DNA from: Zancudomyces culisetae HAW-14-8
Taxonomy: Eukaryota; Fungi; Kickxellomycota
Assembly (NCBI GenBank): GCA_052426225.1
Contig: JBNJNM010000021.1
Coordinates: 2,418,001 to 2,482,000 of the forward strand
Direction: 5' to 3'
Length of the DNA stretch: 64,000 bases
Shown here: positions 1-64,000 of the stretch, one piece after another
Position numbering within the stretch: position 1 is the first letter of the stretch
How the letters are laid out: each line of letters opens with the position of its first letter
The notes under the pieces: model-generated
Seen by the model: only the letters and a program-made list of their open reading frames with translations
Database searches by the model: none
What the model was told of the DNA's origin: nothing
Position numbers and translations under genes: made by a program

Positions 1-292
1 TGATTGTAGCTTTTCCAGAGTCATCAGCAGAAATATTTCCCAAGTCGCCAACATGTCTGGCAGAATCGTTGATATCACCGTGGACATGTCCAGTGGGATT
101 GTAGTGCGTTCCAGCTCCCATACATGCGTTGGATGTATCTCCAAATTCGTGTATATGAAATCCGTGAAGTCCTGGAGTTAATCCCTCCAAGCTACCTGTG
201 ATTTTTACAACAGAACCGGGTGCCTCTTGTTTGAAATAGATAGTCCCGAGGATTTTTGCAGCACCCACTACTATACACGAAGCGTTTACCAT
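1..292 (-). CDS. SOD1: Cu/Zn superoxide dismutase (5' part; runs off the window start)
   Basis: Hand translation from ATG 292: MVNASCIVVGAAKILGTIYFKQE...GLHGFHIHEFGDTSNACMGAGTHYNP...HG...RHVGDLGNI. Contains the Cu/Zn SOD metal-ligand motifs. Absent from the ORF track because it is truncated. Confidence 0.95.
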   Translation of the reverse strand, partial: MVNASCIVVGAAKILGTIYFKQEAPGSVVKITGSLEGLTPGLHGFHIHEFGDTSNACMGAGTHYNPTGHVHGDINDSARHVGDLGNISADDSGKATI

Positions 293-2608
293 TATTTTAT
301 TGATGACTGGTTGTAAAAGAGTATATATATTCACGCTTATAGCTTTGGCTCGTTTGTTTTTCGTAGTTTAAAAATTAGACTATTAATATAGCTTTTTTAA
401 TAAATTATATATGTGTTTTGAGACTTTCAGTTTTATTTAAAGGATGTCATATTTAAAGTCTAGGCAAATGTTATTTATGTGATTGTAGCTATATTGGATT
501 GTTTCATTTTTCTAAATATTTTTTTTTACAAAAAAAAATACACAATTAAATCCAGGCGGTGAAAGAGGAACGATACGAAAATAGCCCTAAACCAACAAAA
601 GTTGTAATAAAAGATATAATCACAGAGCCGCAATAATTATGTTTTGAAATTATTGTGTAATTATAAGCAAATCAATGGCGGGGAGGGGTGGGGGAAGGGG
701 AAGTAATAAGAGGATGGATTAATACATTATTAGACATGACTTTTGATTGTGAAAGAAAAGGATAAACAGAGAAAATGTGGTTGAAGAAAATGCAAAATGC
801 TCATTTACACAGAAATACTGCAACAAGACAATGGGACTATTTTGCCATTAATTTATTTCGGAGATTATTCTGAATCACCCCTTTTCTTAGCCGCTTATCT
901 GATATCAAAAATGGCATCCAAGAAACATTTTTCCATTACCAGGCATTTATTATTGCAAAAGTGGAGGTGTGTGAAAAGGCGAGCATGATGAAACCATTAT
1001 TGGGTAGGTGTGGTTTGGTTGGCACTAGTTAAAATAAAAAATAAAGCTGGAATGCCGTAAATTAAAAACCTATGCGCTATAGGAAGCATGTGTTTGCCAT
1101 TTGTGGATATAAACGAATTTGATGAGTAGACTGGACTGATCATGTGTTACTGTTTTATGTTGGAAAAGGAAATATAAATTTTTCTAGTATTCTCAAGCTA
1201 TGAACAGTTCAAGCTAACCATTAATTCACATATGCCTACAATGAACCAACCACCCCCCCTCTCCTCCCCTCTCTTCCACTTATTGATTCCCATGTTTTTG
1301 GAATACTAAGCTAAAATAAAACAGTACGAATATCTGAATCAATTTCAGCTAAAATATTGCTAGTTGCACTCGCAAGTAAGACCAGTGGGGTATTTTTTTA
1401 TTTTTATTTTTATTTTTATTTTCTCACTTGTACGAGACAGGAAAATTCATCTTAATGCGCTAGCAAGATCAACTGTCAATCTACTAAGTAGTAAATAAAA
1501 GAAAACCTGAAGACTTAAGTACCATCTACATAGCTGCCATTTCACACTAATTGCTATGCGATTTTTTGGGCAACCTTATTGAATGGAGGTGGGAAATGGA
1601 TCTCCCAAAATTTATAAATTTGATAAAAATGTGGCGCAAAATGATCGAAATTGGTTGGAAAGGTTATGTTTGTGTTTCTTTGAATATCGTACATCGGGTT
1701 TTTTAATAAAGTTATTGGTTTCTTATGACGCCTCAATTATTTTACGTACCTTGAAAAAAATATGATCAATGCTCAGTAAATAGTCTTTAGCTGATCAAAG
1801 GAGAGTAATAATGGTCAACTTTTACTGCTTTGAAGATGAACACGTAGAATCAAACTAAATTAAATCAATTAATATGATATGATATAGTGCAAAAAAAAGA
1901 GTACGAAATGTCATATTTGGTACAAAAAAAGCACAAGCAAATAAATCATGTCTAAATAAATCCCATTTGTATTAATTTGTAATTAGCGGGTAGAGCTTGG
2001 CAAATCCAGCAAACAAAAGGGTTAAAGTCCAGATAAGAGCGGGTGATTATAACGGGATGTTCATTTACACTGCTAAAATCAAAATGGGAGTATCTTGAAA
2101 CAGTGTTTACATGTAAATACTGATGCACTTGAATATCTTGGTTGTAAGCTACAAAAAGATTGTTTGTAAAAAATAATAATTTAAAGTCCTTCTATTGACT
2201 TGATTAAGCACCTTCCAAGCAATAGGGAAGGGAGAAGGAGAATAGAAAAGAGTTTTGAAGATATTAAAAGTACAAAAACGTGATAGATCCCGAGATTAAG
2301 CGAACTTGTAAAAGATGTTATTATACTTGATACTGATTATTCAATTTTTGAACTATTAATACAAAAATATTGATAAAAAGATGATATAATATAGTGGAAA
2401 CAATACTGATACTGAATACAAGTTTTAAATAATTTTAAATGTTAGCTAACTTTTTTTTTGTATAGTAATATATTGTTAATATTGTTAATATATTTATATT
2501 TTTTTTAAAAAAAGAGAAAACAGATGGCAAAGTAAACCGGTTTGTTAATACATTATACTATAATATTGATACTAACCGTTAATATAACACAAGTAATTCT
2601 TGGTGACT

Positions 2609-3919
2609 ATGAAGTTGTCGGCAATTTGGAACGCGATGGTAATATCATGCATTTCACAAAACACACTGTACACATTTGGGGAGAAATATCTATTGGTTTT
2701 TGGTGATGAATTATCAGATATAGGTAATATAAAGGAATTCAAGCAAAAAAAGGCTGATTACTTTTATCACAGGCATACTAATGGACCAGTTTGGAACGAG
2801 TACCTAGCACACTACGGAAATTATACACTGATAAACCTGGCGTATAGTAGAAGCCTGTTTGAAAAAAATGAATATATAGATAAGAACAAAAACATAGTAG
2901 GAATAACAAAATCGATAGAGTATTTCGATAAAGCAGTTGGGGTAAAGTTGAAAAGTATGAATGGTAGAAAGACTGACATTGTAGTTGCAATCCAGTTGCC
3001 ATACAGAGAGCTAATTCGAGAAGCAAGGTTGTTAGCTAAAGATTTTTCTAGGTCTGACGAGGCAATAAAGCGTGTGGTTGACAGGTCATTAAATGTTGTG
3101 AACATGATTACAAAACACGAGTATCGAAACATTGTTATATTGAACTATGGAAACATACAACTTGCACCACGATATTGCAAAACACGACAAAAGAATGGTA
3201 TGGATGGTACGGATAGTATGGATAGTATGGATAGTATGGATAGTATGGATGGTATGGATAGTATGGATGATGAAAATCATTCTAACGATAACAATCTTGC
3301 ACAGAGTTTGAATTACCTTGCAAACAGTATCAATGCCTCGCTCAAGTCAACGCTCAGAAAACGGCTGAGAGAATCAAAAATCAACGCAAATTATGTTCGG
3401 ATACTTGATCTACACAAAATAACCTCCGTAAACGACCACGATACATTAAAAAAAATGGGGATAGATGTAGGAGATACAAGGGTGTGGAACCAACCGTGTT
3501 ACCAAAGCGTTCCAGGATCCGACTACCCTATTAAATGTGACAATCCAGATAATCATATATACTTGGATGATGTCAACTATACAACCAGGTATCACGGGCT
3601 GATAGGAGCAATGGTTAATGAGCTAATAAACAAGGGTGAAAGGAATGCGAATATCAAACAAGCCCTATTGAAGGCCATAAAACACTACAAGATTAGCGAG
3701 ATAACACAAAGAAGCAATGCATTGTATACCGAATATTCCAAGTATACTGGAAAACTAAGGATAAAGGAATTTGGAAATAACACACTGAGTTCTATTTTTG
3801 AAACTAAATTGGAAAAGGCAGAACACCTAATGGTGCCGAAAGGAAGGCATCGCCAATGGAATAGAAAACACAATTTTTCAGTGGTGGAAATGGAGAGGGA
3901 GAGGGAGAGGGGTAGGTAG
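2609..3919 (+). CDS. Secreted GDSL/SGNH lipase-like protein, probably catalytically degenerate
   Basis: Hydrophobic N-terminus, block I LLVFGDELSDIGN, R(H)TNGPVWNEYLA, NLAYS and C-terminal C..PDNHIYLDDVNYT match the fungal GDSL (CE16-like) layout. First ATG is at 2609. Confidence 0.75.
   Translation: MKLSAIWNAMVISCISQNTLYTFGEKYLLVFGDELSDIGNIKEFKQKKADYFYHRHTNGPVWNEYLAHYGNYTLINLAYSRSLFEKNEYIDKNKNIVGITKSIEYFDKAVGVKLKSMNGRKTDIVVAIQLPYRELIREARLLAKDFSRSDEAIKRVVDRSLNVVNMITKHEYRNIVILNYGNIQLAPRYCKTRQKNGMDGTDSMDSMDSMDSMDGMDSMDDENHSNDNNLAQSLNYLANSINASLKSTLRKRLRESKINANYVRILDLHKITSVNDHDTLKKMGIDVGDTRVWNQPCYQSVPGSDYPIKCDNPDNHIYLDDVNYTTRYHGLIGAMVNELINKGERNANIKQALLKAIKHYKISEITQRSNALYTEYSKYTGKLRIKEFGNNTLSSIFETKLEKAEHLMVPKGRHRQWNRKHNFSVVEMERERERGR
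3196..3270 (+). repeat. 9-bp coding tandem repeat (ATGGATAGT/ATGGATGGT)n encoding MDS/MDG
   Basis: Directly visible, about 8 units. Confidence 0.9.
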
Positions 3920-4157
3920 TAAGAAAGGTGTGATGACTTTTATCAGAAAAATATCCATATAGTGTGGCAATAATAGCTCACCTTTTATTTAATTTAATTT
4001 AATTTAATTTTTCAGATTTGGTTTGTAATCGTATTTCACATGTAATAAAAGCAAAAGAAAATGGAATACAAAGAAAGACAATAAAAAAAGAGTTAGTAAT
4101 AATAGACAGTAAAAAAAAAAAAGAAAAAAAATACCAGGTTAGATCCAGATGGTATTA

Positions 4158-5888
<1,731 letters not shown>

Positions 5889-6519
5889 CTCCAAATAAAT
5901 AAATTTAAAAACGCGTTGTCGTGCTTGATAACCAAACTATTATAAAAGACAATAGTTTGAATTTGTTGAACAAACTAGTAACTTTATATTTAAATTGTAC
6001 TAGTTTTATATTATTTTTTTAGTTTATTTTATTTTATTTTATTTTACAGAATCCAGATATATATTTATATTCGCAATAAAAAAATTTAGTCTTTAATTCT
6101 TCCAATTAACGATCAAGGACTTCATTTGCATTATAAAAAATAAAAGATTAAAAAATTTTTTATCACTTGCTGTTCATGTTGTATTTAAAGTAAAATAAAT
6201 AATTATTAATTAATATTTATGCGAATAAAAAGATGAAATAAAAAAATGCTTGAAAATGCTTTTTAATAATTCCTAAAAAAACCTCACGGATCATCAATAT
6301 GGGTTTCAATTGATGACAAAAAAAAAGCAGTAAATAAAAAAAAAGAATGTCTCTGAATATTTGTAATGATATAAAAACTCAAGTAGTGAATGAGATATAA
6401 AAGACATTGGATTAATTATTATATTCTATACAAAAAATTCGAAAAAAAACAAAAACAAGAACAGAAATACCGATTCCTATTCTTCTGTAAAAGAAAAGGA
6501 ATAAAGAAAACTATATGAT

Positions 6520-9500
6520 TTACCAAAAAGTTTCTAAATCGTAAAGTATAGATTTGGTAACATATAAAACCAATTCATATTCATAATCATAATCATAATG
6601 ATAATCAAACTCCGCCGTTGGACCAGCATTATTAGTTTGGAAAAAATAGTTTCTGGTAACAAGAAATGAGACCAAATCGTATAGATACATGGATGAGTTT
6701 GGTGCTTTAAATATTTTGTGAGGTTCTTGTTGAGCTGAAAGATCACCCGCTTCCATCAACAGACAGTTGGTGATTATTTTAACAATGAGTGGGTAGAGCG
6801 TAGATAAATGAGGTTTTATAAAGATATCTGGGTGGGATGATATCAGATCAAGTAAAGGAAGCTCGGTATCATTGTCGATAATTATGGGAGAAGCTGTAGG
6901 AGTAGTGCTATGAGATTGGTATGACGATGAACAAGAAGGCTCAGAGAAAAGAGTGGGAGAAGAAGAGAAGGAAGAAGAGAAGGAAGAGGAGAAAGTAGAA
7001 GAGGAACGATGAGTATTGTCAGCAAATAATGTATGGTCAGATACTAAAAGTGTGGAAGCGTGGGTGTGATAAGTTCGCTTAAAGAAATCAAGTAAAGAGT
7101 ATACATGGTGGTTGACAAGAGACACAGACCACCAATTGTTTGTATTTGTAGAAATAGTAAAGATGGTATTTGAGGATTTGGAATGAGAATCACGAGACAA
7201 AAAACCATTATTATTATTATTATTGTTGTTGTTGTTGTTGTTGTTGTTTGATTTGGGTAAGGTTGAAATAAATGGACTCGAATAGTATTTTGGAGTAAAA
7301 ATACAATTTAGATTAAATTGGTTTGGAAATTCACACGTGGAGGATTTTGAAGAAGAAGAAGAAGAATGGCGGTTTAAAGAAAAGGAAGAGATGATATCCA
7401 AACCACATTTAATATTGGAAGTTGATAGTAACGCAGAGTAAGGTGAGTCCTTTGTGCAAAGAGAGGTGGTTGGAATAGTTGATAAATAAAGAGATATATC
7501 GGTACGTAGTCGCGAAACGACATGAATATACGCTGTGGTTAGGAGTTGGTTGTTGGTAGTGGAATGGAAAAGAAGGGAGGAAGGAGTTGCAGGGGTTTTG
7601 AGGAATGCAAGACAATTTTCAAGAATAGGAATGTTATTGTTGTTGATGTTAAAAGAGGAATCAATAGTATTGACAGATGGGAGAGAGTATAGATTGAAAA
7701 TACCCGATTTATGAATGGAAGCAACAAGCGAATGGTTTAAAAACATACAGTTTAAGGTAAGACTTCCGGAATTAGCAGAATTCAGCCACACAAGTTGGTC
7801 GTTGTTGGGTTGGGATTCTGGAGTATCAGTGTTAAGAGGCGTAAACAAAAAAGTCAACAAGCCCAGAGTATGAGAACAAGCAGAAATTAACCAACTAGGT
7901 TGAAATTCAAATTCAGATTCAGATTCAGCTTCATCATTGGTATTATTGGTATTATTGGGTTTGTTGGTAAATTGAATGCTTTTGATATTGGAAATATCCC
8001 AACCACAGTTATAAGTAGCACATTCGACCCATTTCTTATTTAATAGCAGTTTACAAATAATCAGATTGCAGCCAGACCCAATTGCCAGATAGCGACTATC
8101 ACCATCATAACTCGGATATTCAACAGGACTATTATCGTCAAAGCTATCGATAGTATTTTCCAGATCAGTACAACTAGTGTTGTGTTCTAGAGGGTGGATA
8201 CAAGTAACGGGAGAATTAAACTTTTTCTCCCATACGTATTTGAGATGGTTATTTTTGATTTTATAAAAAACCAAATTCCCAAGAATCTTGCCATTACTAT
8301 TGTTACTAGTATTAGCATTGATATTAGTATTAGCATTAGCACTAGTATTAGTATTATTATTGCTGTAAAATAATGGTTGACTAGTACCAAGAATCACAAA
8401 TCCATTATATACATGATAATGCCCAATAACTCTTTTGCTGTTCAATCCCATACCCTTGTTTTTCTTTCTAAAAAACCAAGTTGGAATTCGCCATTGGGTT
8501 ATACAGTTTATCTGCTGGTTACGCGCCAACTCTACACAACTTATCACCTTGATACATGTCGAACATTGTTCCAACAAAAAAACATTGTTGCTGTCTGTTG
8601 AAACACCGACTATCAGTTCTGGTGTAAGTGATGTTAGAATCGATAGTGTCGTTTGGGTTTGTAGATTTTTGATCGAGGTAAAACGTGAATTTGTATTTTT
8701 CATCAGTTCATTTTCCTTATTATCATTATCATTATAATTATCATTACCATGATTGTTGTTGTTATTGTTGTTGTTGTGGGTATGATGATTGTCACAACCA
8801 ATACTGGAATATATTATTGGTTGCGACTCCATATAAATACTCACAGTGTAAATTTTATTCATATCACTATAAAGTATAACGTTTTTAATAGGCTGCTCGA
8901 ATCCATAATTGCATTGTTGTCTAGCTGTATCTGTATCTACATATGTATCTACATATGTATCATCATTTGTATTAGCTGTAAATATATATTCAATTTGATC
9001 TTGTTTGTTTTCAAAATGAGGAATAACAAGCCTTTCAAACTCCAACTTGGAGTTAAATCCTTTTGCTAATGAACATTTGTATCCAGTACTACCCGAAAAT
9101 ACCAACAATGATGAGGAAACAGATTGATTGTCTATAGTTGCTGTTGTCATTCCCATCATATAAATCGGACTGTTTGTACCAAAATCTATACAATTGGTTG
9201 AAAATCTAAATGGTAATAAAATTAGCTGTGGTGGTGAAACGTCCGATGGTTGTGGTTTTGACTGATCAAGGTTGTAGTTGATGTAGATTTTAAAAGTAAA
9301 TAGTATCCCAATCCTTGTACCAACCACCAATACAATTATATTTTCTTTTTGATGTTGTGGATTTTCTAGTATTGCCAAGCTATTTACTATTGGATATACC
9401 AGGTTTTGCTCGAAAAAACTTTTCCGTTTACATTGAAAATCAAAATCAAAATCAAAACCAAAACCAAAACCAACGTCACAGTTACATTCACATTGTGTTA

Positions 9501-12500
9501 CTCGAGTCACAATACTCTTTTGTTCACCATTGATTGGTATTATTACGTGGTATATCTCCACCACTCCCTTGAAATACCCAACCACAAACCACTTTTCAAT
9601 CCATTTCTTGTTATTCTGCAAAGATTGGCCAAGCACAAACGACTCTATTTTTGTCACCGAATCATTGTGATCAATTGGCATTTCCCAGTCTACAGAAATT
9701 TGTGTAAAAGTATTGCTTTGTCTCTGGAGACTCAAAAGTACCAGTTTGTGTTGTTCTATTTTGTTTGTTGGCAAACATGATGAGAGACTCATTACAATTT
9801 TGTCTGCACCTTTCAACACACCCGCATTTGTAATCTTGTAGTGTTGGTTCGCATCAAAGATTTCATTCACATGACACTTGTAAAGTCTTTTCAATTCAAA
9901 CTTATTATTACTATTCCTACAAGAACAAGTATCAGCACATGCTCCATTCTTTTCTTTTGTTGAATGAGTACAGATTTCAGAGTCATACATATTTCTGCAT
10001 GTTAATAGGATCAAATGGATTTCGAATTCGTATACTACCAGTACCAGTAATCCATGATCACCATCATCACCAAAACCACTTCTTATAGCAGTGTTAATGG
10101 TAGATTGGTTTTGTATTTCACCAATATAAACCAATTTCTTTCCACTTTCAGACTCGAAAAATTCATTTACTTGGTCAATATTACAATTAATTCCCCCATC
10201 CTGCCCCACCAAAGTAGCATGTGAGAACCTTGTTGATGTCGATTCTATCAACATAATCAAACTGCTTTTTTTTTCATTTCCAATTCCAATTCCAATTCCA
10301 AGATTCAAACTAAAAACGTTTGTCACTGAATGATGTTGACTTTGACTTTTATCTCGATTGATAAATCTGCTAGATATGCATTTTTTCACCTGGACTCCAC
10401 AACCAATGACCAAGTGATTAATCGAAACCAACGAATCTAAATTTACATTTGTTCCAAAATCATATGATCTCGCTGCACAAAAATCATCAATTTTGTTGTT
10501 CGTACTAGAATATACCACTTTTTTACCCGGAACTAGACTCAATACATTCCTCATTCCCTCTTTTGCCACAGTTTCCCCTCCTGGAAATTGAGCTCCAAAA
10601 TATTTAGCAACATGTTTACTTGAAATATCATTCACAGTATCATACTGTTGAACATTCCAATCGTACAATTCAGCATTGTAAAGGCTTTGATCTATCAAGT
10701 ACACTCTGTTTCTTTTATTTTCATGCAATATATCAAAATGATCCAATATCCAACTATCCATTATATCCACTAAATACTGGCTTTGATCCATATACATATA
10801 CATATCTGCATCTGCATCTGCATCTGCCTCTAAATCTGCCTCTACATCTGGATCTGGATCTGCATCTACATTCATCATCTTCATTTCTTCTTCCGCTCTA
10901 GTTTCAGCTAGCGATAAAAGTCGCCATTGATACTGCCGTTGCCACGAATCATAATACACAGCTCTTGCAGTCTTGGGTGATACAACCGTATCCTGTTTTG
11001 CTCTATTTTCCCTTTCTTTGCTGCTTTTGCGCTTGTTTTTTTCTCCTGAAAACATCACTGAAACCAGCACATTGTCACATCCTTGCCCGCCAAGATATAC
11101 TAGCTCTGTCATTGTCTTTATCTTGGCCCTCTTCACACCATTAAATCCACACACTACTTTTTTCATTTCCATCCTGCTTGCCACATTGTTATCACCACAA
11201 CCAGTAAAACCAAATATGCTTTCCACCGCATGTTCTTCCTTGATAATCCTATCTACCACTGATATTACCAATGACCCTGTTTTCATTACATTCCACTCGC
11301 CTATCCTTTCGCGATTTGCACCTGTTTGCTGCTCATTGATATTGTTGTTCCTATGCTTATGCTTATGCTTATTTCTATCGGCATTGTTATTTGGTCTGAT
11401 TATCTGCATTTCAATCCTGGGCTCTTCAGTCACTTGAACTAATACCAAATATCCATTGCTTGTAGTCATGTATATATTTTCCACCTCTTTATTTTTTGTC
11501 ATCCTCTCACATTCCCCAATGCCTAGACTCCCGCTACTTGATAATTCCCATCCAACCACTTCTCCCAATGTAACCACTGATTCGTCTTCATACTGTAAAT
11601 AAACAACTTCCTTTTCTTTGCTATTACATGGATTTTGTGGATTTTTTTCCTCTATATTTTCTTTGGTATTCTCTATGTCTATTTTCATACTCGTTGTACA
11701 ATTCGAATCTGTTCCGCCTGCTTTTGTTTTTTTTAAATCTGTTTGCACTATCGCATTTTCCCACCATCGCTTCCCTCTACCTCTACCTCTACCCCTACCC
11801 CTACCCCTACCTCCATCTCTTTCCCTTTCTCTACCTCCTCCTCTCGCTCCCCCTCCTCCTACACCTTCTCTACTCTCACTACTAATAGATTCTATTGATG
11901 TCTCATTTATCCCAGACGAAAGTGTTGCCTCACCCTCTACAAAACCATATCCTGTACTTTTATCCCGCTGTCCACCAACTGCGTCGCTTTTGTCAACTTT
12001 TCTTTTCCACCCAAAAATCTTCCCACTAATTGGAACTGTATAAAAATTAACCTCCCCACACATCACCTGTAAGCCTTTTACAAACATCAGCGTTTCGTTT
12101 TTGGTAACCACTAACGCCGAATTTGCCATACTTTTTAGTGGTATCATCATTTTCGGTATCTGGTGTTTTGATAACGGCAACCGTCCCCGCACATCCGCCT
12201 CCCATACGACTTGCCCACTACTACTTGCTTCTTTTAACACCTCTAGTAATTGCAAATTCGCATCTCTTACCCCCTCAAACCCCAATGTCTCCATATCATT
12301 TTCTAATTCCATAAACGCACCCTCATCTTTTACTACAGATACCAGCAACGAGATTCCTATCTTCTTCAACGTCTTACTGGTTCGTTCTTTACCCAAAAAG
12401 CATATATCTGTAATCGTCCCTCCAAAATCTTCAAACACCAATTCCTTCACCACTACTTGCCTTATATCCTCCCTATTTACATCTAATATCAAAAGCTCCA

Positions 12501-13263
12501 GCTTCTCAGACATAATCGCTACTATACGTTCCTCCTGCTGCACCACTATTTTTTTTCTTTTGAAATTGTCGTTGCCTATCAGCTTCGTATTAAGCTGTCT
12601 CACCTCCCACTTGATCCCGCTTCTTCCATTGTCAATCGCCTTCAATAGTGCCAACCCTCCTTCTCCTCCCATACACAAAATTGTATCGCCTTCTTCCTCC
12701 AACTCCCTTGCTTTAATTATTTCTATATCTACTATCGCCGTGTTAGACTTTTTTTCCGCTACTTTCTTTAATCGGCCATCATGCATAACCCGATACAGCT
12801 CGATCTTGTATTTTTTCAATAATATCATTTCTGGTCCGTCAAAGCCCGAAAATCGCCCAGACAAGCTTTTTATTGTCTGTGAATTTTCAATTCTCTTATG
12901 TGCATATATATACCCACCTTCCGTCCCCAAATCGCAACCACCGTTCATCCTTTCGACATATTTTGTAAATTCGTTGTTTTCAATCTCCTTTTGCCTTATC
13001 AGTTCGGTATTCCATCTTTTATCATAACTACTGGTATTAAGCATCGAATTTACATCTTCAACCGTCGTCGAATTGTACTTGTATCGATATTTACCCTGTT
13101 TATCAATGTAATACAGCTGTTCATTTGTGCGTTCTGCCGCCCCTTCACTGTTCTCATCCCCAAATCCCGACCATTTCCTAGCCGTGACGCGATCTGTATC
13201 TACAATCGAGTTGTCACTACTATATATTTCATCCTCATACTCCCTATTTTCTATAAAATCCAT
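6520..13263 (-). CDS. DDB1/RSE1/CPSF1-family triple beta-propeller protein (Mms1-like), expanded by low-complexity insertions
   Basis: Single 2247-aa ORF. N-terminal SGRFSG...LLKKYKIELYRV..GRLKKV and C-terminal GNLVFYKI..LKYVWEKKFNSPVTCIHPL..YLAIGSG resemble MMS1_N and CPSF_A segments. Subfamily uncertain. Confidence 0.6.
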   Translation of the reverse strand: MDFIENREYEDEIYSSDNSIVDTDRVTARKWSGFGDENSEGAAERTNEQLYYIDKQGKYRYKYNSTTVEDVNSMLNTSSYDKRWNTELIRQKEIENNEFTKYVERMNGGCDLGTEGGYIYAHKRIENSQTIKSLSGRFSGFDGPEMILLKKYKIELYRVMHDGRLKKVAEKKSNTAIVDIEIIKARELEEEGDTILCMGGEGGLALLKAIDNGRSGIKWEVRQLNTKLIGNDNFKRKKIVVQQEERIVAIMSEKLELLILDVNREDIRQVVVKELVFEDFGGTITDICFLGKERTSKTLKKIGISLLVSVVKDEGAFMELENDMETLGFEGVRDANLQLLEVLKEASSSGQVVWEADVRGRLPLSKHQIPKMMIPLKSMANSALVVTKNETLMFVKGLQVMCGEVNFYTVPISGKIFGWKRKVDKSDAVGGQRDKSTGYGFVEGEATLSSGINETSIESISSESREGVGGGGARGGGRERERDGGRGRGRGRGRGRGKRWWENAIVQTDLKKTKAGGTDSNCTTSMKIDIENTKENIEEKNPQNPCNSKEKEVVYLQYEDESVVTLGEVVGWELSSSGSLGIGECERMTKNKEVENIYMTTSNGYLVLVQVTEEPRIEMQIIRPNNNADRNKHKHKHRNNNINEQQTGANRERIGEWNVMKTGSLVISVVDRIIKEEHAVESIFGFTGCGDNNVASRMEMKKVVCGFNGVKRAKIKTMTELVYLGGQGCDNVLVSVMFSGEKNKRKSSKERENRAKQDTVVSPKTARAVYYDSWQRQYQWRLLSLAETRAEEEMKMMNVDADPDPDVEADLEADADADADMYMYMDQSQYLVDIMDSWILDHFDILHENKRNRVYLIDQSLYNAELYDWNVQQYDTVNDISSKHVAKYFGAQFPGGETVAKEGMRNVLSLVPGKKVVYSSTNNKIDDFCAARSYDFGTNVNLDSLVSINHLVIGCGVQVKKCISSRFINRDKSQSQHHSVTNVFSLNLGIGIGIGNEKKSSLIMLIESTSTRFSHATLVGQDGGINCNIDQVNEFFESESGKKLVYIGEIQNQSTINTAIRSGFGDDGDHGLLVLVVYEFEIHLILLTCRNMYDSEICTHSTKEKNGACADTCSCRNSNNKFELKRLYKCHVNEIFDANQHYKITNAGVLKGADKIVMSLSSCLPTNKIEQHKLVLLSLQRQSNTFTQISVDWEMPIDHNDSVTKIESFVLGQSLQNNKKWIEKWFVVGYFKGVVEIYHVIIPINGEQKSIVTRVTQCECNCDVGFGFGFDFDFDFQCKRKSFFEQNLVYPIVNSLAILENPQHQKENIIVLVVGTRIGILFTFKIYINYNLDQSKPQPSDVSPPQLILLPFRFSTNCIDFGTNSPIYMMGMTTATIDNQSVSSSLLVFSGSTGYKCSLAKGFNSKLEFERLVIPHFENKQDQIEYIFTANTNDDTYVDTYVDTDTARQQCNYGFEQPIKNVILYSDMNKIYTVSIYMESQPIIYSSIGCDNHHTHNNNNNNNNHGNDNYNDNDNKENELMKNTNSRFTSIKNLQTQTTLSILTSLTPELIVGVSTDSNNVFLLEQCSTCIKVISCVELARNQQINCITQWRIPTWFFRKKNKGMGLNSKRVIGHYHVYNGFVILGTSQPLFYSNNNTNTSANANTNINANTSNNSNGKILGNLVFYKIKNNHLKYVWEKKFNSPVTCIHPLEHNTSCTDLENTIDSFDDNSPVEYPSYDGDSRYLAIGSGCNLIICKLLLNKKWVECATYNCGWDISNIKSIQFTNKPNNTNNTNDEAESESEFEFQPSWLISACSHTLGLLTFLFTPLNTDTPESQPNNDQLVWLNSANSGSLTLNCMFLNHSLVASIHKSGIFNLYSLPSVNTIDSSFNINNNNIPILENCLAFLKTPATPSSLLFHSTTNNQLLTTAYIHVVSRLRTDISLYLSTIPTTSLCTKDSPYSALLSTSNIKCGLDIISSFSLNRHSSSSSSKSSTCEFPNQFNLNCIFTPKYYSSPFISTLPKSNNNNNNNNNNNNNNGFLSRDSHSKSSNTIFTISTNTNNWWSVSLVNHHVYSLLDFFKRTYHTHASTLLVSDHTLFADNTHRSSSTFSSSFSSSFSSSPTLFSEPSCSSSYQSHSTTPTASPIIIDNDTELPLLDLISSHPDIFIKPHLSTLYPLIVKIITNCLLMEAGDLSAQQEPHKIFKAPNSSMYLYDLVSFLVTRNYFFQTNNAGPTAEFDYHYDYDYEYELVLYVTKSILYDLETFW

Positions 13264-13535
13264 ACTTTTTTTTTACCTACTTTATATTTTTTCTAGATTC
13301 AATTTATGTTTTGTTGAATTGTCCATTCTGGAGAATATACTGAAGCTATTTTTTTTAAACGTTTTTTTCTGGATATAAAAAATGAAAATAAACCATAAAT
13401 CGATTTCTAAGCTCAAACTTTATCCCGCTTTTTTTGTATTTTGATAGGAAAGTGTAGAGTGGAAAAAGTTTGCTAAACCTGAAACACATACAGTCACCAA
13501 GTCTTCTTGACAAACTTAACTATGAGTGGAGGGAA

Positions 13536-13636
13536 AGAGAAGATAAGATAAGATAAGAGAGGAGAGGAGAGGAGGAGAGAGGAGGAGAGGAGGAGAGGAG
13601 GAGAGGAGGAGAGGAGAGAAGAGAAGAGAAGAGAGG
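13536..13636 (+). repeat. Polypurine microsatellite tract (AAGAT)n(GGAGA/GGAGGAGA)n(AAGAG)n
   Basis: About 100 bp of nearly pure purine, directly visible. Confidence 0.9.
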
Positions 13637-14631
13637 TATTATTCACTTTGTTTACCTTGGCAAATATATTTTTGACATATACTAAACCTTTTACCTGTCA
13701 GAATTTCGCTGTTCAGTCTGTGTAAGTGGTAGTCACATATACATACACAAAGTTGAATTGTTCATGATTAGAATAAAAGGGGGATTCTTCGGTAAATGTA
13801 ATACCCAGTTCCGCCTTGAAAAATTAGCATACACAACCTACACAAGATATCCAAAGGTAATTTTTCTTTTAGGACCTGAAAGAGAAGGAAAAATAGAGAG
13901 GGCGGATGCTACCTTACCTGTATTAAAAAACTTTAACCTTTGTAACCACTTTTGTGCCAGCTTAATAAACATATACATTTACAAGAATGTTTGAAACAAT
14001 TTGATTCTTGTACTTACCAATAGATGCATAATCGCGCCTTGTAGCTTTGAAATGCGTGATTACCAATATTGGGAAAGGCTTTGACGTAAATCAAGTTAAA
14101 ATATGCTTTCTTTCCTGTCAATTTCAAAATTTATTGCATTTGATTCTAGTTGAGTCGATCATCTGACCTTACTTCCCGTTTTGTATTTCCTCAGAATAGA
14201 CATAGGTTTCACCATTTAAGCCAACCAGAAATCCGTAATAATAACATTTCGTCTATATATAACGTTTTCAAATATTACGCAAAGTCGCTCGATGTAAAAT
14301 TTTAAAGTAAATTAAAAACGTATATAAGCGCATTCACGTCCTCCCCCCCTTTGAAAAACTAATGTGCTAAAACATATCATAATATAATAGAGGGGAAATA
14401 AACTACAACAAAACACAATCGTGATAATTATTTATTCAATTCTAACAGCGATTGTCGAGTTTTACGCGTTGTTTATAAATACTTTGTTTGGCTGTGCATG
14501 CATGATAGAAAGAAAAACATTCGCCCAGCGGAAAAGATATCATAATACTAGGATTAAAGATTTAAACTGAACAAGCAACTAAACAAATCACGCAATACAA
14601 GGGTTGAGGGAGAGACAGTGATTTGAAAAAA

Positions 14632-15312
14632 ATGGCCGCAGCAGCTTTTATTATAATAGCCCAACTGTTTGTGCTATTTTCAATACTATTGCGAGGATAT
14701 CTAGTCTTTAGACAAGGGAGAAGGAATAGAGCAAATGGTGCTCGACATCAAGAACTAACACCCGTGGAAACAACAAGTACCCAGCGAGATGAACTACCCA
14801 AATATATTTCAGAAAAGCTAGAAGGAGACCATGGCACTTGTTCAGAATATGAACCGACACCAAAATTAGTGACGGATCGAGAACTCCAATGTTTTAGAAT
14901 AGTGACATATGAAAATATAATAAAGCCAGAAAAAGCCGTGTGTAAACCCCCAAAATATTTCAACTCTACTGTGAACGTAAATAATGATTATAGTAGTAAT
15001 AATTTACAAGTACTTCTGATCCCAAACGATAGTGGAATGGTGAAACAAGACCCCAACAACGCTACTATGCATATTGATATGGAGAATAATTCCGACACAC
15101 CAATTTATTATGAAAATTTTCACAATTGCAAATTATGTAATGGTGGTTTATTTAGTTCCGACCTTGTCAGAGACTTACCATGCAAACATACATTCCATCA
15201 AAATTGTGTGGACTGGTATCTAAATAATGTGTCCAAAATGTGTCCAGTTTGCAAGATAGATTTAAAATATGAGGCAAACATGGTAGTAAACCTACAGCAT
15301 CCAAAGGTTTAG
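14632..15312 (+). CDS. Transmembrane RING-H2 E3 ubiquitin ligase
   Basis: N-terminal TM helix; C-terminal CKLC...LPCKHTFHQNCVDWYL...CPVC RING-H2 pattern. Confidence 0.88.
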   Translation: MAAAAFIIIAQLFVLFSILLRGYLVFRQGRRNRANGARHQELTPVETTSTQRDELPKYISEKLEGDHGTCSEYEPTPKLVTDRELQCFRIVTYENIIKPEKAVCKPPKYFNSTVNVNNDYSSNNLQVLLIPNDSGMVKQDPNNATMHIDMENNSDTPIYYENFHNCKLCNGGLFSSDLVRDLPCKHTFHQNCVDWYLNNVSKMCPVCKIDLKYEANMVVNLQHPKV

Positions 15313-15708
15313 AAAGTATGTGCTGTCTTTTCTTTTATTTAACTTTGCACATTTAATACACCAGAAAACCAGAATCTGAAACCGTTTGATTTTTTTGACT
15401 CTTGAATCTTTTAGGAATGTAGTTGATTGCTTATATATATTTATATATATGTAGGTTAGATAAATAGGGTTCATGTATTATTTAGAATTAGAAATTCACT
15501 ACAATAGTAGTAAAAAATTATGTGATGTAACAAAAAGATTATCTCGAATAAACATATATAAATGTTACACATCTAAAAAGGGAGATAAAAAGATGCAACT
15601 CTGGTACAATATACATTGAGTCGTCTTTTACTGCCAGTATCGAAATAAGACGATGCTAGATTGTGAATTCTGAGCTAGTGTGTTTTCTTTTTTAAAAATC
15701 AAGCCAAA

Positions 15709-16799
15709 TCACGAACTATCTTTGTCCAGCAAGTTACTTAACCGTTCTAATGTCGCCTAAGTATCACAATAAACGGTGCACACCAAAAATTTATTTAAGA
15801 TACTACAGGAAATGAATTGAGGAGAACAAAGTATATATGCTTACCTTCCCCGCCTCTGTTAATTTATCGATATCACAAGGATCGGTAAAGTAAGAGGCTT
15901 CAGTTTCATTGAGTACTTCTAAAGGTGAAATTTTTAAAACAGACGAATCACCACTATCTGTGTTCAAGTCGCCTTCTCCTATTGAAGAATCGTTTGTTTT
16001 ATGAACTAAGGATTCCATCCCATACTCATAATTATACTCAATACCTGAATCTTTTTGGACTTGACAAAAATCATTATTTGGAGCACAAGTATCTGAAAAT
16101 GCTTGGTTATTCTGGTAATCCAAAAGGTCTTGGGGATCGGAAAAAGATGGTGGAAGAAGGGGTATTGCTTTGCATAAAGCAGTGTAGAGCTCATCAACTA
16201 TTATCGGTATTCCATATTTTAGCAATTGAAAGCTCAAACTGTATTTTTCTACTACTCTATAAATAAAATTAAAATCGACTGACATAAAAAGTGGACTTAC
16301 GCTTGTTCAAATCCTGGTGAAAAATAAACAATTCAGAAAATTGAATTCCCTCCTCGAGATTTTGTTCCCAGGAATCATCCGCACTCTCTTTCTCATTGTA
16401 TGAGCCATTTAGACTTTCGACATTTATGTTTTATCTGCTGCCTGAAAGGTGGGAATCCTCTTGAGAAGCATTGTTAAGAACAGAGGATGAGAATGAGAGC
16501 TCTAGTTGTAAATAGATGCAATCGCCTAGATTATTTTCGTTCTCGAAATCTACTTTATCCTGTTTTAATGATTTTGCGTACAAAGCAATAGAGTCGTAGG
16601 CAATGTTAAATCCAGAGTTTTGGGCATCTGATAAAACAACTAGGTGTGTTGCTGTTATATATACAGACAGCGGTTCCTTGGCAATTGTAAACGTTGGTCT
16701 TATTCGTACATCACTTAATGAATGCCTGGGCATGTCGCTTTCATTACTTAGGCTACCTGCTATGAATTCCGGACTATTGTTTAGAATCGTGAACGACAT
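15709..16799 (-). CDS. ICln/Voldacs (CLNS1A/Lot5-like Sm assembly chaperone); 3 exons, in-frame TAA at 16431-16433
   Basis: VYIT..LVV...GFNIAYDSIALYA...CIYLQL, acidic tract, ELFIF...LDELYTALC, and spliced C-terminal LTEAGKATLERLSNLL, close to the ICln LTAEGQATLERL motif. Introns about 16300-16198 and 15844-15757. Confidence 0.8.
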
Positions 16800-18243
16800 T
16801 TTTCCTTTCAATTTTTCACGTTTTGCAGTATTTCTTGCACCAAACTTGAATATTTGACAAGTTGATAATTCAGGAATAAAACAGTTGAACTGAGTGAGTA
16901 TTTGATGAGGAAAGCGCTAAGCACAATTAAAAATGGTTGATGGAACCTTTCTAGCTTTGATAGCTCACTTTTAAATTAAACAAAATTAAGCAAGGAATCC
17001 CACTAGCTTTACCAAATCTCGATAAAATAACGAATCAAAGTTTATTTAAATTAGTTAGACTGCTTTTCATTTTTCCAAGAAAAAATAATTAAGGCTAACA
17101 ACTCTGAGAAACGGCGAGTATAGGTTAGTGCTCTTAATCTCGACAGCTTTTACTAGATTTTAAATATGTACTTTAGGTAATACGAGCAACTTTTTGTCTG
17201 CTTGGTTGATAACTTTAGTATTTATTGAAAGAAGCACCAAAGATATATACCACGTTGTTAACATTTGGTTTTTATAATAAACTGCAAGCCCAGTTTAGTA
17301 ATAACGAATGGGGTAAAATGATTTGATAAATTAGTTCTTAATATTTTGTTTATACGCTTTTTTGTTATTATTATTATAGTGATTATTAAAACCTACATCA
17401 ACTCGAAAGAAATACAAATGTTATATCCGACAATAGTAATTCACGAAATTATAATCAACATTTATTAGGTAGGTTGAGGAGGCAGAGGTAACAGAAATAG
17501 AGAGATAAACTCCCTTTTAAAGTATATAAATAAATAAACTAGTAATTTAGCTAGCTAGAAAGTTAGCTAGAAAGTTAGTTAGTTAGCTAGTTAGTTGTGA
17601 AGATAGCCTAAATAAAGTTACAATATAAGCCGCAACAAGACAACAAACGATCCTGGTAACAACGGAAAGTTAACATGGAATTAACAGTTGTTGGAAATAC
17701 CAAGTAACAACAATTGGTAAAATAAAATAAAATATTTAACCAAGGTTGGTTTTGTCAAAATTCATACTCACATATATCAATTTAGGTAATATCGGTACCA
17801 CAAAAAAATTTTCTGTGCACTTATTTATCTTGTTTTACTTGATGAATTATATTATCTTAAAAAAACAACCAAATTAGGTGGTGTTGGTATAAAAGTAGCA
17901 AATAAAAGACGAAATTAGAAATTGGGTGTGAATCTATGGAACTGATATGAAAACTACACACAACCATTCGAAGGAATTGATGATTGGAATTCATCAAAAA
18001 ATTCCAATAAGGCAAATGATTTGGGTAAATCAGTAGTTGGTACTAGTAAAAAAGGAATAAACAAAAAAAAGAAAAATAGTATAAAAACAGTTGAATATGA
18101 AAATTATCAAGCCGGCATTTTAAACACAAAAGCATCCTACTATCTCTAGGCCTCAAACCAGAGACATCCTTTTAAATTGAATAAAGTTTTTTTTTCCTAT
18201 AAAACTTTCTAGTAGGTATACAGACAACAGCAATCAAAGAGTA

Positions 18244-19923
18244 ATGGAAATATCAGTTCTGGGGTTGAGCTTTTACGTACACGACTATATTCTGAGTGTA
18301 TTACTTTCAATACAGTTTGTTGACGACCTTGTGCTGTTTGCAACTGAGAGCGAATATAGACACATACTGGCAAATCTTATTTACCTACCATTATTGGTAT
18401 GTGATATAAAATGGCTATTAAAATACATCGTCTCGGATCAATGGCTACAAGAAATACTGGTGTTTATTAAGAACATGATTTTGCTTTATCTGTGTTGTTA
18501 CCAAATATCAGCAACAATCAGAAAAACAGTAAAGGAGCTAGCCGTGCCCTATGGTTTAAAAAAAGTAAAATGCATAGAGGCAAGTATTAACAGTAACTCT
18601 TTGAAGGGGTACAAAGGCAAACGTAAGGTTTATGGGAAGCACATGAACCAAAAACTGTGTATAATTAATACGAATAAAAGGAGAAGTGTTTTGATCGGCG
18701 GAAGGTTTTCATCAGAGTACGTAAAGCACCCAGACATAATATTCAATAAAAATCGGGCTTTCCTAAAAAATCACCACAAACACACAATACTAGCCAGAGG
18801 AATGCACGTAAATGATATTCTGTACAGCAGATACTTGTTACACTTTCTGTCGTATGTCGATTTGAGCGAATCGATGGAGGCAATTCAACCAACTCTGGAA
18901 CAAGTAATTAGAAGAGAAATTATATCATCTGGAAGCGTGTATAATGGAAATGAGGTTGTGGTTAACAACTTGTATGAGACAGTAAAAAATATGGTTAGAT
19001 TCGCCATAGTATTTAGATTTTTTGGACCATATGCAATAAAGGATAAGGATTTGGTCGAAAGTTTGAAAAAAGTGATGAAGCCAGTCAATATTGGAAGCGA
19101 TAATGATCAGAATTTTTTTTCAGCACTATTTACTGCGGGATATTTGGGCAATAACTACTTTTTTGAGTATTTTGAACTTGAGTCGAGTCGCAGAAAATAT
19201 CTTCCCGAGTATAGTAAACCAAAGGACATAATACAATTTTTTACAGACAATTTTAGCATTTTCCAAGCGGAGCTAACGAGTGTAGCGTATTGTATACAGA
19301 CGATTGTAGCGGTTGGAGTGGAAGTGGCATCAAGGCGGATGTTTAACTTATTTGTAGAGCTTAGTCTGAGGCCTGACGTCTACAAAGAGTTGCTGCAGGA
19401 GCAACAAGATCTAATTAAAAAAAATGGTGGTAACAACCATATTCCATTTGAGATGTTGGACGAAATGGTGTACTTGGATGCATTTATCAAAGAAACGATC
19501 AGGCTTTCGGGGTCGGATTTATTCATGCCCCGTTGCACAACCCAGGAAGTAGTGATGTCTAATGGGGTGAGTATTTCTAAACACCAATACGTGAGTTTTA
19601 ACATTCAGGCGCATAATAGAGATCCCAAGATATTTGGGCCAAATGCGAATGAATTCGACTACAAGCGACACATTCGTCTTGGGCTGAAACTAACAGATGC
19701 TTCGCTGGCTAATTTGATGTGGGGTGCTGGGAATCGGGTCTGTTTAGCAAGAATATATGCAGCTGCACTTATGAAGCTGATGTTAGCGATGATCATTAGA
19801 AAATACGAGGTGCATGCCAATTATGCTGTTAAAAAAAACAAGCATGGACAACCCACATCCTCTCACTATACATCCCTTAGCGACTTTTGCATAAACAAAG
19901 GATTGTACTTTAAGATTCGTTAA
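18244..19923 (+). CDS. Cytochrome P450, copy 1 (intronless)
   Basis: K-helix ETIR, HNRDPKIF, heme motif WGAGNRVCLA, hydrophobic N-terminus. Confidence 0.92.
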   Translation: MEISVLGLSFYVHDYILSVLLSIQFVDDLVLFATESEYRHILANLIYLPLLVCDIKWLLKYIVSDQWLQEILVFIKNMILLYLCCYQISATIRKTVKELAVPYGLKKVKCIEASINSNSLKGYKGKRKVYGKHMNQKLCIINTNKRRSVLIGGRFSSEYVKHPDIIFNKNRAFLKNHHKHTILARGMHVNDILYSRYLLHFLSYVDLSESMEAIQPTLEQVIRREIISSGSVYNGNEVVVNNLYETVKNMVRFAIVFRFFGPYAIKDKDLVESLKKVMKPVNIGSDNDQNFFSALFTAGYLGNNYFFEYFELESSRRKYLPEYSKPKDIIQFFTDNFSIFQAELTSVAYCIQTIVAVGVEVASRRMFNLFVELSLRPDVYKELLQEQQDLIKKNGGNNHIPFEMLDEMVYLDAFIKETIRLSGSDLFMPRCTTQEVVMSNGVSISKHQYVSFNIQAHNRDPKIFGPNANEFDYKRHIRLGLKLTDASLANLMWGAGNRVCLARIYAAALMKLMLAMIIRKYEVHANYAVKKNKHGQPTSSHYTSLSDFCINKGLYFKIR

Positions 19924-20039
19924 TATTTTAGAGTATTACATATTGTTTTGTTGCTTTGGTCAATAGTTAACTAAATAAAGCGAAGATAATGATGTTTTCG
20001 ATATCCGATCAAAGAGTAAAAGCAGTAGAATAAAGAGAG

Positions 20040-20106
20040 AGAAAGTGAAAAAGTGAAAAAGTGAAAAAGTGAAAAAGTGAAAAAGTGAAAAAGTGAAAAA
20101 GTGAAA
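20040..20106 (+). repeat. 8-bp tandem repeat (AAAAGTGA)n, about 8 copies
   Basis: Directly visible. Only about 2 copies at the equivalent site in the second P450 unit. Confidence 0.9.
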
Positions 20107-21388
20107 GAGGGTAAGAAAAAAGAACAAGAAAAATGAGCAACAAGTAGTGAGTATTTTGTATTGTGTATTGTGTATCAACTTTTTTTTAATGATATTCGAT
20201 AGTTTTATTATTACTTTTTATCAAAATTAACTAAATCTCAAAATATTTCTTATAGTACACTCAAATAATTATTATGTTAGTAATTTTTAATTGATTACTG
20301 AAAATAGACTCGATATTCGTTGCCAAAATCAAATAATAACAACAAACATTTGACTTTAAGCTTTACTCGTTAAATTTGTAGAATGTTTGGTTTTAGTAAT
20401 CCTGATTCATCTTTACACGGAGTAAGCCTTCGAAGCGGTGGAAAAGTTCGGTTCAATTTAGGTTCAATTAGACAGTGAGCTTTCAGTAATTGCACAGTGT
20501 ATTTCCTATAATGCTAGTGCGTGTACAATGCGTCATGCAGGTTTATTCTTTTGATATATTTAACACTCCATAATATATTTAATATTCAATTCTGTTTTCT
20601 CTATTCATTAAATTATATGCCTGCTTCTTTCTCAATAAGCTCTTTTATCTTATTCCAGTATTATTTTGGGCGTTTAATTTGTAAAATAAATGCTTGTAGC
20701 GTTTTTCCTTATCTTTACAGTGGCTACTTTTACTGTCTCTGTCCGCGTTATTTTTATCCCTATTCCATATGTTGGTATCTTTTCCTGTTATTATTTCTCC
20801 ATAATTTAGTAATTCTTATTGGTAGGTTTTTTTGATTTTTTCCTATATTTTTATACTCAACTTTTTTTTTGATTTTTTTGACTTTGTCAACTATTTAATC
20901 CTAAAATAATGATAACTGTTATTTTATATCCAATTCCCTGCTAACTCACTAAATATTCACTTTATACATAAACTAGCACCTGAAACTGAATTGAAACAGG
21001 TTGTAAAATGTAGTTCCAATGACTAGAAGCCTTCATTTTACTGGATATATTACACAAGTAGATATTTCTGATGTTTAGTCTCTAAGCCAGATCTCCTCTC
21101 ATATTTCCTTTATACATCCTAATTCAGCTTGCAAAATTACACACACAAAACGCTGAAGTTCCCAAACTACGAAATTGGTCATTGAATTAAATACCCGACT
21201 TCCAAGCCCAATCCTCCACTCCAACCAGTTTCTCCCTACTTCATCCTTTTTTTGTCCAATTATCTTTTCCGATTAGTGTTCATCTGATGAGCTTTTGCAA
21301 ACAAAAAAAATGGATATAGATATTTACACTCATAACAGAAGAGGGGGTAAAAGCAAACAATTCCAAAAAAAAGCCAACGCTACTCGAA

Positions 21389-22377
21389 ATGAACGTTACT
21401 CACAAACTCTATGGTGGTTACATGTCGATCAGCATTCCTAACACATTACTGGATGCAAGGTAAACATTTCTTTTTATTCTCCCTCCCTCATCTCTCATCC
21501 CCCATCCCCCTACTCTTAGCCCTCAGGTCTTACTCTCCTAAGTTCTGTTATATACCGGCTTTAGTTCTACACCACTAAGGTCAAAAATAAACGCTAAAGA
21601 GTTGAGTTGATAACCTTTGTTTATTTTATTACATGTAGTCAAATAAGGCAGATCCCTGACAACCAAGAGGTATTTTTGAATCCCGAAAATGACGAAAGTT
21701 TAATAGTTGAAATTCTAGAGTATCAAGATGTCCCCAATAGTGAAGCTCTAAGGTAATTATTTATACTATTTTTTATTTATTTTAAATCAAGATCTTAAAA
21801 GAAGAGAACCAAAACTCTAGAGCAGATTTATATTCATTTTAAAACTTTACACAAAACCGCATTCAATCATATATATGTACAATAAATATGATATTTGATA
21901 TGTCAAACAAATTTAGGGTGCATTTTGATAATCTTGCTGAAGAAAACGATGCCAAACTCCACAAACTACTACTATCAGAGATTTCAAGTGTCGAGCTCTC
22001 AGAGAGCCTAAGGTAAAATATTGTATTATTTACTTATAATATTACTTTTGCTTTTACCGCTTTTTAACATTGCATGGGTTTGGATGAGAAATAGCGGATG
22101 TACAATGATTCAAGGATTTGGTGTACAAACAGTATCCAAGTTTAACCATGGCTCCAGCGACCAAAATAAAGATGTTGATTTATTGGGTGTGTACCTTGTA
22201 CTGATTCGTATAGAAAAAGTAAAAGCGGACATTTTGATTACGATCAATTCACCCAAAGGCAAGTCAGACGATATTTCACAATACTCGTCGATGAGTGATC
22301 AGGATAAGATAACTCTGGACAACTTGATTGCCTGTGTCTCAACCCTTGTCATTAACGATTGGGAGTTGTTTCTGTAA
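21389..22377 (+). CDS. MOG1: Ran guanine nucleotide release factor Mog1 (4 exons)
   Basis: Spliced: MNVTHKLYGGYMSISIP..LLDAS/QIRQIPDNQEVF...SLIVEILE.../HFDNLAEENDA.../Q.VSKFN...LIRIEKVKADILITINSP...INDWELF. Introns start at about 21460, 21753 and 22013. Confidence 0.9.
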
Positions 22378-22793
22378 ACTACATGGCTTTTGTACGTTTT
22401 AATATATAAGCAACATTGCTGATTATTTATCATTTTCCTTTACTTTTGTTTTTTAAATTTGTCAAAAACACTGTCTATTCCAGTTCCAACAGCGTCCTTT
22501 TTTTATAAAGTTTCGATATAGTTTAGTCTGTTTTTGTGTAAATGCATATCTATTCTTTTATAAAACACTATCATACCTCGTGTTGACCGATTGTTGTAGT
22601 AAACTTTTTTGTATTAGTCTATTTGTTTACTTTTGAACACTTTTATGTTTATATCAAGCATTAATTTAATATAACGGTTTTACTCAACTCATATTTTATA
22701 CATCACAAAGCTACTATTATATCATGAAAACAAAGGGGAAAAAGTGTAAATTACGATTCTACTAAAATGTTTATTTTTGAATGTGTAAGGACA

Positions 22794-23780
22794 TCAAGCG
22801 AATCTACCCATTCTTAACTTTACACTCTTCCCGGTGTACTCCTTATGATATATCTGCGATTCATCTGAGAATATAAAAATATACTCATCATTGTAATTAA
22901 ACTCTTCATTTATTTGGAGTGCACAATTTGCAAGAGCTTCCCCAAACCAATTATCTTCAAACATCCCATGTTTTGTTTTTGGTACCTCTGTACAGTTGCA
23001 AAAATCTTCAAGTAACCTTCTGGTAAATGCATACACTTTACCATTCATAGATATGAATTTACTATTTTTTTTATAGTTTGGATCACCAAAGTAGATTCTC
23101 TTGTCAGGATTTGCACCCATCAATTTGAGCATAGCGACCAAGTAACTTTTGTTTATAACAATGTCAAAATCAAGTTTTACAATTGTTTTGTACCGCGGAA
23201 GTGTCTTACAGATTTTACTAATCATATCATTTGTTTCTTTGGCAAGTGTGCGGTATTCATAGTTATTGTCTAGCACAACATCACATAAATGCTTTTTTTG
23301 CGCCCTTGGATCGTCTTTATCACATACTGTTAAAACGTTAAAGCCATAATACAGGTTTTTTATCCAGAATATATCGTCTGCTGGGGATATGGGTATGATA
23401 ATTGCATAGTCTGAATTATTTTTGTTGAATGTTACAAGGTTGGTTATACTTGCTCCTTCCGAAATATCTGACAGCTTGATGTATTTGAAACCTTCATATT
23501 TATCACTTTTGCCGATTTTAACAATATTAGTTATATCATTGCCTCGGTAACGAAGAGTGTCATCGTTTTCATGCTCATTGCTATCTAAAATGTCTTTTAA
23601 GGCATAATCCATTCCATCCTTAGTTACTTCTTGATTCAAAAACCCTATACCACCTTCACCAAAGTTACCGGTGCATAGCGATCTCTGCGATAAAAGGTAT
23701 ACTAAGGTTATGGATACAACCAATAGCAGTGATATTAGCAATGTCCTAAGCCTCTTTGCATTAATGGAAATTCGTCTCAT
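22794..23780 (-). CDS. Type II membrane glycosyltransferase, GT31/galactosyltransferase-like
   Basis: Signal anchor, IVKLDFDIVIN (DxD), IYFG, MNGKVYAFT, FEDNWFG. Confidence 0.65.
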   Translation of the reverse strand: MRRISINAKRLRTLLISLLLVVSITLVYLLSQRSLCTGNFGEGGIGFLNQEVTKDGMDYALKDILDSNEHENDDTLRYRGNDITNIVKIGKSDKYEGFKYIKLSDISEGASITNLVTFNKNNSDYAIIIPISPADDIFWIKNLYYGFNVLTVCDKDDPRAQKKHLCDVVLDNNYEYRTLAKETNDMISKICKTLPRYKTIVKLDFDIVINKSYLVAMLKLMGANPDKRIYFGDPNYKKNSKFISMNGKVYAFTRRLLEDFCNCTEVPKTKHGMFEDNWFGEALANCALQINEEFNYNDEYIFIFSDESQIYHKEYTGKSVKLRMGRFA

Positions 23781-26700
23781 TGTTATGATGAATTATTTAG
23801 TAGACGTATACTTCAAATTTATTATAGGTACTTTTGAAACTAAACCCATTGGAATGTAGCTATATACTTTTTTACTAGTTTATTTATGTCTCAAGGATAA
23901 CTTTCAAGCAAATAAAATAGCGGATATAGTAATACTTTACTATGAACAATTGGACCATTCGAAAAGATTGGAATAAATTGACCTAGAATTGGTTGTCTCA
24001 TGATGAATGTAAACTTATCTTTAGGATTAGTATTTAGTGTAGTTCGAAAGTCTTAGAGGTTGATAGAGAGTTTGGAAGTTTGCAGAGATTGATTGAATAA
24101 TTAGGTTAATTTTTTCTTTTTAACTTCATCTTGTTCGAAATCTAAGGTTGCTACGTATACTATCTGTCTTTAGTTTTATTTTTTTATTTTCATCGACTCA
24201 GTTTGAATAATTCGCCTTATTTGTTGTTTTTAAACTATTTATTGAATATGCTTTATAATTATGTATACTTATTATGATATATTTTTAGCTTGATATTCCT
24301 CATTATTAAATCCGTACTAATCACATCTATTTGCTCCCATTTACGAATTGTTAGTAAGTCCCTCTCCATAAAGTCTGAATATTTTTTATTATATTAAATT
24401 AGCGTTAGGTTGTTAAAAAACATGTGTTTCAACTACAAAAAGTGAGTAAAGTTTTCAAGTTTATAAATTATCCTAAAATTACAAATAAATATATGAAAAA
24501 ATGGCGGTAATCTGATTTTGATCTGTATTGTTATTCTTTTGTTGAAACGATATGTTCTACAACTATATAATAAGTACTAAAAGTAGGTATGGCTCACAAT
24601 AAGATTAAATTAAGTAAAGACTGCCTACGTCGTTAAATGAATGACGATTAAGAAATATATATTTGGAATATATTTATGAAAGATATGGAGTATTTAATTA
24701 ATTCGTTAAAAGTAAATAGTTAGTGTTGACAGTTCTTAAATTAATAACTTATAATAGTTATAATCAACAGGTTGATGTCAAACTTGGCTATGTAGTTAAA
24801 CCCACTGGGTTTGCCTTCAAGTTATTGATGTTTATTTGCGCAATTAACAGAAATTCCTAACTTCGGGCGTGGCTGACCTGGTCACGTTCCTTGGTTGGGT
24901 TTCTGATGGTTAGAAACGTCTGATGAACTATATCTTCCAGTTGATCAAACTGAACATGTGACCTCTCGGGTTCAGTATGTATTGAAATTACATCTGAACG
25001 GTCACTCTCGGAAGAATAACGATCTTCATCTTTGAACCTTTGAATAATAGCTGAACGAAGTTGGTTTGTGAACCTATATTGAGATTTTAGTATTTTTAAA
25101 TTGTATGTATTTAAACTTTCAAAAATGGCCTTAACAATACTCCTATAACTTATTAAATAAATATTACTCCACACAAATTTTCTTTTGTTTAACTTTATTT
25201 ATTTTCCTGTTACTGTGTGTTGTAAAGCTAATATGAGAGCTAAAGAAACTCTTATTTAGTTCTCTTAAACTATTATAATTATTATTTATTAGTTTGTGCT
25301 GTTGATTATTTGTCTATTCTGCTTGTACTCATTTGAAATCTTGTTACGTTTTCATTGTCCTTAGTTGGTCACATTTTTTATACTAGTATTTGTATCTTAC
25401 GATATTTGACATACTAATTTGATAAATAATTTTTGGTGTTAATTGATTTTATATACTTTCTCAATTTTAGTTGATTTGAAGATCTCCGTGATTATTCGCG
25501 ATCGGAAATTTAATCCATATTATTATTATTATTAATCAATAAGTAAAACTAATTTCATTATTTGAATTTTTATAACTCCCAGTCAATAATTTTTGTTTCC
25601 AAAGTAAGTGAATTCTTTAGGCCCTATAACCGAAAGCACACGACGTATTAGTAGATCGGTTTATTATGATAATTGGAATATAGATCGTTTTTTGATCTAA
25701 AAGGTATTTTATAAACATATAACTATACAAATCGCTAATAATTAGATTTATATTTAGTTATAGATATACCTGTTGTATATCCACTTTACCACAAGACCTC
25801 TTAGTGCTGGTTGAAATTAATTCATTCATTTTACTTTGAACTCACCAATTTGTAATTTTTCATTTTTTTATGTAATCTAGATTTTTTCAAAACTCGAGGC
25901 GAAAGGTGAGCTATAAATATAAGTATAAGAATAGTATAATATTCACATGAATACATCCAAGAGCATTCAAATTTTCTAGAAATTACTTTTTTTATATTTG
26001 AAGTATATATACAAAATGTTGTAATATATATTTCTAGTAAACCATTAAATTATTCTATTTTGAGCATTTTTTTACAAGTCTACTTTCTTGGAATTCAACA
26101 CAGATTTATATTTGTAATAAAAGGTGCAGTCTTTACAATTGAACAAATTTTCCTCACTTCGAAAAATTTAAAATAGCATTTGCTGAAACGATTTAATAGC
26201 TCAAGGTCTTTGGGGTATATCATTACCACCAGTGCGCAAAATTTATATTAGCCTATACACACGATGTGTTTTTCTTTTATTTTGAGGCAAGTTGTTTTAT
26301 TATGGTTTCAATTGAGCTATACAGAGATGATTTATTAATATCCTAATGGGAATAAGTACCAGTATTAAGGGAATTACAGCTGTCCATTTATATTTAATTT
26401 TTAGTGCTTAAACTCAGTCTATACTTTTTATTGTGGATGTTAAAAGTACGCCGCTCCTTTTGCTATTAAGTAGTGATTATTTAATTCAAATGTGAGTATA
26501 TGTGGCTAAAGGAATATTTTTATTGATAACACAGCTAAATTTACTTGAGATGTATGTGAAAAAGTAAATATATGATTTTAGCTGCAACTTGAACTTTTTT
26601 ATGTAATATAACCAAATGATCGATAAAAATCAATTTCAGATGAACTACACAGGTGTCTTTGAGCTATGACGTTTGTTAAAATCTTATTCTTGCTCTAGAA

Positions 26701-29386
26701 ATGAAGGTTATATTGTTTTTTAAAGTTTGTTACAATTAAAATAAGTAGTAAGAGAAAAGCATAAATACACATGAAAAAAAAAACAAAAACATTCATAGTT
26801 ATTAGTTATCCTAGTCTACGTAAACACATGTAAACGAGGGTTATTCGCGGATCGTACTTAGTTAATATTGATAATATGTTTGCTATATTATTTTTAACCA
26901 AATACTAAGGCTTTAGAATACAGTAATCTATTAATAAGTAAAGCTTTACAACTATCAACGTATAGCCGGTTTTCAAACAAGCCCCACCTTTGGTATCATC
27001 CTGAATGAACTAACATAGTGCCACCAGAGAGAAACCAGTTTCAATATATATACATTCTTTTAGGAGAACTATATTCGTTGAGCTAGTTTAATTCAGATAT
27101 ATAAATAATGCTAAACCTTTTCAATGTTTTAAAAAGTATATCCTTAACATGGCCAGTAAACAATATAAATGTTTTCAGGTGTTTTCTATTCATATACTTA
27201 TTTGCTCGCTTAGGATAAAGCAATGTATACGAATTTCTCTGAAGAAAAAGAACTAGAGTTTTTAATGCTGACTCTAAAGGTGCTAAAGTACACCGTGCGC
27301 TTACAATTGTCCCCGTAGCGTCTAAACAGTTTGTTTTAGGTTGATTTCATTATTTGAGCTATATTATTTATTTTTATGGTGAGATATTTTTGTGATACTA
27401 ATTTAGTAAATCATCTAAAAAAAAGATTGGAGAGATAAGTTATTGGTTTCTAGCTCAGGGAAGACGGTGTTTGTTTTTTTTCCGGTTTAAAAGTAGATCA
27501 GTTAATCTATTTGTCGTTTTTTTTTTGCCTGAATAATCGAATTTGATATTTTCAATTAATCATTCTAAGGTAATAACTTGTAGAGATTTTGATGATAGTA
27601 CCCATAAAAGTGGTATCACCATCATTTCAGGTTGATATTATTGGATGCCAATTTACTCTTCTACTATTGTGTCTGTTTTTGTAAAAGAAAAGAAGAATCC
27701 GCTCTTTTTCAAGATAATAAAAAACCGACAAAAGTAGCAAAAATGACATTATCCTGTTTTTAACAAACAATTTTCAAGGTACATTATTATTATATCAACT
27801 ATTTTTTACAATTCTTTGTAATATTTAGTAATTGCTTGAGAGATTTTCAATATACGTAATTAATATATAGATTTGAAAATACAATTCGTAAGTTTAAATT
27901 ACAGAGAAAAACTGACCATGCCGCTGATGTGGCACTGTTGGAGTATATGACTTGCCTTTACAATTTATATTTGGAAACTTTTATGGTGTTTAACTGCAAG
28001 GTGGATAAAATTTCATATCAGTTGATCTGATATATTTTCAAGCTTTGATTTGTGAGAATTTATCTTTTAATTTCGAATGTAAAAAATATATGGACTGGGT
28101 TCCATTAAATTTTAACCAACAACATTCTAGATTGACTTGATGTCATCAAAACGATTTTTTTTAAAAAGTTTACACATCCATTCTTTAGTGTAGTTTCGAC
28201 CTTTTTCGGCCAAGCTGAGTCAGTTTTTTGTATTCATACAAGAGAAATTATATGACTTAAAATTGTTTATTTATATTTAACTTTCCCTGTTGATGCTGAT
28301 TGAAAGTATGAAAGAGCTTTTTATTTCTGATTTTAGGTCTACGGAAATTAGATTTATTTAACCTGAGGTGAATTTTGAGGATTGTATTTTTCTTTGTCTA
28401 ATTATTTACAAACCATTCATACATTTTTGGAATGCCATTTTCCTAATATGTATGAATTGTTCACTCAGCTAGGGCTCTATTTGTGTTTAATCTCAAACAC
28501 CATCTCAACTCTTTGTGACACCTTTGCTACTTTTTCTAGCAAAAAAAATCACTTGTAGATGATTCTAACAAAGCACGAAACTATTTTTGGTCTATATAAA
28601 TTCGGCTCTAAAGCCTTTTATTTTACAATCTATTTAATAAGCATCATTTGATACTTACTAAGATTTATTTTCACTACCCTTTTACAAAAAAAGCTAAAAA
28701 TATTAAACCCTGATAATAATAATTATTATTTCAAGAACTGGGACCTCGTCGGCCTCAACAGCTTTTAAATAACGTGAATTATCAGCTAGAATAAAAAGTC
28801 TGAAACATGGGATACCAAGCTTCAGCTGTGCAACAAGGGTAATGGAACCTGTCCAAAACAATTGCTGGACTGGTAAATTATAATCAAAGCACGCAATGTA
28901 CCTTTTTTTTCTAGATAATTCTTTCTCAATTTTCCCAATTTAGGTGGTAATCGGCAGGCTGAAATCAGGAGATTCATCAGCTTTAATATTATTTTAATTA
29001 GAACTTATTAGCCAAATTTGAATGTACAAATTATTTTAGTGAAAAAAAAAAGCGAACTAGTTTACTAGCACAAATGTAGTTGTTATTTCACATTTGCACA
29101 ATTATTTTTCTCACAATTACATTATTAAACAATCATTTTTACTTCATATTACCAAATAAAACTGATCCGGAGAAAAATGAATAGCTAACATATGATAAAC
29201 AATTATTGGAAATGAATTGTAGCAGTAATTATGAAATACAATGTTTATTAGAAGTTGATTTGGTCGAAATGTACATTAATATTTGTAATTTACGCGTATT
29301 GAGAGTTGATAGGATTCTCCTTTAAACCTAGCATCCAAAATAAGTTTTGTATAAATATTTAGATTGGAATAAACATAAGGAATGTT

Positions 29387-31502
29387 ATAAAAACAACTGA
29401 ATATGGAAATTGTCAAGTTGGCATTTTAAACACAAAAGCATCCTACTATCTCTAGGCTTCAAACCAGAGACATCCTTTTAAACTGAATAAAGTTTTTTTT
29501 TCCTATAAAACTTTCTAGTAGGTATATAGACAACAGCAATCAAAGAGAAATGGAAAGATCAGTTCTGGGGTTGAGCTTTTACGTACACGACTATATTCTG
29601 AGTGTATTACTTTCAATACAGTTTGTTGACGACCTTGTGTTGTTTGCAACTGAGAGCGAATATAGACACATACTGGCAAATCTTATTTACCTACCATTAT
29701 TGGTATGTGATATAAAATGGCTATTAAAATACATCGTCTCGGATCAATGGCTACAAGAAATACTGGTTTTTATTAAGAACATGATTTTGCTTTATCTGTG
29801 TTGTTACCAGATATCAGCAACAATCAGAAAAACAGTAAAGGAGCTAGCCGTGCCCTATGGTTTAAAAAAAGTAAAATGCATAGAGGCTGGTATTAGCCGT
29901 AATTCTTCGGAAAGGTCCAGAGACGACAGAGACGACAGAGACGAGCGTGAAGTTTACAGCAAGCACATGAACCAAAATCTGTGTATAATTAATACGAATA
30001 AAAGGAGAAGTGTTTTGATCGGCGGAAGGTTTTCATCAGAATATGTAAAGCATCCAGACATAATATTCAATAAAAATCGGGCTTTCCTAAAAAATCACCA
30101 CAAATACACAATATTATCCAGAGGAATGCACGTAAATGATATTCTATACAGCAGATACTTGTTACACTTTCTGTCGTATGTCGATTTGAGCGAATCGATG
30201 GAGGCAATTCAACCAACTCTGGAACAAGTAATTAGAAGAGAAATTATATCATCTGGAAGCGTGTATAATGGAAATGAGGTTGTGGTTAACAACTTGTATG
30301 AGACAGTAAAAAATATGGTTAGATTCGCCATAGTATTTAGATTTTTTGGACCATATGCAATAAAGGATAAGGATTTGGTCGAAAGTTTGAAAAAAGTGAT
30401 GAAGCCAGTCAATATTGGAAGCGATAATGATCAGAATTTTTTTTCAGCACTATTTACTGCGGGATATTTGGGCAATAACTACTTTTTTGAATATTTTGAA
30501 CTTGAGTCGAGTCGCAGAAAATATCTTCCCGAGTATAGTAAACCAAAGGACATAATACAATTTTTTACAGACAATTTTAGCATTTTCCAAGCGGAGCTAA
30601 CGAGTGTAGCGTATTGTATACAGACGATTGTTGCGGTTGGAGTGGAAGTGGCATCAAGGCGGATGTTTAACTTATTTGTAGAGCTTAGTCTGAGGCCTGA
30701 CGTCTACAAAGAGTTGCTGCAGGAGCAACAAGATCTAATTAAAAAAAATGGTGGTAACAACCATATTCCATTTGAGATGTTGGACGAAATGGTGTACTTG
30801 GATGCGTTCATTAAAGAAACGATCAGGCTTTCGGGGTCGGATTTATTCATGCCCCGTTGCACAACCCAGGAAGTAGTGATGTCTAATGGGGTAAGTATTT
30901 CTAAACACCAATACGTGAGTTTTAACATTCAGGCGCATAATAGAGATCCCAAGATATTTGGGCCAAATGCGAATGAATTCGACTACAAGCGACACATTCG
31001 TCTTGGGCTGAAACTAACAGATGCTTCGTTGGCTAATTTGATGTGGGGTGCTGGCAATCGGGTCTGTTTAGCAAGAATATATGCAGCTGCACTTATGAAG
31101 CTGATGTTAGCGATGATCATTAGAAAATACGAGATATGCTCTAACTACTCAATTCAAAAAGACAAACACAGGCAAACCAATTACTCTCACTATACATCAC
31201 TTAGTGATTTTTGCATAAACAGGGGACTGTACTTTAAGATTCGTTGATTATGTAGTGTACTACATTTTTTTGTTGCTTTGGTCAATAGTTAACTAAATAA
31301 AGCGAAGATAATGATGTTTTCGATATCCGATCAAAGAGTAAAAGCAGTAGAATAAAGAGAGAGAAAGTGAAAAAGTGAAAGAGAGAAAGAGAGAAATAAA
31401 AAAGAACAAGGGAAATGAGCAATAAGTATTGAGTAGTGAGTATTTTGTATTGTGTATTGTGTATTGTGTATCAACTTTTTTTTAATGATATTCGATAGTT
31501 TT
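29387..31502 (+). repeat. Direct repeat unit B of the P450 duplication
   Basis: Matches 18080-20206. Confidence 0.9.
29550..31247 (+). CDS. Cytochrome P450, copy 2 (intronless)
   Basis: Near-identical to 18244-19923 with the same ETIR and WGAGNRVCLA motifs. Confidence 0.92.
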   Translation: MERSVLGLSFYVHDYILSVLLSIQFVDDLVLFATESEYRHILANLIYLPLLVCDIKWLLKYIVSDQWLQEILVFIKNMILLYLCCYQISATIRKTVKELAVPYGLKKVKCIEAGISRNSSERSRDDRDDRDEREVYSKHMNQNLCIINTNKRRSVLIGGRFSSEYVKHPDIIFNKNRAFLKNHHKYTILSRGMHVNDILYSRYLLHFLSYVDLSESMEAIQPTLEQVIRREIISSGSVYNGNEVVVNNLYETVKNMVRFAIVFRFFGPYAIKDKDLVESLKKVMKPVNIGSDNDQNFFSALFTAGYLGNNYFFEYFELESSRRKYLPEYSKPKDIIQFFTDNFSIFQAELTSVAYCIQTIVAVGVEVASRRMFNLFVELSLRPDVYKELLQEQQDLIKKNGGNNHIPFEMLDEMVYLDAFIKETIRLSGSDLFMPRCTTQEVVMSNGVSISKHQYVSFNIQAHNRDPKIFGPNANEFDYKRHIRLGLKLTDASLANLMWGAGNRVCLARIYAAALMKLMLAMIIRKYEICSNYSIQKDKHRQTNYSHYTSLSDFCINRGLYFKIR

Positions 31503-31645
31503 TTTTTCTTGGTTTACTAGTAATTTCTAAAAACACACATTGATGAACCTTTATTTTGCTAGAGATATTAAAGCCTTTACTGAGCTCAAAAAAATATATT
31601 AAACAGAATTAAATAAACGCATAGAATTTTAAAAAACTGGAATCA

Positions 31646-34600
31646 TTACGACAATAAAAATCCAGATTTCGAGTTTATTGCATATAGGAGCTTCTCTTTC
31701 AAGACAGCGCGGTTAGAGTAAACGGGGAGTTTTAGCAGGTTAACACATGTGGAAGAGGAGGGCAGCCTACCGCATTTAAACTCGTACTCAAAAGAGCCGG
31801 CTTCAAGCTGGTTGGTGGAGCTGGAGCCAGGGCTAGAGCTTGGGTTATGGTCTGGCCCAGAAACATTGGGGGACTGTTCGGTGGTTAGCGGAATTCCCTG
31901 AATACAGAACTTAGGGTTGAGATTGGAAAACCCACCCTGTGGAGGCAGCTCGCTGCTTGTAACAAACTTGAGTAGCAACCTCTTTTCATTGTCTTGCAGC
32001 GAGTTTTCAACAATATCCCAAAACATTTCAATAGTCTTTAGGTGTTTTTTTCTATCCTCTTCCACTTTTCCCTTTGCTCTTTCACTGTCAGCTGTAAATG
32101 CGCCAAAATAATTATTCGGTTGGGGTTGATCAAAAAGACCAGAGTAAACTGTGTTTGCCTTCCAGTCAGCTATATCAATAGAACTATAACAGCTCGACCC
32201 ATTTAGCAGTTCCATTCCCTCAGAATAGTTTGACATACCTGTCAAAAAGGTATTAAGCTCATTGGGACTTGCAAACAAAGCTCTATAGAAACTAAATGGT
32301 GTAATTGAAAATACACCATCTAAAAACGCCATCTGTGACTCACTGCAATTCAAGTTATTCAGCTTAAAGCTAACCATTTGGTGGATGTAGTATTCAACAG
32401 ACTCGTTCGTAACTTGCTTGAAGTTATTGAAATTTTCTCTAGTTAATTTGACCAGAGGAAAATCAACTCCATATTTCCCCTTAGAACCGCCATCATAGTT
32501 AATAACATTGAAATTCAAGTTTTCAAGTTCAGTGCTATGTTTTTTAAGCCCTAGAGTGTCTAAATCATAAACAAAGCTTTTATCTGCAGAGACGGTAAAG
32601 TCTAATCCGTAAAGCAGATCCACCTGTGAAGCTTTGTCCTTAGATTTAGTATATAATTCAACCAATCCCTTATAAAGCTCATAGTCATATTCGGCCAAAT
32701 CTTCAAGCCCAAATGACAGTCCCAACCAGCGTTTTAAGAAAAAGTCCGAAAATCTTAATGGAAGCTTAACCAGGCGGTAATTAACTAGCGTTTTTGCTAC
32801 AATTGCCCCCGAGTATCGCAACATCTGACATCTCTCCTCTCTTCCTCCCTCACTGCCATTGACAAATTCAGTGGGGTGCAATCTGTATTGCTGTTGTTTT
32901 TCTACTGAATTTCCACCAACGTCTGTGATACTTTCCGTATTTTCAGTTAAGGAGAATAAATTGTTTTTGATGTCAAAAATATAGTCTTGAGTAGACTCCA
33001 TAAACTCTCTGTACACACCTCCTCCATCAATCCCTGGCTCGTTAAACCCATGTGCATCTATAAAATTGATTTTGAAATCCAACTTGAAGCCATCTCCTGG
33101 TGAAAGATGATTAATCATCGAAGAATAATGGTAGTTTTCATTGTGCTCGTTGTCAGTACTCTGTGCATTGCCCAAGAGAATGGGACTCAATACGTTAAAC
33201 CCATCATAAAACACTTTGTCTCTCCTCACAGTTAGCGCTACACCTTGATCCAAATGCATAGATGAATGAAGAAACATTGATGAGCCCCGGTGCTGATTGA
33301 TATAAAACTCGTATATCAGTGTTCTTATCCTCCCCATATCTTTTCCAATAAGAGCATTAAAAATTGTTACTCGCTCATTTAGTGGAATTACAAATGGCAT
33401 TTCCATCAAGACTTGTATCCGATTGTTTATAGTCGACAATGATTTCCCGCTACCGAGGTTAAAACTGTGTACATTCGAACCCACACTATTCGCCCCATTT
33501 GCAAAGCCAGACCCACTGGTTCCCATACTTCCGTTGCGAGACCCCTCCCTCCGCTCTGTGTCAGTTATACTACCATCCTTTTTCTCACCACTCTCCTCGT
33601 TGCTGTTATCACTATCATACTCACCATCATCATCATCATCATCATCATCAATATCCATTGCATCTTTATTTTTTTTTGCAAGGGTATGTTCAAGTGTACT
33701 CAGATAGTTTGTAAATTCTTGATCGTTTACTATTTTGCTGCTATATCCACCAATAGACAATTGCTGGTACCCACCAATTACCCAGGCATGCTTTGTTCCT
33801 GTCCATTTTGTTTTTTCATCCAGTAAAAAGAGTTTGTATGCCAATGCCACACTTATCTTTTTTAGTCTAGCAAAGTTGCTGCCTTCAACTTTGATTTTGT
33901 CTATACCCCTCCACACTATTATAAACCCGATATTTCTGGCCACTCTTCCCAACCTTCTCATTCCATCTACACTTAACAATATTTCGGGTCCGATGGATTT
34001 GCCATTATTGTGGCCAATCAGATCCAAAAATTCATAACATGTAGTTCTATTGACCTTCTCAAAGACCAACTTCATTAAAAGCTCCAATACCCCCCATTTA
34101 TCTCTATTCATCTCTATACTCCCATTTTTTTCAAATGTATTTTTACTAAAGAGTAGCCCCGATTGAAATACATCTGTTGAATATTTATCCGCATTAACCC
34201 TCTCTTCACTTAGATTTACAACAAGCTCCTCGTCTTTGACTATACTCCACATTTCCTCCAAAATCTCTTCGCCCTTTGCGCTATCTAATATAATCATTCT
34301 TATGGTCCTCTCTACAGTTTCTTTGCTTCTCAACATCAGCTTCACAATATAGTTGATTACTTTGAATTTATAACTTTCTGAAACAGTATCCGTTACTATA
34401 ATGCTCAGTATTCTTTCTATCATTTCTTGTTCAAAAATCCCTTTGACCATCTTGTACTGTTTGTGGGTATCTTTGTTTGCAATGCTTTTTAGATTGTCTA
34501 TCCATAAATCTGTTGCCTCTAAGTATAAACCCATCCACCCTTCATTCCCACCATTTTCTAGTTTTATTCGTGGTATTATGAATCCTGCTATGTTGCTAAG

Positions 34601-35668
34601 AACATTGAGTCCTGTCGCTTCACGGTCATTTTGCAAATTGCGTCCCACCTTTTCTATTTCTATTATTTTTTTTAATATAGCCCACCATGCCCTTTCTTTT
34701 GCAGCTATCTCCAGAACTGCATTCTGGACACGTATTTGTAGAGGACCTATTAAATATACGAACCCGGGCCTGACTCTTGCCAGCTTCACAGCCAACCCAC
34801 CAACTTTTGTTACGATTCCTCCCACTATATACTTAATAGTGTTTTTCGATTGTTCTGGATCGTTTTCTGTGCCATCGGCATCTTCAAAGGCCTTTATAAT
34901 CAAGTAGGATACAAGACCAAGCACATTCACACAAATTTCATCTTTATTCAAATAATACTGCTCAAGAAGTTGACCCAAACTCCAAAGGTACCCTTCGGTA
35001 GCATTCAAGTCGGAGTAGAATTGGCATTCCTGTGACCCTAGTCTTATTATTACTTTCAATATATTTAGCAGCGTCTCTGCTCGCTCTTGAGAATCTAATA
35101 TTTGATAATTATCAAATCCTGCATCGCCCTTTGTCATCTTTCTCAAAAATACTTTTAAAACGCCAGCAAGTAAATGAATTTTGTAAATTTTGTTGCCTAT
35201 ATATTCATTTTCTGAATTCTTGCTAGGATTAAAATCGGAATCCGCATTTACAGCCTCAATATTACCAAATTCGCGTTCCTCGATCATTTTAAGAACCCTT
35301 CTTAATAGCATATTGTCTTGTTTTGTTCTTATCCCCCTAAAAACCACACTAGATTTTAGTAAGACTTCTAAATAATGATATTGTAGCTTGTAATTGGACC
35401 CATTTTGCTTAGTACTTTCATATTCAAGAATTTCGGATTCCAACCCCTTTTCTTGAAGCACATAAAATGCCCTCCTTTCCACCGCTCTCCGATATTGCGC
35501 CTGAATAACCGAGGCTGCTTTGTTTCTTTGTCTCTCATTCTCTCTTCTTTCCCTTTCTCTAATCGCATTCTTGTACACATCTTTGATACCAGCACTGCCA
35601 AGTTTCTCTTTTTTACCACCAAGACTTATCCTTGGGGTATTTTTTGTTGAGCCTGTAAACGAGTACAT
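31646..35668 (-). CDS. HECT E3 ubiquitin ligase, UBE3C/Hul5-like
   Basis: N-terminal ISLGG and IQ motif (IQAQYRR), MPFVIPLNERV, EPGIDGGGVYREF, LLKFVTS...PP.GF, RLPSSSTCVNLLKLPVY, SGFLLS. Confidence 0.93.
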   Translation of the reverse strand: MYSFTGSTKNTPRISLGGKKEKLGSAGIKDVYKNAIRERERRENERQRNKAASVIQAQYRRAVERRAFYVLQEKGLESEILEYESTKQNGSNYKLQYHYLEVLLKSSVVFRGIRTKQDNMLLRRVLKMIEEREFGNIEAVNADSDFNPSKNSENEYIGNKIYKIHLLAGVLKVFLRKMTKGDAGFDNYQILDSQERAETLLNILKVIIRLGSQECQFYSDLNATEGYLWSLGQLLEQYYLNKDEICVNVLGLVSYLIIKAFEDADGTENDPEQSKNTIKYIVGGIVTKVGGLAVKLARVRPGFVYLIGPLQIRVQNAVLEIAAKERAWWAILKKIIEIEKVGRNLQNDREATGLNVLSNIAGFIIPRIKLENGGNEGWMGLYLEATDLWIDNLKSIANKDTHKQYKMVKGIFEQEMIERILSIIVTDTVSESYKFKVINYIVKLMLRSKETVERTIRMIILDSAKGEEILEEMWSIVKDEELVVNLSEERVNADKYSTDVFQSGLLFSKNTFEKNGSIEMNRDKWGVLELLMKLVFEKVNRTTCYEFLDLIGHNNGKSIGPEILLSVDGMRRLGRVARNIGFIIVWRGIDKIKVEGSNFARLKKISVALAYKLFLLDEKTKWTGTKHAWVIGGYQQLSIGGYSSKIVNDQEFTNYLSTLEHTLAKKNKDAMDIDDDDDDDDGEYDSDNSNEESGEKKDGSITDTERREGSRNGSMGTSGSGFANGANSVGSNVHSFNLGSGKSLSTINNRIQVLMEMPFVIPLNERVTIFNALIGKDMGRIRTLIYEFYINQHRGSSMFLHSSMHLDQGVALTVRRDKVFYDGFNVLSPILLGNAQSTDNEHNENYHYSSMINHLSPGDGFKLDFKINFIDAHGFNEPGIDGGGVYREFMESTQDYIFDIKNNLFSLTENTESITDVGGNSVEKQQQYRLHPTEFVNGSEGGREERCQMLRYSGAIVAKTLVNYRLVKLPLRFSDFFLKRWLGLSFGLEDLAEYDYELYKGLVELYTKSKDKASQVDLLYGLDFTVSADKSFVYDLDTLGLKKHSTELENLNFNVINYDGGSKGKYGVDFPLVKLTRENFNNFKQVTNESVEYYIHQMVSFKLNNLNCSESQMAFLDGVFSITPFSFYRALFASPNELNTFLTGMSNYSEGMELLNGSSCYSSIDIADWKANTVYSGLFDQPQPNNYFGAFTADSERAKGKVEEDRKKHLKTIEMFWDIVENSLQDNEKRLLLKFVTSSELPPQGGFSNLNPKFCIQGIPLTTEQSPNVSGPDHNPSSSPGSSSTNQLEAGSFEYEFKCGRLPSSSTCVNLLKLPVYSNRAVLKEKLLYAINSKSGFLLS

Positions 35669-36307
35669 TTTGTATATTGTTCTTATAAAGCACTTTAAAT
35701 CCTCTGTTGCTGCACACCTCCTTCTTTAATAAATTAAACTAGTAAAAAAAATATTGTGTCGTGGTAAAATTAATTTGGATTGATTCCTGCCTGTGATATG
35801 TTGTGAGTTAGAAAAAAGAGGAAACACTCTTATACTTACGTGTGACAATGTTTAATTCTAAAGGCAATAATTTTTTTGTTGATTGTACTTCTCCTTGTGT
35901 ACTATCTGTCTATTTCTGTGTATTTAGTACTGAACCCAATCCATCAAATTTGCTTTTAGCTGTTAGTTCTGGCTAACATCAGTTAAGAAGTGTTTGCACT
36001 TTTTGACAATAACAAATAACATTGTTCAATCTGCATTAATATCCTCAAAAGTGACAAATCTATTCGTTATTTTCTGAAAATGTCATAGGATAAAGCTAAC
36101 TAATCTTAGTCGAAATATAGCAACGGTTATAATTTTTTCACAGATTTATTTACCCAATAAGCACGCATTAGTGTTTCAATAAAAATTGCGGCACGAAAAT
36201 GAAAAAAAAATTTCCATCAAAAAATCTCGATGGTTTAAAAAAAAAAAAGTAATTTCCACTTCTTCCAACTCAAGATTTTGAAGAACCGAGAACAAGTTTC
36301 CACTCAT

Positions 36308-36640
36308 GTAAGTATTAACATTAATTGATCATAAGGTAGCCGACTTCAACTCTGAGGCATATATCTGTATATCATAATGAATTTGCTATGACATGCTACG
36401 CTCGAACCTTTTTTACGCGTTCGAATGTATATTATTTTGCTGATTACATTTTGGATTCAAAATTATCAGAGTGGTTAGTGGTTTAATTTGGTTTGGGTTG
36501 TAAAGTTGTTAATCTTTATGGATTCAATTTTATATCAGAGCTATGGGCTGTTAATTCGGAAATTTTCTATTTTGATTATTTTGTGGTAATTAGATTTAAA
36601 GCATTTAACTAATAATACCAACTGGTATACTATCTTATAG
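36308..36640 (+). other. 5'-UTR intron of RPS12
   Basis: GTAAGT donor at 36308, CTAAT branch at 36609, TATAG acceptor at 36640, upstream of ATG 36746. Confidence 0.65.
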
Positions 36641-36745
36641 TAAAGACGTCTGGAGATTTAGAAATCGCTATCAACTTTTCGAACAACGAAAATTGTATAT
36701 TCAGTCCGCTTTTTCAATAACCAACAAAACGAAAAATAAGTAAAA

Positions 36746-37180
36746 ATGTCTTCAGAAGGAGATGTCGTGGCAACTAACAACGAGGTTGAGGTAGTCTCAA
36801 CTTCAATGAAATCAGGAATGTCTGTTGAGGATGCTCTCCAACAGGTCTTGAAGAAGGCTTTGATCCACGGTGGTTTGGCCAGAGGATTGAGAGAATCAGT
36901 AAAGGCTCTCGATCGTCGTGATGCATACCTTTGTGTATTGTGCGAGGCCTGCGAACAAGCCGAGATTGTTACATTGGTTGAGGCTCTTTGTGCCGAACAC
37001 AAGATCCACCTCATCAAGGTCAGCGATGCCAAGAAATTGGGTGAATGGGCTGGTCTATGCAAGGTCGATCGTGAGGGTAACGCAAGAAAGGTCGTAGGTG
37101 CCAGTGTTGTCGTTGTTAGAAACTGGGGTGAGGAATCAGAGGGACGTGATGTTTTGCTTGAACACTTCAAGACCCACTAA
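36746..37180 (+). CDS. RPS12: 40S ribosomal protein S12 (eS12)
   Basis: [45 protein letters not shown]; strong codon bias. Confidence 0.97.
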
Positions 37181-38063
37181 ATCTAGCCACTGCTGTTTAG
37201 ACTTTTTTTTAAATTTGTTTTGCATTTTAAATAAAAGGTATTAAACAAAAGGATCCTATTAGTAGATTTTCAATATTTTCACAGGTATATCTCAAACGAT
37301 CCTTAGTATGGAGAATATGGGATTGTATTCCCAATTTGTAAGGTAATAGTTTTTGCTTTTACCTTAATGGCTTTGGAGCAATTGAGGCATGTCTATATCT
37401 AACACTGTACTTTCGGCTGGAGCACGAGGTTCTATGTACCATTGTGAGAGCTGATGGAAAATATAGATGTTTAGCTAAATTGGAGTTTGTAATTTTGCTC
37501 TTTTCGTATCCCTGGTTTATTATCATAATAGACCAAGTAAAATAGACAAAGGCTATGAACTCTTCGATTCCACCAGCCCGTTTTCGCGTGTCCATCTTGT
37601 ATTTTGATTAACTTCTTGATACCCCCATTATATTATGTCCTGTTTTATTTATTTAGTATACATATATACAAAGTGTGGAGTACTTTTATTGGCTCAATGG
37701 CGCATCCTTAAAAGGATAACAATATTTGACCCTGTTTAGTATGTTTTATTAAAAAGCATTTTTCACACTAGTTACGAAAACAATATAAAATATTACCCGG
37801 TGTTATTAGAGTAAGTATAGTTTTGTCCTTTTTTTTTTTGTTGTCAATGTTGATTTATTTAGGTCAAATTTGCTGTTTAGCTTAAACACCATATTTCCAA
37901 TGGCTCACACTTCGAATTTCTTATAAACCCCCTATCTCGCTTTTTTTACCTTAACAATTAGATTCTATCTTGTACCTTTTAAATTCAATTGAAACATTAG
38001 TAAAACATTATAGTAACAAACATTAGTATTGACCTTGCAACTGAGTTTATAAAACTAATTGAA

Positions 38064-39755
38064 ATGAGTTATCTTGATAATCCTGCTACTACCTTTGACA
38101 AACTTGAGGAGGATTTAGTTGAAGATTGTAAAGAAGTGATGGTTTTTGGACGAAAATCGAGTTCGGAGTGCAAAGTAGCAGTCGTTAATAACTATCTAAA
38201 AAAAGTTGACAGACGTATTGTTCCAATACTCTCTCTACTATACTTTGGGGCCTTGTTGGACTCTACCAACATAGGCTCTGCACTGATAATGGGACTGCAA
38301 AGCGACCTTGAGCTTGTGAATACAGATATTGTGTTATCTATTATTCTTTTCTACGTATCATATGTCATATTTGAAGGTGAATCTTTTTAAACTAACTTAT
38401 AAATACCATATTGGAGCAGTGTGGATCTTTTTTTAGCTATTATTCCTGTAATTGGTCGCCCATACTAATTTTATTTAAAAGTCAGTTTACTATATGATAA
38501 ATCAAATATAGTTCCAGCAAACTTAATGTTAAAGTACCTTCAACCGCGGAACTGGTTTTCGATTATTGCAATATCTTGGTCAATATGCACAATCCTTTTG
38601 GTTGTAATAAAAAGCGGAGCCGGTTTTGTAGCTATAAGAGCTCTAATGGGTGCTTTAGAGGCAGGATTAAGCCCTGGTGTGGTTACATATTTACCATTCT
38701 GGTACACGCTTGACGAAATTCCAGTAAGAATGCTTATGTTTTATACAGCCATGGCGTTAGCTGGAGCATTCGGATCACCAATTGCGTATTTACTGAGCGA
38801 ATTACCTGTAAGTAGCAAGAATACGTATAGAAAATGTGTATGTATATAACTTTACACTATTTATGTTTGTTTTTTAAAAACATAGATCCAAGGGTTATTT
38901 AAATATCAGCGAATATTTTTGTTTGAAGGAATAATGACTCTACTTGTTGGGATTTTAGCCTTTTTTGTACTCCATAATCACCCAGAAACATCTACAATGC
39001 TAACAGAGGAAGAGCGTATTATTTCTACAAGGCGTATTCGCGAATCGCATGGATTGGCGACAAAGGCCAAGATAAATATAAAGCAAATGTCAAAAGATAT
39101 AAGAGAGTGGAAATTGATTCCTTTTACAATTATGCTTTTCAGCATCAACTATGCAATTAGTGTTGTTGGTATATTTGGACCGACGCTCATAAATAACATG
39201 GGCTTTTCAACAAAAGTATCATTACTCCTCTCTTCTTTACCAGCTTTAACTTCTTTGTTTATGCTATTTGTATCCATCAGGCTGGTAAAAATAATCCCAT
39301 ATTACCTCCTTATTACACTTAATTGTACTGTGATCATAATAGCTTATAGTATAGTTGGGTTTTTCGGGGAACCTGTATTAAAAATAATATGTTTAGCTCT
39401 TGGTGGATTTGGTGGAATCTCCAATCTATCTATAATGATGACATGGGCATCGGTAAACATGGGAGGAACAGCAAAGAGATTGATATCAATTGCTGCTATA
39501 TGCACACTTTCCTCGGTGGGAAATATGACAGCACCTGTGCTATTTACTGGAAGCTACGCACCTAAGTTCCTTGAGGGCGGGCTTTTATTGATTGCGTCGC
39601 AAGTGGGATCTATAATGAGCGCCTTGGTATTGGGATATCACTTCAAACACACGAATAAATACAGAGATGAGCATCCAGTTAGCGTTTCTCATCTTACCGA
39701 AGGGGAGCAAGTAGAATTGAACGACTATCATCCTAACTTTAGATACAGATTATGA
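38064..39755 (+). CDS. MFS permease, anion:cation symporter (Dal5/Tna1-like), 3 exons
   Basis: KKVDRRIVP, LDSTNIG, FE/VPANL, R.LMGALEAG, WY...E, IFLFEG, C-terminal HPNFRYRL. Introns about 38377-38511 and 38808-38885. Confidence 0.9.
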
Positions 39756-41460
39756 AGATACTCTTTTTTACGCACTTTAGCATTTTAAACCATTTCTGCT
39801 GCGTCTTATAAAATCTCAGACCAAGTCACAAATACCTAAGCGATAAAACTTCCAATCCTCCTGCTAAATAGCATATTTATCTAGCAAAAAAAAAAAAGGT
39901 CAGACATTAGGTTCTGGAATTTATTTAGCACCTATTAATTATGTCTTGTAAGGAGACACAGGTGAAAAAAACATTTACACTGTTATATTTTAAACAAATA
40001 TTCCCACAAAACGTCTTTATGAAGAGTGGGCGCACAACTATACCCTAGGTGTAGATATATGTGTTCTTTAAAATTTATATATGTCTCAGCCTTGTGTTTT
40101 GGCACACGTTCTTATCATACGAGTATGTGGGATCTGTTTCAAACTCACTTATTTTCACTTGTAACTGGTGCTTCCTTTAACAAGCATAAAAAGGATGGCA
40201 TGTTGCGCCATGTGTATTTGTTTGCGCATCATGAGCATTTGAAAAACAAATTTTTGTACTTGGCTACGAGTACATAATAGAATTATCTTGACTAGATGTA
40301 TTCCCACAGGTTTACTTCGCCCCAACAGAAAAAATAATTAAAATGTTAATTGATCTATTATCTTTATTCCCCCAAACAAAAAACATTTGGCCTTTATAAA
40401 GCTCTCTCTTCTCCCTTTGATGAGCTTGATAACATTGTAACACAAATTTTAATTTACGGGTAAACTAAGTAGTTGATTATAAGTGAGATGTGGCATGTGG
40501 TTTATGGTCAGATGTAAAGTGGTCAAAAAATAAATAATCTAAAGGTAAACAAAACAAGTGTGTCAAACTTGACTTCATACTCTCAAACTCCCTGATGTTT
40601 GACTCAAGTTACTTTATTTTTGTAAAATGCTTTCTTCTATAGAGACCCACTATCTTGTAATATAGTAGCCCTAATATTAAAATAACATTTCCTAAAATCT
40701 TTGCTTCTTAGCTTATTTGCCGTTTTGTCATTATCTTTTCGCTTTTTGTATACAATCTTGTTTGAAAACCAGAACTTTTTTTTCTCTAAAAGCTCGAGTT
40801 CCATCTGATAATAAGTAGTAAAATGTAATTAATCAATATAATTCTAAAACAAGAGTTTACCCTTGTCTGACAAAAGGTATGCAAATTCGTAATTAAGAAA
40901 ATCTGCCTTCCCTAAATTTTGTTGTGTTTGTCATTATTAAAGATAATTAGCAGTTTCTGTAACTTTTCCCTAGCAAATTCTAGTTCATTTATTAGAAATT
41001 TACTGTAAGTGGCCAATAAAAAATATTAAAGATAATATAACAAATAGCTAACAGATTTGTTCTATAGTTTCAACAAATAACTGGTGGGTTTTTTTTTCCC
41101 TCAATCCAAGCAGCTGATGGCTAATTGAAGCGATATTAACTAAATAATAAAAACCAAGTAATAAATACTGGGGCTAGAATCCAATCACTTAATAGCCGAA
41201 AATCATAAATAAACCTGTTGTATGAATTGAGGTGATTAAAGAACGTTGGAATTATTGCATAAAAACCAAAACGCCCAAGCCCAAGCTTTTATTTTTCTTT
41301 ATGACATTATTTCAACTTTGAAGCATAATCAAGTTAGCAAAGAAAAAGGCTCGAACACAAAGAGGGGCTTATATAGGCATCATTGGGGAACCTCTGAATC
41401 TCTAAATCACAACGACTTGGAAATTACAATACCTACATTCAAATATTGCATGATCACAAT

Positions 41461-42531
41461 ATGGTCAAACAAAGTGAACAGAGCTACGTTTTGGTCACAG
41501 GCGGAACCGGATATATCGGCTCACACACAGTATTATCTCTGTTAGAAAATGGATACATGGTTGTTGTGGTGGATAATTTAGTAAACAGTGAGGTGGAGTC
41601 ACTTAGAAGAGTAGAAAAGATACTCGGGCTAGACTGGGAAATACCCTTTTACAATATAGATCTACTCGAGTATGAAAAGCTAGATGCGCTGTTTAAAAAA
41701 TATAATTTTCACCACGTGATACACTTTGCAGCCTTGAAAGCCGTTGGCGAATCTGTAGAAATTCCCCTCAGGTACTATGAAAACAACTTTTGTGGTACTT
41801 TAAACTTGCTAAAGGCAATGCAAGCCAACATGGTTAATAATATTGTCTTTTCTAGCTCGGCAACAGTGTACAAATATATCGATGGATCGAGGTTTAAGGA
41901 GGACTCGCCACTTGGATGCACCAGCCCATATGGACGTACAAAGTTGTTTATGGAGTCAGTCATAACCGACCTGTATCAAACAACCGTTGGGACTGAATCA
42001 GAAATGAACGTGGTTTTTCTAAGATATTTCAATCCTGTCGGAGCACATCCCTCTGGGCTCATGGGTGAGGATCCTGGGCAACTCCCAAATAATCTGATGC
42101 CCTACGTTGCAAAAGTTGCTGTAGGAAAGTTAGATAAGGTTCATGTATTTGGATCTGATTATGATACACGAGACGGTACCGGTGTTCGAGATTATATTCA
42201 TATAATGGATTTAGCAAGGGCCCATGTATACTCCTTGGATAAGATCAAGCAGGGATGTGGCCTAAGGATATACAACATTGGAAGTGGTTGTGGGTACTCC
42301 GTACTTGAGATGATCAAAGCAATGGAGAATGCATGTGGTCACAAAATCCCCTTTGTGGTAGACAAAAGGAGGGCAGGTGATGTCGACACAATAGTCTGCG
42401 ACCCTAGTCTGGCAGAAGCCGATTTGAAATTTACTGTCCAGTATACTCTAGATGACATATGTAAAGACCTTTGGAGATGGCAGCAACTCAATCCAGATGG
42501 GTATTCCAAGGAGAACCGAGATCACGTGTGA
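41461..42531 (+). CDS. GAL10: UDP-glucose 4-epimerase (stand-alone)
   Basis: VTGGTGYIGSH, HFAALKAVGES, FSSSATVY, YGRTK, RYFNPVGAH, PNNLMPY, DGTGVRDYIH. Confidence 0.95.
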   Translation: MVKQSEQSYVLVTGGTGYIGSHTVLSLLENGYMVVVVDNLVNSEVESLRRVEKILGLDWEIPFYNIDLLEYEKLDALFKKYNFHHVIHFAALKAVGESVEIPLRYYENNFCGTLNLLKAMQANMVNNIVFSSSATVYKYIDGSRFKEDSPLGCTSPYGRTKLFMESVITDLYQTTVGTESEMNVVFLRYFNPVGAHPSGLMGEDPGQLPNNLMPYVAKVAVGKLDKVHVFGSDYDTRDGTGVRDYIHIMDLARAHVYSLDKIKQGCGLRIYNIGSGCGYSVLEMIKAMENACGHKIPFVVDKRRAGDVDTIVCDPSLAEADLKFTVQYTLDDICKDLWRWQQLNPDGYSKENRDHV

Positions 42532-42819
42532 TTTTTTTTCATTGTTGAATTGGTTTTTGCCTTGTACCATTTAACACATGATTTTATTTTTTTCTTGCTT
42601 AGTAGGCATTTTAGCTGTATGTATACAGTAATTTTAATAGTCTAATATTGATAATCGTGCCTTTTTCGATGGAATCAGTAGACAATGTGTGATATCTAAG
42701 ATGTAATATTTACTGACTTCTACTAAACGCGAGATAGATACCGATGTGAGATAAAATCAAGAAAAAAGAACTCTCCTTTGGAGCAAGCCACATCAGGTTT
42801 TACAAATGCACAACATAAT

Positions 42820-44022
42820 CTGTAACATGTAGTAGATGTTATTTTGAATCAAATGTATTTTTCAGCTAAGAAGGTAGCTGAATTAATAGTTATACAGGTC
42901 ACGGATCGCTTTATTAGTATTTTTTTTTGCTAACAAATTGTTTTTTATTACTACTTTTGAATTGCTAGTAATTACTAGATAAATGATACTTACTATTTAC
43001 TCGTTTTTTTGTATATGTTAAATACAAGTTTCTAAGGGTGGCATTGTTCCCACTTTTTGATGTTTCTCTTTTATATTTCACCAATCGTTCAGGATTTCCA
43101 GTTTCTTTATAACAAAACTATTCCTTAGTTAGCTAGCAAAAAAAGTTATAGCCATCATACTACAACACATTTCTCACAATTTTAATATGCATATGTTATT
43201 ATTAATCTGATATGATTTTCAACTAATGTGATGACTGGGTTTGGTATAGTACTGGCCTAGCCAGTTATACTCAGGTCTCGGATCATTTGTCAGATCTGTT
43301 TTGCTGTTTAGAGTGTGTAACTACTTTTATTATTGTATAACAATAACAAACAATAAGCAAAGTATACTGGCTACTACGTACTATATACGAAATAAGTTCG
43401 GTTAAACGAGACTTCCCTTTGTCTTTTCGCTATCTGCTCTCGTTTATACTCGCTGTTCGTTTTGTTGTTCAACCTTACTGACCTAGATCATTCTAAATTA
43501 CTGATATCTCTTACTCTGATTGGTAGATATATTCTGCTAATAAATCGTAATTGATTCGCTAGCAACAAGATTGTAGTCATTATACTGTAATATATAGTAG
43601 ATGTAATAAGTTATCTGATACATTTTTCAGCTAATGTGATGGCTGAGTTTGGTATAGCACTGATTGTGTCAGTTATACTCAGGTCTCGGATCACTTAACT
43701 AGTTCTGTTTGCCGTAATATGAACGTTTTTAATAACTTTTATTATTGTTGTAATAATAATAAAACACTAAGTAAACTATCTCAATGTAGTGCTAATTTCA
43801 ATTACTAAGTATGTAAAAAACGTATATGTAAAGTATATTCTGTTAAGAAAGGCTAAAGATGCTATTTTCGTTGTCCGCTCTTGTTTTATTCGGTTTGTTA
43901 TTCACTTTACTATCTTAGATCATTTTTACTATATATTCTGCTAGCTATCATTGGTAGTTATCTTCTACTAAGGAATCGCAATTGATTCGCTAACAAAAAG
44001 TATGTAGCCGTTATACTACATA
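42820..44022. repeat. Three diverged tandem copies of a ~360-430-bp unit
   Basis: Shared blocks: TTTTCARCTAA at about 42859, 43216 and 43624; CAGGTCWCGGATC at about 42895, 43272 and 43680; GCTARCAA...TAGYCRTYATACT at about 43132, 43558 and 43989. Confidence 0.85.
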
Positions 44023-44104
44023 CATTAACCAAACCTACTCAAATAAAATAAGCTATAAAAATGTCAAAATTCCCCCAATTAATAATAAAAAAATTAAAAA
44101 ACAA

Positions 44105-44201
44105 TGCTTCATACCAGGATCGAACTGGTGATCTTCGCGTGACTCTATCATAGTTGTTTATACTATAAGCACGACGCATTAACCAACTATGCTAATGAAG
44201 C
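44105..44201 (-). tRNA. tRNA-Ile(UAU) with intron
   Basis: GCTTCATTAGCATAGTTGGTTAATGCGTCGTGCTTATA-[~23-nt intron]-ACGCGAAGATCACCAGTTCGATCCTGGTATGAAGCA. Acceptor GCTTCAT/ATGAAGC, anticodon TAT, T-loop TTCGATC. Confidence 0.93.
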
Positions 44202-44859
44202 TTTTTTTTGTTAGCAAATTTATAAATATATATACAACATTATTATTTTTTAAGTTTAAGGTTATAAGTAGCATAGTATCTAAGAGCTGTTTTTATTAAT
44301 AGGCTCAGCTAATCCGTTTTATTGACCTTAACAAAAAACATCTGGAGAAAAAAGAGTTCAATGTCTAGAATAACTTTGATTACATGTTTGTCATTGTATT
44401 TCTTCAGTTTTCATACACTACTTTTATAAGGTATAAAGTATTTTACAATATTTTTGTTAAGCAATTTTTGTAGTTGCATAATTATTCATACTTTTGGTAT
44501 GTTAGACATAAGGTTTTTCTAATATTTACAAATGTTAACAAACTACTAAAGATTATGTTTTTCAGAAAAACCATACTATAAATTAAATTTATTAATATCA
44601 TATTTTACAGCTGAGTAGAGCTAAAGTAGAAACCATCTAACTGTCAACACAAATAAAATCCACACGACATTTTTTTCAAAACTTTTAATAGGTATTACTT
44701 TTACTTTTTTTAAAGAGTTATATAAGATGGATTTTTTTTATATTTTCGCAGATGCGTACCTAAAAATTTCGTAGAAAGATACAATTTATTGAAACATAAT
44801 AAAATAAATCCCCTTCTATAAATTAAAATCCGAAACTGCACATTTAAACCTCAAAGACA

Positions 44860-46374
44860 TTAAACTGGAAAAGATCCAAGTCTAATAAAAGCTGCAAGTG
44901 ACTCAGTATAAGATGAAAGCTCTTCTGTCGCTACACTGTGACCACATCCATCAAAAATTCTAAATACTGCAGCATCTGGGCCGATTTGAGTAAACATATG
45001 TTCAGAGTTCCCGTGGTCAATAAAGTTGTCACGATTTCCTGTTAAAATCCAAATTCTTCTTCCCGAATAAAGCCTTCCGATCTCTTTTAGTGATTCATCA
45101 GGAACATGGTGTCGAAACACAGCCATCATATGCCCTAAAATGGATGATAATCCGTGGAGTTTGGTGTTGTTTAACCTACGCTGCACACTCTATATCATTT
45201 TTTTAATGATATAACGTAATAATTAGGTTTCATTTTGACCCGAATTGGATATCGATTTTTTGGGTATCTTAAATATAAAATATTTAATGTAATCCAGCAT
45301 AAGATGCTCAATAGTAGCAAGTGAAAATTCCTAGTATAATTTTTTTTACCTCCATAATAAACTCGCGATTTGTTTGCTGTGTTGCAGACAGCTCTGATAT
45401 TTTATCCAGCCATTTCTATTAGCATTCAAACTTATGTTCATTATATTTCATATTCAGTCACCAATATAAACTTGGTTATTAGTCTGATACACAAAAAAAA
45501 ATAGACTTTACATTTGAGTGTAGGACTTCCAAAATGACTTTTGTCTTATCAAGCTGTTTATCTAAAAATAAACATTTAATGTTTGCAGCAACACATTCCC
45601 TTCCAAAAAGTGTTCTTCCAGATGTTGTACTAGAAAGGGTAAGCGTTCGAATGGTATCCGGTGGAGCCAATAATGAAAGTTCCATCGCTATCATCCCGCC
45701 CATACTTGTTCCGACTATGTTTATGGGTTCACCAGACCATCCAACTCCTTCGATTAGCTCTAGAGTGTCTTTTGCCATTTCTCGTGTAGTTCTACGCATC
45801 AGGAGTACACTTATAAACCTTAGTATATATTCAATCAAGTAGAACCAACTTAATAATTATAAAGATATTCTAGCTGTATTCAGCTAATCGCTCTACTAAC
45901 ACTGAAGGTTATGTCGTATTAAAGGATATTGCATAAAAGTTTTACAATTTGAGCGTTGAACCATCATCAGAATATCCGGTATTTCTGTTATCGAATGTCA
46001 ACATTTGGAATTCTGGCTGCGTTTTCTTAAATACTGAGACCTTTGTTATTATAATAAAACAAATATATTTGGGTATGTCAGTGTGATATTTGCTAAGGCA
46101 TTTGCTTGGCATACTGGGAGGTATCGAAAGGACGGTTAAAAAACAAAAGTAATAAAGCTTAAAAGTAGCAAAGTCAAAAAAGTCATATATTTACCACAAA
46201 TTCCCACATTTGCCTATCGGTTCCCATTCCATTTATAAAGACAACTTTAGTATCGCCTTTACCATATATTTCATAGTATAAACGACACGGATTTCCTCTT
46301 TTCTGGCCTACTGATACCTTGCCTTTAGTTTGCAAAGCATCAGCATTAATATTAAATTCGTCCCTCGATTCCAT
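44860..46374 (-). CDS. Alpha/beta hydrolase (multi-exon)
   Basis: LYYEIYG..KVVFINGM, FDNRNTGYS, nucleophile VGTSMGGMIA, LTGNRDNFI (acid), GCGHSV (His). Several GT-AG introns. Confidence 0.88.
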
Positions 46375-46918
46375 TCTTTGGATTTTGTGGCTAGACTATA
46401 CTAATCGGTCAGTCAATTCTTATCAAATGTGAGGTTACTATTTATACCTTAGATGAAACACTTTCAATTGTTGTGGAATTGATTTTTTCAACTAAAAGCA
46501 AAGGTTGGTTATAATTATTTTTTCAAAGCTAATTGGTTTTAATTTTTTAATAGAGGATTGCGCCAATGATTATTGCGATGGTTTTTCGAAATATTCTATA
46601 AAAAAGGGAGTGGGGGGGATAGATTACTGGAATATGAAAATATGACCTTTATACTAAAGCTTAGTAACTTGTTTGGTTGCAAATATTAAAAACCGGATAC
46701 GAGTTGAGTTGAGTTGAGTTGAGTTTGAGCATAATTACTAGGAAAATTGGCAAGAGAGCAATATTTCATATTTGATAAATTATCTTGCTATTTTTTTAGC
46801 ACGAATCTTAATCTATTTTAAAATACTTACTAAAACAAGAAAGTGAATACTTAAAAGGAGTCGAGTGAAAAAAAGCTAGCTAAATCAAAATACCAAACAG
46901 TAAAAAATAAAACATAAA

Positions 46919-48040
46919 ATGGAAAACAAGAAAAAGAAACGAAATTTTAAAAGCTTAAAAATCGATCTGGAATCCGGGGAAGGCACAATAGACAAAGGAC
47001 TAGTAAAGTTGGAAGACAAAAATATGGGAACGATGAATTTTGAACGAGAAGGAAAAAAAGAAGATTGCGATGAAGATAAAGTGATACGGATAGGGTTCTC
47101 ACAGCTAGACATCACTGAAAAGGATATAGAAATCAAAACTAATGAAGAAAAATCTGTTCTGGGGGCAGGGGTTAGTGGGATGGTGTACCGAGTGAAACAC
47201 CGAGCCAGTGGAACACTGATGGCTATGAAAGTGGTAAAGCTGGAGCAGACTACGACAACAAGCACAGCACAGCAACTATTGAAAGAGCTGGAGATATTGA
47301 ATGAATGTAATTCTCCATTTATAGTATCATTCTACGGAGCATTTTGCAACATTGGTGTGAATATCAACAACGGTGGTGGAGGGGGAGGAGGTAGCAACAT
47401 GGTGAAAATATTTATGGAATATATGGATGTGGGATCATTTGATAGGATATACCGAAAAAATGGACCGATTCCAGTTACAGTAATAGGGCTAATGACATAT
47501 TCTGTAATCCAGGGACTGACATACCTATACAACACACATCGAATTATGCACAGAGACATTAAGCCATCAAACATTTTATTAAATTCAAAAGGATATATAA
47601 AACTGTGTGACTTTTCTATATCTAAGCAAATGGAAAGTAATAACAGCATTGCAAACACGTTTGTGGGAACAGCAATTTACATGGCACCAGAAAGAATGCA
47701 GGGGGCTGAATACTCAGTCAAGTCAGATGTGTGGTCACTTGGAACGACGGTTTTGGAACTTGCGCTGGGGAGACACCCATTTGGATTTCAGCAAACCAGC
47801 ATCTTTGAGATGATGCACTATATTTCGACCAGCGAAAAATTGTCCATCCTGGACCCAACTAAGTACGAAAAAAACCTGTGTAGCTTTGTTGACGGATGTC
47901 TGGCTAAAGATCCAAACACCCGTCCCACTCCAAATGCTCTTCTTGCTCACCCCTTTGTCTTGTCCCACTCTGACCTGTATTATAAAAATACCGAAAAACT
48001 TACCCTCCTCCGAAATTGGTTGAATTCCTTAATCCTTTAG
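46919..48040 (+). CDS. MAP kinase kinase, Ste7/Fuz7/Byr1 type
   Basis: Docking motif KKKRNFKSLKI, GAGVSG, AMK, HRDIKPSN, DFS, activation loop SIANTFVGT..YMAPER. Confidence 0.93.
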   Translation: MENKKKKRNFKSLKIDLESGEGTIDKGLVKLEDKNMGTMNFEREGKKEDCDEDKVIRIGFSQLDITEKDIEIKTNEEKSVLGAGVSGMVYRVKHRASGTLMAMKVVKLEQTTTTSTAQQLLKELEILNECNSPFIVSFYGAFCNIGVNINNGGGGGGGSNMVKIFMEYMDVGSFDRIYRKNGPIPVTVIGLMTYSVIQGLTYLYNTHRIMHRDIKPSNILLNSKGYIKLCDFSISKQMESNNSIANTFVGTAIYMAPERMQGAEYSVKSDVWSLGTTVLELALGRHPFGFQQTSIFEMMHYISTSEKLSILDPTKYEKNLCSFVDGCLAKDPNTRPTPNALLAHPFVLSHSDLYYKNTEKLTLLRNWLNSLIL

Positions 48041-48182
48041 TGTAGATTTCCTTTAAATAAACATCTTCCTTTTTTGCATTTCTTGAATCATAATAAAAAA
48101 GGAGATGGATACATATACAACTGAAATACAAAATATTTATGGTGAAACGGATATACATTGATCCAAAGATATCAGTGTATAC

Positions 48183-49551
48183 ATTTCAAAGAGTAGTCTG
48201 AATTGAGTTACGACTCCATTAAAGGAAGCCGCCTTGCGTATCGCACTACATATTGTAATTACAACTACAACAAAAAAGGGTTCCCATATGACTCTTTGGA
48301 GGCTGTTTTTACCATCGACTTTCAAAACTCTTTTCTCGAGACTGAATTTCCCAGTACTTCAAGTATCACCACTTGTATCTTTATTCCATTGGATAACTCC
48401 CTCGACTTTGTAATATCTTTGTATTCCGGTCATGAAACCGGAGTGTTGGTATTTACAAACCAGAATAATAATGAAAACTATGGGGATTGGCGTGATTAAA
48501 TAAGCTGGTTTACGAACTATTCGTGTTTCGGATTGAATAATTGAAACTTTTATTTCATATTCTATACCTGCATTCACTCTCTACCCGAAAGCAGGAAGTG
48601 AAATAAAATATAGAAATCAACAAAAGTTATTTGTTTAAGTTCCAAGGTGTAACGACTTCCACTCTTATAGACGATATCAGATTGTATGACAAGGTAGCAG
48701 TTAAAAAGACAAAAAGATTTGACCCCGCTTCATTCTCTTCCCTCAGTTTACCCTCCCTCATTTCTCCTCCCTTATATTTCAAAGGAAAGTGAAAGGAATT
48801 TGAATAATATAACCAAAGGCCTCTTCGATAAAAAGAGGTGTCAAAACTTCTTGTATTTCAAACTCCCCTTGAGCATAAATCAGACATGCAACTATTAGGA
48901 GACGGATACCCTTACACCAGAACATAAACATATTCATCAAAATACAAGAAAAATCCTAGATGTAAATCAACAGATTCTACACATTCAATCACCACACCCG
49001 CCTTCATTCTTTCCAATTGTGAAACATCCAAAACAACGGTCATGACCAAAAATCCGAAAATAAGGCAAAACCAAGAAAATTAAGAAATAAAGAGCATGGC
49101 AATACTTGAAATGCAGGCAAATTGCAGAATAAGAAAAAAGCCACATTTTCTGGTAACGTCTAAAAACAAGCCCCACAAATGCGTATACATCACGAAGGGT
49201 TAACCCTGACTGATTTAACAGGGTTCTCATCAAGAGCCTTCATTAACACAACATATAAGCACAAGAGCCACTTCATATACTTTCATATATAAAAGTAACC
49301 CTCTCGTTGTAGTTTTTTCTCAGACCTTCCCAAGGGTAATTAAAAAAACAACACATTTAATGTCTTGTTATGCGTTAACCCCTAAATATTGACGCAAGCT
49401 TCTGACCGTTTACTAAATATTTTGATTTCTAGTTATTATACCCGCCAACTTTTTAGATTTAATCCTTTTACAAGAAAAAATAGCAAGGATTCTAAAGGTC
49501 ATCCATACCAGGATAAAAAATATTAAGGAATTTAAACTCTCTCTTTAAAAT
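48183..49551 (-). ncRNA. RPR1: Nuclear RNase P RNA, unusually long (~1370 nt)
   Basis: CR-I GGGAAGGTCTGAGA (49331-49318), CR-IV AGTCATATGGGAA (48293-48281), CR-V AACTCAATTCAGACTACTCT (48209-48190). P4 is GTCTGA/TCAGAC. An 11-bp P1 pairs ATTTTAAAGAG (49551-49541) with CTCTTTGAAAT (48193-48183). P2 is TTCC/GGAA. Many G-U-containing hairpins lie on this strand. Confidence 0.85.
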
Positions 49552-49846
49552 TTTCGAAAACCGCTCTTTTATTTATGCAATATCAATATTCATCGATCCA
49601 AAATCAGAAAAAAATTCGTAATCACACACCCATAAAAATAAGATATTCGCAGAATATATGAATTAATTAATAGCCACCCTCTACTCATCTCAGAAATAAT
49701 AAAGAAAAAGTAATCCAGAGAGAAAAATGTCAAAGACATTTACCAAAGTCTGGTTTTTTTTGTTAGAAATACAAAGCAAATATACATCCGCATAAAACGA
49801 ATGAGAGCTGCACAATACCACCGAAGATCACAATAAATTTCTTGCG

Positions 49847-50036
49847 AAATGTATAATAAAAGTAATTAGATGAAAACTTATCTTCCTCCCACTCTTTTTA
49901 TTTATATTTAAAAAAAGGTCGGATAGTCACAAAACATACCCAAGCATGTTCCTATGTATTCACCCATCACAATAAGATAATGATAAGCGACATTTTGATA
50001 AACCTCCTAATAAAAATAGAAAAACCATACTATCTC
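49847..50036 (-). ncRNA. Candidate intronic structured RNA, H/ACA snoRNA-like
   Basis: Lies inside the 50054-49750 intron. A branched 5' hairpin is closed by GATAGT/ACTATC, followed by H-box ATATAA (49907-49902), a 3' hairpin with an internal loop, and ACA at 49852-49850. Confidence 0.5.
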
Positions 50037-50279
50037 AGATATAGAGATACTTACTCTTATCCTGTGGGATCAAGACAGCACTCCGCAATTGAAGACAAAC
50101 TCCCACTCATGCCTTTTATGAATTCCCTTATTCTAATCTCACTTTCTAGCCATTAACCTAATAACGCTAGGTAAGTTTAAAACAATGGAAAGCATCATGT
50201 CAAGGTAAAAGAAGAGTTCATTAATTTAATTTATCATATTTAATTTTGTCACTTTTGCCATTTTTGGGGAAGAGAAAAT

Positions 50280-50440
50280 AAAAAAATTTTCTAGTTAAAA
50301 ATGCTGCGGTTAAAAAAAGTAATAATGATAACAATTATGACTTGAAAGAACACGTTGTTTTGGGGGGGAACCAACCCCTTAACCCTTCCCTCAATAAAAT
50401 GAAGAAAATAGAAACAAAGTAAAAGCGGAAAATTTTTTCA
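50280..50440. promoter_or_regulatory. RRPE-like AAAAATTTT motifs and a telo-box-like element upstream of the RNase P host locus
   Basis: AAAAAAATTTT at about 50280, AACCCCTTAACCCT at about 50373, GGAAAATTTTTTCA at about 50427. Motif resemblance only, in AT-rich DNA. Confidence 0.3.
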
Positions 50441-50909
50441 ACTCGGGATTTTTTTTTACTTTGCCAATTACAACGGGGCAGGAATATATCCATTCAACAC
50501 ATTCCAATCATCGCATTATTAGTTTGTTTGTAAAGCGATTGTCCACGATGAGTAAATTGGATGTGAGTAGTAAATAAAGTAATATATGAGAAACCCAAAG
50601 CTAACAACTGGTATAGCTACTAAATTAGCGTGGGTGAAGTTTCTCAATGTGATCTAATACATGCCTACCCCCATATTATAAATGGTCAGTCGCGCACAGC
50701 TATGCATTGATTCGTTGTGTTCCTGGAACATTTTGAAAGTAGTATCAATACCGCTGATGGCGGAGATGAGAAGAAAAAGAGTGTATTTTTTTTTAGCAAC
50801 GTATTCCTCCGCTTTAATTTTGATATGCAAGTACAGCTATGCATACAATTCCAAAAAATAAAGTACAAAAGTGATAAAGCACAGCTATACGTGAGAATTC
50901 TCTACATTG

Positions 50910-52259
50910 CTAAGAGAACTCGAAAAAATTAAAACTGTAGCCACTAGGTTTGGAGTGCGAAACACCTATATCTTTAGGGCAAGGGTCATTGGGAGCAGAG
51001 GGGGTAAGAAATGATAGATTAGTAGGCCTCAGCTCAAGTTTTTGGATCGGATAGCATATTTTTTGATTGTAGAAGAGATATGGCTTATTGTCATAAAAAA
51101 TTCCATCCATTCTGCCAGATTTGCGGTTTAAAATCAAATAATAAAACCCATCAATAAACATCTGGGACTCAACACTGGAACCCTTGATATATCCTGTTTC
51201 TTTTATTCTGATAAACAAGTAATTATCAAGTTCTGAGGGCATGTACCTTCCCCTCCATTCCGGATCGAATGGTGTCGTAGACGTAAACCAGAAACTATCA
51301 TCTCTACCTGCGTTGCCACTCCTAGGGGTTTCAAAATTATGTGGGTTCAAAAGACTCCAGTAGGCCAAATCTGTATTTGTTGACGCGCCCCATCGTCTAG
51401 TCCATTGGTCAAAATTCCTAAAATCAACTATTTCACCACTAAACTTTGTTATGACTTCTCTGGCATACCATGGGATATTAAACATTCGTAACGAGCCACA
51501 TAAAACGCCGTTTTCAATATCAACCTCTTCTAGTTCTATAATTACACTCCACTTTGCATTTCTTCTACCATCAACCATCGTGGAATAGCTGATATCTGGT
51601 ACGTTCATTAGCCTTGAGTCGTTCAGTATCTCTGTGTCGGCATTTATCAACCTTTGTACCCCCTTGAATCGGATGCCTGGCCGTAAAAACGACGAATTCA
51701 ATCTCCTCAGTGGCGACAGCCCGCGCGGTATATTTCCAAGGCTGTTTTCGTTGAGCTCGGTTATTTCTGTTACTATTATAAACTCATCTGGCGGAGTAAC
51801 AGATCTAGTATAATCAAACTTTAATTCGGATAGCAAATCTTGCAGAGCGAACTCTTGTCTTGAACTCGTTCTATCTTCCGAGAGGGCTATGTTGGTATGG
51901 GTATCAAGTGCTCTGCTGCTATTCTCTACTATATCTGTATCGCTATCCCTCTCATTGGAAAATTCTTCGGGCGAGAAACTTTGGTTAGTATCAGTAAGTC
52001 TATTATCGTACCCACCTCTCACTTCGATTGCTTGTACACCATCATTGATTTCAAACCTCCAATTTCGATTGTAGATTATATTTTGCCCTCCAAAAATATC
52101 GGTTTCTATCTCCATCAATCCAATACCCTCATTTTCAGTGGAAAATTCTGAACTATATAGTAAGCGCCTTCTAAGATCTAATCTGTCTTCTAAAGCGGAT
52201 TGCTGGTCAACTGGTTCTTCTTCTGGAATCCTTGATTCTGTATTGTTAAAAATTGACAT
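50910..52259 (-). CDS. GID/CTLH complex substrate receptor Gid4/Vid24-like
   Basis: SFLRPGIRFKGVQ, WSVIIELEEVD, LCGSL, TKFSGEIVDF, DLAYW, YLFIRIKE, GFYYL..R.SG...GIFYD...Q.LEL. Confidence 0.85.
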   Translation of the reverse strand: MSIFNNTESRIPEEEPVDQQSALEDRLDLRRRLLYSSEFSTENEGIGLMEIETDIFGGQNIIYNRNWRFEINDGVQAIEVRGGYDNRLTDTNQSFSPEEFSNERDSDTDIVENSSRALDTHTNIALSEDRTSSRQEFALQDLLSELKFDYTRSVTPPDEFIIVTEITELNENSLGNIPRGLSPLRRLNSSFLRPGIRFKGVQRLINADTEILNDSRLMNVPDISYSTMVDGRRNAKWSVIIELEEVDIENGVLCGSLRMFNIPWYAREVITKFSGEIVDFRNFDQWTRRWGASTNTDLAYWSLLNPHNFETPRSGNAGRDDSFWFTSTTPFDPEWRGRYMPSELDNYLFIRIKETGYIKGSSVESQMFIDGFYYLILNRKSGRMDGIFYDNKPYLFYNQKICYPIQKLELRPTNLSFLTPSAPNDPCPKDIGVSHSKPSGYSFNFFEFS

Positions 52260-53969
52260 TTTGTGTGCATGTTACGATTTTATCGCTTAGTTTTCGAATA
52301 AACCTTAAGAAAACGGAAAGAAAACAAATTAGTACCAGATTCGTGTTTGAGTGTTGTGGTAATAATATCGTATAAATTAAATTCTGTGTGTTGTTTTTTC
52401 TCTTTGAAATTCCGATGTTGATTAAGTAACTGTACAATCTAGATAAATTTTAAAGATTTTCTCAGCTACAGGCTCGCTGTATTTAGATCTAAAGAGCTCT
52501 TTTAGTAGATAATATGGTCATTGGTTTTTTAAAAAAATACGTCCCTTAAACCATTAGGTAATATAAAAAAGACAGTATTATTAAACCAATATGATAATAC
52601 CTCGATGTCTGTTTTGTTATATGGTGAATCGATAAAGTAGGGCTTTATTAAGGCGTTTGACCTTTCTTGTTATTTTATTCTTTTTAAATATGGTTTTTTA
52701 AGACAGTTTTAAAAACTAAAGCTAGAACTATTCCTACAAATAAGCGATGAGGATAAGTGTAAAGTGAATTAGAAATAGATTAAAAATGCAAATCATGCCT
52801 GTGTAATAGTTTACAGCTTTTTGATTCAGAATAATTATAATTATAAAGTTATGGTTGATCTTAATAAAGAGTAGTAAATTTATTATTATTTAAAAAACAA
52901 GTTGTCTAAAAAGACAACTTGCTCTGCAAATTCAGACGATACTCTGCCTCCATTTTTAATTTTTTTCTATATGAACTGTAATCTGATAATACAGTTAATA
53001 AAATAGCAATGATATTAAAACAATCACGAGTCTGCTGGTTAAGAGAATCTATTATTCATTGATTCATTGATTCATTACTTGGAATTACACTATCGCTATC
53101 TACCAAAATATATTTACTCTTTACACCATCAAAACTTTGAATATTGGCAGTTATAACTCTATCAATATTTTAAAATATTTGTAAACATTGAATATTCAGA
53201 AAAACTCGACAAATTAAAAACTTCGAGGGCTGTAATTGACGTTATATGTACAAACAATGATATGATTACCACTAGGGCTAAAGATTTGAGAACTTCACAT
53301 CTACCCATAAACATGGTATAAACGTGACTATACGAGCAGAAGTAGAAAAACAATTCACAGCGATTTTGTGTATTAACAAGCAGATGTACAGGTTCACGTT
53401 CTCAGTACCCCCCCCCCCCCTGTTAATCTAGTCTTGAGAGATGCTTTGCTACTGATAATACTACTCTCATTTCTTGTTTTGATGAAATATTCTGTTCTCT
53501 ATTTGGGGAACAATGAGACAGGTAAGATTTTTTTTTTGCTCTTTTAAGAAAATCCAAAACACTTGTTCTTTCGTTGTCGCGAAAAGGATGCTAGATGATC
53601 TTTAATTTCTAAGATGATAGAATACATCACGTTCGAAAATAAAAATAAAAATAAAAATAAAAACAAACAAGTAACTAGATAAACTTGAGTTAAAGCTATC
53701 AGAGTTTTCATAAAGCATATTTGAAACGTGATTACAATAAACAGTTATATGGAGACTAGTGAATAACCAGCACTATGTTTGAGGAGAAATCAGTTAGAAA
53801 ATAACAGCTTTAGTTTTGAAAATATTAGAGGTAATATTGGAGCAAAATAATAGGCTACGTGACGCTGTATTCGTGTGTCTGCATCTAGTTGACGAGCCTG
53901 GCCTGGCATAAGTAATCATCGCTCAAGTCAGACTTAGAGCATAATAGTACAGGTATTGAAGAGATTTGT

Positions 53970-54106
53970 TTAGGAGTTTAGATGGGTATCAGCAAAGTCG
54001 GCAAAGTGACTTCGAGCAAGCTCGATATTTAATTTGACCATTGCTACTTCTATAAATTTTAGTACATATTGGATATAAATATGGTTAAAATTGAAGAATA
54101 GAGATA

Positions 54107-54150
<44 letters not shown>

Positions 54151-55669
54151 TCACACAACTATATATATGTATATGTACTTGTATATACAGGTATACAAAC
54201 AAGTTGAATATTCAATTTAGACATTAAAAAAAAGTAAATGCTTTTTCTTATGCTGTTGTACGGTTTACAACTAGTAGCTCTGACACCACAGTAGTGAAGA
54301 GAAAAAAAAATAATCTGCGTACCTATATCTGTGTCTTGAAGCACAACCAAAATGTAGGTGGACTTGGTAAATGGCTCAAGAAAAATAGAGAATTCACCGT
54401 TTTTTATATGAACACTTTCAAAAGGAGCGCGAAGTGCACTACATGCCTGCCTGTAGCATTTTATGGATTCGCTAATTTTAACATACTTTTCGTGAAGACC
54501 TTCTGAATCATTCTCTGTAATATTCTCCTGGTTACGGGTGTGGGAAACTACGAGAAATGTTGATCTTTCAAACATTACAACTTCAACCGCTCCGCTTGAT
54601 GCACAAAACCCCTGTAATTTGCTGTCTATTATTTCGATATTGGGTACTAGTTTATATGCAATTCTAGACCAAGCCTATATTTATATTAAATATGCTGTAT
54701 TAGGTATGTTTTTCGGTATTTTATAGAGTTGTTAATATAATGGAGTTTTGGAGGTATTGGAGTAATTGGGGCATATATGTGTACAATTAAAATAATAAAG
54801 GATATTCACCCTATATAGTGTATAATTCCATATTGTTGTTGCAAAATATTCAGCCCTGAAAGGTTTGGTTAGGGGTTCTAATTCTGCCTTGTATTTCTCC
54901 AAAATGACACTCTGTAACTCTGGTTTTACTAGATCTATTTTATGGATCAGGCAGAATATCTTTGCTGTCGGAGAACATTCCAAGAGAGACGTTAGACATT
55001 GTTTATAATATCGAAATTCGCTTTCTTGGTCTCTACTCTCAATATCAAACACATAAATCAACACTTCGACATCTGAGAACACAATATCTTTTTGTTCGTT
55101 GATATAATCGTTCATAAATCGAGTCTGCCTAATGTAAATATTTTGAAAAATATGGAATGTTTGGCTCAATTTTATTTTAATATAGAATTAGATTTCAAGG
55201 ATTAAATATTCTTACCCTCCACAATCCCAGATGTTTAGGTTTAAATCTCCGATAAAATGAACAGTGGAATGTTCAATCTCCACTATGAATTAAAGTTTGG
55301 TTTTTTAAAAAAAATTGATCGGAATGAAGCAAAAGTAGTAAAAATATACTTTAATATATGCGACAAAAACAGAACAAACATATAAAGTAGGATTGCCAAG
55401 TATATTTTGGAATTCTTGTGTATTTGCTTACTTGTTGCTCCCAATCTACGGGTTTCTGCAGCAGGGAGATTTGAAAATATAATCGCTCTCATTGACGTCT
55501 TGCCAGCTCCACCCTTACCCATCAAAAGGATCTAGAGGTGTTCGAGAAAAAAAATACAAGAATGGTGTTAGTAAAAAAATAAAATATAAAAATTCTGGAA
55601 TTGTACTGAGGAACAAAGCGACAGGATGCTATTTTATATCACACGAGGAATCCTTACCTTTTTTCGCAT
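53970..55669 (-). CDS. GTR1: Rag GTPase Gtr1/RagA (multi-exon)
   Basis: MRKK|[85 protein letters not shown]. Confidence 0.93.
54111..54149 (+). repeat. (AC)n microsatellite in a GTR1 intron
   Basis: Directly visible. Confidence 0.95.
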
Positions 55670-57595
55670 GTTTTCTAATTCTTTGTTCCTGTTCTAGTTG
55701 TGCAAAATTTTTGTATTATTGTGCTGAGTGTTTAGATGGTATTTTTTCTATTTTTAGTATAGACCACTATATATTATTTTTCATACATTAAGTGTAAATT
55801 GAAGATAAAATACCCTCTATAACTACGTTTTTTTTTTATTGGAAATTTTATCAGAGATACGAGAATAGGTGTTAATTTATTTGAAGCTTGTTTGTGATCA
55901 CTTTTACACGCTGTTGATACAAAATTCAAATTTCAAAGAGAGATATTGAGAATAGAACAATGAGGGAATTTAACTAGAAACAATAATATTTAAAGTTCTC
56001 GATTTATTTATTTATTTAAAGATTTATAACCACTTTTGATAAATGCGTGGTGAATATTAGGAGTTTCTAGAGGGAAGAGAAATTATTGATTATGTAGTGA
56101 TTAAATAGAATTGTTTTTTTTGGTAGTTTGTTGTAATTGATGACATATCCATAATGTACTATATGAAAGAAGTGGTTTATCTGTATGAACAGCTATAGTT
56201 TAAAGCTTATTCAGATAAAAATTATTGATGTGAAAAAGAGGAAGTAGTGAACTTTGAACGATATATAAACATTTGCCTTTATCTGTCAAGTATATTACTT
56301 TTGCCCCAAATTTAGATTTCTCGGTACTGAAAAAGCTTTCAATAGTTTTACACAACTGGGTTCTTGAGCTTGATCAGAATTTTTGATTATTGTAAATAAA
56401 TTGAAGGGTATAATGCTAATGAAATAAAAATTGGCTGTATCCCAACCTTGAACATGATTTTGAATGTTAATAGAGAAGCGAGGTGGTGAAATAAATATCG
56501 GCAGTGCGGCTTTTGGTTGTTTTTCGCTAACTTAAATGTAAATAGGAATTAGAAGGATGAGTTTGATTAATTCATATCAATGCTTTGACTATGTAATGAG
56601 ATCCAAACTAAGGGAAGTTTGGTGGTATTTCTATCCAGTATCATTGCTATAATGACTACCAGTTCAGTCAGAAAGTACAAAATAAGTTTATTTATTTTAA
56701 TGTGTTTTAAGTAATTTTATATATACGGGTTGGCTTTCAAATGGACACCATCTTTACAATGAGAAAATACCGAAAACTTTATGTATTTGTTGTAATTTAT
56801 TTAACTTGACACATCTTGTTAAAATAAACAATTATAATATAAATAATTTGATTAACAACACACACACATATATATGTGTTTATATATACGCATATGTAAG
56901 CCTAAGGCTTAAAGCTGTAGTTGGAGATCAAAATAACAGGTTAATAACAAACTATATGTTAATAATATCTGTTCAAGGAGTAAAAAAAAATCCAATGTTA
57001 GTATGGGATTAAAAATATTTTCTAGCCACCAAGAAAGTTTAGACCAGCCGCAAATAGTAATAGGATTAATTGTATTGAAGCGATATCAGTTTGTATTAAT
57101 GATCATATAGGAGTGTATCTGAAAAGAAGTGATGTGGACATAGTAGAGGATGAGAACTCTGGTAGGTTAATAAACTTAAATTTTGCGTAGTGGGTTATTC
57201 TGATGTTTTGGTATGTTGGAATAAAGGATTAGATTTTGAAGTATTCTACATAATGACTATAAGACACTAGCAAATAGTAGACCTGTAAATGTGTAGGATT
57301 GATAAGCCACACTAATTTGCCATTAATAGGTGGATGGGTGCTACTGGTATAATAGATCAAATAAGATTGAAATCTTAAATATTGAATTTTTTTATTACAA
57401 AGAAATGGGAAATCCCAGTGAGTGATTGAATTATGGTTTATGATCTGTCAAAGAAAAGGAACTTGAACATGTGAGATTGTTGACCATAACTGAGAACCAA
57501 AAAAAGAGTGGCAAATGGATTTGTTCGCTAAATTTCAAGCTTTTCTAATAAGAAAAATGAAAAAATGCTTGAAAAATGAGGAGGTGTGGAAACGA

Positions 57596-57656
57596 GGGAA
57601 AATGGAAAAAATGGAAAAAACAGAGAAATGGAAAAATGGAAAAATGGAAAAATGGA
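57596..57656 (+). repeat. (GGAAAAAT)n tandem repeat
   Basis: Several copies of AAAAATGG, directly visible. Confidence 0.75.
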
Positions 57657-58939
57657 TTTGGGGAATTGGAATGAAATGAAGAAATAAAAATGGGTTAAAT
57701 TTGGTTTGAAATAGCGGGGGCTGACCATTTAAGGAACACATTTACAAAATTTTAAGAATAATAGAATTGGTTGTATAGAAAGTTTTATTTTTAGTTATTT
57801 GTTTACAATGAAACTCATAAATATGTTCATTTTTGTGAATATGTGTTCCGCATCAACAAAGTGGACATAAATTTGAAGCAGCATATGTGTGAGTACACAC
57901 AGGCATTAATATGAATACCACAACTGAAGTTCTCTCTGCCATCTTTGGTGGTAGTGGAGAAAAAAAGCAGGGTTAATAGGTTAATGGGTTAATAGGTTAG
58001 CAATGGGGATATGGAAAAAAAATTTCCTGCTAATCTTAGATGAACTAGCCAAAACACCAAAGTCTGCCAAGTGAGTAAAGAGATGCAAAAGGTTATATGA
58101 AAAGGTTGTTTCCAGAGGCAGAAATTGGTACAAAAAAAAATTTTTTTTACGTAGTATTTCAAGATTGGTGGGGATAATGAAATATGCGGGATTTTATTTT
58201 TGAAATATGCAAGATTCAATGAAATTTTTTTTAAAAATCATTTTTTAATATTTTTTTTGAAAGAACAAGTATGTAGAACGAAGAGATTATGGCAAAAAAA
58301 AAAATAAGCTAGGATATGAACCAAGCAAATAAAAATATTATTTTGTTATGGTATAATGGTAGAGTAAGCATTAGCCTAGTTTGGATGAAAAAAAAAGTGG
58401 AGGAGCTGCAATGGGGGAGGGGAGGACATACTTGCAAATGTAAATGGTCAAATTAAAAGACGAAAACCAAGATATTATCTAATGAGAACAACAAACTAAA
58501 ACAACATGACGAGGATAAAAAAATTTGCAACCAGACCGAAACTCTCAAAATATAGGACAATGAGATGTCAAAATGATTGCATAAACGTTTTTATTTACGT
58601 AAATGGGCGTTAATTTTAGTCATAGGAAACATAAACGAACCTAGAAAGCAATAGAAGCAAAGAATGGGATAATAAGTGTTAATCATTAGAAAATCTGAAA
58701 TGCAAACAGCATTGAAAAAAAAATTTTTTTATTAAAAAAATGAGTGTGCAATAATGCTATTGGATAGATGAGAGTGATCAATTCAAAAAAAATTTTTTTC
58801 AATTCAAACAGAGAGGGGGGTAAAGGAAAAAAAATTCTACAAGTTTGATATAAAAGAAAAAAAAACATCATTGAAGGAAATTTAGGCATTTTAAAATTTT
58901 TTGGCTTGCTTTCGTAAATTCTAATAGTAGAAAAGTAAT

Positions 58940-59114
58940 GTAAGTAAAATGAGCGCTATAGATAGTATATGGATGTGTATCAGAGGGAGGGAGTTTGAAG
59001 GGCTCTGTTGGAAGTGGAGGAGCGAGAGCCAGTGCAATGGTTTTTTTTGTTTTTAAAAAGGCGGTTTTTGGGATATTCAACTAACAGACTTGTTTGTTTT
59101 TTTACTTTGTATAG
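58940..59114 (+). other. 5'-UTR intron of EF-1alpha
   Basis: GTAAGT at 58940, ACTAAC branch at about 59080, TATAG acceptor ending at 59114, ATG at 59120. Confidence 0.75.
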
Positions 59115-59119
59115 ATAAA

Positions 59120-60484
59120 ATGGGTAAAGAGAAAGAGAGACTTAACGTTGTAGTCATTGGACACGTCGATTCAGGAAAGTCCACCACTACCGGACACTTG
59201 ATCTACAAGTGCGGTGGTATTGACAAGCGTACTATTGAGAAATTCGAAAAGGAAGCCAATGAAATGGGAAAGGGATCATTCAAATACGCATGGGTATTGG
59301 ACAAGCTTAAGGCTGAGCGTGAAAGAGGTATCACCATTGATATCGCTTTGTGGAAGTTCGAGACCCCAAGGTACGTCGTCACTGTCATTGATGCCCCAGG
59401 ACATCGTGACTTTATCAAGAACATGATTACAGGTACATCACAAGCTGATTGTGCTATCCTCATCATTGCCGGAGGTGTTGGTGAGTTCGAAGCTGGTATC
59501 TCCAAGGACGGACAAACCCGTGAGCACGCACTTCTTGCCTTCACTCTTGGTGTAAGACAACTTATTGTTGCCGTCAACAAGATGGATACCACCAACTACA
59601 GCGAAGCCCGTTTCACTGAAATCACCAAGGAAGTGTGCAACTTCATCAAGAAGGTCGGATACAATCCAAAGGCTGTGCCAATGGTACCAATCTCAGGATT
59701 CCACGGTGATAACATGATTGAGGCTACCACAAACATGCCATGGTACAAGGGATGGACCAAGGAGACTAAAGCCGGAAACGCCAAGGGTATGACTCTTCTT
59801 GACGCCATTGATGCCGTTGAGCCACCAGTCCGCCCAAGCGACAAGCCACTCCGTCTTCCATTGCAAGATGTATACAAGATCGGTGGTATTGGTACAGTTC
59901 CAGTCGGTCGTATTGAAACCGGTATCCTCAAGGCCGGTATGGTTGTCACCTTTGCCCCAACTGGTGTAACCACTGAAGTCAAATCCGTAGAAATGCATCA
60001 CGAAGTTTTGCCCCAAGGTAACCCAGGAGACAACGTTGGTTTCAACGTCAAGAACGTCTCAGTCAAGGACATCCGTCGTGGTAACGTCTGTGGTGACTCC
60101 AAGAACGACCCACCAAAGGAGGCTGGTAACTTCACTGCTCAAGTTATCGTCCTTAACCATCCTGGACAAATCTCCAACGGATACTGCCCAGTGTTGGATT
60201 GTCACACTGCCCACATTTCATGCAAGTTCACTCAAATCAAGGAAAAGATGGATCGTCGTTCCGGAAAGACCCTTGAAGCCGAGCCAAAATTCATCAAGTC
60301 CGGTGATGCCGCTATGGTTGTCTTGACCCCATCCAAGCCAATGTGTGTTGAGACTTTCTCAGAATACCCACCATTGGGTCGTTTCGCTGTCCGTGATATG
60401 AGACAAACCGTTGCCGTCGGTGTAATCAAGGCTGTTGAGAAGGTTGACAAGGCCACCAAGGCTGCCAAGGGTGGAAAGAAATAA
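59120..60484 (+). CDS. TEF1: Translation elongation factor 1-alpha
   Basis: [42 protein letters not shown]. Confidence 0.99.
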
Positions 60485-61058
60485 GCAATTTACATTTATT
60501 AGTTAACATAATATTATAAGGCGTAAATAGTTTATTTTTATATCTACAATAAAGTTTTTTCTTTAAATCAAGTCACACAATTCGAGTTGTAAATATTGTT
60601 TTGGATTTGGGATGGGATGTGAGGGATGTAGTTGACAGGATGTAATTTTTTGTGTTTTACCAGAGTTTGGTGGCGTTGTTGTATTAGATTTTGCTTTGAT
60701 GGTATTTGATTTGGCATATAGCACCATTTTTCAATGAACTAATTTTGTTGTTTCTTTTTGTTCAAGCTGTTTAATTTATATTTTTTTAGTTTTTTAGTTT
60801 TTTAGTTTTTTATTTTTTAATTTTTAATTTTTTGCTTACGTATTTTGGTTTCAAATTCAGTAATTAACACTATTAACAAAATTAAATCTAATACAAAAAT
60901 TAATGTAAATATAACATTAAAAATTAATTGTTTATTTTCGTAGTTAGAAATAAAAAAATATTTTTGGTTCACAGACCTTGGTTTTGATTTCATTCCATAA
61001 AAAGAAAACATAGAAATTAAACATATATAAACAGAATCCAAATAATTGGCAAAACAGG

Positions 61059-62631
61059 ATGGAAGTTGAAAGCTACACCAGCACTCCCAAGATGGAGCGA
61101 AGTTACGAAAAAGATGCAGATGCCGCTCTGATTTCTGCTGAGGAATTGCTAAGGGTATTATATACTTTAGTTTTGTACCCCATTGAGCTCATATTATATA
61201 TACACTTATATTTACACGTATTAATACCAACAAACATACAATAGAATGGTGATATCCAAGGTGCTGTTGAGAAATTGTCAGTAGTCGAAAAGAAATCTAG
61301 AAAGGCAAGTCAGCTAACATCAATACTTGATTCCATTTCTTTTTACAACACCAATACATATTTTATATTGAATCACGCCCCAAAACTCTTGAATTCTATC
61401 AATTTCTAAATATATAAATATGTATCAACTTTAACAGAGCTCAGATATCGCATCAAACAAAAGGATTATAATAAGAGTAATCGAAATGTTATTTGAGGCA
61501 GGAGATTGGGAGAAACTCCAGGATCAACTAAAAACATTCTCAAAAAGCACAGGTGCCTTGGAAGCCTCGATCTTGGAGATGGTTAAAAGAGCATACAGCT
61601 ACCTCGAGCGAACACCAAATGAAGGGATTAAACAAGAGTATATTGTCTCGCTGAGAGAGATAACAGAAGGTAAAATATATGTGGAGGCAGAAAGAGCAAA
61701 GTTAACAAAAATGTTGAGCGAAATAAAAGAAGGACAAGGAAAAGTGGGGGAGGCATGTGACATAATGCTTGAAGATCAGATCGAGACATTTGGAAGTCTC
61801 AACAAGAGAGAAAAGACAGAGTTTATCTTGGAGCAGCTCAGGTTATGTATGGCTAAAGGTGACTACGAGCGCGCAGTAATTGTTTCAAGAAAAATCAATG
61901 TTAGTTATTTTAAAACACCAAATACTGGCGACCTAAAACTACGATACTACTATTTGATGATCCAGTACGGAATCCACGAAGAGCAATATCTTGAAGTATG
62001 CAAGCATTACTACAATGTCTTTGAAACCGACGAAATTAAACTCGACAACAAGTGGGTAGTTGTAGTACAACACATGGTTGTTTATGCAATCTTGGCCTCA
62101 TACTCTAATGAACAAGTAGATCTGCTCAATCGCATCAAACAACTGTCCTCTGAACTGGAGAAGCTTCCTATATATTCCAACCTCCTCAAACTTTTTACCA
62201 CCCAAAAACTCATTTCATGGGACAAATTTTCTACCGACTTCTTGCATACTCTAGTCCAATCCGACGTATTCTCCGAGCAAACCGAGGGTGGAAAAATCAG
62301 ATCAACCAGACTACACAACTGCGTTGTCGAGCACAACATCAGAGTCATTGCCTCCTACTACTCAAAAATCACTCTCACTAGGCTTTCTCAGCTCATTGGT
62401 TTGGATATAGATCAGGCTGAGGAAAAAGTCTGTCATTTGGTTGTAACCAAGGTCATTTATGCTAGAATCGACCGTCCAAGCAAGATAGTCTCCTTTTTGC
62501 AACCCAAATCCGTTGACCAGGAGCTTAATGAATGGGTTTCCGATGTCAACTCCCTACTTATGTTGGTGGAAAAGACTTCCCATCTAATTGATAAAGAGGG
62601 GATCGTCACATCCATCACTCGTACCCTTTAG
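61059..62631 (+). CDS. RPN5: 26S proteasome lid subunit Rpn5/PSMD12 (3 exons)
   Basis: KMERSYE, EK.SR.|SD, ITEGKIYVEAERAKLT, QIETFGS, EFILEQLRL, EHNIRVIASYYSKI, ARIDRP. Introns about 61155-61243 and a GC-AG intron about 61305-61437. Confidence 0.95.
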
Positions 62632-63256
62632 CTTAATATTTTATTTTACCATTCTCTTTTCCATTTTTCTACATTTTTATGTTGTAACTATTTCTTTCTA
62701 ATAAATGCAATTTTATACTTCTTGTTAAAATGATTACTGGAACTCAAAGTCAAGCAGTCTAATGTTCCCATACTCTCCCTCTTCCCTCCTTATTCTCTAA
62801 CTCTGTAATCCCCCGCCGCCACTTTCACACCCACAATTTTACTTATTTCATCATAATATTTACCCAATCTTTTTTTTTAAATCCATACTTAGTAGTAAAT
62901 ATATGATTAGATTCATTATTAATATTTGATATTCATCTATACATCTTTACATTTATTCATTTATTTTAAAAACTATACTATATGTCATTTATGTCGTATT
63001 TACAATAAACAAAATATGGAATAAAATAATCCATTTTTAAACAATATCTTCTATCATTTACAACAAGCTTTAGCTGATTGTCTGTACTATTACACTTTGC
63101 GCAAACAGAACTGTCGAGACTGTAGTAGATAATGTGCCTATTTTTCACGAATGTTAGTCTTGTTAATATTTTAGCTCATTTTACCATTTTAATTTAAATG
63201 TCTTCCAACAACACCTGTGTTTACTGATATATCAAGTAAAAAAAACATTAGTGGTT

Positions 63257-64000
63257 CTATATATTACCTGTAACCGTGGCAATTAATATCGCTGATAGCT
63301 CGGTGCTATTTTTCGTACAAGTCGTGGTCATCTGTGTTGTCATCACTGTGTTGGTCATTGTATTAGTTGCTGTGTAGCTGGTTACTGTAGATGTAAACTT
63401 GACACTGGATATCGACACTGATACTGAGGTGAGAGTTGTGGTTTCCACCACTGTTTGAGTTGTTGTAGATGTTTCTGTTGGTATTTCATCAGTGATTTCG
63501 TTACCTACAATTGAATCATTACTACTTGTACATGTGAACACAAAATTTGTTGATATTACTGTAGATGTAATAAAAGTAGTTGGTGCTTTGACAGAAAGTA
63601 TATCTGTAATTATAGTTATTGGAGCTGGTGGCTGGATAGTTACAGGCGGTCTCTGCGTGATTATATTATTTACCACATAGCTCACCTGTGGCTGCAATTG
63701 AGGAACGGTTTGTACCTGTGTTGGAAGAGCCACAGGAAACGTTCCAGAATTGGCTGCCTGCGCTATAACAGGCGAAATCGTTTGCGTTATCAGTACTGGT
63801 GTTAGAGTCTGCGTTACCAGTACTGGTGTCAGCGATTGTGTCAAATACATAGGCGTAATCGTTTGCGTCAACAAGATTGGTATAACAGGAAGTGGTCCAT
63901 TTTGTTGTTGTATATTCTGTACAGTATTCTGGTTAACAACTTGAATTACAGGTTGTACAGTAATAGGCTGCACTGCAGGTTGTACGGTAATAGGCTCTAC
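63257..64000 (-). CDS. Thr/Gln/Val/Pro-rich repetitive protein, cell-surface/mucin-like (5' truncated by the window)
   Basis: The frame stays open to the window edge. QPITVQP and LTQT(I/L)TP repeats, Thr-rich tail. Confidence 0.6.
   Translation of the reverse strand, partial: VEPITVQPAVQPITVQPVIQVVNQNTVQNIQQQNGPLPVIPILLTQTITPMYLTQSLTPVLVTQTLTPVLITQTISPVIAQAANSGTFPVALPTQVQTVPQLQPQVSYVVNNIITQRPPVTIQPPAPITIITDILSVKAPTTFITSTVISTNFVFTCTSSNDSIVGNEITDEIPTETSTTTQTVVETTTLTSVSVSISSVKFTSTVTSYTATNTMTNTVMTTQMTTTCTKNSTELSAILIATVTGNI

Follow-up and report, generated by a model that had tools for sequence, protein, structure and literature searches.

The locus raises the question of which RNA polymerase makes the RNase P RNA (RPR) of the gut fungus Zancudomyces culisetae (Harpellales, Zoopagomycota), and whether that RNA is released from an intron. 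RPR is predicted to act here as the catalytic RNA that trims 5' leaders off tRNA, and in fungi its transcription is attributed to Pol III. To our knowledge, the sole escape of RPR from Pol III has been into Pol II introns, in insects and crustaceans, and we know of no description of an intron-excised RPR in fungi. The initial annotation of the window, by which we mean the whole stretch of 64,000 nucleotides that was analysed, had placed RPR in an intron of a non-coding Pol II host gene with a 6-nt micro-exon. We found that the RPR is real and that the splice motifs are present, but that the anatomy is not as drawn.

The minus strand from approximately 49454 to 48096 carries a nuclear, canonical and single-copy RPR gene of ~1.27-1.36 kb. 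This identification is almost certain, and the limits of the gene are very probably accurate to ~40 nt. The distance between the core P1 strands is 1,264 nt (49409-48147 minus a few bases). The parts of the RNA and the flanking genes are as follows.

48096 to 49454, minus strand: whole RPR including the extended P1, 1,359 nt, from partial alignments to Rfam RF00009, orthology and synteny with Smittium angustum, and end-to-end pairing.
49406 to 49454, minus strand: P1 5' strand, pairing with 48150-48096; its core ACGG (49409-49406) is conserved in S. angustum.
49401 to 49403, minus strand: P2 5' strand (AGA), pairing with UUU at 48190-48188; positions as in the S. angustum Rfam alignment.
49332 to 49383, minus strand: P3 (AGGGG...CCCUU), from the Rfam alignment; its enlarged loop holds a T7 (49348-49342).
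49318 to 49331, minus strand: CR-I, GGGAAGGUCUGAGA, including the P4 5' strand; an exact match to the Rfam consensus.
49143 to 49154, minus strand: CR-II (ACCAGAAAAUGU); the 8-mer ACCAGAAA is common to S. angustum and the Rfam consensus.
48326 to 49142, minus strand: giant P12 hairpin, 818 nt, with sense-strand-specific structure.
48318 to 48325, minus strand: candidate CR-III (UUGAAAGU), from its position in the fold, between the P12 3' strand and the P10/11 3' strand.
48240 to 48247, minus strand: CR-IV (AGUGCGAU), from the Rfam alignment with high posterior probability; conserved in both relatives.
48191 to 48210, minus strand: CR-V, including the P4 3' strand (48202-48198), from the Rfam alignment and the relatives.
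48152 to 48186, minus strand: hairpin of 35 nt inserted between the 3' strands of P2 and P1; S. angustum lacks it.
48096 to 48150, minus strand: P1 3' strand, containing TTTCAG (48126-48121) and ending in a T6 (48100-48095).
46919 to 48040, plus strand: MAP kinase kinase (MEK, Ste7/FUZ7-like) gene, from Pfam and homologues; convergent with RPR.
50910 to 52259, minus strand: Vid24/Gid4-like gene upstream of RPR and on the same strand, from Pfam.

The RNA has the canonical core, comprising P1, P2, P3, CR-I, P4, CR-II, CR-III, CR-IV and CR-V, with the assignment of CR-III, which follows from position, less certain than those of the other conserved regions. As in nuclear RPRs (RF00009), a CR-I of the GNAANNUCNGNG type leads into the P4 5' strand, and its CUGAG is complementary to the UUCAG of CR-V. 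CR-II is flanked by a P10/11 pairing in the fold (49177-49155 with 48316-48297). The stop codon of the MEK gene lies 56 nt from the end of P1, and S. angustum has the same convergent arrangement. The two haplotigs differ by one SNP in RPR, which was uninformative.

The Rfam model RF00009 does not recover this structure by itself. Its match at 48393-48180 scores 28.8 bits against a gathering threshold of 28 and comes from a mis-threaded compact alignment; the model is unable to span the 818-nt insert, and the true P3 and CR-I (49383-49318) lie ~1 kb upstream of the match. Taken at face value, a match at the gathering level would make the functional RPR a compact 214-nt RNA, perhaps driven by a PSE-like/TATA-like pair at 48489/48452 (an 8.2-bit PSE-like site with TAAATA 30 nt downstream) and with the upstream part as a relic. 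However, the compact "CR-I" carries two insertions and pairs with a T-run in the P12 5' arm, the compact RNA lacks CR-II and CR-III, its P1 is mispaired, and a T6 (48277-48272) lies inside it, whereas the upstream P3 and CR-I match the consensus exactly and are orthologous to those of S. angustum, and P1 joins 49454 to 48096. We rejected the compact model, which we regard as very improbable.

We placed the ends of the RNA by P1. The pairing of 49454-49406 with 48150-48096 comprises 45 bp at -36 kcal/mol (z = -6.8), was reached by 0 of 300 shuffled sequences, and shows compensatory changes in Mycoemilia (UGGC/GCCA). The initial annotation had put the 5' end at 49551, ~100-140 nt upstream of the real one, and had drawn P1 as 49551-49542 with 48194-48185. 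That helix conflicts with the conserved P2; its long version has z = -2 and its short version was reached in 1 of 300 shuffles.

The extra length of the RNA is mainly P12 and the 45-bp P1, with further contributions from the larger P3 loop and the 35-nt P2-P1 hairpin. P12 has a minimum free energy of -265 kcal/mol in the sense orientation (z = -10) versus -172 kcal/mol in the antisense (z = -3.6), and its pairing includes 52 G-U pairs versus 4 A-C mismatches. An origin of the insert from a repeat or transposon was rejected; it is unique in the genome and without internal repeats.

We compared this RPR with those of two relatives, S. angustum (64 bits) and Mycoemilia (73 bits). The 5' motif CAGAAGCUUGCGU, CR-I, CR-IV and CR-V are common to all three, and CR-I is near-identical among them. 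The S. angustum gene, at 11844-11393 (minus strand) of the S. angustum sequence examined, is syntenic: it is convergent with the neighbouring MEK gene and has the 5' ACGGUCAGAAGCUUGCGU, CR-I, CR-IV, CR-V and P2/P1 layout of Z. culisetae. In contrast to the Z. culisetae RNA, it is ~420-450 nt long, with a P1 of 19-22 bp and without a giant P12. The gene upstream of it also differs from that in Z. culisetae. We found no RPR on the S. mucronatum MEK contig, at the Martensiomyces and Coemansia MEK loci, or in Logan contigs; the S. megazygosporum contig runs into Ns 150 nt past MEK. A search with the S. angustum M24 peptidase under a very strict E-value cut-off returned no match besides itself, and the Vid24 search returned no close relative.

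The T-runs of the RPR gene bear directly on the polymerase. There are 20 runs of at least T4, nine of at least T5 and three of at least T6 inside RPR, approximately twice the expectation from composition and with no depletion. The first is the T7 at 49348-49342, 66 nt into the RNA, and the T6 at 48277-48272 is also internal, both as initially annotated; a T6 near 49515 that had been counted with them lies upstream of RPR. The description of RPR as a carrier of many Pol III-type stops was borne out, with nine runs of at least T5 compared to T4-T6 in tRNA flanks. Among 26 tRNA genes of Z. culisetae, the first downstream T-run is T4-T6 in 24, with a gap of 1-7 nt to the gene in nearly every case. 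The U6 and SRP RNA genes have no internal T-run of terminator length and end in T8 (U6) and T5 plus T7 (SRP). Because of its many T-runs, RPR could probably not be made by Pol III, provided that Pol III of the Harpellales terminates at T5-T7, as the tRNA flanks suggest. A split gene with an internal promoter was also considered and rejected, because the T7 precedes CR-I.

The promoter region points in the same direction. The element TTCCCCATAAC (PSE) is found at -65 to -81 before the U6, SRP, U2, U4 and U5 genes of Z. culisetae, and it also precedes the RPRs of S. angustum and Mycoemilia. In S. angustum the PSE (CCCCATAA) lies ~110 nt and TATATAAA ~80 nt upstream of RPR, whereas the Z. culisetae RPR has no PSE: in the 1.45 kb upstream, the best site scored 9.4 bits compared to 15-21 for real sites, and there is no exact copy of CCCCATAA anywhere in the window. 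Judged by eye, there are no credible A and B boxes for RPR, just a poor GGATCGATGAA. The same PSE also serves U2, U4 and U5, which are presumed Pol II snRNA genes. RPR has neither the PSE at -65 to -81 nor the freedom from internal T-runs of a type-3 Pol III gene, though it does have a 3' T6. This lack of Pol III promoter and terminator logic is also a property of the intron-borne RPRs of arthropods.

The 3' T6 (48100-48095) falls precisely where the P1 3' strand ends, which is how a Pol III terminator would look, and counts against a Pol II reading. It would fit an ordinary Pol III gene that starts at ~49454-49409, reads through the internal T-runs and ends at this T6. Such a gene would accord with the rule for fungal RPRs, and Pol III transcription is stated for the eukaryotic RPRs examined in PMC4287351, over a range from yeast to human; there is also a TATA-like GGTATAATAAC 30-35 nt upstream of the conserved ACGG. 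However, that motif is part of the P1 5' strand, and without transcription of this strand the helix could not form. An ordinary gene would also have to tolerate nine internal runs of at least T5, including a T7 at +66 and two T6, at ~2-fold enrichment, in a genome whose tRNA, U6 and SRP genes use T4-T8 as terminators, and to work without a PSE or credible A and B boxes. We consider an ordinary Pol III gene improbable, and it is likely that the Z. culisetae RPR is not a Pol III product.

If not Pol III, then Pol II could make the RNA from its own promoter or within a host gene. We identified no Pol II promoter, cap signal or 3'-end signal near RPR. Strand skew proved unusable as a marker of the transcription start, the coding-strand skew of control genes being confined to coding sequence. 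The G+T-rich strand composition of RPR extends upstream to ~50300. The candidate splice signals are as follows:

49750 to 50054, minus strand: candidate intron 1 (GTAAGT...CTAAC-N9-CAG), with signals canonical for the genome, a chance level of 7.5% and a fold z of -3.0.
49738 to 49749, minus strand: candidate 6-nt micro-exon and GTAAAT donor; the letters are present, with a chance level of 33% with loose donors.

All six minus-strand motifs had been placed correctly: GTAAGT at 50054-50049, CTAAC at 49766-49762, CAG at 49752-49750, ACTTTG at 49749-49744, GTAAAT at 49743-49738 and TTTCAG at 48126-48121. The last of these had been described as an acceptor 60 nt past P1. It is not in that position, because the orthologue-anchored P1 3' strand is 48150-48096, and P1 pairing takes up every one of the six bases of TTTCAG. 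Within 50 nt before the candidate acceptor at 48121 there is no CTAAC or CTAAT, and a loose CTGAT lies 52 nt upstream. With the RPR ends misplaced and the intron-2 acceptor inside the 45-bp P1 helix, the specific host-gene model is not supported; intron 2 and the micro-exon are probably not real, and we judge it likely that RPR is not inside an intron as drawn. The strict pattern GTAAGT..CTAAC..YAG occurred in 7.5% of 1450-nt Markov sequences of the same composition, and relaxing the donors, as intron 2 requires, raised this to 33%. The splice pattern is, by these frequencies, weak evidence for a host gene, although the GTAAGT..CTAAC..CAG located 300-600 nt upstream could mark a genuine intron in a leader or host transcript.

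Other signs of a host were sought upstream of RPR. No conserved exon was found there, and a coding host gene was rejected, there being no ORF of at least 60 aa between 49234 and 50685. Intron 1 and the rest of the upstream region gave no Rfam match to a snoRNA at E values up to 5, and a C/D snoRNA scan of the region that recovered SNORD36 as a control gave no candidate. The upstream 846 nt have no significant structure (z = -1.6).

An intron-borne case exists in the same genome. The RNase MRP RNA of Z. culisetae (383 nt) occupies intron 1 of a non-coding host gene for snoRNAs. The gene carries its snoRNAs at one per intron, SNORD36 (60 bits) being in the next intron. The MRP RNA has GTAAGG 95 nt upstream and CTAAC and CAG 10 and 32 nt downstream. 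The MRP locus passes a test for such flanks that RPR fails: there is no GTAAG[GT] in the 100 nt upstream of the RPR P1, and the 40 nt downstream have no CTAAC.

The MRP gene lends some weight to the idea that RPR likewise lies in an intron, that its host is a non-coding Pol II transcript that undergoes splicing, and that debranching and trimming free it, the route taken in insects and crustaceans. The host could have exon 1 up to 50055, intron 1, the 6-nt exon and intron 2 at 49743-48121, or could use other splice sites. The absence of a PSE and of Pol III compatibility from RPR, the GTAAGT/CTAAC/CAG grammar that candidate intron 1 shares, and the G+T-rich composition continuing to ~50300 are consistent with this idea. 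Against it, the acceptor at 48121 is fully paired in P1 and has no nearby branch-type CTAAC or CTAAT, RPR does not have the close flanks that MRP has, and, with MEK coding sequence 56 nt away, the third exon would overlap it in antisense. The lack of upstream snoRNA matches in the Rfam and C/D scans and of significant structure, the chance level of 7.5-33% for the splice pattern, and the S. angustum orthologue, which has its own PSE and TATA promoter and is not a host, also argue against it, as does the genome average of 1.78 exons per gene (PMC5026252). It seems unlikely that RPR resides in such an intron. The broader proposition, that both the P and MRP RNAs have left Pol III and that a non-coding Pol II transcript starting at ~50200-50300 is spliced and yields RPR too from one of its introns, is similarly doubtful.

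The reading that we favour, with a probability of roughly 55%, is that the locus encodes a giant single-copy RPR that is no longer a Pol III product and is most likely made by Pol II, and that probably does not lie in the intron as drawn. From the sequence features described here, we infer that Pol II would make a longer precursor, which could start anywhere from ~49540 to ~50300, and that trimming would stop at the long, protein-bound P1 stem and so define the mature ends.

What stands out is a fungal RPR of the largest known size with many Pol III stops, from which the upstream element of its relatives has been lost, in a genome whose MRP RNA is in a snoRNA-host intron. Synthesis by Pol II, if true, would mean that an essential ribozyme has switched polymerase independently a second time, and would provide a natural test of whether release from the T-run constraint of Pol III permits RNA gigantism. 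Intron residence, if true, would be convergence with insects and crustaceans. Because covariance models mis-thread such RPR genes, they are easily mis-annotated.

In size, the Z. culisetae RPR equals the largest known RPRs, those of Nakaseomyces. Insertions in the Candida glabrata RPR, reportedly three, were described by Kachouri et al. in 2005. The giant RPR1 RNAs of this group (1149 nt in C. glabrata and 1368 nt in N. delphensis) likewise have the canonical catalytic core and a specificity domain that is longer by hundreds of nucleotides, for a total of ~1.1-1.4 kb (PMC3001073, PMC3847288). However, Nakaseomyces belongs to the Saccharomycotina and Z. culisetae to the Zoopagomycota, an independent lineage, and the excess in Z. 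culisetae is nearly all in one 818-nt P12 and the 45-bp P1, and the RNA is full of T5-T7 runs.

In its transcription signals, RPR resembles the intron-embedded RPRs of insects and crustaceans, such as that in the Drosophila ATPsynC intron, which are without a Pol III promoter (PMC4287351, PMC6797745). T stretches do not act as terminators there, and probably not in Z. culisetae either, and in both the mature ends presumably result from processing to P1. In arthropods the RPR sits in a conserved protein-coding gene whose exons are clear, whereas in Z. culisetae the candidate acceptor is inside P1 and no host exon or strong branch site was found. As in the type-3 (PSE plus TATA) promoters of U6, 7SL and H1 genes, the RPRs of the relatives and the U6 and SRP genes of Z. 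culisetae carry a PSE at ~-65 to -80, together with a TATA-like box at ~-30 to -40; the PSE has been lost from the Z. culisetae RPR. The closest comparison within the genome is the MRP RNA, the sister ribozyme RNA, which is also without a PSE and apparently dependent on Pol II, but is tightly flanked by GTAAGG and CTAAC..CAG, in contrast to RPR.

The nuclear RNase P RNA gene (RPR) on the minus strand of the window is real, canonical and giant. There were two matches to the Rfam family RF00009 in the assembly, one in the window and one on a 159-kb contig. The gathering-level match in the window (48393-48180; 28.8 bits, threshold 28) is a compact alignment that omits 103 model positions, and its CR-I is an interrupted look-alike. 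This decoy (GGGAAAUUCAGUCUCGAGA, 48330-48352, minus strand) lies within the 3' arm of P12 and, in the fold, is the pairing partner of a T-run in the 5' arm. The motif misleads the Rfam model into a false compact RPR of 214 nt; the proper P3 and an exact CR-I, at 49383-49318, were recovered further upstream when that part was scanned alone. The elements of the locus, all on the minus strand except the convergent MEK gene, are as follows.

50910-52259: ORF of a Vid24/Gid4-like gene, stop at 50910, same strand as the RPR, upstream neighbour
49409-49406 with 48150-48147: P1 core, ACGG with CCGU, orthologue-anchored
49403-49401 with 48190-48188: P2, AGA with UUU
49314-49298 with 48281-48263: closing stem, from folding
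49177-49155 with 48316-48297: P10/11, from folding
49154-49143: CR-II
49142-48326: P12, an enormous imperfect hairpin, from folding
48325-48318: candidate CR-III, UGAAA-type, just after P12, from folding
Stop at 48040: MAP kinase kinase (MEK) gene, convergent with the RPR, downstream neighbour

The upstream ORF matches a Zancudomyces culisetae protein at 100% identity; the published genome of this species measures 28.7 Mb and averages 1.78 exons per gene (PMC5026252). The second copy (G000:C19:133000-142000) and window positions 44205-52887 are 99.8% identical over 8.7 kb, with 16 differences, indicating that the copy on the 159-kb contig is a haplotig or a duplicate. One of the differences falls within the RPR (48863, in apical P12) and seven fall within 50334-50822.

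Orthologues were used to place the ends of the RNA. The RPR of Smittium angustum (64 bits) lies downstream of MEK, in the same convergent position as in Z. culisetae, and that of Mycoemilia scoparia (73 bits) lies ~4 kb from MEK (RPR at 1565-1877 and MEK orthologue at 6001-7687 of that locus), which suggests that the RPR-MEK synteny across Kickxellomycotina is old and loose. The Mycoemilia P3 is enlarged, to ~110 nt. All three RNAs have CAGAAGCUUGCGU on the 5' side, CR-I, CR-IV and CR-V in common. P1 of S. angustum is ACGG/CCGU, extended to 19-22 bp, and the equivalent positions in Mycoemilia are UGGC/GCCA, a compensatory change. In Z. culisetae the helix extends to 49454 with 48096, giving 45 bp (41 of them Watson-Crick) at -36 kcal/mol (z -6.8; none of 300 shuffles was as good). 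The P1 of the initial annotation (49551 with 48185) takes up bases that the conserved P2 needs and falls short of significance (z -2 for its long version). The orthologue-anchored P1 therefore moves the start of the RNA ~100-140 nt downstream and its end 30-85 nt further on.

The size of the RNA resides largely between CR-I and CR-V, which are 1113 nt apart, compared to 332 in S. angustum and 236 in Mycoemilia. On the RPR strand P12 has a folding energy of -265 kcal/mol (z -10), on the complement one of -172 (z -3.6), with 52 G-U pairs against 4 A-C appositions on the former and 15 against 15 on the latter. This asymmetry indicates that the helix is preserved as an RNA structure of the RPR strand, and hence that the entire 1.3 kb behaves as one selected RNA. 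The P12 insert has no counterpart elsewhere in the genome and contains no internal repeats.

The earlier argument that T-runs in the body of the RNA would stop Pol III proved sound, and comparison with other genes strengthens it. Within the RPR there are 20 runs of at least T4, nine of at least T5 and three of at least T6; the first, a T7, falls within the P3 loop 66 nt past the core start. Composition predicts ~4.5 runs of at least T5, so such runs are enriched rather than avoided. Among 26 Z. culisetae tRNA genes, the first T-run on the 3' side is T4 in nine (mostly backed by a longer run), T5 in 12 and T6-T8 in five, and begins 1-7 nt past the gene in 25 of the 26. U6 has a T8 terminator and no internal T-run, and the SRP RNA ends in T5+T7. 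Three tandem tRNA-tRNA pairs (C6 ~1309458-1309608, C11 ~79082-79232 and C12 ~1167510-1167660 of G000) have a 5-6 nt spacer without a T-run and are thus probably dicistronic Pol III units.

When upstream regions were aligned, the presumed Pol III genes U6 and SRP and the presumed Pol II genes U2, U4 and U5 proved to share an element, TTCCCCATAAC, between -65 and -81, together with a TATA-like box between -30 and -40. The element looks like an snRNA-type upstream element (PSE) in an early-diverging fungus; genome-wide its 10-mer is not enriched (28 copies, 41 for a control). The element also lies upstream of the RPR in S. angustum (~11955 of that locus, with TATATAAA) and in Mycoemilia (~2036, as ACCCATAAC), implying that in the ancestor of Kickxellomycotina the RPR was a gene of its own, driven by an snRNA-type promoter. 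A T7 and a T6 between promoter and P1 in S. angustum, together with two T5 inside the RNA, hint that this promoter already works with Pol II in that species. There was no PSE in the 1.45 kb upstream of the Z. culisetae RPR, where the best site scored 9.4 bits, compared to 15-21 for real sites, and matches occur at background frequency. Pol III reading through the whole gene is quite improbable given the nine internal runs and the lack of a PSE, and we infer that the full RPR is beyond the capacity of Pol III unless the enzyme is unusual here.

The RNase MRP RNA of Z. culisetae (92 bits, 1501-1883 of its locus, L036) is apparently intron-encoded.

L036 1406-3010 (G000:C13 ~1135370-1137000), plus strand: MRP/snoRNA host gene, ORF-less, multi-intron

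GTAAGG lies 95 nt upstream of the MRP RNA, and CTAAC (+10) and CAG (+32) lie downstream. A 61-nt ORF-less exon is followed by GTAAGT, SNORD36 (60 bits, gathering 30) and GCTAAC..TAG, then by two weaker C/D candidates, each within GT..CTAAT/TACTAAT..AG. Donors are GTAAGG/GTAAGT and branch sites CTAAC/CTAAT. Judged by this sequence, the locus is a non-coding host gene whose introns carry one snoRNA each, with the MRP RNA in intron 1; we know of no description of a fungal MRP RNA inside a snoRNA host gene.

This arrangement raises the prior for the proposal that the RPR is itself intronic, within a non-coding Pol II host with intron 1 at 50054-49750, a micro-exon at 49749-49744 and intron 2 at 49743-48121. 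The motifs on which it drew are all present at the coordinates given. Intron 1 follows the local grammar (GTAAGT, and CTAAC 9 nt before CAG), but the pattern is reachable by chance, occurring in 7.5% of random 1450-nt sequences and in 33% with loose donors. Intron 1 folds somewhat more stably than its shuffles (z -3.0), and it has no Rfam or C/D snoRNA match. For intron 2, the TTTCAG acceptor lies in P1 with every one of its six bases paired, and an exon beyond it would run antisense into MEK coding sequence 56 nt away. By the standard of the MRP locus, the close signals are missing: there is no GTAAG[GT] in the 100 nt before P1 (nearest donor-like, GTATGG at -53 and GTAAAA at -16) and no CTAAC/CTAAT in the 40 nt after P1 or the 50 nt before the acceptor, the nearest branch-like motif being CTGAT, 52 nt upstream. 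The intron and micro-exon anatomy is thus unsupported as drawn, and a truly intronic RPR, the second-ranked reading, appears unlikely.

The 846-nt stretch before the RPR has no significant structure (z -1.6). The RPR strand is G+T-rich (G>C, T>A), a composition that extends ~850 nt upstream (49455-50300, minus strand) and flips near 50300-50400; in control genes such skew follows coding sequence rather than transcription units. At the boundary are a PSE-like site at 50273 that scores weakly (9.4 bits), a TATA-like sequence (~50238) and AAAATTTTTTT (~50290), none significant singly.

We favour, at a probability of roughly 0.55, a model in which Pol II would make an RPR precursor whose ends are trimmed back to the 45-bp P1; an intronic RPR ranks next and Pol III read-through below it, and the small remainder would go to minor options. 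At 1.27-1.36 kb, the RPR matches in size the largest described, those of C. glabrata (1149 nt) and N. delphensis (1368 nt) (PMC3001073, PMC3847288).

Follow-up and report, generated by a model that had tools for sequence, protein, structure and literature searches.

To our knowledge, RNase P RNAs of kilobase size were previously known from one clade of yeasts only. The RNase P RNA of Candida glabrata reportedly carries three insertions that together add about 700 nt. In insects and crustaceans, the RNase P RNA is said to be encoded in introns, and we know of this arrangement only in arthropods and not in fungi. The RNA of C. glabrata has been called the largest described (PMC3001073). For Nakaseomyces delphensis, a length of 1368 nt was given, and it was reported that other non-coding RNAs are enlarged too in Nakaseomyces (PMC3847288). 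The tip of P12 is a common site of expansion in archaeal and eukaryotic RNase P RNAs, where the segments are termed ES5.1 and ES5.2 (PMC12974513).

The locus described here comes from an insect-gut-type fungus of the Kickxellomycotina whose best matches are to Smittium and which is probably Zancudomyces culisetae or a species near it; for Z. culisetae, a transcriptome has been published (PMC12611240). The window, that is, the whole stretch of DNA that was analysed, comprises 64,000 nucleotides, and its minus strand carries the gene for the giant RNase P RNA, flanked by genes for a MEK kinase and a Vid24-like protein. An exact-protein look-up of this kinase returned no recorded sequence. The comparisons, folds and genome searches given below demonstrate the identity of this gene, its architecture, its uniqueness and its strand-specific structure. 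Taken as a whole, it is likely that the minus strand at about 49424-48129 constitutes the genome's only nuclear RNase P RNA gene, with an ordinary core and a P12 helix expanded to ~820 nt.

Identification of the gene

The Rfam covariance model RF00009, for which the gathering threshold of 28 bits is the cut-off for membership, matched the locus with 28.8 bits when the whole window was searched, and no other match reached the threshold. This full-length alignment uses a spurious CR-I and compresses the RNA to 214 nt. When the halves of the gene were scored separately on contiguous sequence, the 3' half alone gave 34.4 bits (E 5e-9) and the 5' part 20.8 bits; in a second search of the 5' side the score was 17.6 bits, and P8, P9 and CR-II were placed with high posterior probability. 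The scores of the two halves, set against the 214-nt alignment, are in keeping with the earlier inference that size-limited covariance searches could miss so large an RNA. They support the reading of the locus as a nuclear RNase P RNA gene of kilobase size, one that such a search mis-scores, and it is an example of a real gene wrongly reported by standard covariance annotation, as a 214-nt match at threshold.

The elements of the family were all found in their usual arrangement (Table 1). CR-I and CR-V stand in the correct order and P4 is fully paired; CR-IV lies 5' of CR-V with a hairpin between them; P7 encloses P8, P9, P10/11, CR-II, P12 and CR-III, the last of these being ambiguous; and P1 and P2 join both ends, with compensatory changes relative to Smittium angustum and Mycoemilia. 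No match to the RNase MRP RNA model (RF00030) was found in the window, and a separate RNase MRP RNA of normal size (383 nt, 92.1 bits) was located on another contig (C13:1135469-1135851), in agreement with the earlier view that the RNA is of the P type and not of the MRP type. Two small open reading frames in the region of the RNA had no Pfam support.

In a search of the 27-Mb genome, CR-I and CR-V were found only here and in a near-identical, collinear copy on contig C19. The genome also contains a Pop1 gene (69 bits), an Rpp30 gene (101 bits) and an Rpr2-like fragment, and a search for PRORP, run without a positive control, found none in the genome.

The RNase P RNAs of the relatives measure 411-431 nt. 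That of S. angustum (L003:11834-11404; ~431 nt, 64 bits) immediately follows the 3' end of the orthologous MEK kinase gene, in the same orientation as here, and that of Mycoemilia (72.9 bits) lies ~4 kb from its kinase gene, on the opposite side. At the syntenic loci of S. mucronatum, S. megazygosporum, Martensiomyces, Coemansia spiralis, Dipsacomyces and three Logan contigs, no RNase P RNA was found within the DNA examined, and a metagenome scan with the CR-IV pattern returned five chance matches, none of which had an RNase P signal. When the three full RNAs were aligned with MAFFT, only the ends were reliably aligned; the helices were therefore checked by explicit coordinates.

Table 1. Features of the predicted RNase P RNA, in positions of the window
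Feature	Position	Strand	Remarks
Whole predicted RNase P RNA	48129..49424	-	~1296 nt; from RF00009 matches, P1 pairing and inverted repeat I2
P1, 5' strand	49406..49424	-	outer CAAAAUAUUUA 49424-49414; inner AAACGG 49411-49406
P2, 5' strand	49392..49405	-	CAGA 49404-49401 and conserved CAGAAGCUUGCGU block
P3	49332..49383	-	normal size; AGGGG 49383-49379 / CCCUU 49336-49332; covariance-model alignment
CR-I	49318..49331	-	GGGAAGGUCUGAGA, including P4 5' strand CUGAG 49323-49319
P7, 5' strand	49298..49314	-	17 bp with 48281-48263
P8 and P9	49202..49238	-	P8 GGCUCUUGAUGAGAA 49238-49224; P9 AACCCUG 49225-49219 / CAGGGUU 49208-49202; covariance-model alignment
P10/11, 5' strand	49161..49174	-	GGGGCU, GUUUUUA; pairs with 48311-48299; unconstrained minimum-energy fold
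CR-II	49147..49154	-	ACCAGAAA; aligned to the same motif of the model at top posterior probability
P12 expansion	48326..49146	-	821 nt between CR-II and CR-III; rod 49142-48326, apex near 48782-48773
CR-III core	48320..48325	-	UUGAAA (within UUUUGAAAGUCG 48328-48317); assigned by eye, directly after P12 3' strand
P10/11 and P7, 3' strands	48263..48311	-	P10/11 48311-48299; P7 48281-48263
CR-IV	48232..48247	-	AGUGCGAUACGCAAGG; covariance model, high posterior probability
Hairpin between CR-IV and CR-V (eP15 position)	48210..48232	-	covariance alignment and free fold
CR-V with P4 and P2 3' strands	48186..48209	-	AACUCAAUUCAGACUACUCU; P4 UUCAG 48202-48198, then P2 UUUG 48190-48187
Extra 3' hairpin between P2 and P1 (P19 position)	48151..48182	-	absent from both relatives
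P1, 3' strand	48129..48150	-	CCGUUU 48150-48145; UAAAUAUUUUG 48139-48129

Predicted anatomy of the RNA

The catalytic domain (P1, P2, P3, CR-I/P4, CR-IV and CR-V) is ordinary and collinear with the RNAs of the relatives. The original prediction had recognised CR-I as GGGAAGGTCTGAGA and CR-V as AACTCAATTCAGACTACTCT on the minus strand, together with the complementarity of P4. Both were found there, CR-V at 48209-48190 with an exact AAUUCAGACUACUC at 48204-48191, and P4 pairs at 5/5 positions. CR-I and the CAGAAGCUUGCGU block are identical in this fungus, S. angustum and Mycoemilia, and the CR-IV and CR-V blocks are each identical in S. angustum and different at one base in Mycoemilia. CR-IV itself had been read as AGTCATAT followed by GGGAA (48292-48280), but the covariance model and both relatives put it at the downstream position listed in Table 1. 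The helix at the eP15 position occurs in all three species with different sequences. P3, to which ~190 nt had been ascribed, spans 49383-49332 only.

Both parts of P1 are completely paired (outer 11/11, inner 6/6). The inner part, ACGG/CCGU, is also present in S. angustum, where the outer part differs in sequence yet pairs. P2 pairs at 4/4 positions in all three species, with a change from G.U to G-C in Mycoemilia. The P1 originally predicted, an 11-bp helix of 49551-49541 with 48193-48183, can indeed form, but a stem of at least 11 bp arises in 70% of shuffled flanks, and the helix occupies nucleotides that form the 3' strand of P2 in the relatives. The length of 1369 nt that went with it (ends 49551/48183) is replaced, on the homology-supported P1, by one of ~1267-1316 nt, the lower value counting the inner P1 only and the upper one including an 18/21-bp outer complement (49434/48119).

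The core of the specificity domain (P7, P8, P9, P10/11, CR-II and CR-III) is likewise ordinary and collinear with that of the relatives. P7 starts 3-4 nt past CR-I, as it does in S. angustum (ACCUUG/CAAGGU) and Mycoemilia (GCCGC/GCGGU). The arrangement of P8 and P9 with GGCUCUUG and CCUGUUAA recurs in S. angustum, and the CR-II motif is common to both relatives. UUGAAA is found at the place corresponding to CR-III in S. angustum and Mycoemilia; the assignment of CR-III is ambiguous in that the model chose AUGGGAA (48287-48281) once UUGAAA (48325-48320) was cut off. P1, P2 and P7 pair in the three species despite altered sequences, and the unconstrained fold of the RNA yields P1, P3, P7 and P10/11 together with a continuous rod.

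The earlier description of the interior, with about 1 kb between CR-I and the 3' core and a high density of helices, was confirmed. The hairpin capped by UUCG at 48628-48545 is a side hairpin of the P12 rod, the pairing of CCCUG with CAGGG is P9 (49225-49202), and that of GGGGC with GCCUC is P10/11. A long-range helix between UUACCA and UGGUAA, which had also been proposed, is unlikely, the two segments being CR-II and sequence beside P10/11.

The P12 expansion

The gene measures ~1.3 kb, three times as much as those of the relatives, owing to the growth of P12 into a rod of ~820 nt. P12 is 821 nt here, as against 27 nt in S. angustum and 102 nt in Mycoemilia, and the interval from CR-II to CR-IV is 899 nt, as against 144 and 134 nt, while the remaining intervals are alike. 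Nearly all the excess length is thus one P12 expansion, and a small additional hairpin occupies the P19 position.

The minimum free energy of the rod was found to be -265.4 kcal/mol, with a z score of -9.8 for the sense strand versus -4.4 for the antisense strand. It contains 309 bp (76% paired), of which the spine accounts for ~270 bp, and 52 G.U pairs versus three A.C 1x1 mismatches. This excess of G.U could be partly due to strand-biased mutation in the U- and G-rich sense strand, instead of selection. At the DNA level, the inverted repeats are short. The rod was seen in two genomic copies that differ at one base (48863), and the fold rests on these sequences. An origin of the insert from a repeat or transposon was ruled out, there being only two allelic copies in the genome and no repeat family.

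In the predicted enzyme, the RNA would assemble with Pop1, Rpp30 and other subunits and would cleave the 5' leaders of pre-tRNAs as usual. The rod would jut out at the P12 tip, at a distance from the active site and from the CR-II/CR-III module that reads the T-loop, and it is proposed that, lying clear of these, it would be tolerated like a ribosomal expansion segment. A point against this picture is that RNase III or Dicer enzymes could act on a near-duplex of ~270 bp.

Transcription

The expression of the RNA, its mature ends, the retention of the rod and the type of polymerase are deductions from the sequence. Nine runs of at least 5 T, up to T7, occur inside the gene, and the T7 run at 49348-49342 falls within P3. 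Since a standard Pol III unit has no internal terminator-like T run, these nine runs make it unlikely that the gene is one, and it is probably transcribed in some other way. In the tRNA genes of the fungus, a run of T4-T8 follows at most 12 nt from the 3' end in 26 of 29 cases, the first run being mostly T4-T5. A search by eye for yeast-style A and B boxes in a 5' leader gave nothing more than weak matches at the wrong spacing, with a T6 run after them. With so many internal T runs, the locus can serve as a test case for the transcription of RNase P RNA where a Pol III route seems barred.

The alternatives would be transcription by Pol II, either from a promoter of its own or from the intron of a host gene. 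Splice-site-like signals are present around the RNA (GUAAGU at 50054, CUAAC...CAG at 49766-49750, GUAAAU at 49743 and UUUCAG ending at 48121), and no branch-site consensus was found near the 3' splice-like site. It is possible, if somewhat doubtful, that Pol II produces the RNA as part of an intron in a snoRNA-host-like non-coding gene, with the MRP RNA made similarly, the ends trimmed by exonucleases to the limits set by P1, and the rod kept. If true, the fungus would provide the first example outside arthropods of an RNase P RNA encoded in an intron, together with a single helix expansion that ranks among the largest of any ribozyme.

Alternative readings

It would be hard to believe that the true RNA is the compact molecule of ~214 nt at 48393-48180, with GGGAAAUUCAGUCUCGAGA as CR-I and the upstream CR-I a coincidence. 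This molecule corresponds to the sole match in the whole window above the gathering score (28.8 vs 28 bits), but the 3' half alone scores higher, at 34.4 bits; the pseudo-5' half of the compact alignment therefore lowers the score. The 5' part of that alignment has low posterior probability and is without P3, P8, P9 and CR-II, and its pseudo-CR-I falls within the 3' strand of the P12 rod. At 1 kb upstream there are an exact 14-nt CR-I, a P3 of canonical form and a CAGAAGCUUGCGU block that matches the one in S. angustum completely, and this CR-I recurs in the 27-Mb genome only in the C19 copy. Only slightly less improbable is a defunct RNase P RNA gene broken by an insertion, in a fungus that processes tRNA 5' ends by other means, such as a protein-only enzyme or an undetected second gene. 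The very large size of the insert for a working ribozyme and the presence of T runs resembling Pol III terminators would fit such a gene; on the other side, it is the genome's sole RNase P RNA candidate, every conserved region and helix is intact, Pop1 and Rpp30 are kept and PRORP was not found. The insert, moreover, is unique, structured in a strand-specific manner unlike a repeat or transposon, and placed exactly at the variable tip of P12.

More weight attaches to the reading, still an unlikely one, in which the RNase P RNA is real and the P12 rod is absent from the mature enzyme, either through splicing-like excision and religation or through RNase III-type cleavage. In the latter case the RNA would persist as two pieces, joined by P7, P10/11 and the base of P12, a situation comparable to the intervening sequences of bacterial 23S rRNA. 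The 309-bp, 76%-paired near-duplex is an obvious substrate for a double-strand-specific nuclease, the tip of the helix is dispensable in the relatives (P12 of 27-102 nt), and P7 (17 bp) and P10/11 (13 bp) are of unusual length, which could allow them to keep two pieces joined. Against this, G.U-rich pairing is kept over the whole 820 nt, beyond any basal cleavage site, and the borders of the rod are without consensus splice signals, the sole internal GUAAGG (48915) lying in mid-rod. The kilobase RNA of C. glabrata is, moreover, said to be present at full length in the active enzyme.

Comparison with known systems

The RNA of S. angustum shares with the one described here an identical 5' block, CR-I, CR-II core, CR-IV and CR-V, and the same order P1-P2-P3-P4-P7-P8-P9-P10/11-P12. 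It differs in its length of ~431 nt, with 27 nt from CR-II to CR-III, in lacking the hairpin at the P19 position, in a P7 of 6 bp versus 17 bp, and in having two T5 runs only. This syntenic orthologue of ~430 nt provides a natural pair for asking what role the rod has, if any. The P12-tip segments ES5.1 and ES5.2 are insertions at the same place and differ in scale, being short segments as against hundreds of base pairs here. With the intron-encoded RNase P RNAs of arthropods, the locus may share the loss of the Pol III gene structure, and its flanks are splice-site-like.

The closest parallels are the RNAs of C. glabrata (1149 nt) and N. delphensis (1368 nt), which are likewise kilobase nuclear RNAs with an ordinary conserved core and with the added length confined to the specificity domain. 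The excess here is one P12 rod of ~820 nt, as against the three insertions reportedly present in C. glabrata, and, unlike the situation in Nakaseomyces, the RNase MRP RNA is of normal size (383 nt). Nakaseomyces belongs to the unrelated Saccharomycotina. Because the Kickxellomycotina are far from these yeasts and the RNAs of the relatives are only 411-431 nt long, the expansion is independent, as the original prediction had it. The locus is thus an independent instance of the giant RNase P RNA known from Nakaseomyces yeasts, and this second kilobase case, in an early-diverging fungus, suggests that the ribozyme has repeatedly accommodated very large extensions of the P12 tip.

Identity and anatomy of the RNase P RNA gene

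The region between a MEK-type protein kinase gene and a Vid24-like gene very probably holds a giant RNase P RNA gene with the architecture tabulated below; the original prediction was supported in its interpretation and corrected in its anatomy. The predicted CR-I (GGGAAGGUCUGAGA) and CR-V (AACUCAAUUCAGACUACUCU) were recovered and, as claimed, their P4 strands pair at five of five positions. Two small ORFs within the region were without family support. An Rfam scan of the whole window gave nuclear RNase P (RF00009) as its sole match, scoring 28.8 bits at 48393-48180, where the gathering score is 28. This 214-nt alignment was rejected as a forced compaction, having a degenerate CR-I (GGGAAAuucaGUCUcGAGA) of low posterior probability and 103 omitted model positions. 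It arises because the model is lured by GGGAAAUUCAGUCUCGAGA (48334-48352, minus strand), which lies in the 3' strand of the P12 rod (the expansion between CR-II and CR-III) and resembles both CR-I and CR-V. The RF00009 scores for the true RNA are those of separate contiguous pieces: the 3' half (48320-48181), searched apart, gave 34.4 bits (E 5e-9), exceeding the compact alignment, and the 5' part (49409-49280) gave 20.8 bits in an alignment that includes the exact CR-I, the GAAGCU block and a P3 of normal size. When lengthened to 49128, the 5' piece scored 17.6 bits, and P8 (GGCUCUUGAUGAGAA), P9 and CR-II (GUUACCAGAAAA) were aligned with top posterior probability.

Features of the RNase P RNA region and its flanking genes
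Feature	Position	Strand	Remark
MEK-type protein kinase gene	46919-48040	plus	one flank
P1 outer stem	49424-49414 / 48139-48129	minus	11/11 paired, beyond small internal loop
P1 inner, AAACGG / CCGUUU	49411-49406 / 48150-48145	minus	6/6 paired
P3	49383-49332	minus
CR-I	49331-49318	minus
P7	49314-49298 / 48281-48263	minus	17 bp
CR-IV	48247-48232	minus
CR-V	48209-48190	minus
P19-position hairpin	48182-48151	minus	32 nt, between P2 and P1, 3' side
Vid24-like gene	50910-52259	minus	other flank

In Smittium angustum, a 64-bit RNase P RNA follows the orthologous kinase in the same orientation, and in Mycoemilia scoparia one of 72.9 bits lies about 4 kb to the kinase's other side; with P1 they measure 431 and 411 nt, respectively. 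The Rfam alignment of the Mycoemilia RNA (fetched locus L008:965-555, minus strand) begins only at 877; its CAGAAGCUUGCGU block and P1 partner at 965-943 therefore indicate a P3 region of about 110 nt and an RNA of about 411 nt. CAGAAGCUUGCGU and GAAGGUCUGAGA are common to the window and both relatives, AGUGCGAUACGCAAGG and AAUUCAGACUACUC are identical in the window and S. angustum and one base apart each in Mycoemilia, and the order of ACCAG[A/C]AA followed by UUGAAA is kept in all three species.

The helix originally proposed as P1 (49551-49541 / 48193-48183) does pair, but it was rejected as P1 because it is a chance-level stem (70% of shuffled flanks yield one at least as long) and would use up the 3' strand of P2 (CAGA/UUUG; CAGA/UCUG in Mycoemilia). 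Complementarity around the P1 adopted here extends to 49434/48119 (18/21 paired), and P1 is GGGGAGAACGG/CCGUUCUCCCU in S. angustum (11/11 paired) and UUGGGCUGGC/GCCAAUCCAA in Mycoemilia (9/10). Contrary to the original proposal, the P3 region is not enlarged, and CR-IV was relocated from 48292-48280. In each of the three species P7 begins 3-4 nt past CR-I, and its sequences are unrelated between them; the P19-position hairpin is absent from the S. angustum and Mycoemilia RNAs. Within 49224-49270 on the minus strand, the sequence GGCUCUUG occurs twice, at 49269-49262 and 49238-49231. The second copy alone aligns to the P8 of the relatives, and about 58 nt ahead of it are extra relative to S. 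angustum.

The P12 expansion

Comparison of intervals among the three species places the excess in a single P12 expansion.

Interval lengths (nt) in three RNase P RNAs
Interval	Window	S. angustum	Mycoemilia
5' block to CR-I	62	32	111
CR-I to CR-II	163	143	52
CR-II to CR-IV	899	144	134
CR-II to CR-III (P12)	821	27	102
CR-IV to CR-V	27	21	26

Folding the 1290-nt RNA without constraints recovered P1, P3, P7 and P10/11 (GGGGCU.GUUUUUA / UAAAAAC.AGCCUC), together with a near-continuous P12 rod running from 49142/48326 to an apex at about 48782-48773, with segments including two of 17 bp and one of 12 bp. The UUCG-capped hairpin predicted at 48628-48545 reappeared as a side hairpin of this rod. Folded alone, the rod has an MFE of -265.4 kcal/mol, compared with -192.9 +/- 7.4 for shuffles (z -9.8), and the opposite strand gives a z of -4.4. 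It comprises 309 pairs (76% of bases) with a 270-bp spine, and contains 52 G.U pairs against just three A.C 1x1 mismatches. Inverted repeats in the rod are short at the DNA level, and no other copy of the P12 insert was found in the genome. This pattern agrees with a minus-strand structure that is maintained as RNA, and disagrees with a recent DNA palindrome or a transposon. The G.U excess could come partly from a strand-biased mutation pattern, the sense strand being G- and U-rich. It is rather probable that the whole rod is kept in the mature enzyme.

Genomic setting and transcription

The best matches of the window kinase are from Smittium (55-59% identity) and then Kickxellales, and the source genome is thus that of a Kickxellomycotina fungus, not a yeast; the GC content of the window is 34%. 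Within the 27.09-Mb genome (25 contigs), CR-I/CR-V motifs and RF00009 matches were found only at the window locus and on C19, a 159 kb contig. C19 is collinear with window positions 9732-64000, showing 97.9-99.9% identity along a stretch exceeding 50 kb, so that each window gene, including the RNase P RNA, is present twice in the assembly; the contig is read as an alternative haplotype or haplotig, assembly redundancy or a very recent duplication. The two RNase P RNA copies differ by a single base, at 48863 within the rod.

The genome retains Pop1 (69 bits) and Rpp30 (101 bits), along with a fragment resembling Rpr2 (27 bits); PRORP was not found in a genome search run without a positive control. 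RNase MRP RNA is encoded by a separate gene of normal length (383 nt, 92 bits; positions 1501-1883 of locus L011, G000:C13:1133969-1137351).

The sense strand of the RNase P RNA has nine T runs of at least five, including a T7 run in P3 just about 75 nt from the RNA 5' end. In 26 of 29 distinct tRNA genes the first T run, of 4-8 and mostly 4-5, lies at most 12 nt downstream; taken with this terminator pattern, the internal T runs make an ordinary Pol III unit look unlikely. At L047 (C6:1309458-1309608) and L049 (C11:79082-79232), two tRNA genes are separated by just 6-7 nt that contain no T run; these are probably dicistronic pairs. It is proposed that the RNase P RNA may be intronic, carried by a non-coding host gene, for which candidate minus-strand signals occur upstream (GUAAGU at 50054; CUAAC...CAG at 49766-49750; the 6-nt ACUUUG at 49749-49744, then GUAAAU at 49743) and downstream (UUUCAG ending at 48121), although no good branch-site match is found close to the 3' site and splice-like signals are common in AT-rich DNA anyway. 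The MRP RNA has similar flanks, with GUAAGG 93 nt upstream, CUAAC-N17-CAG ending 32 nt downstream and, beyond that CAG, a 60-nt stretch followed by another GUAAGU (L011 locus 1408-1976); judged by these signals, it looks like the occupant of an intron in a multi-intron host gene.

Comparison with known giant RNase P RNAs

The RNase P RNA of C. glabrata, with 1149 nt, was termed the largest described (PMC3001073), and that of N. delphensis measures 1368 nt (PMC3847288). Expansion of the P12 tip is a recognised route of RNase P RNA growth (PMC12974513). No paper dealing with the nuclear RNase P RNA of Harpellales or Kickxellomycotina turned up in a literature search. The RNA predicted here thus represents a second, independent emergence of RNase P RNA of kilobase size. 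Since the MRP RNA is of normal size, inflation of non-coding RNAs is not general in this genome, in contrast to Nakaseomyces, where it is (PMC3847288). The layout also differs from that of the kilobase Nakaseomyces RNAs, consisting of one rod of about 820 nt.
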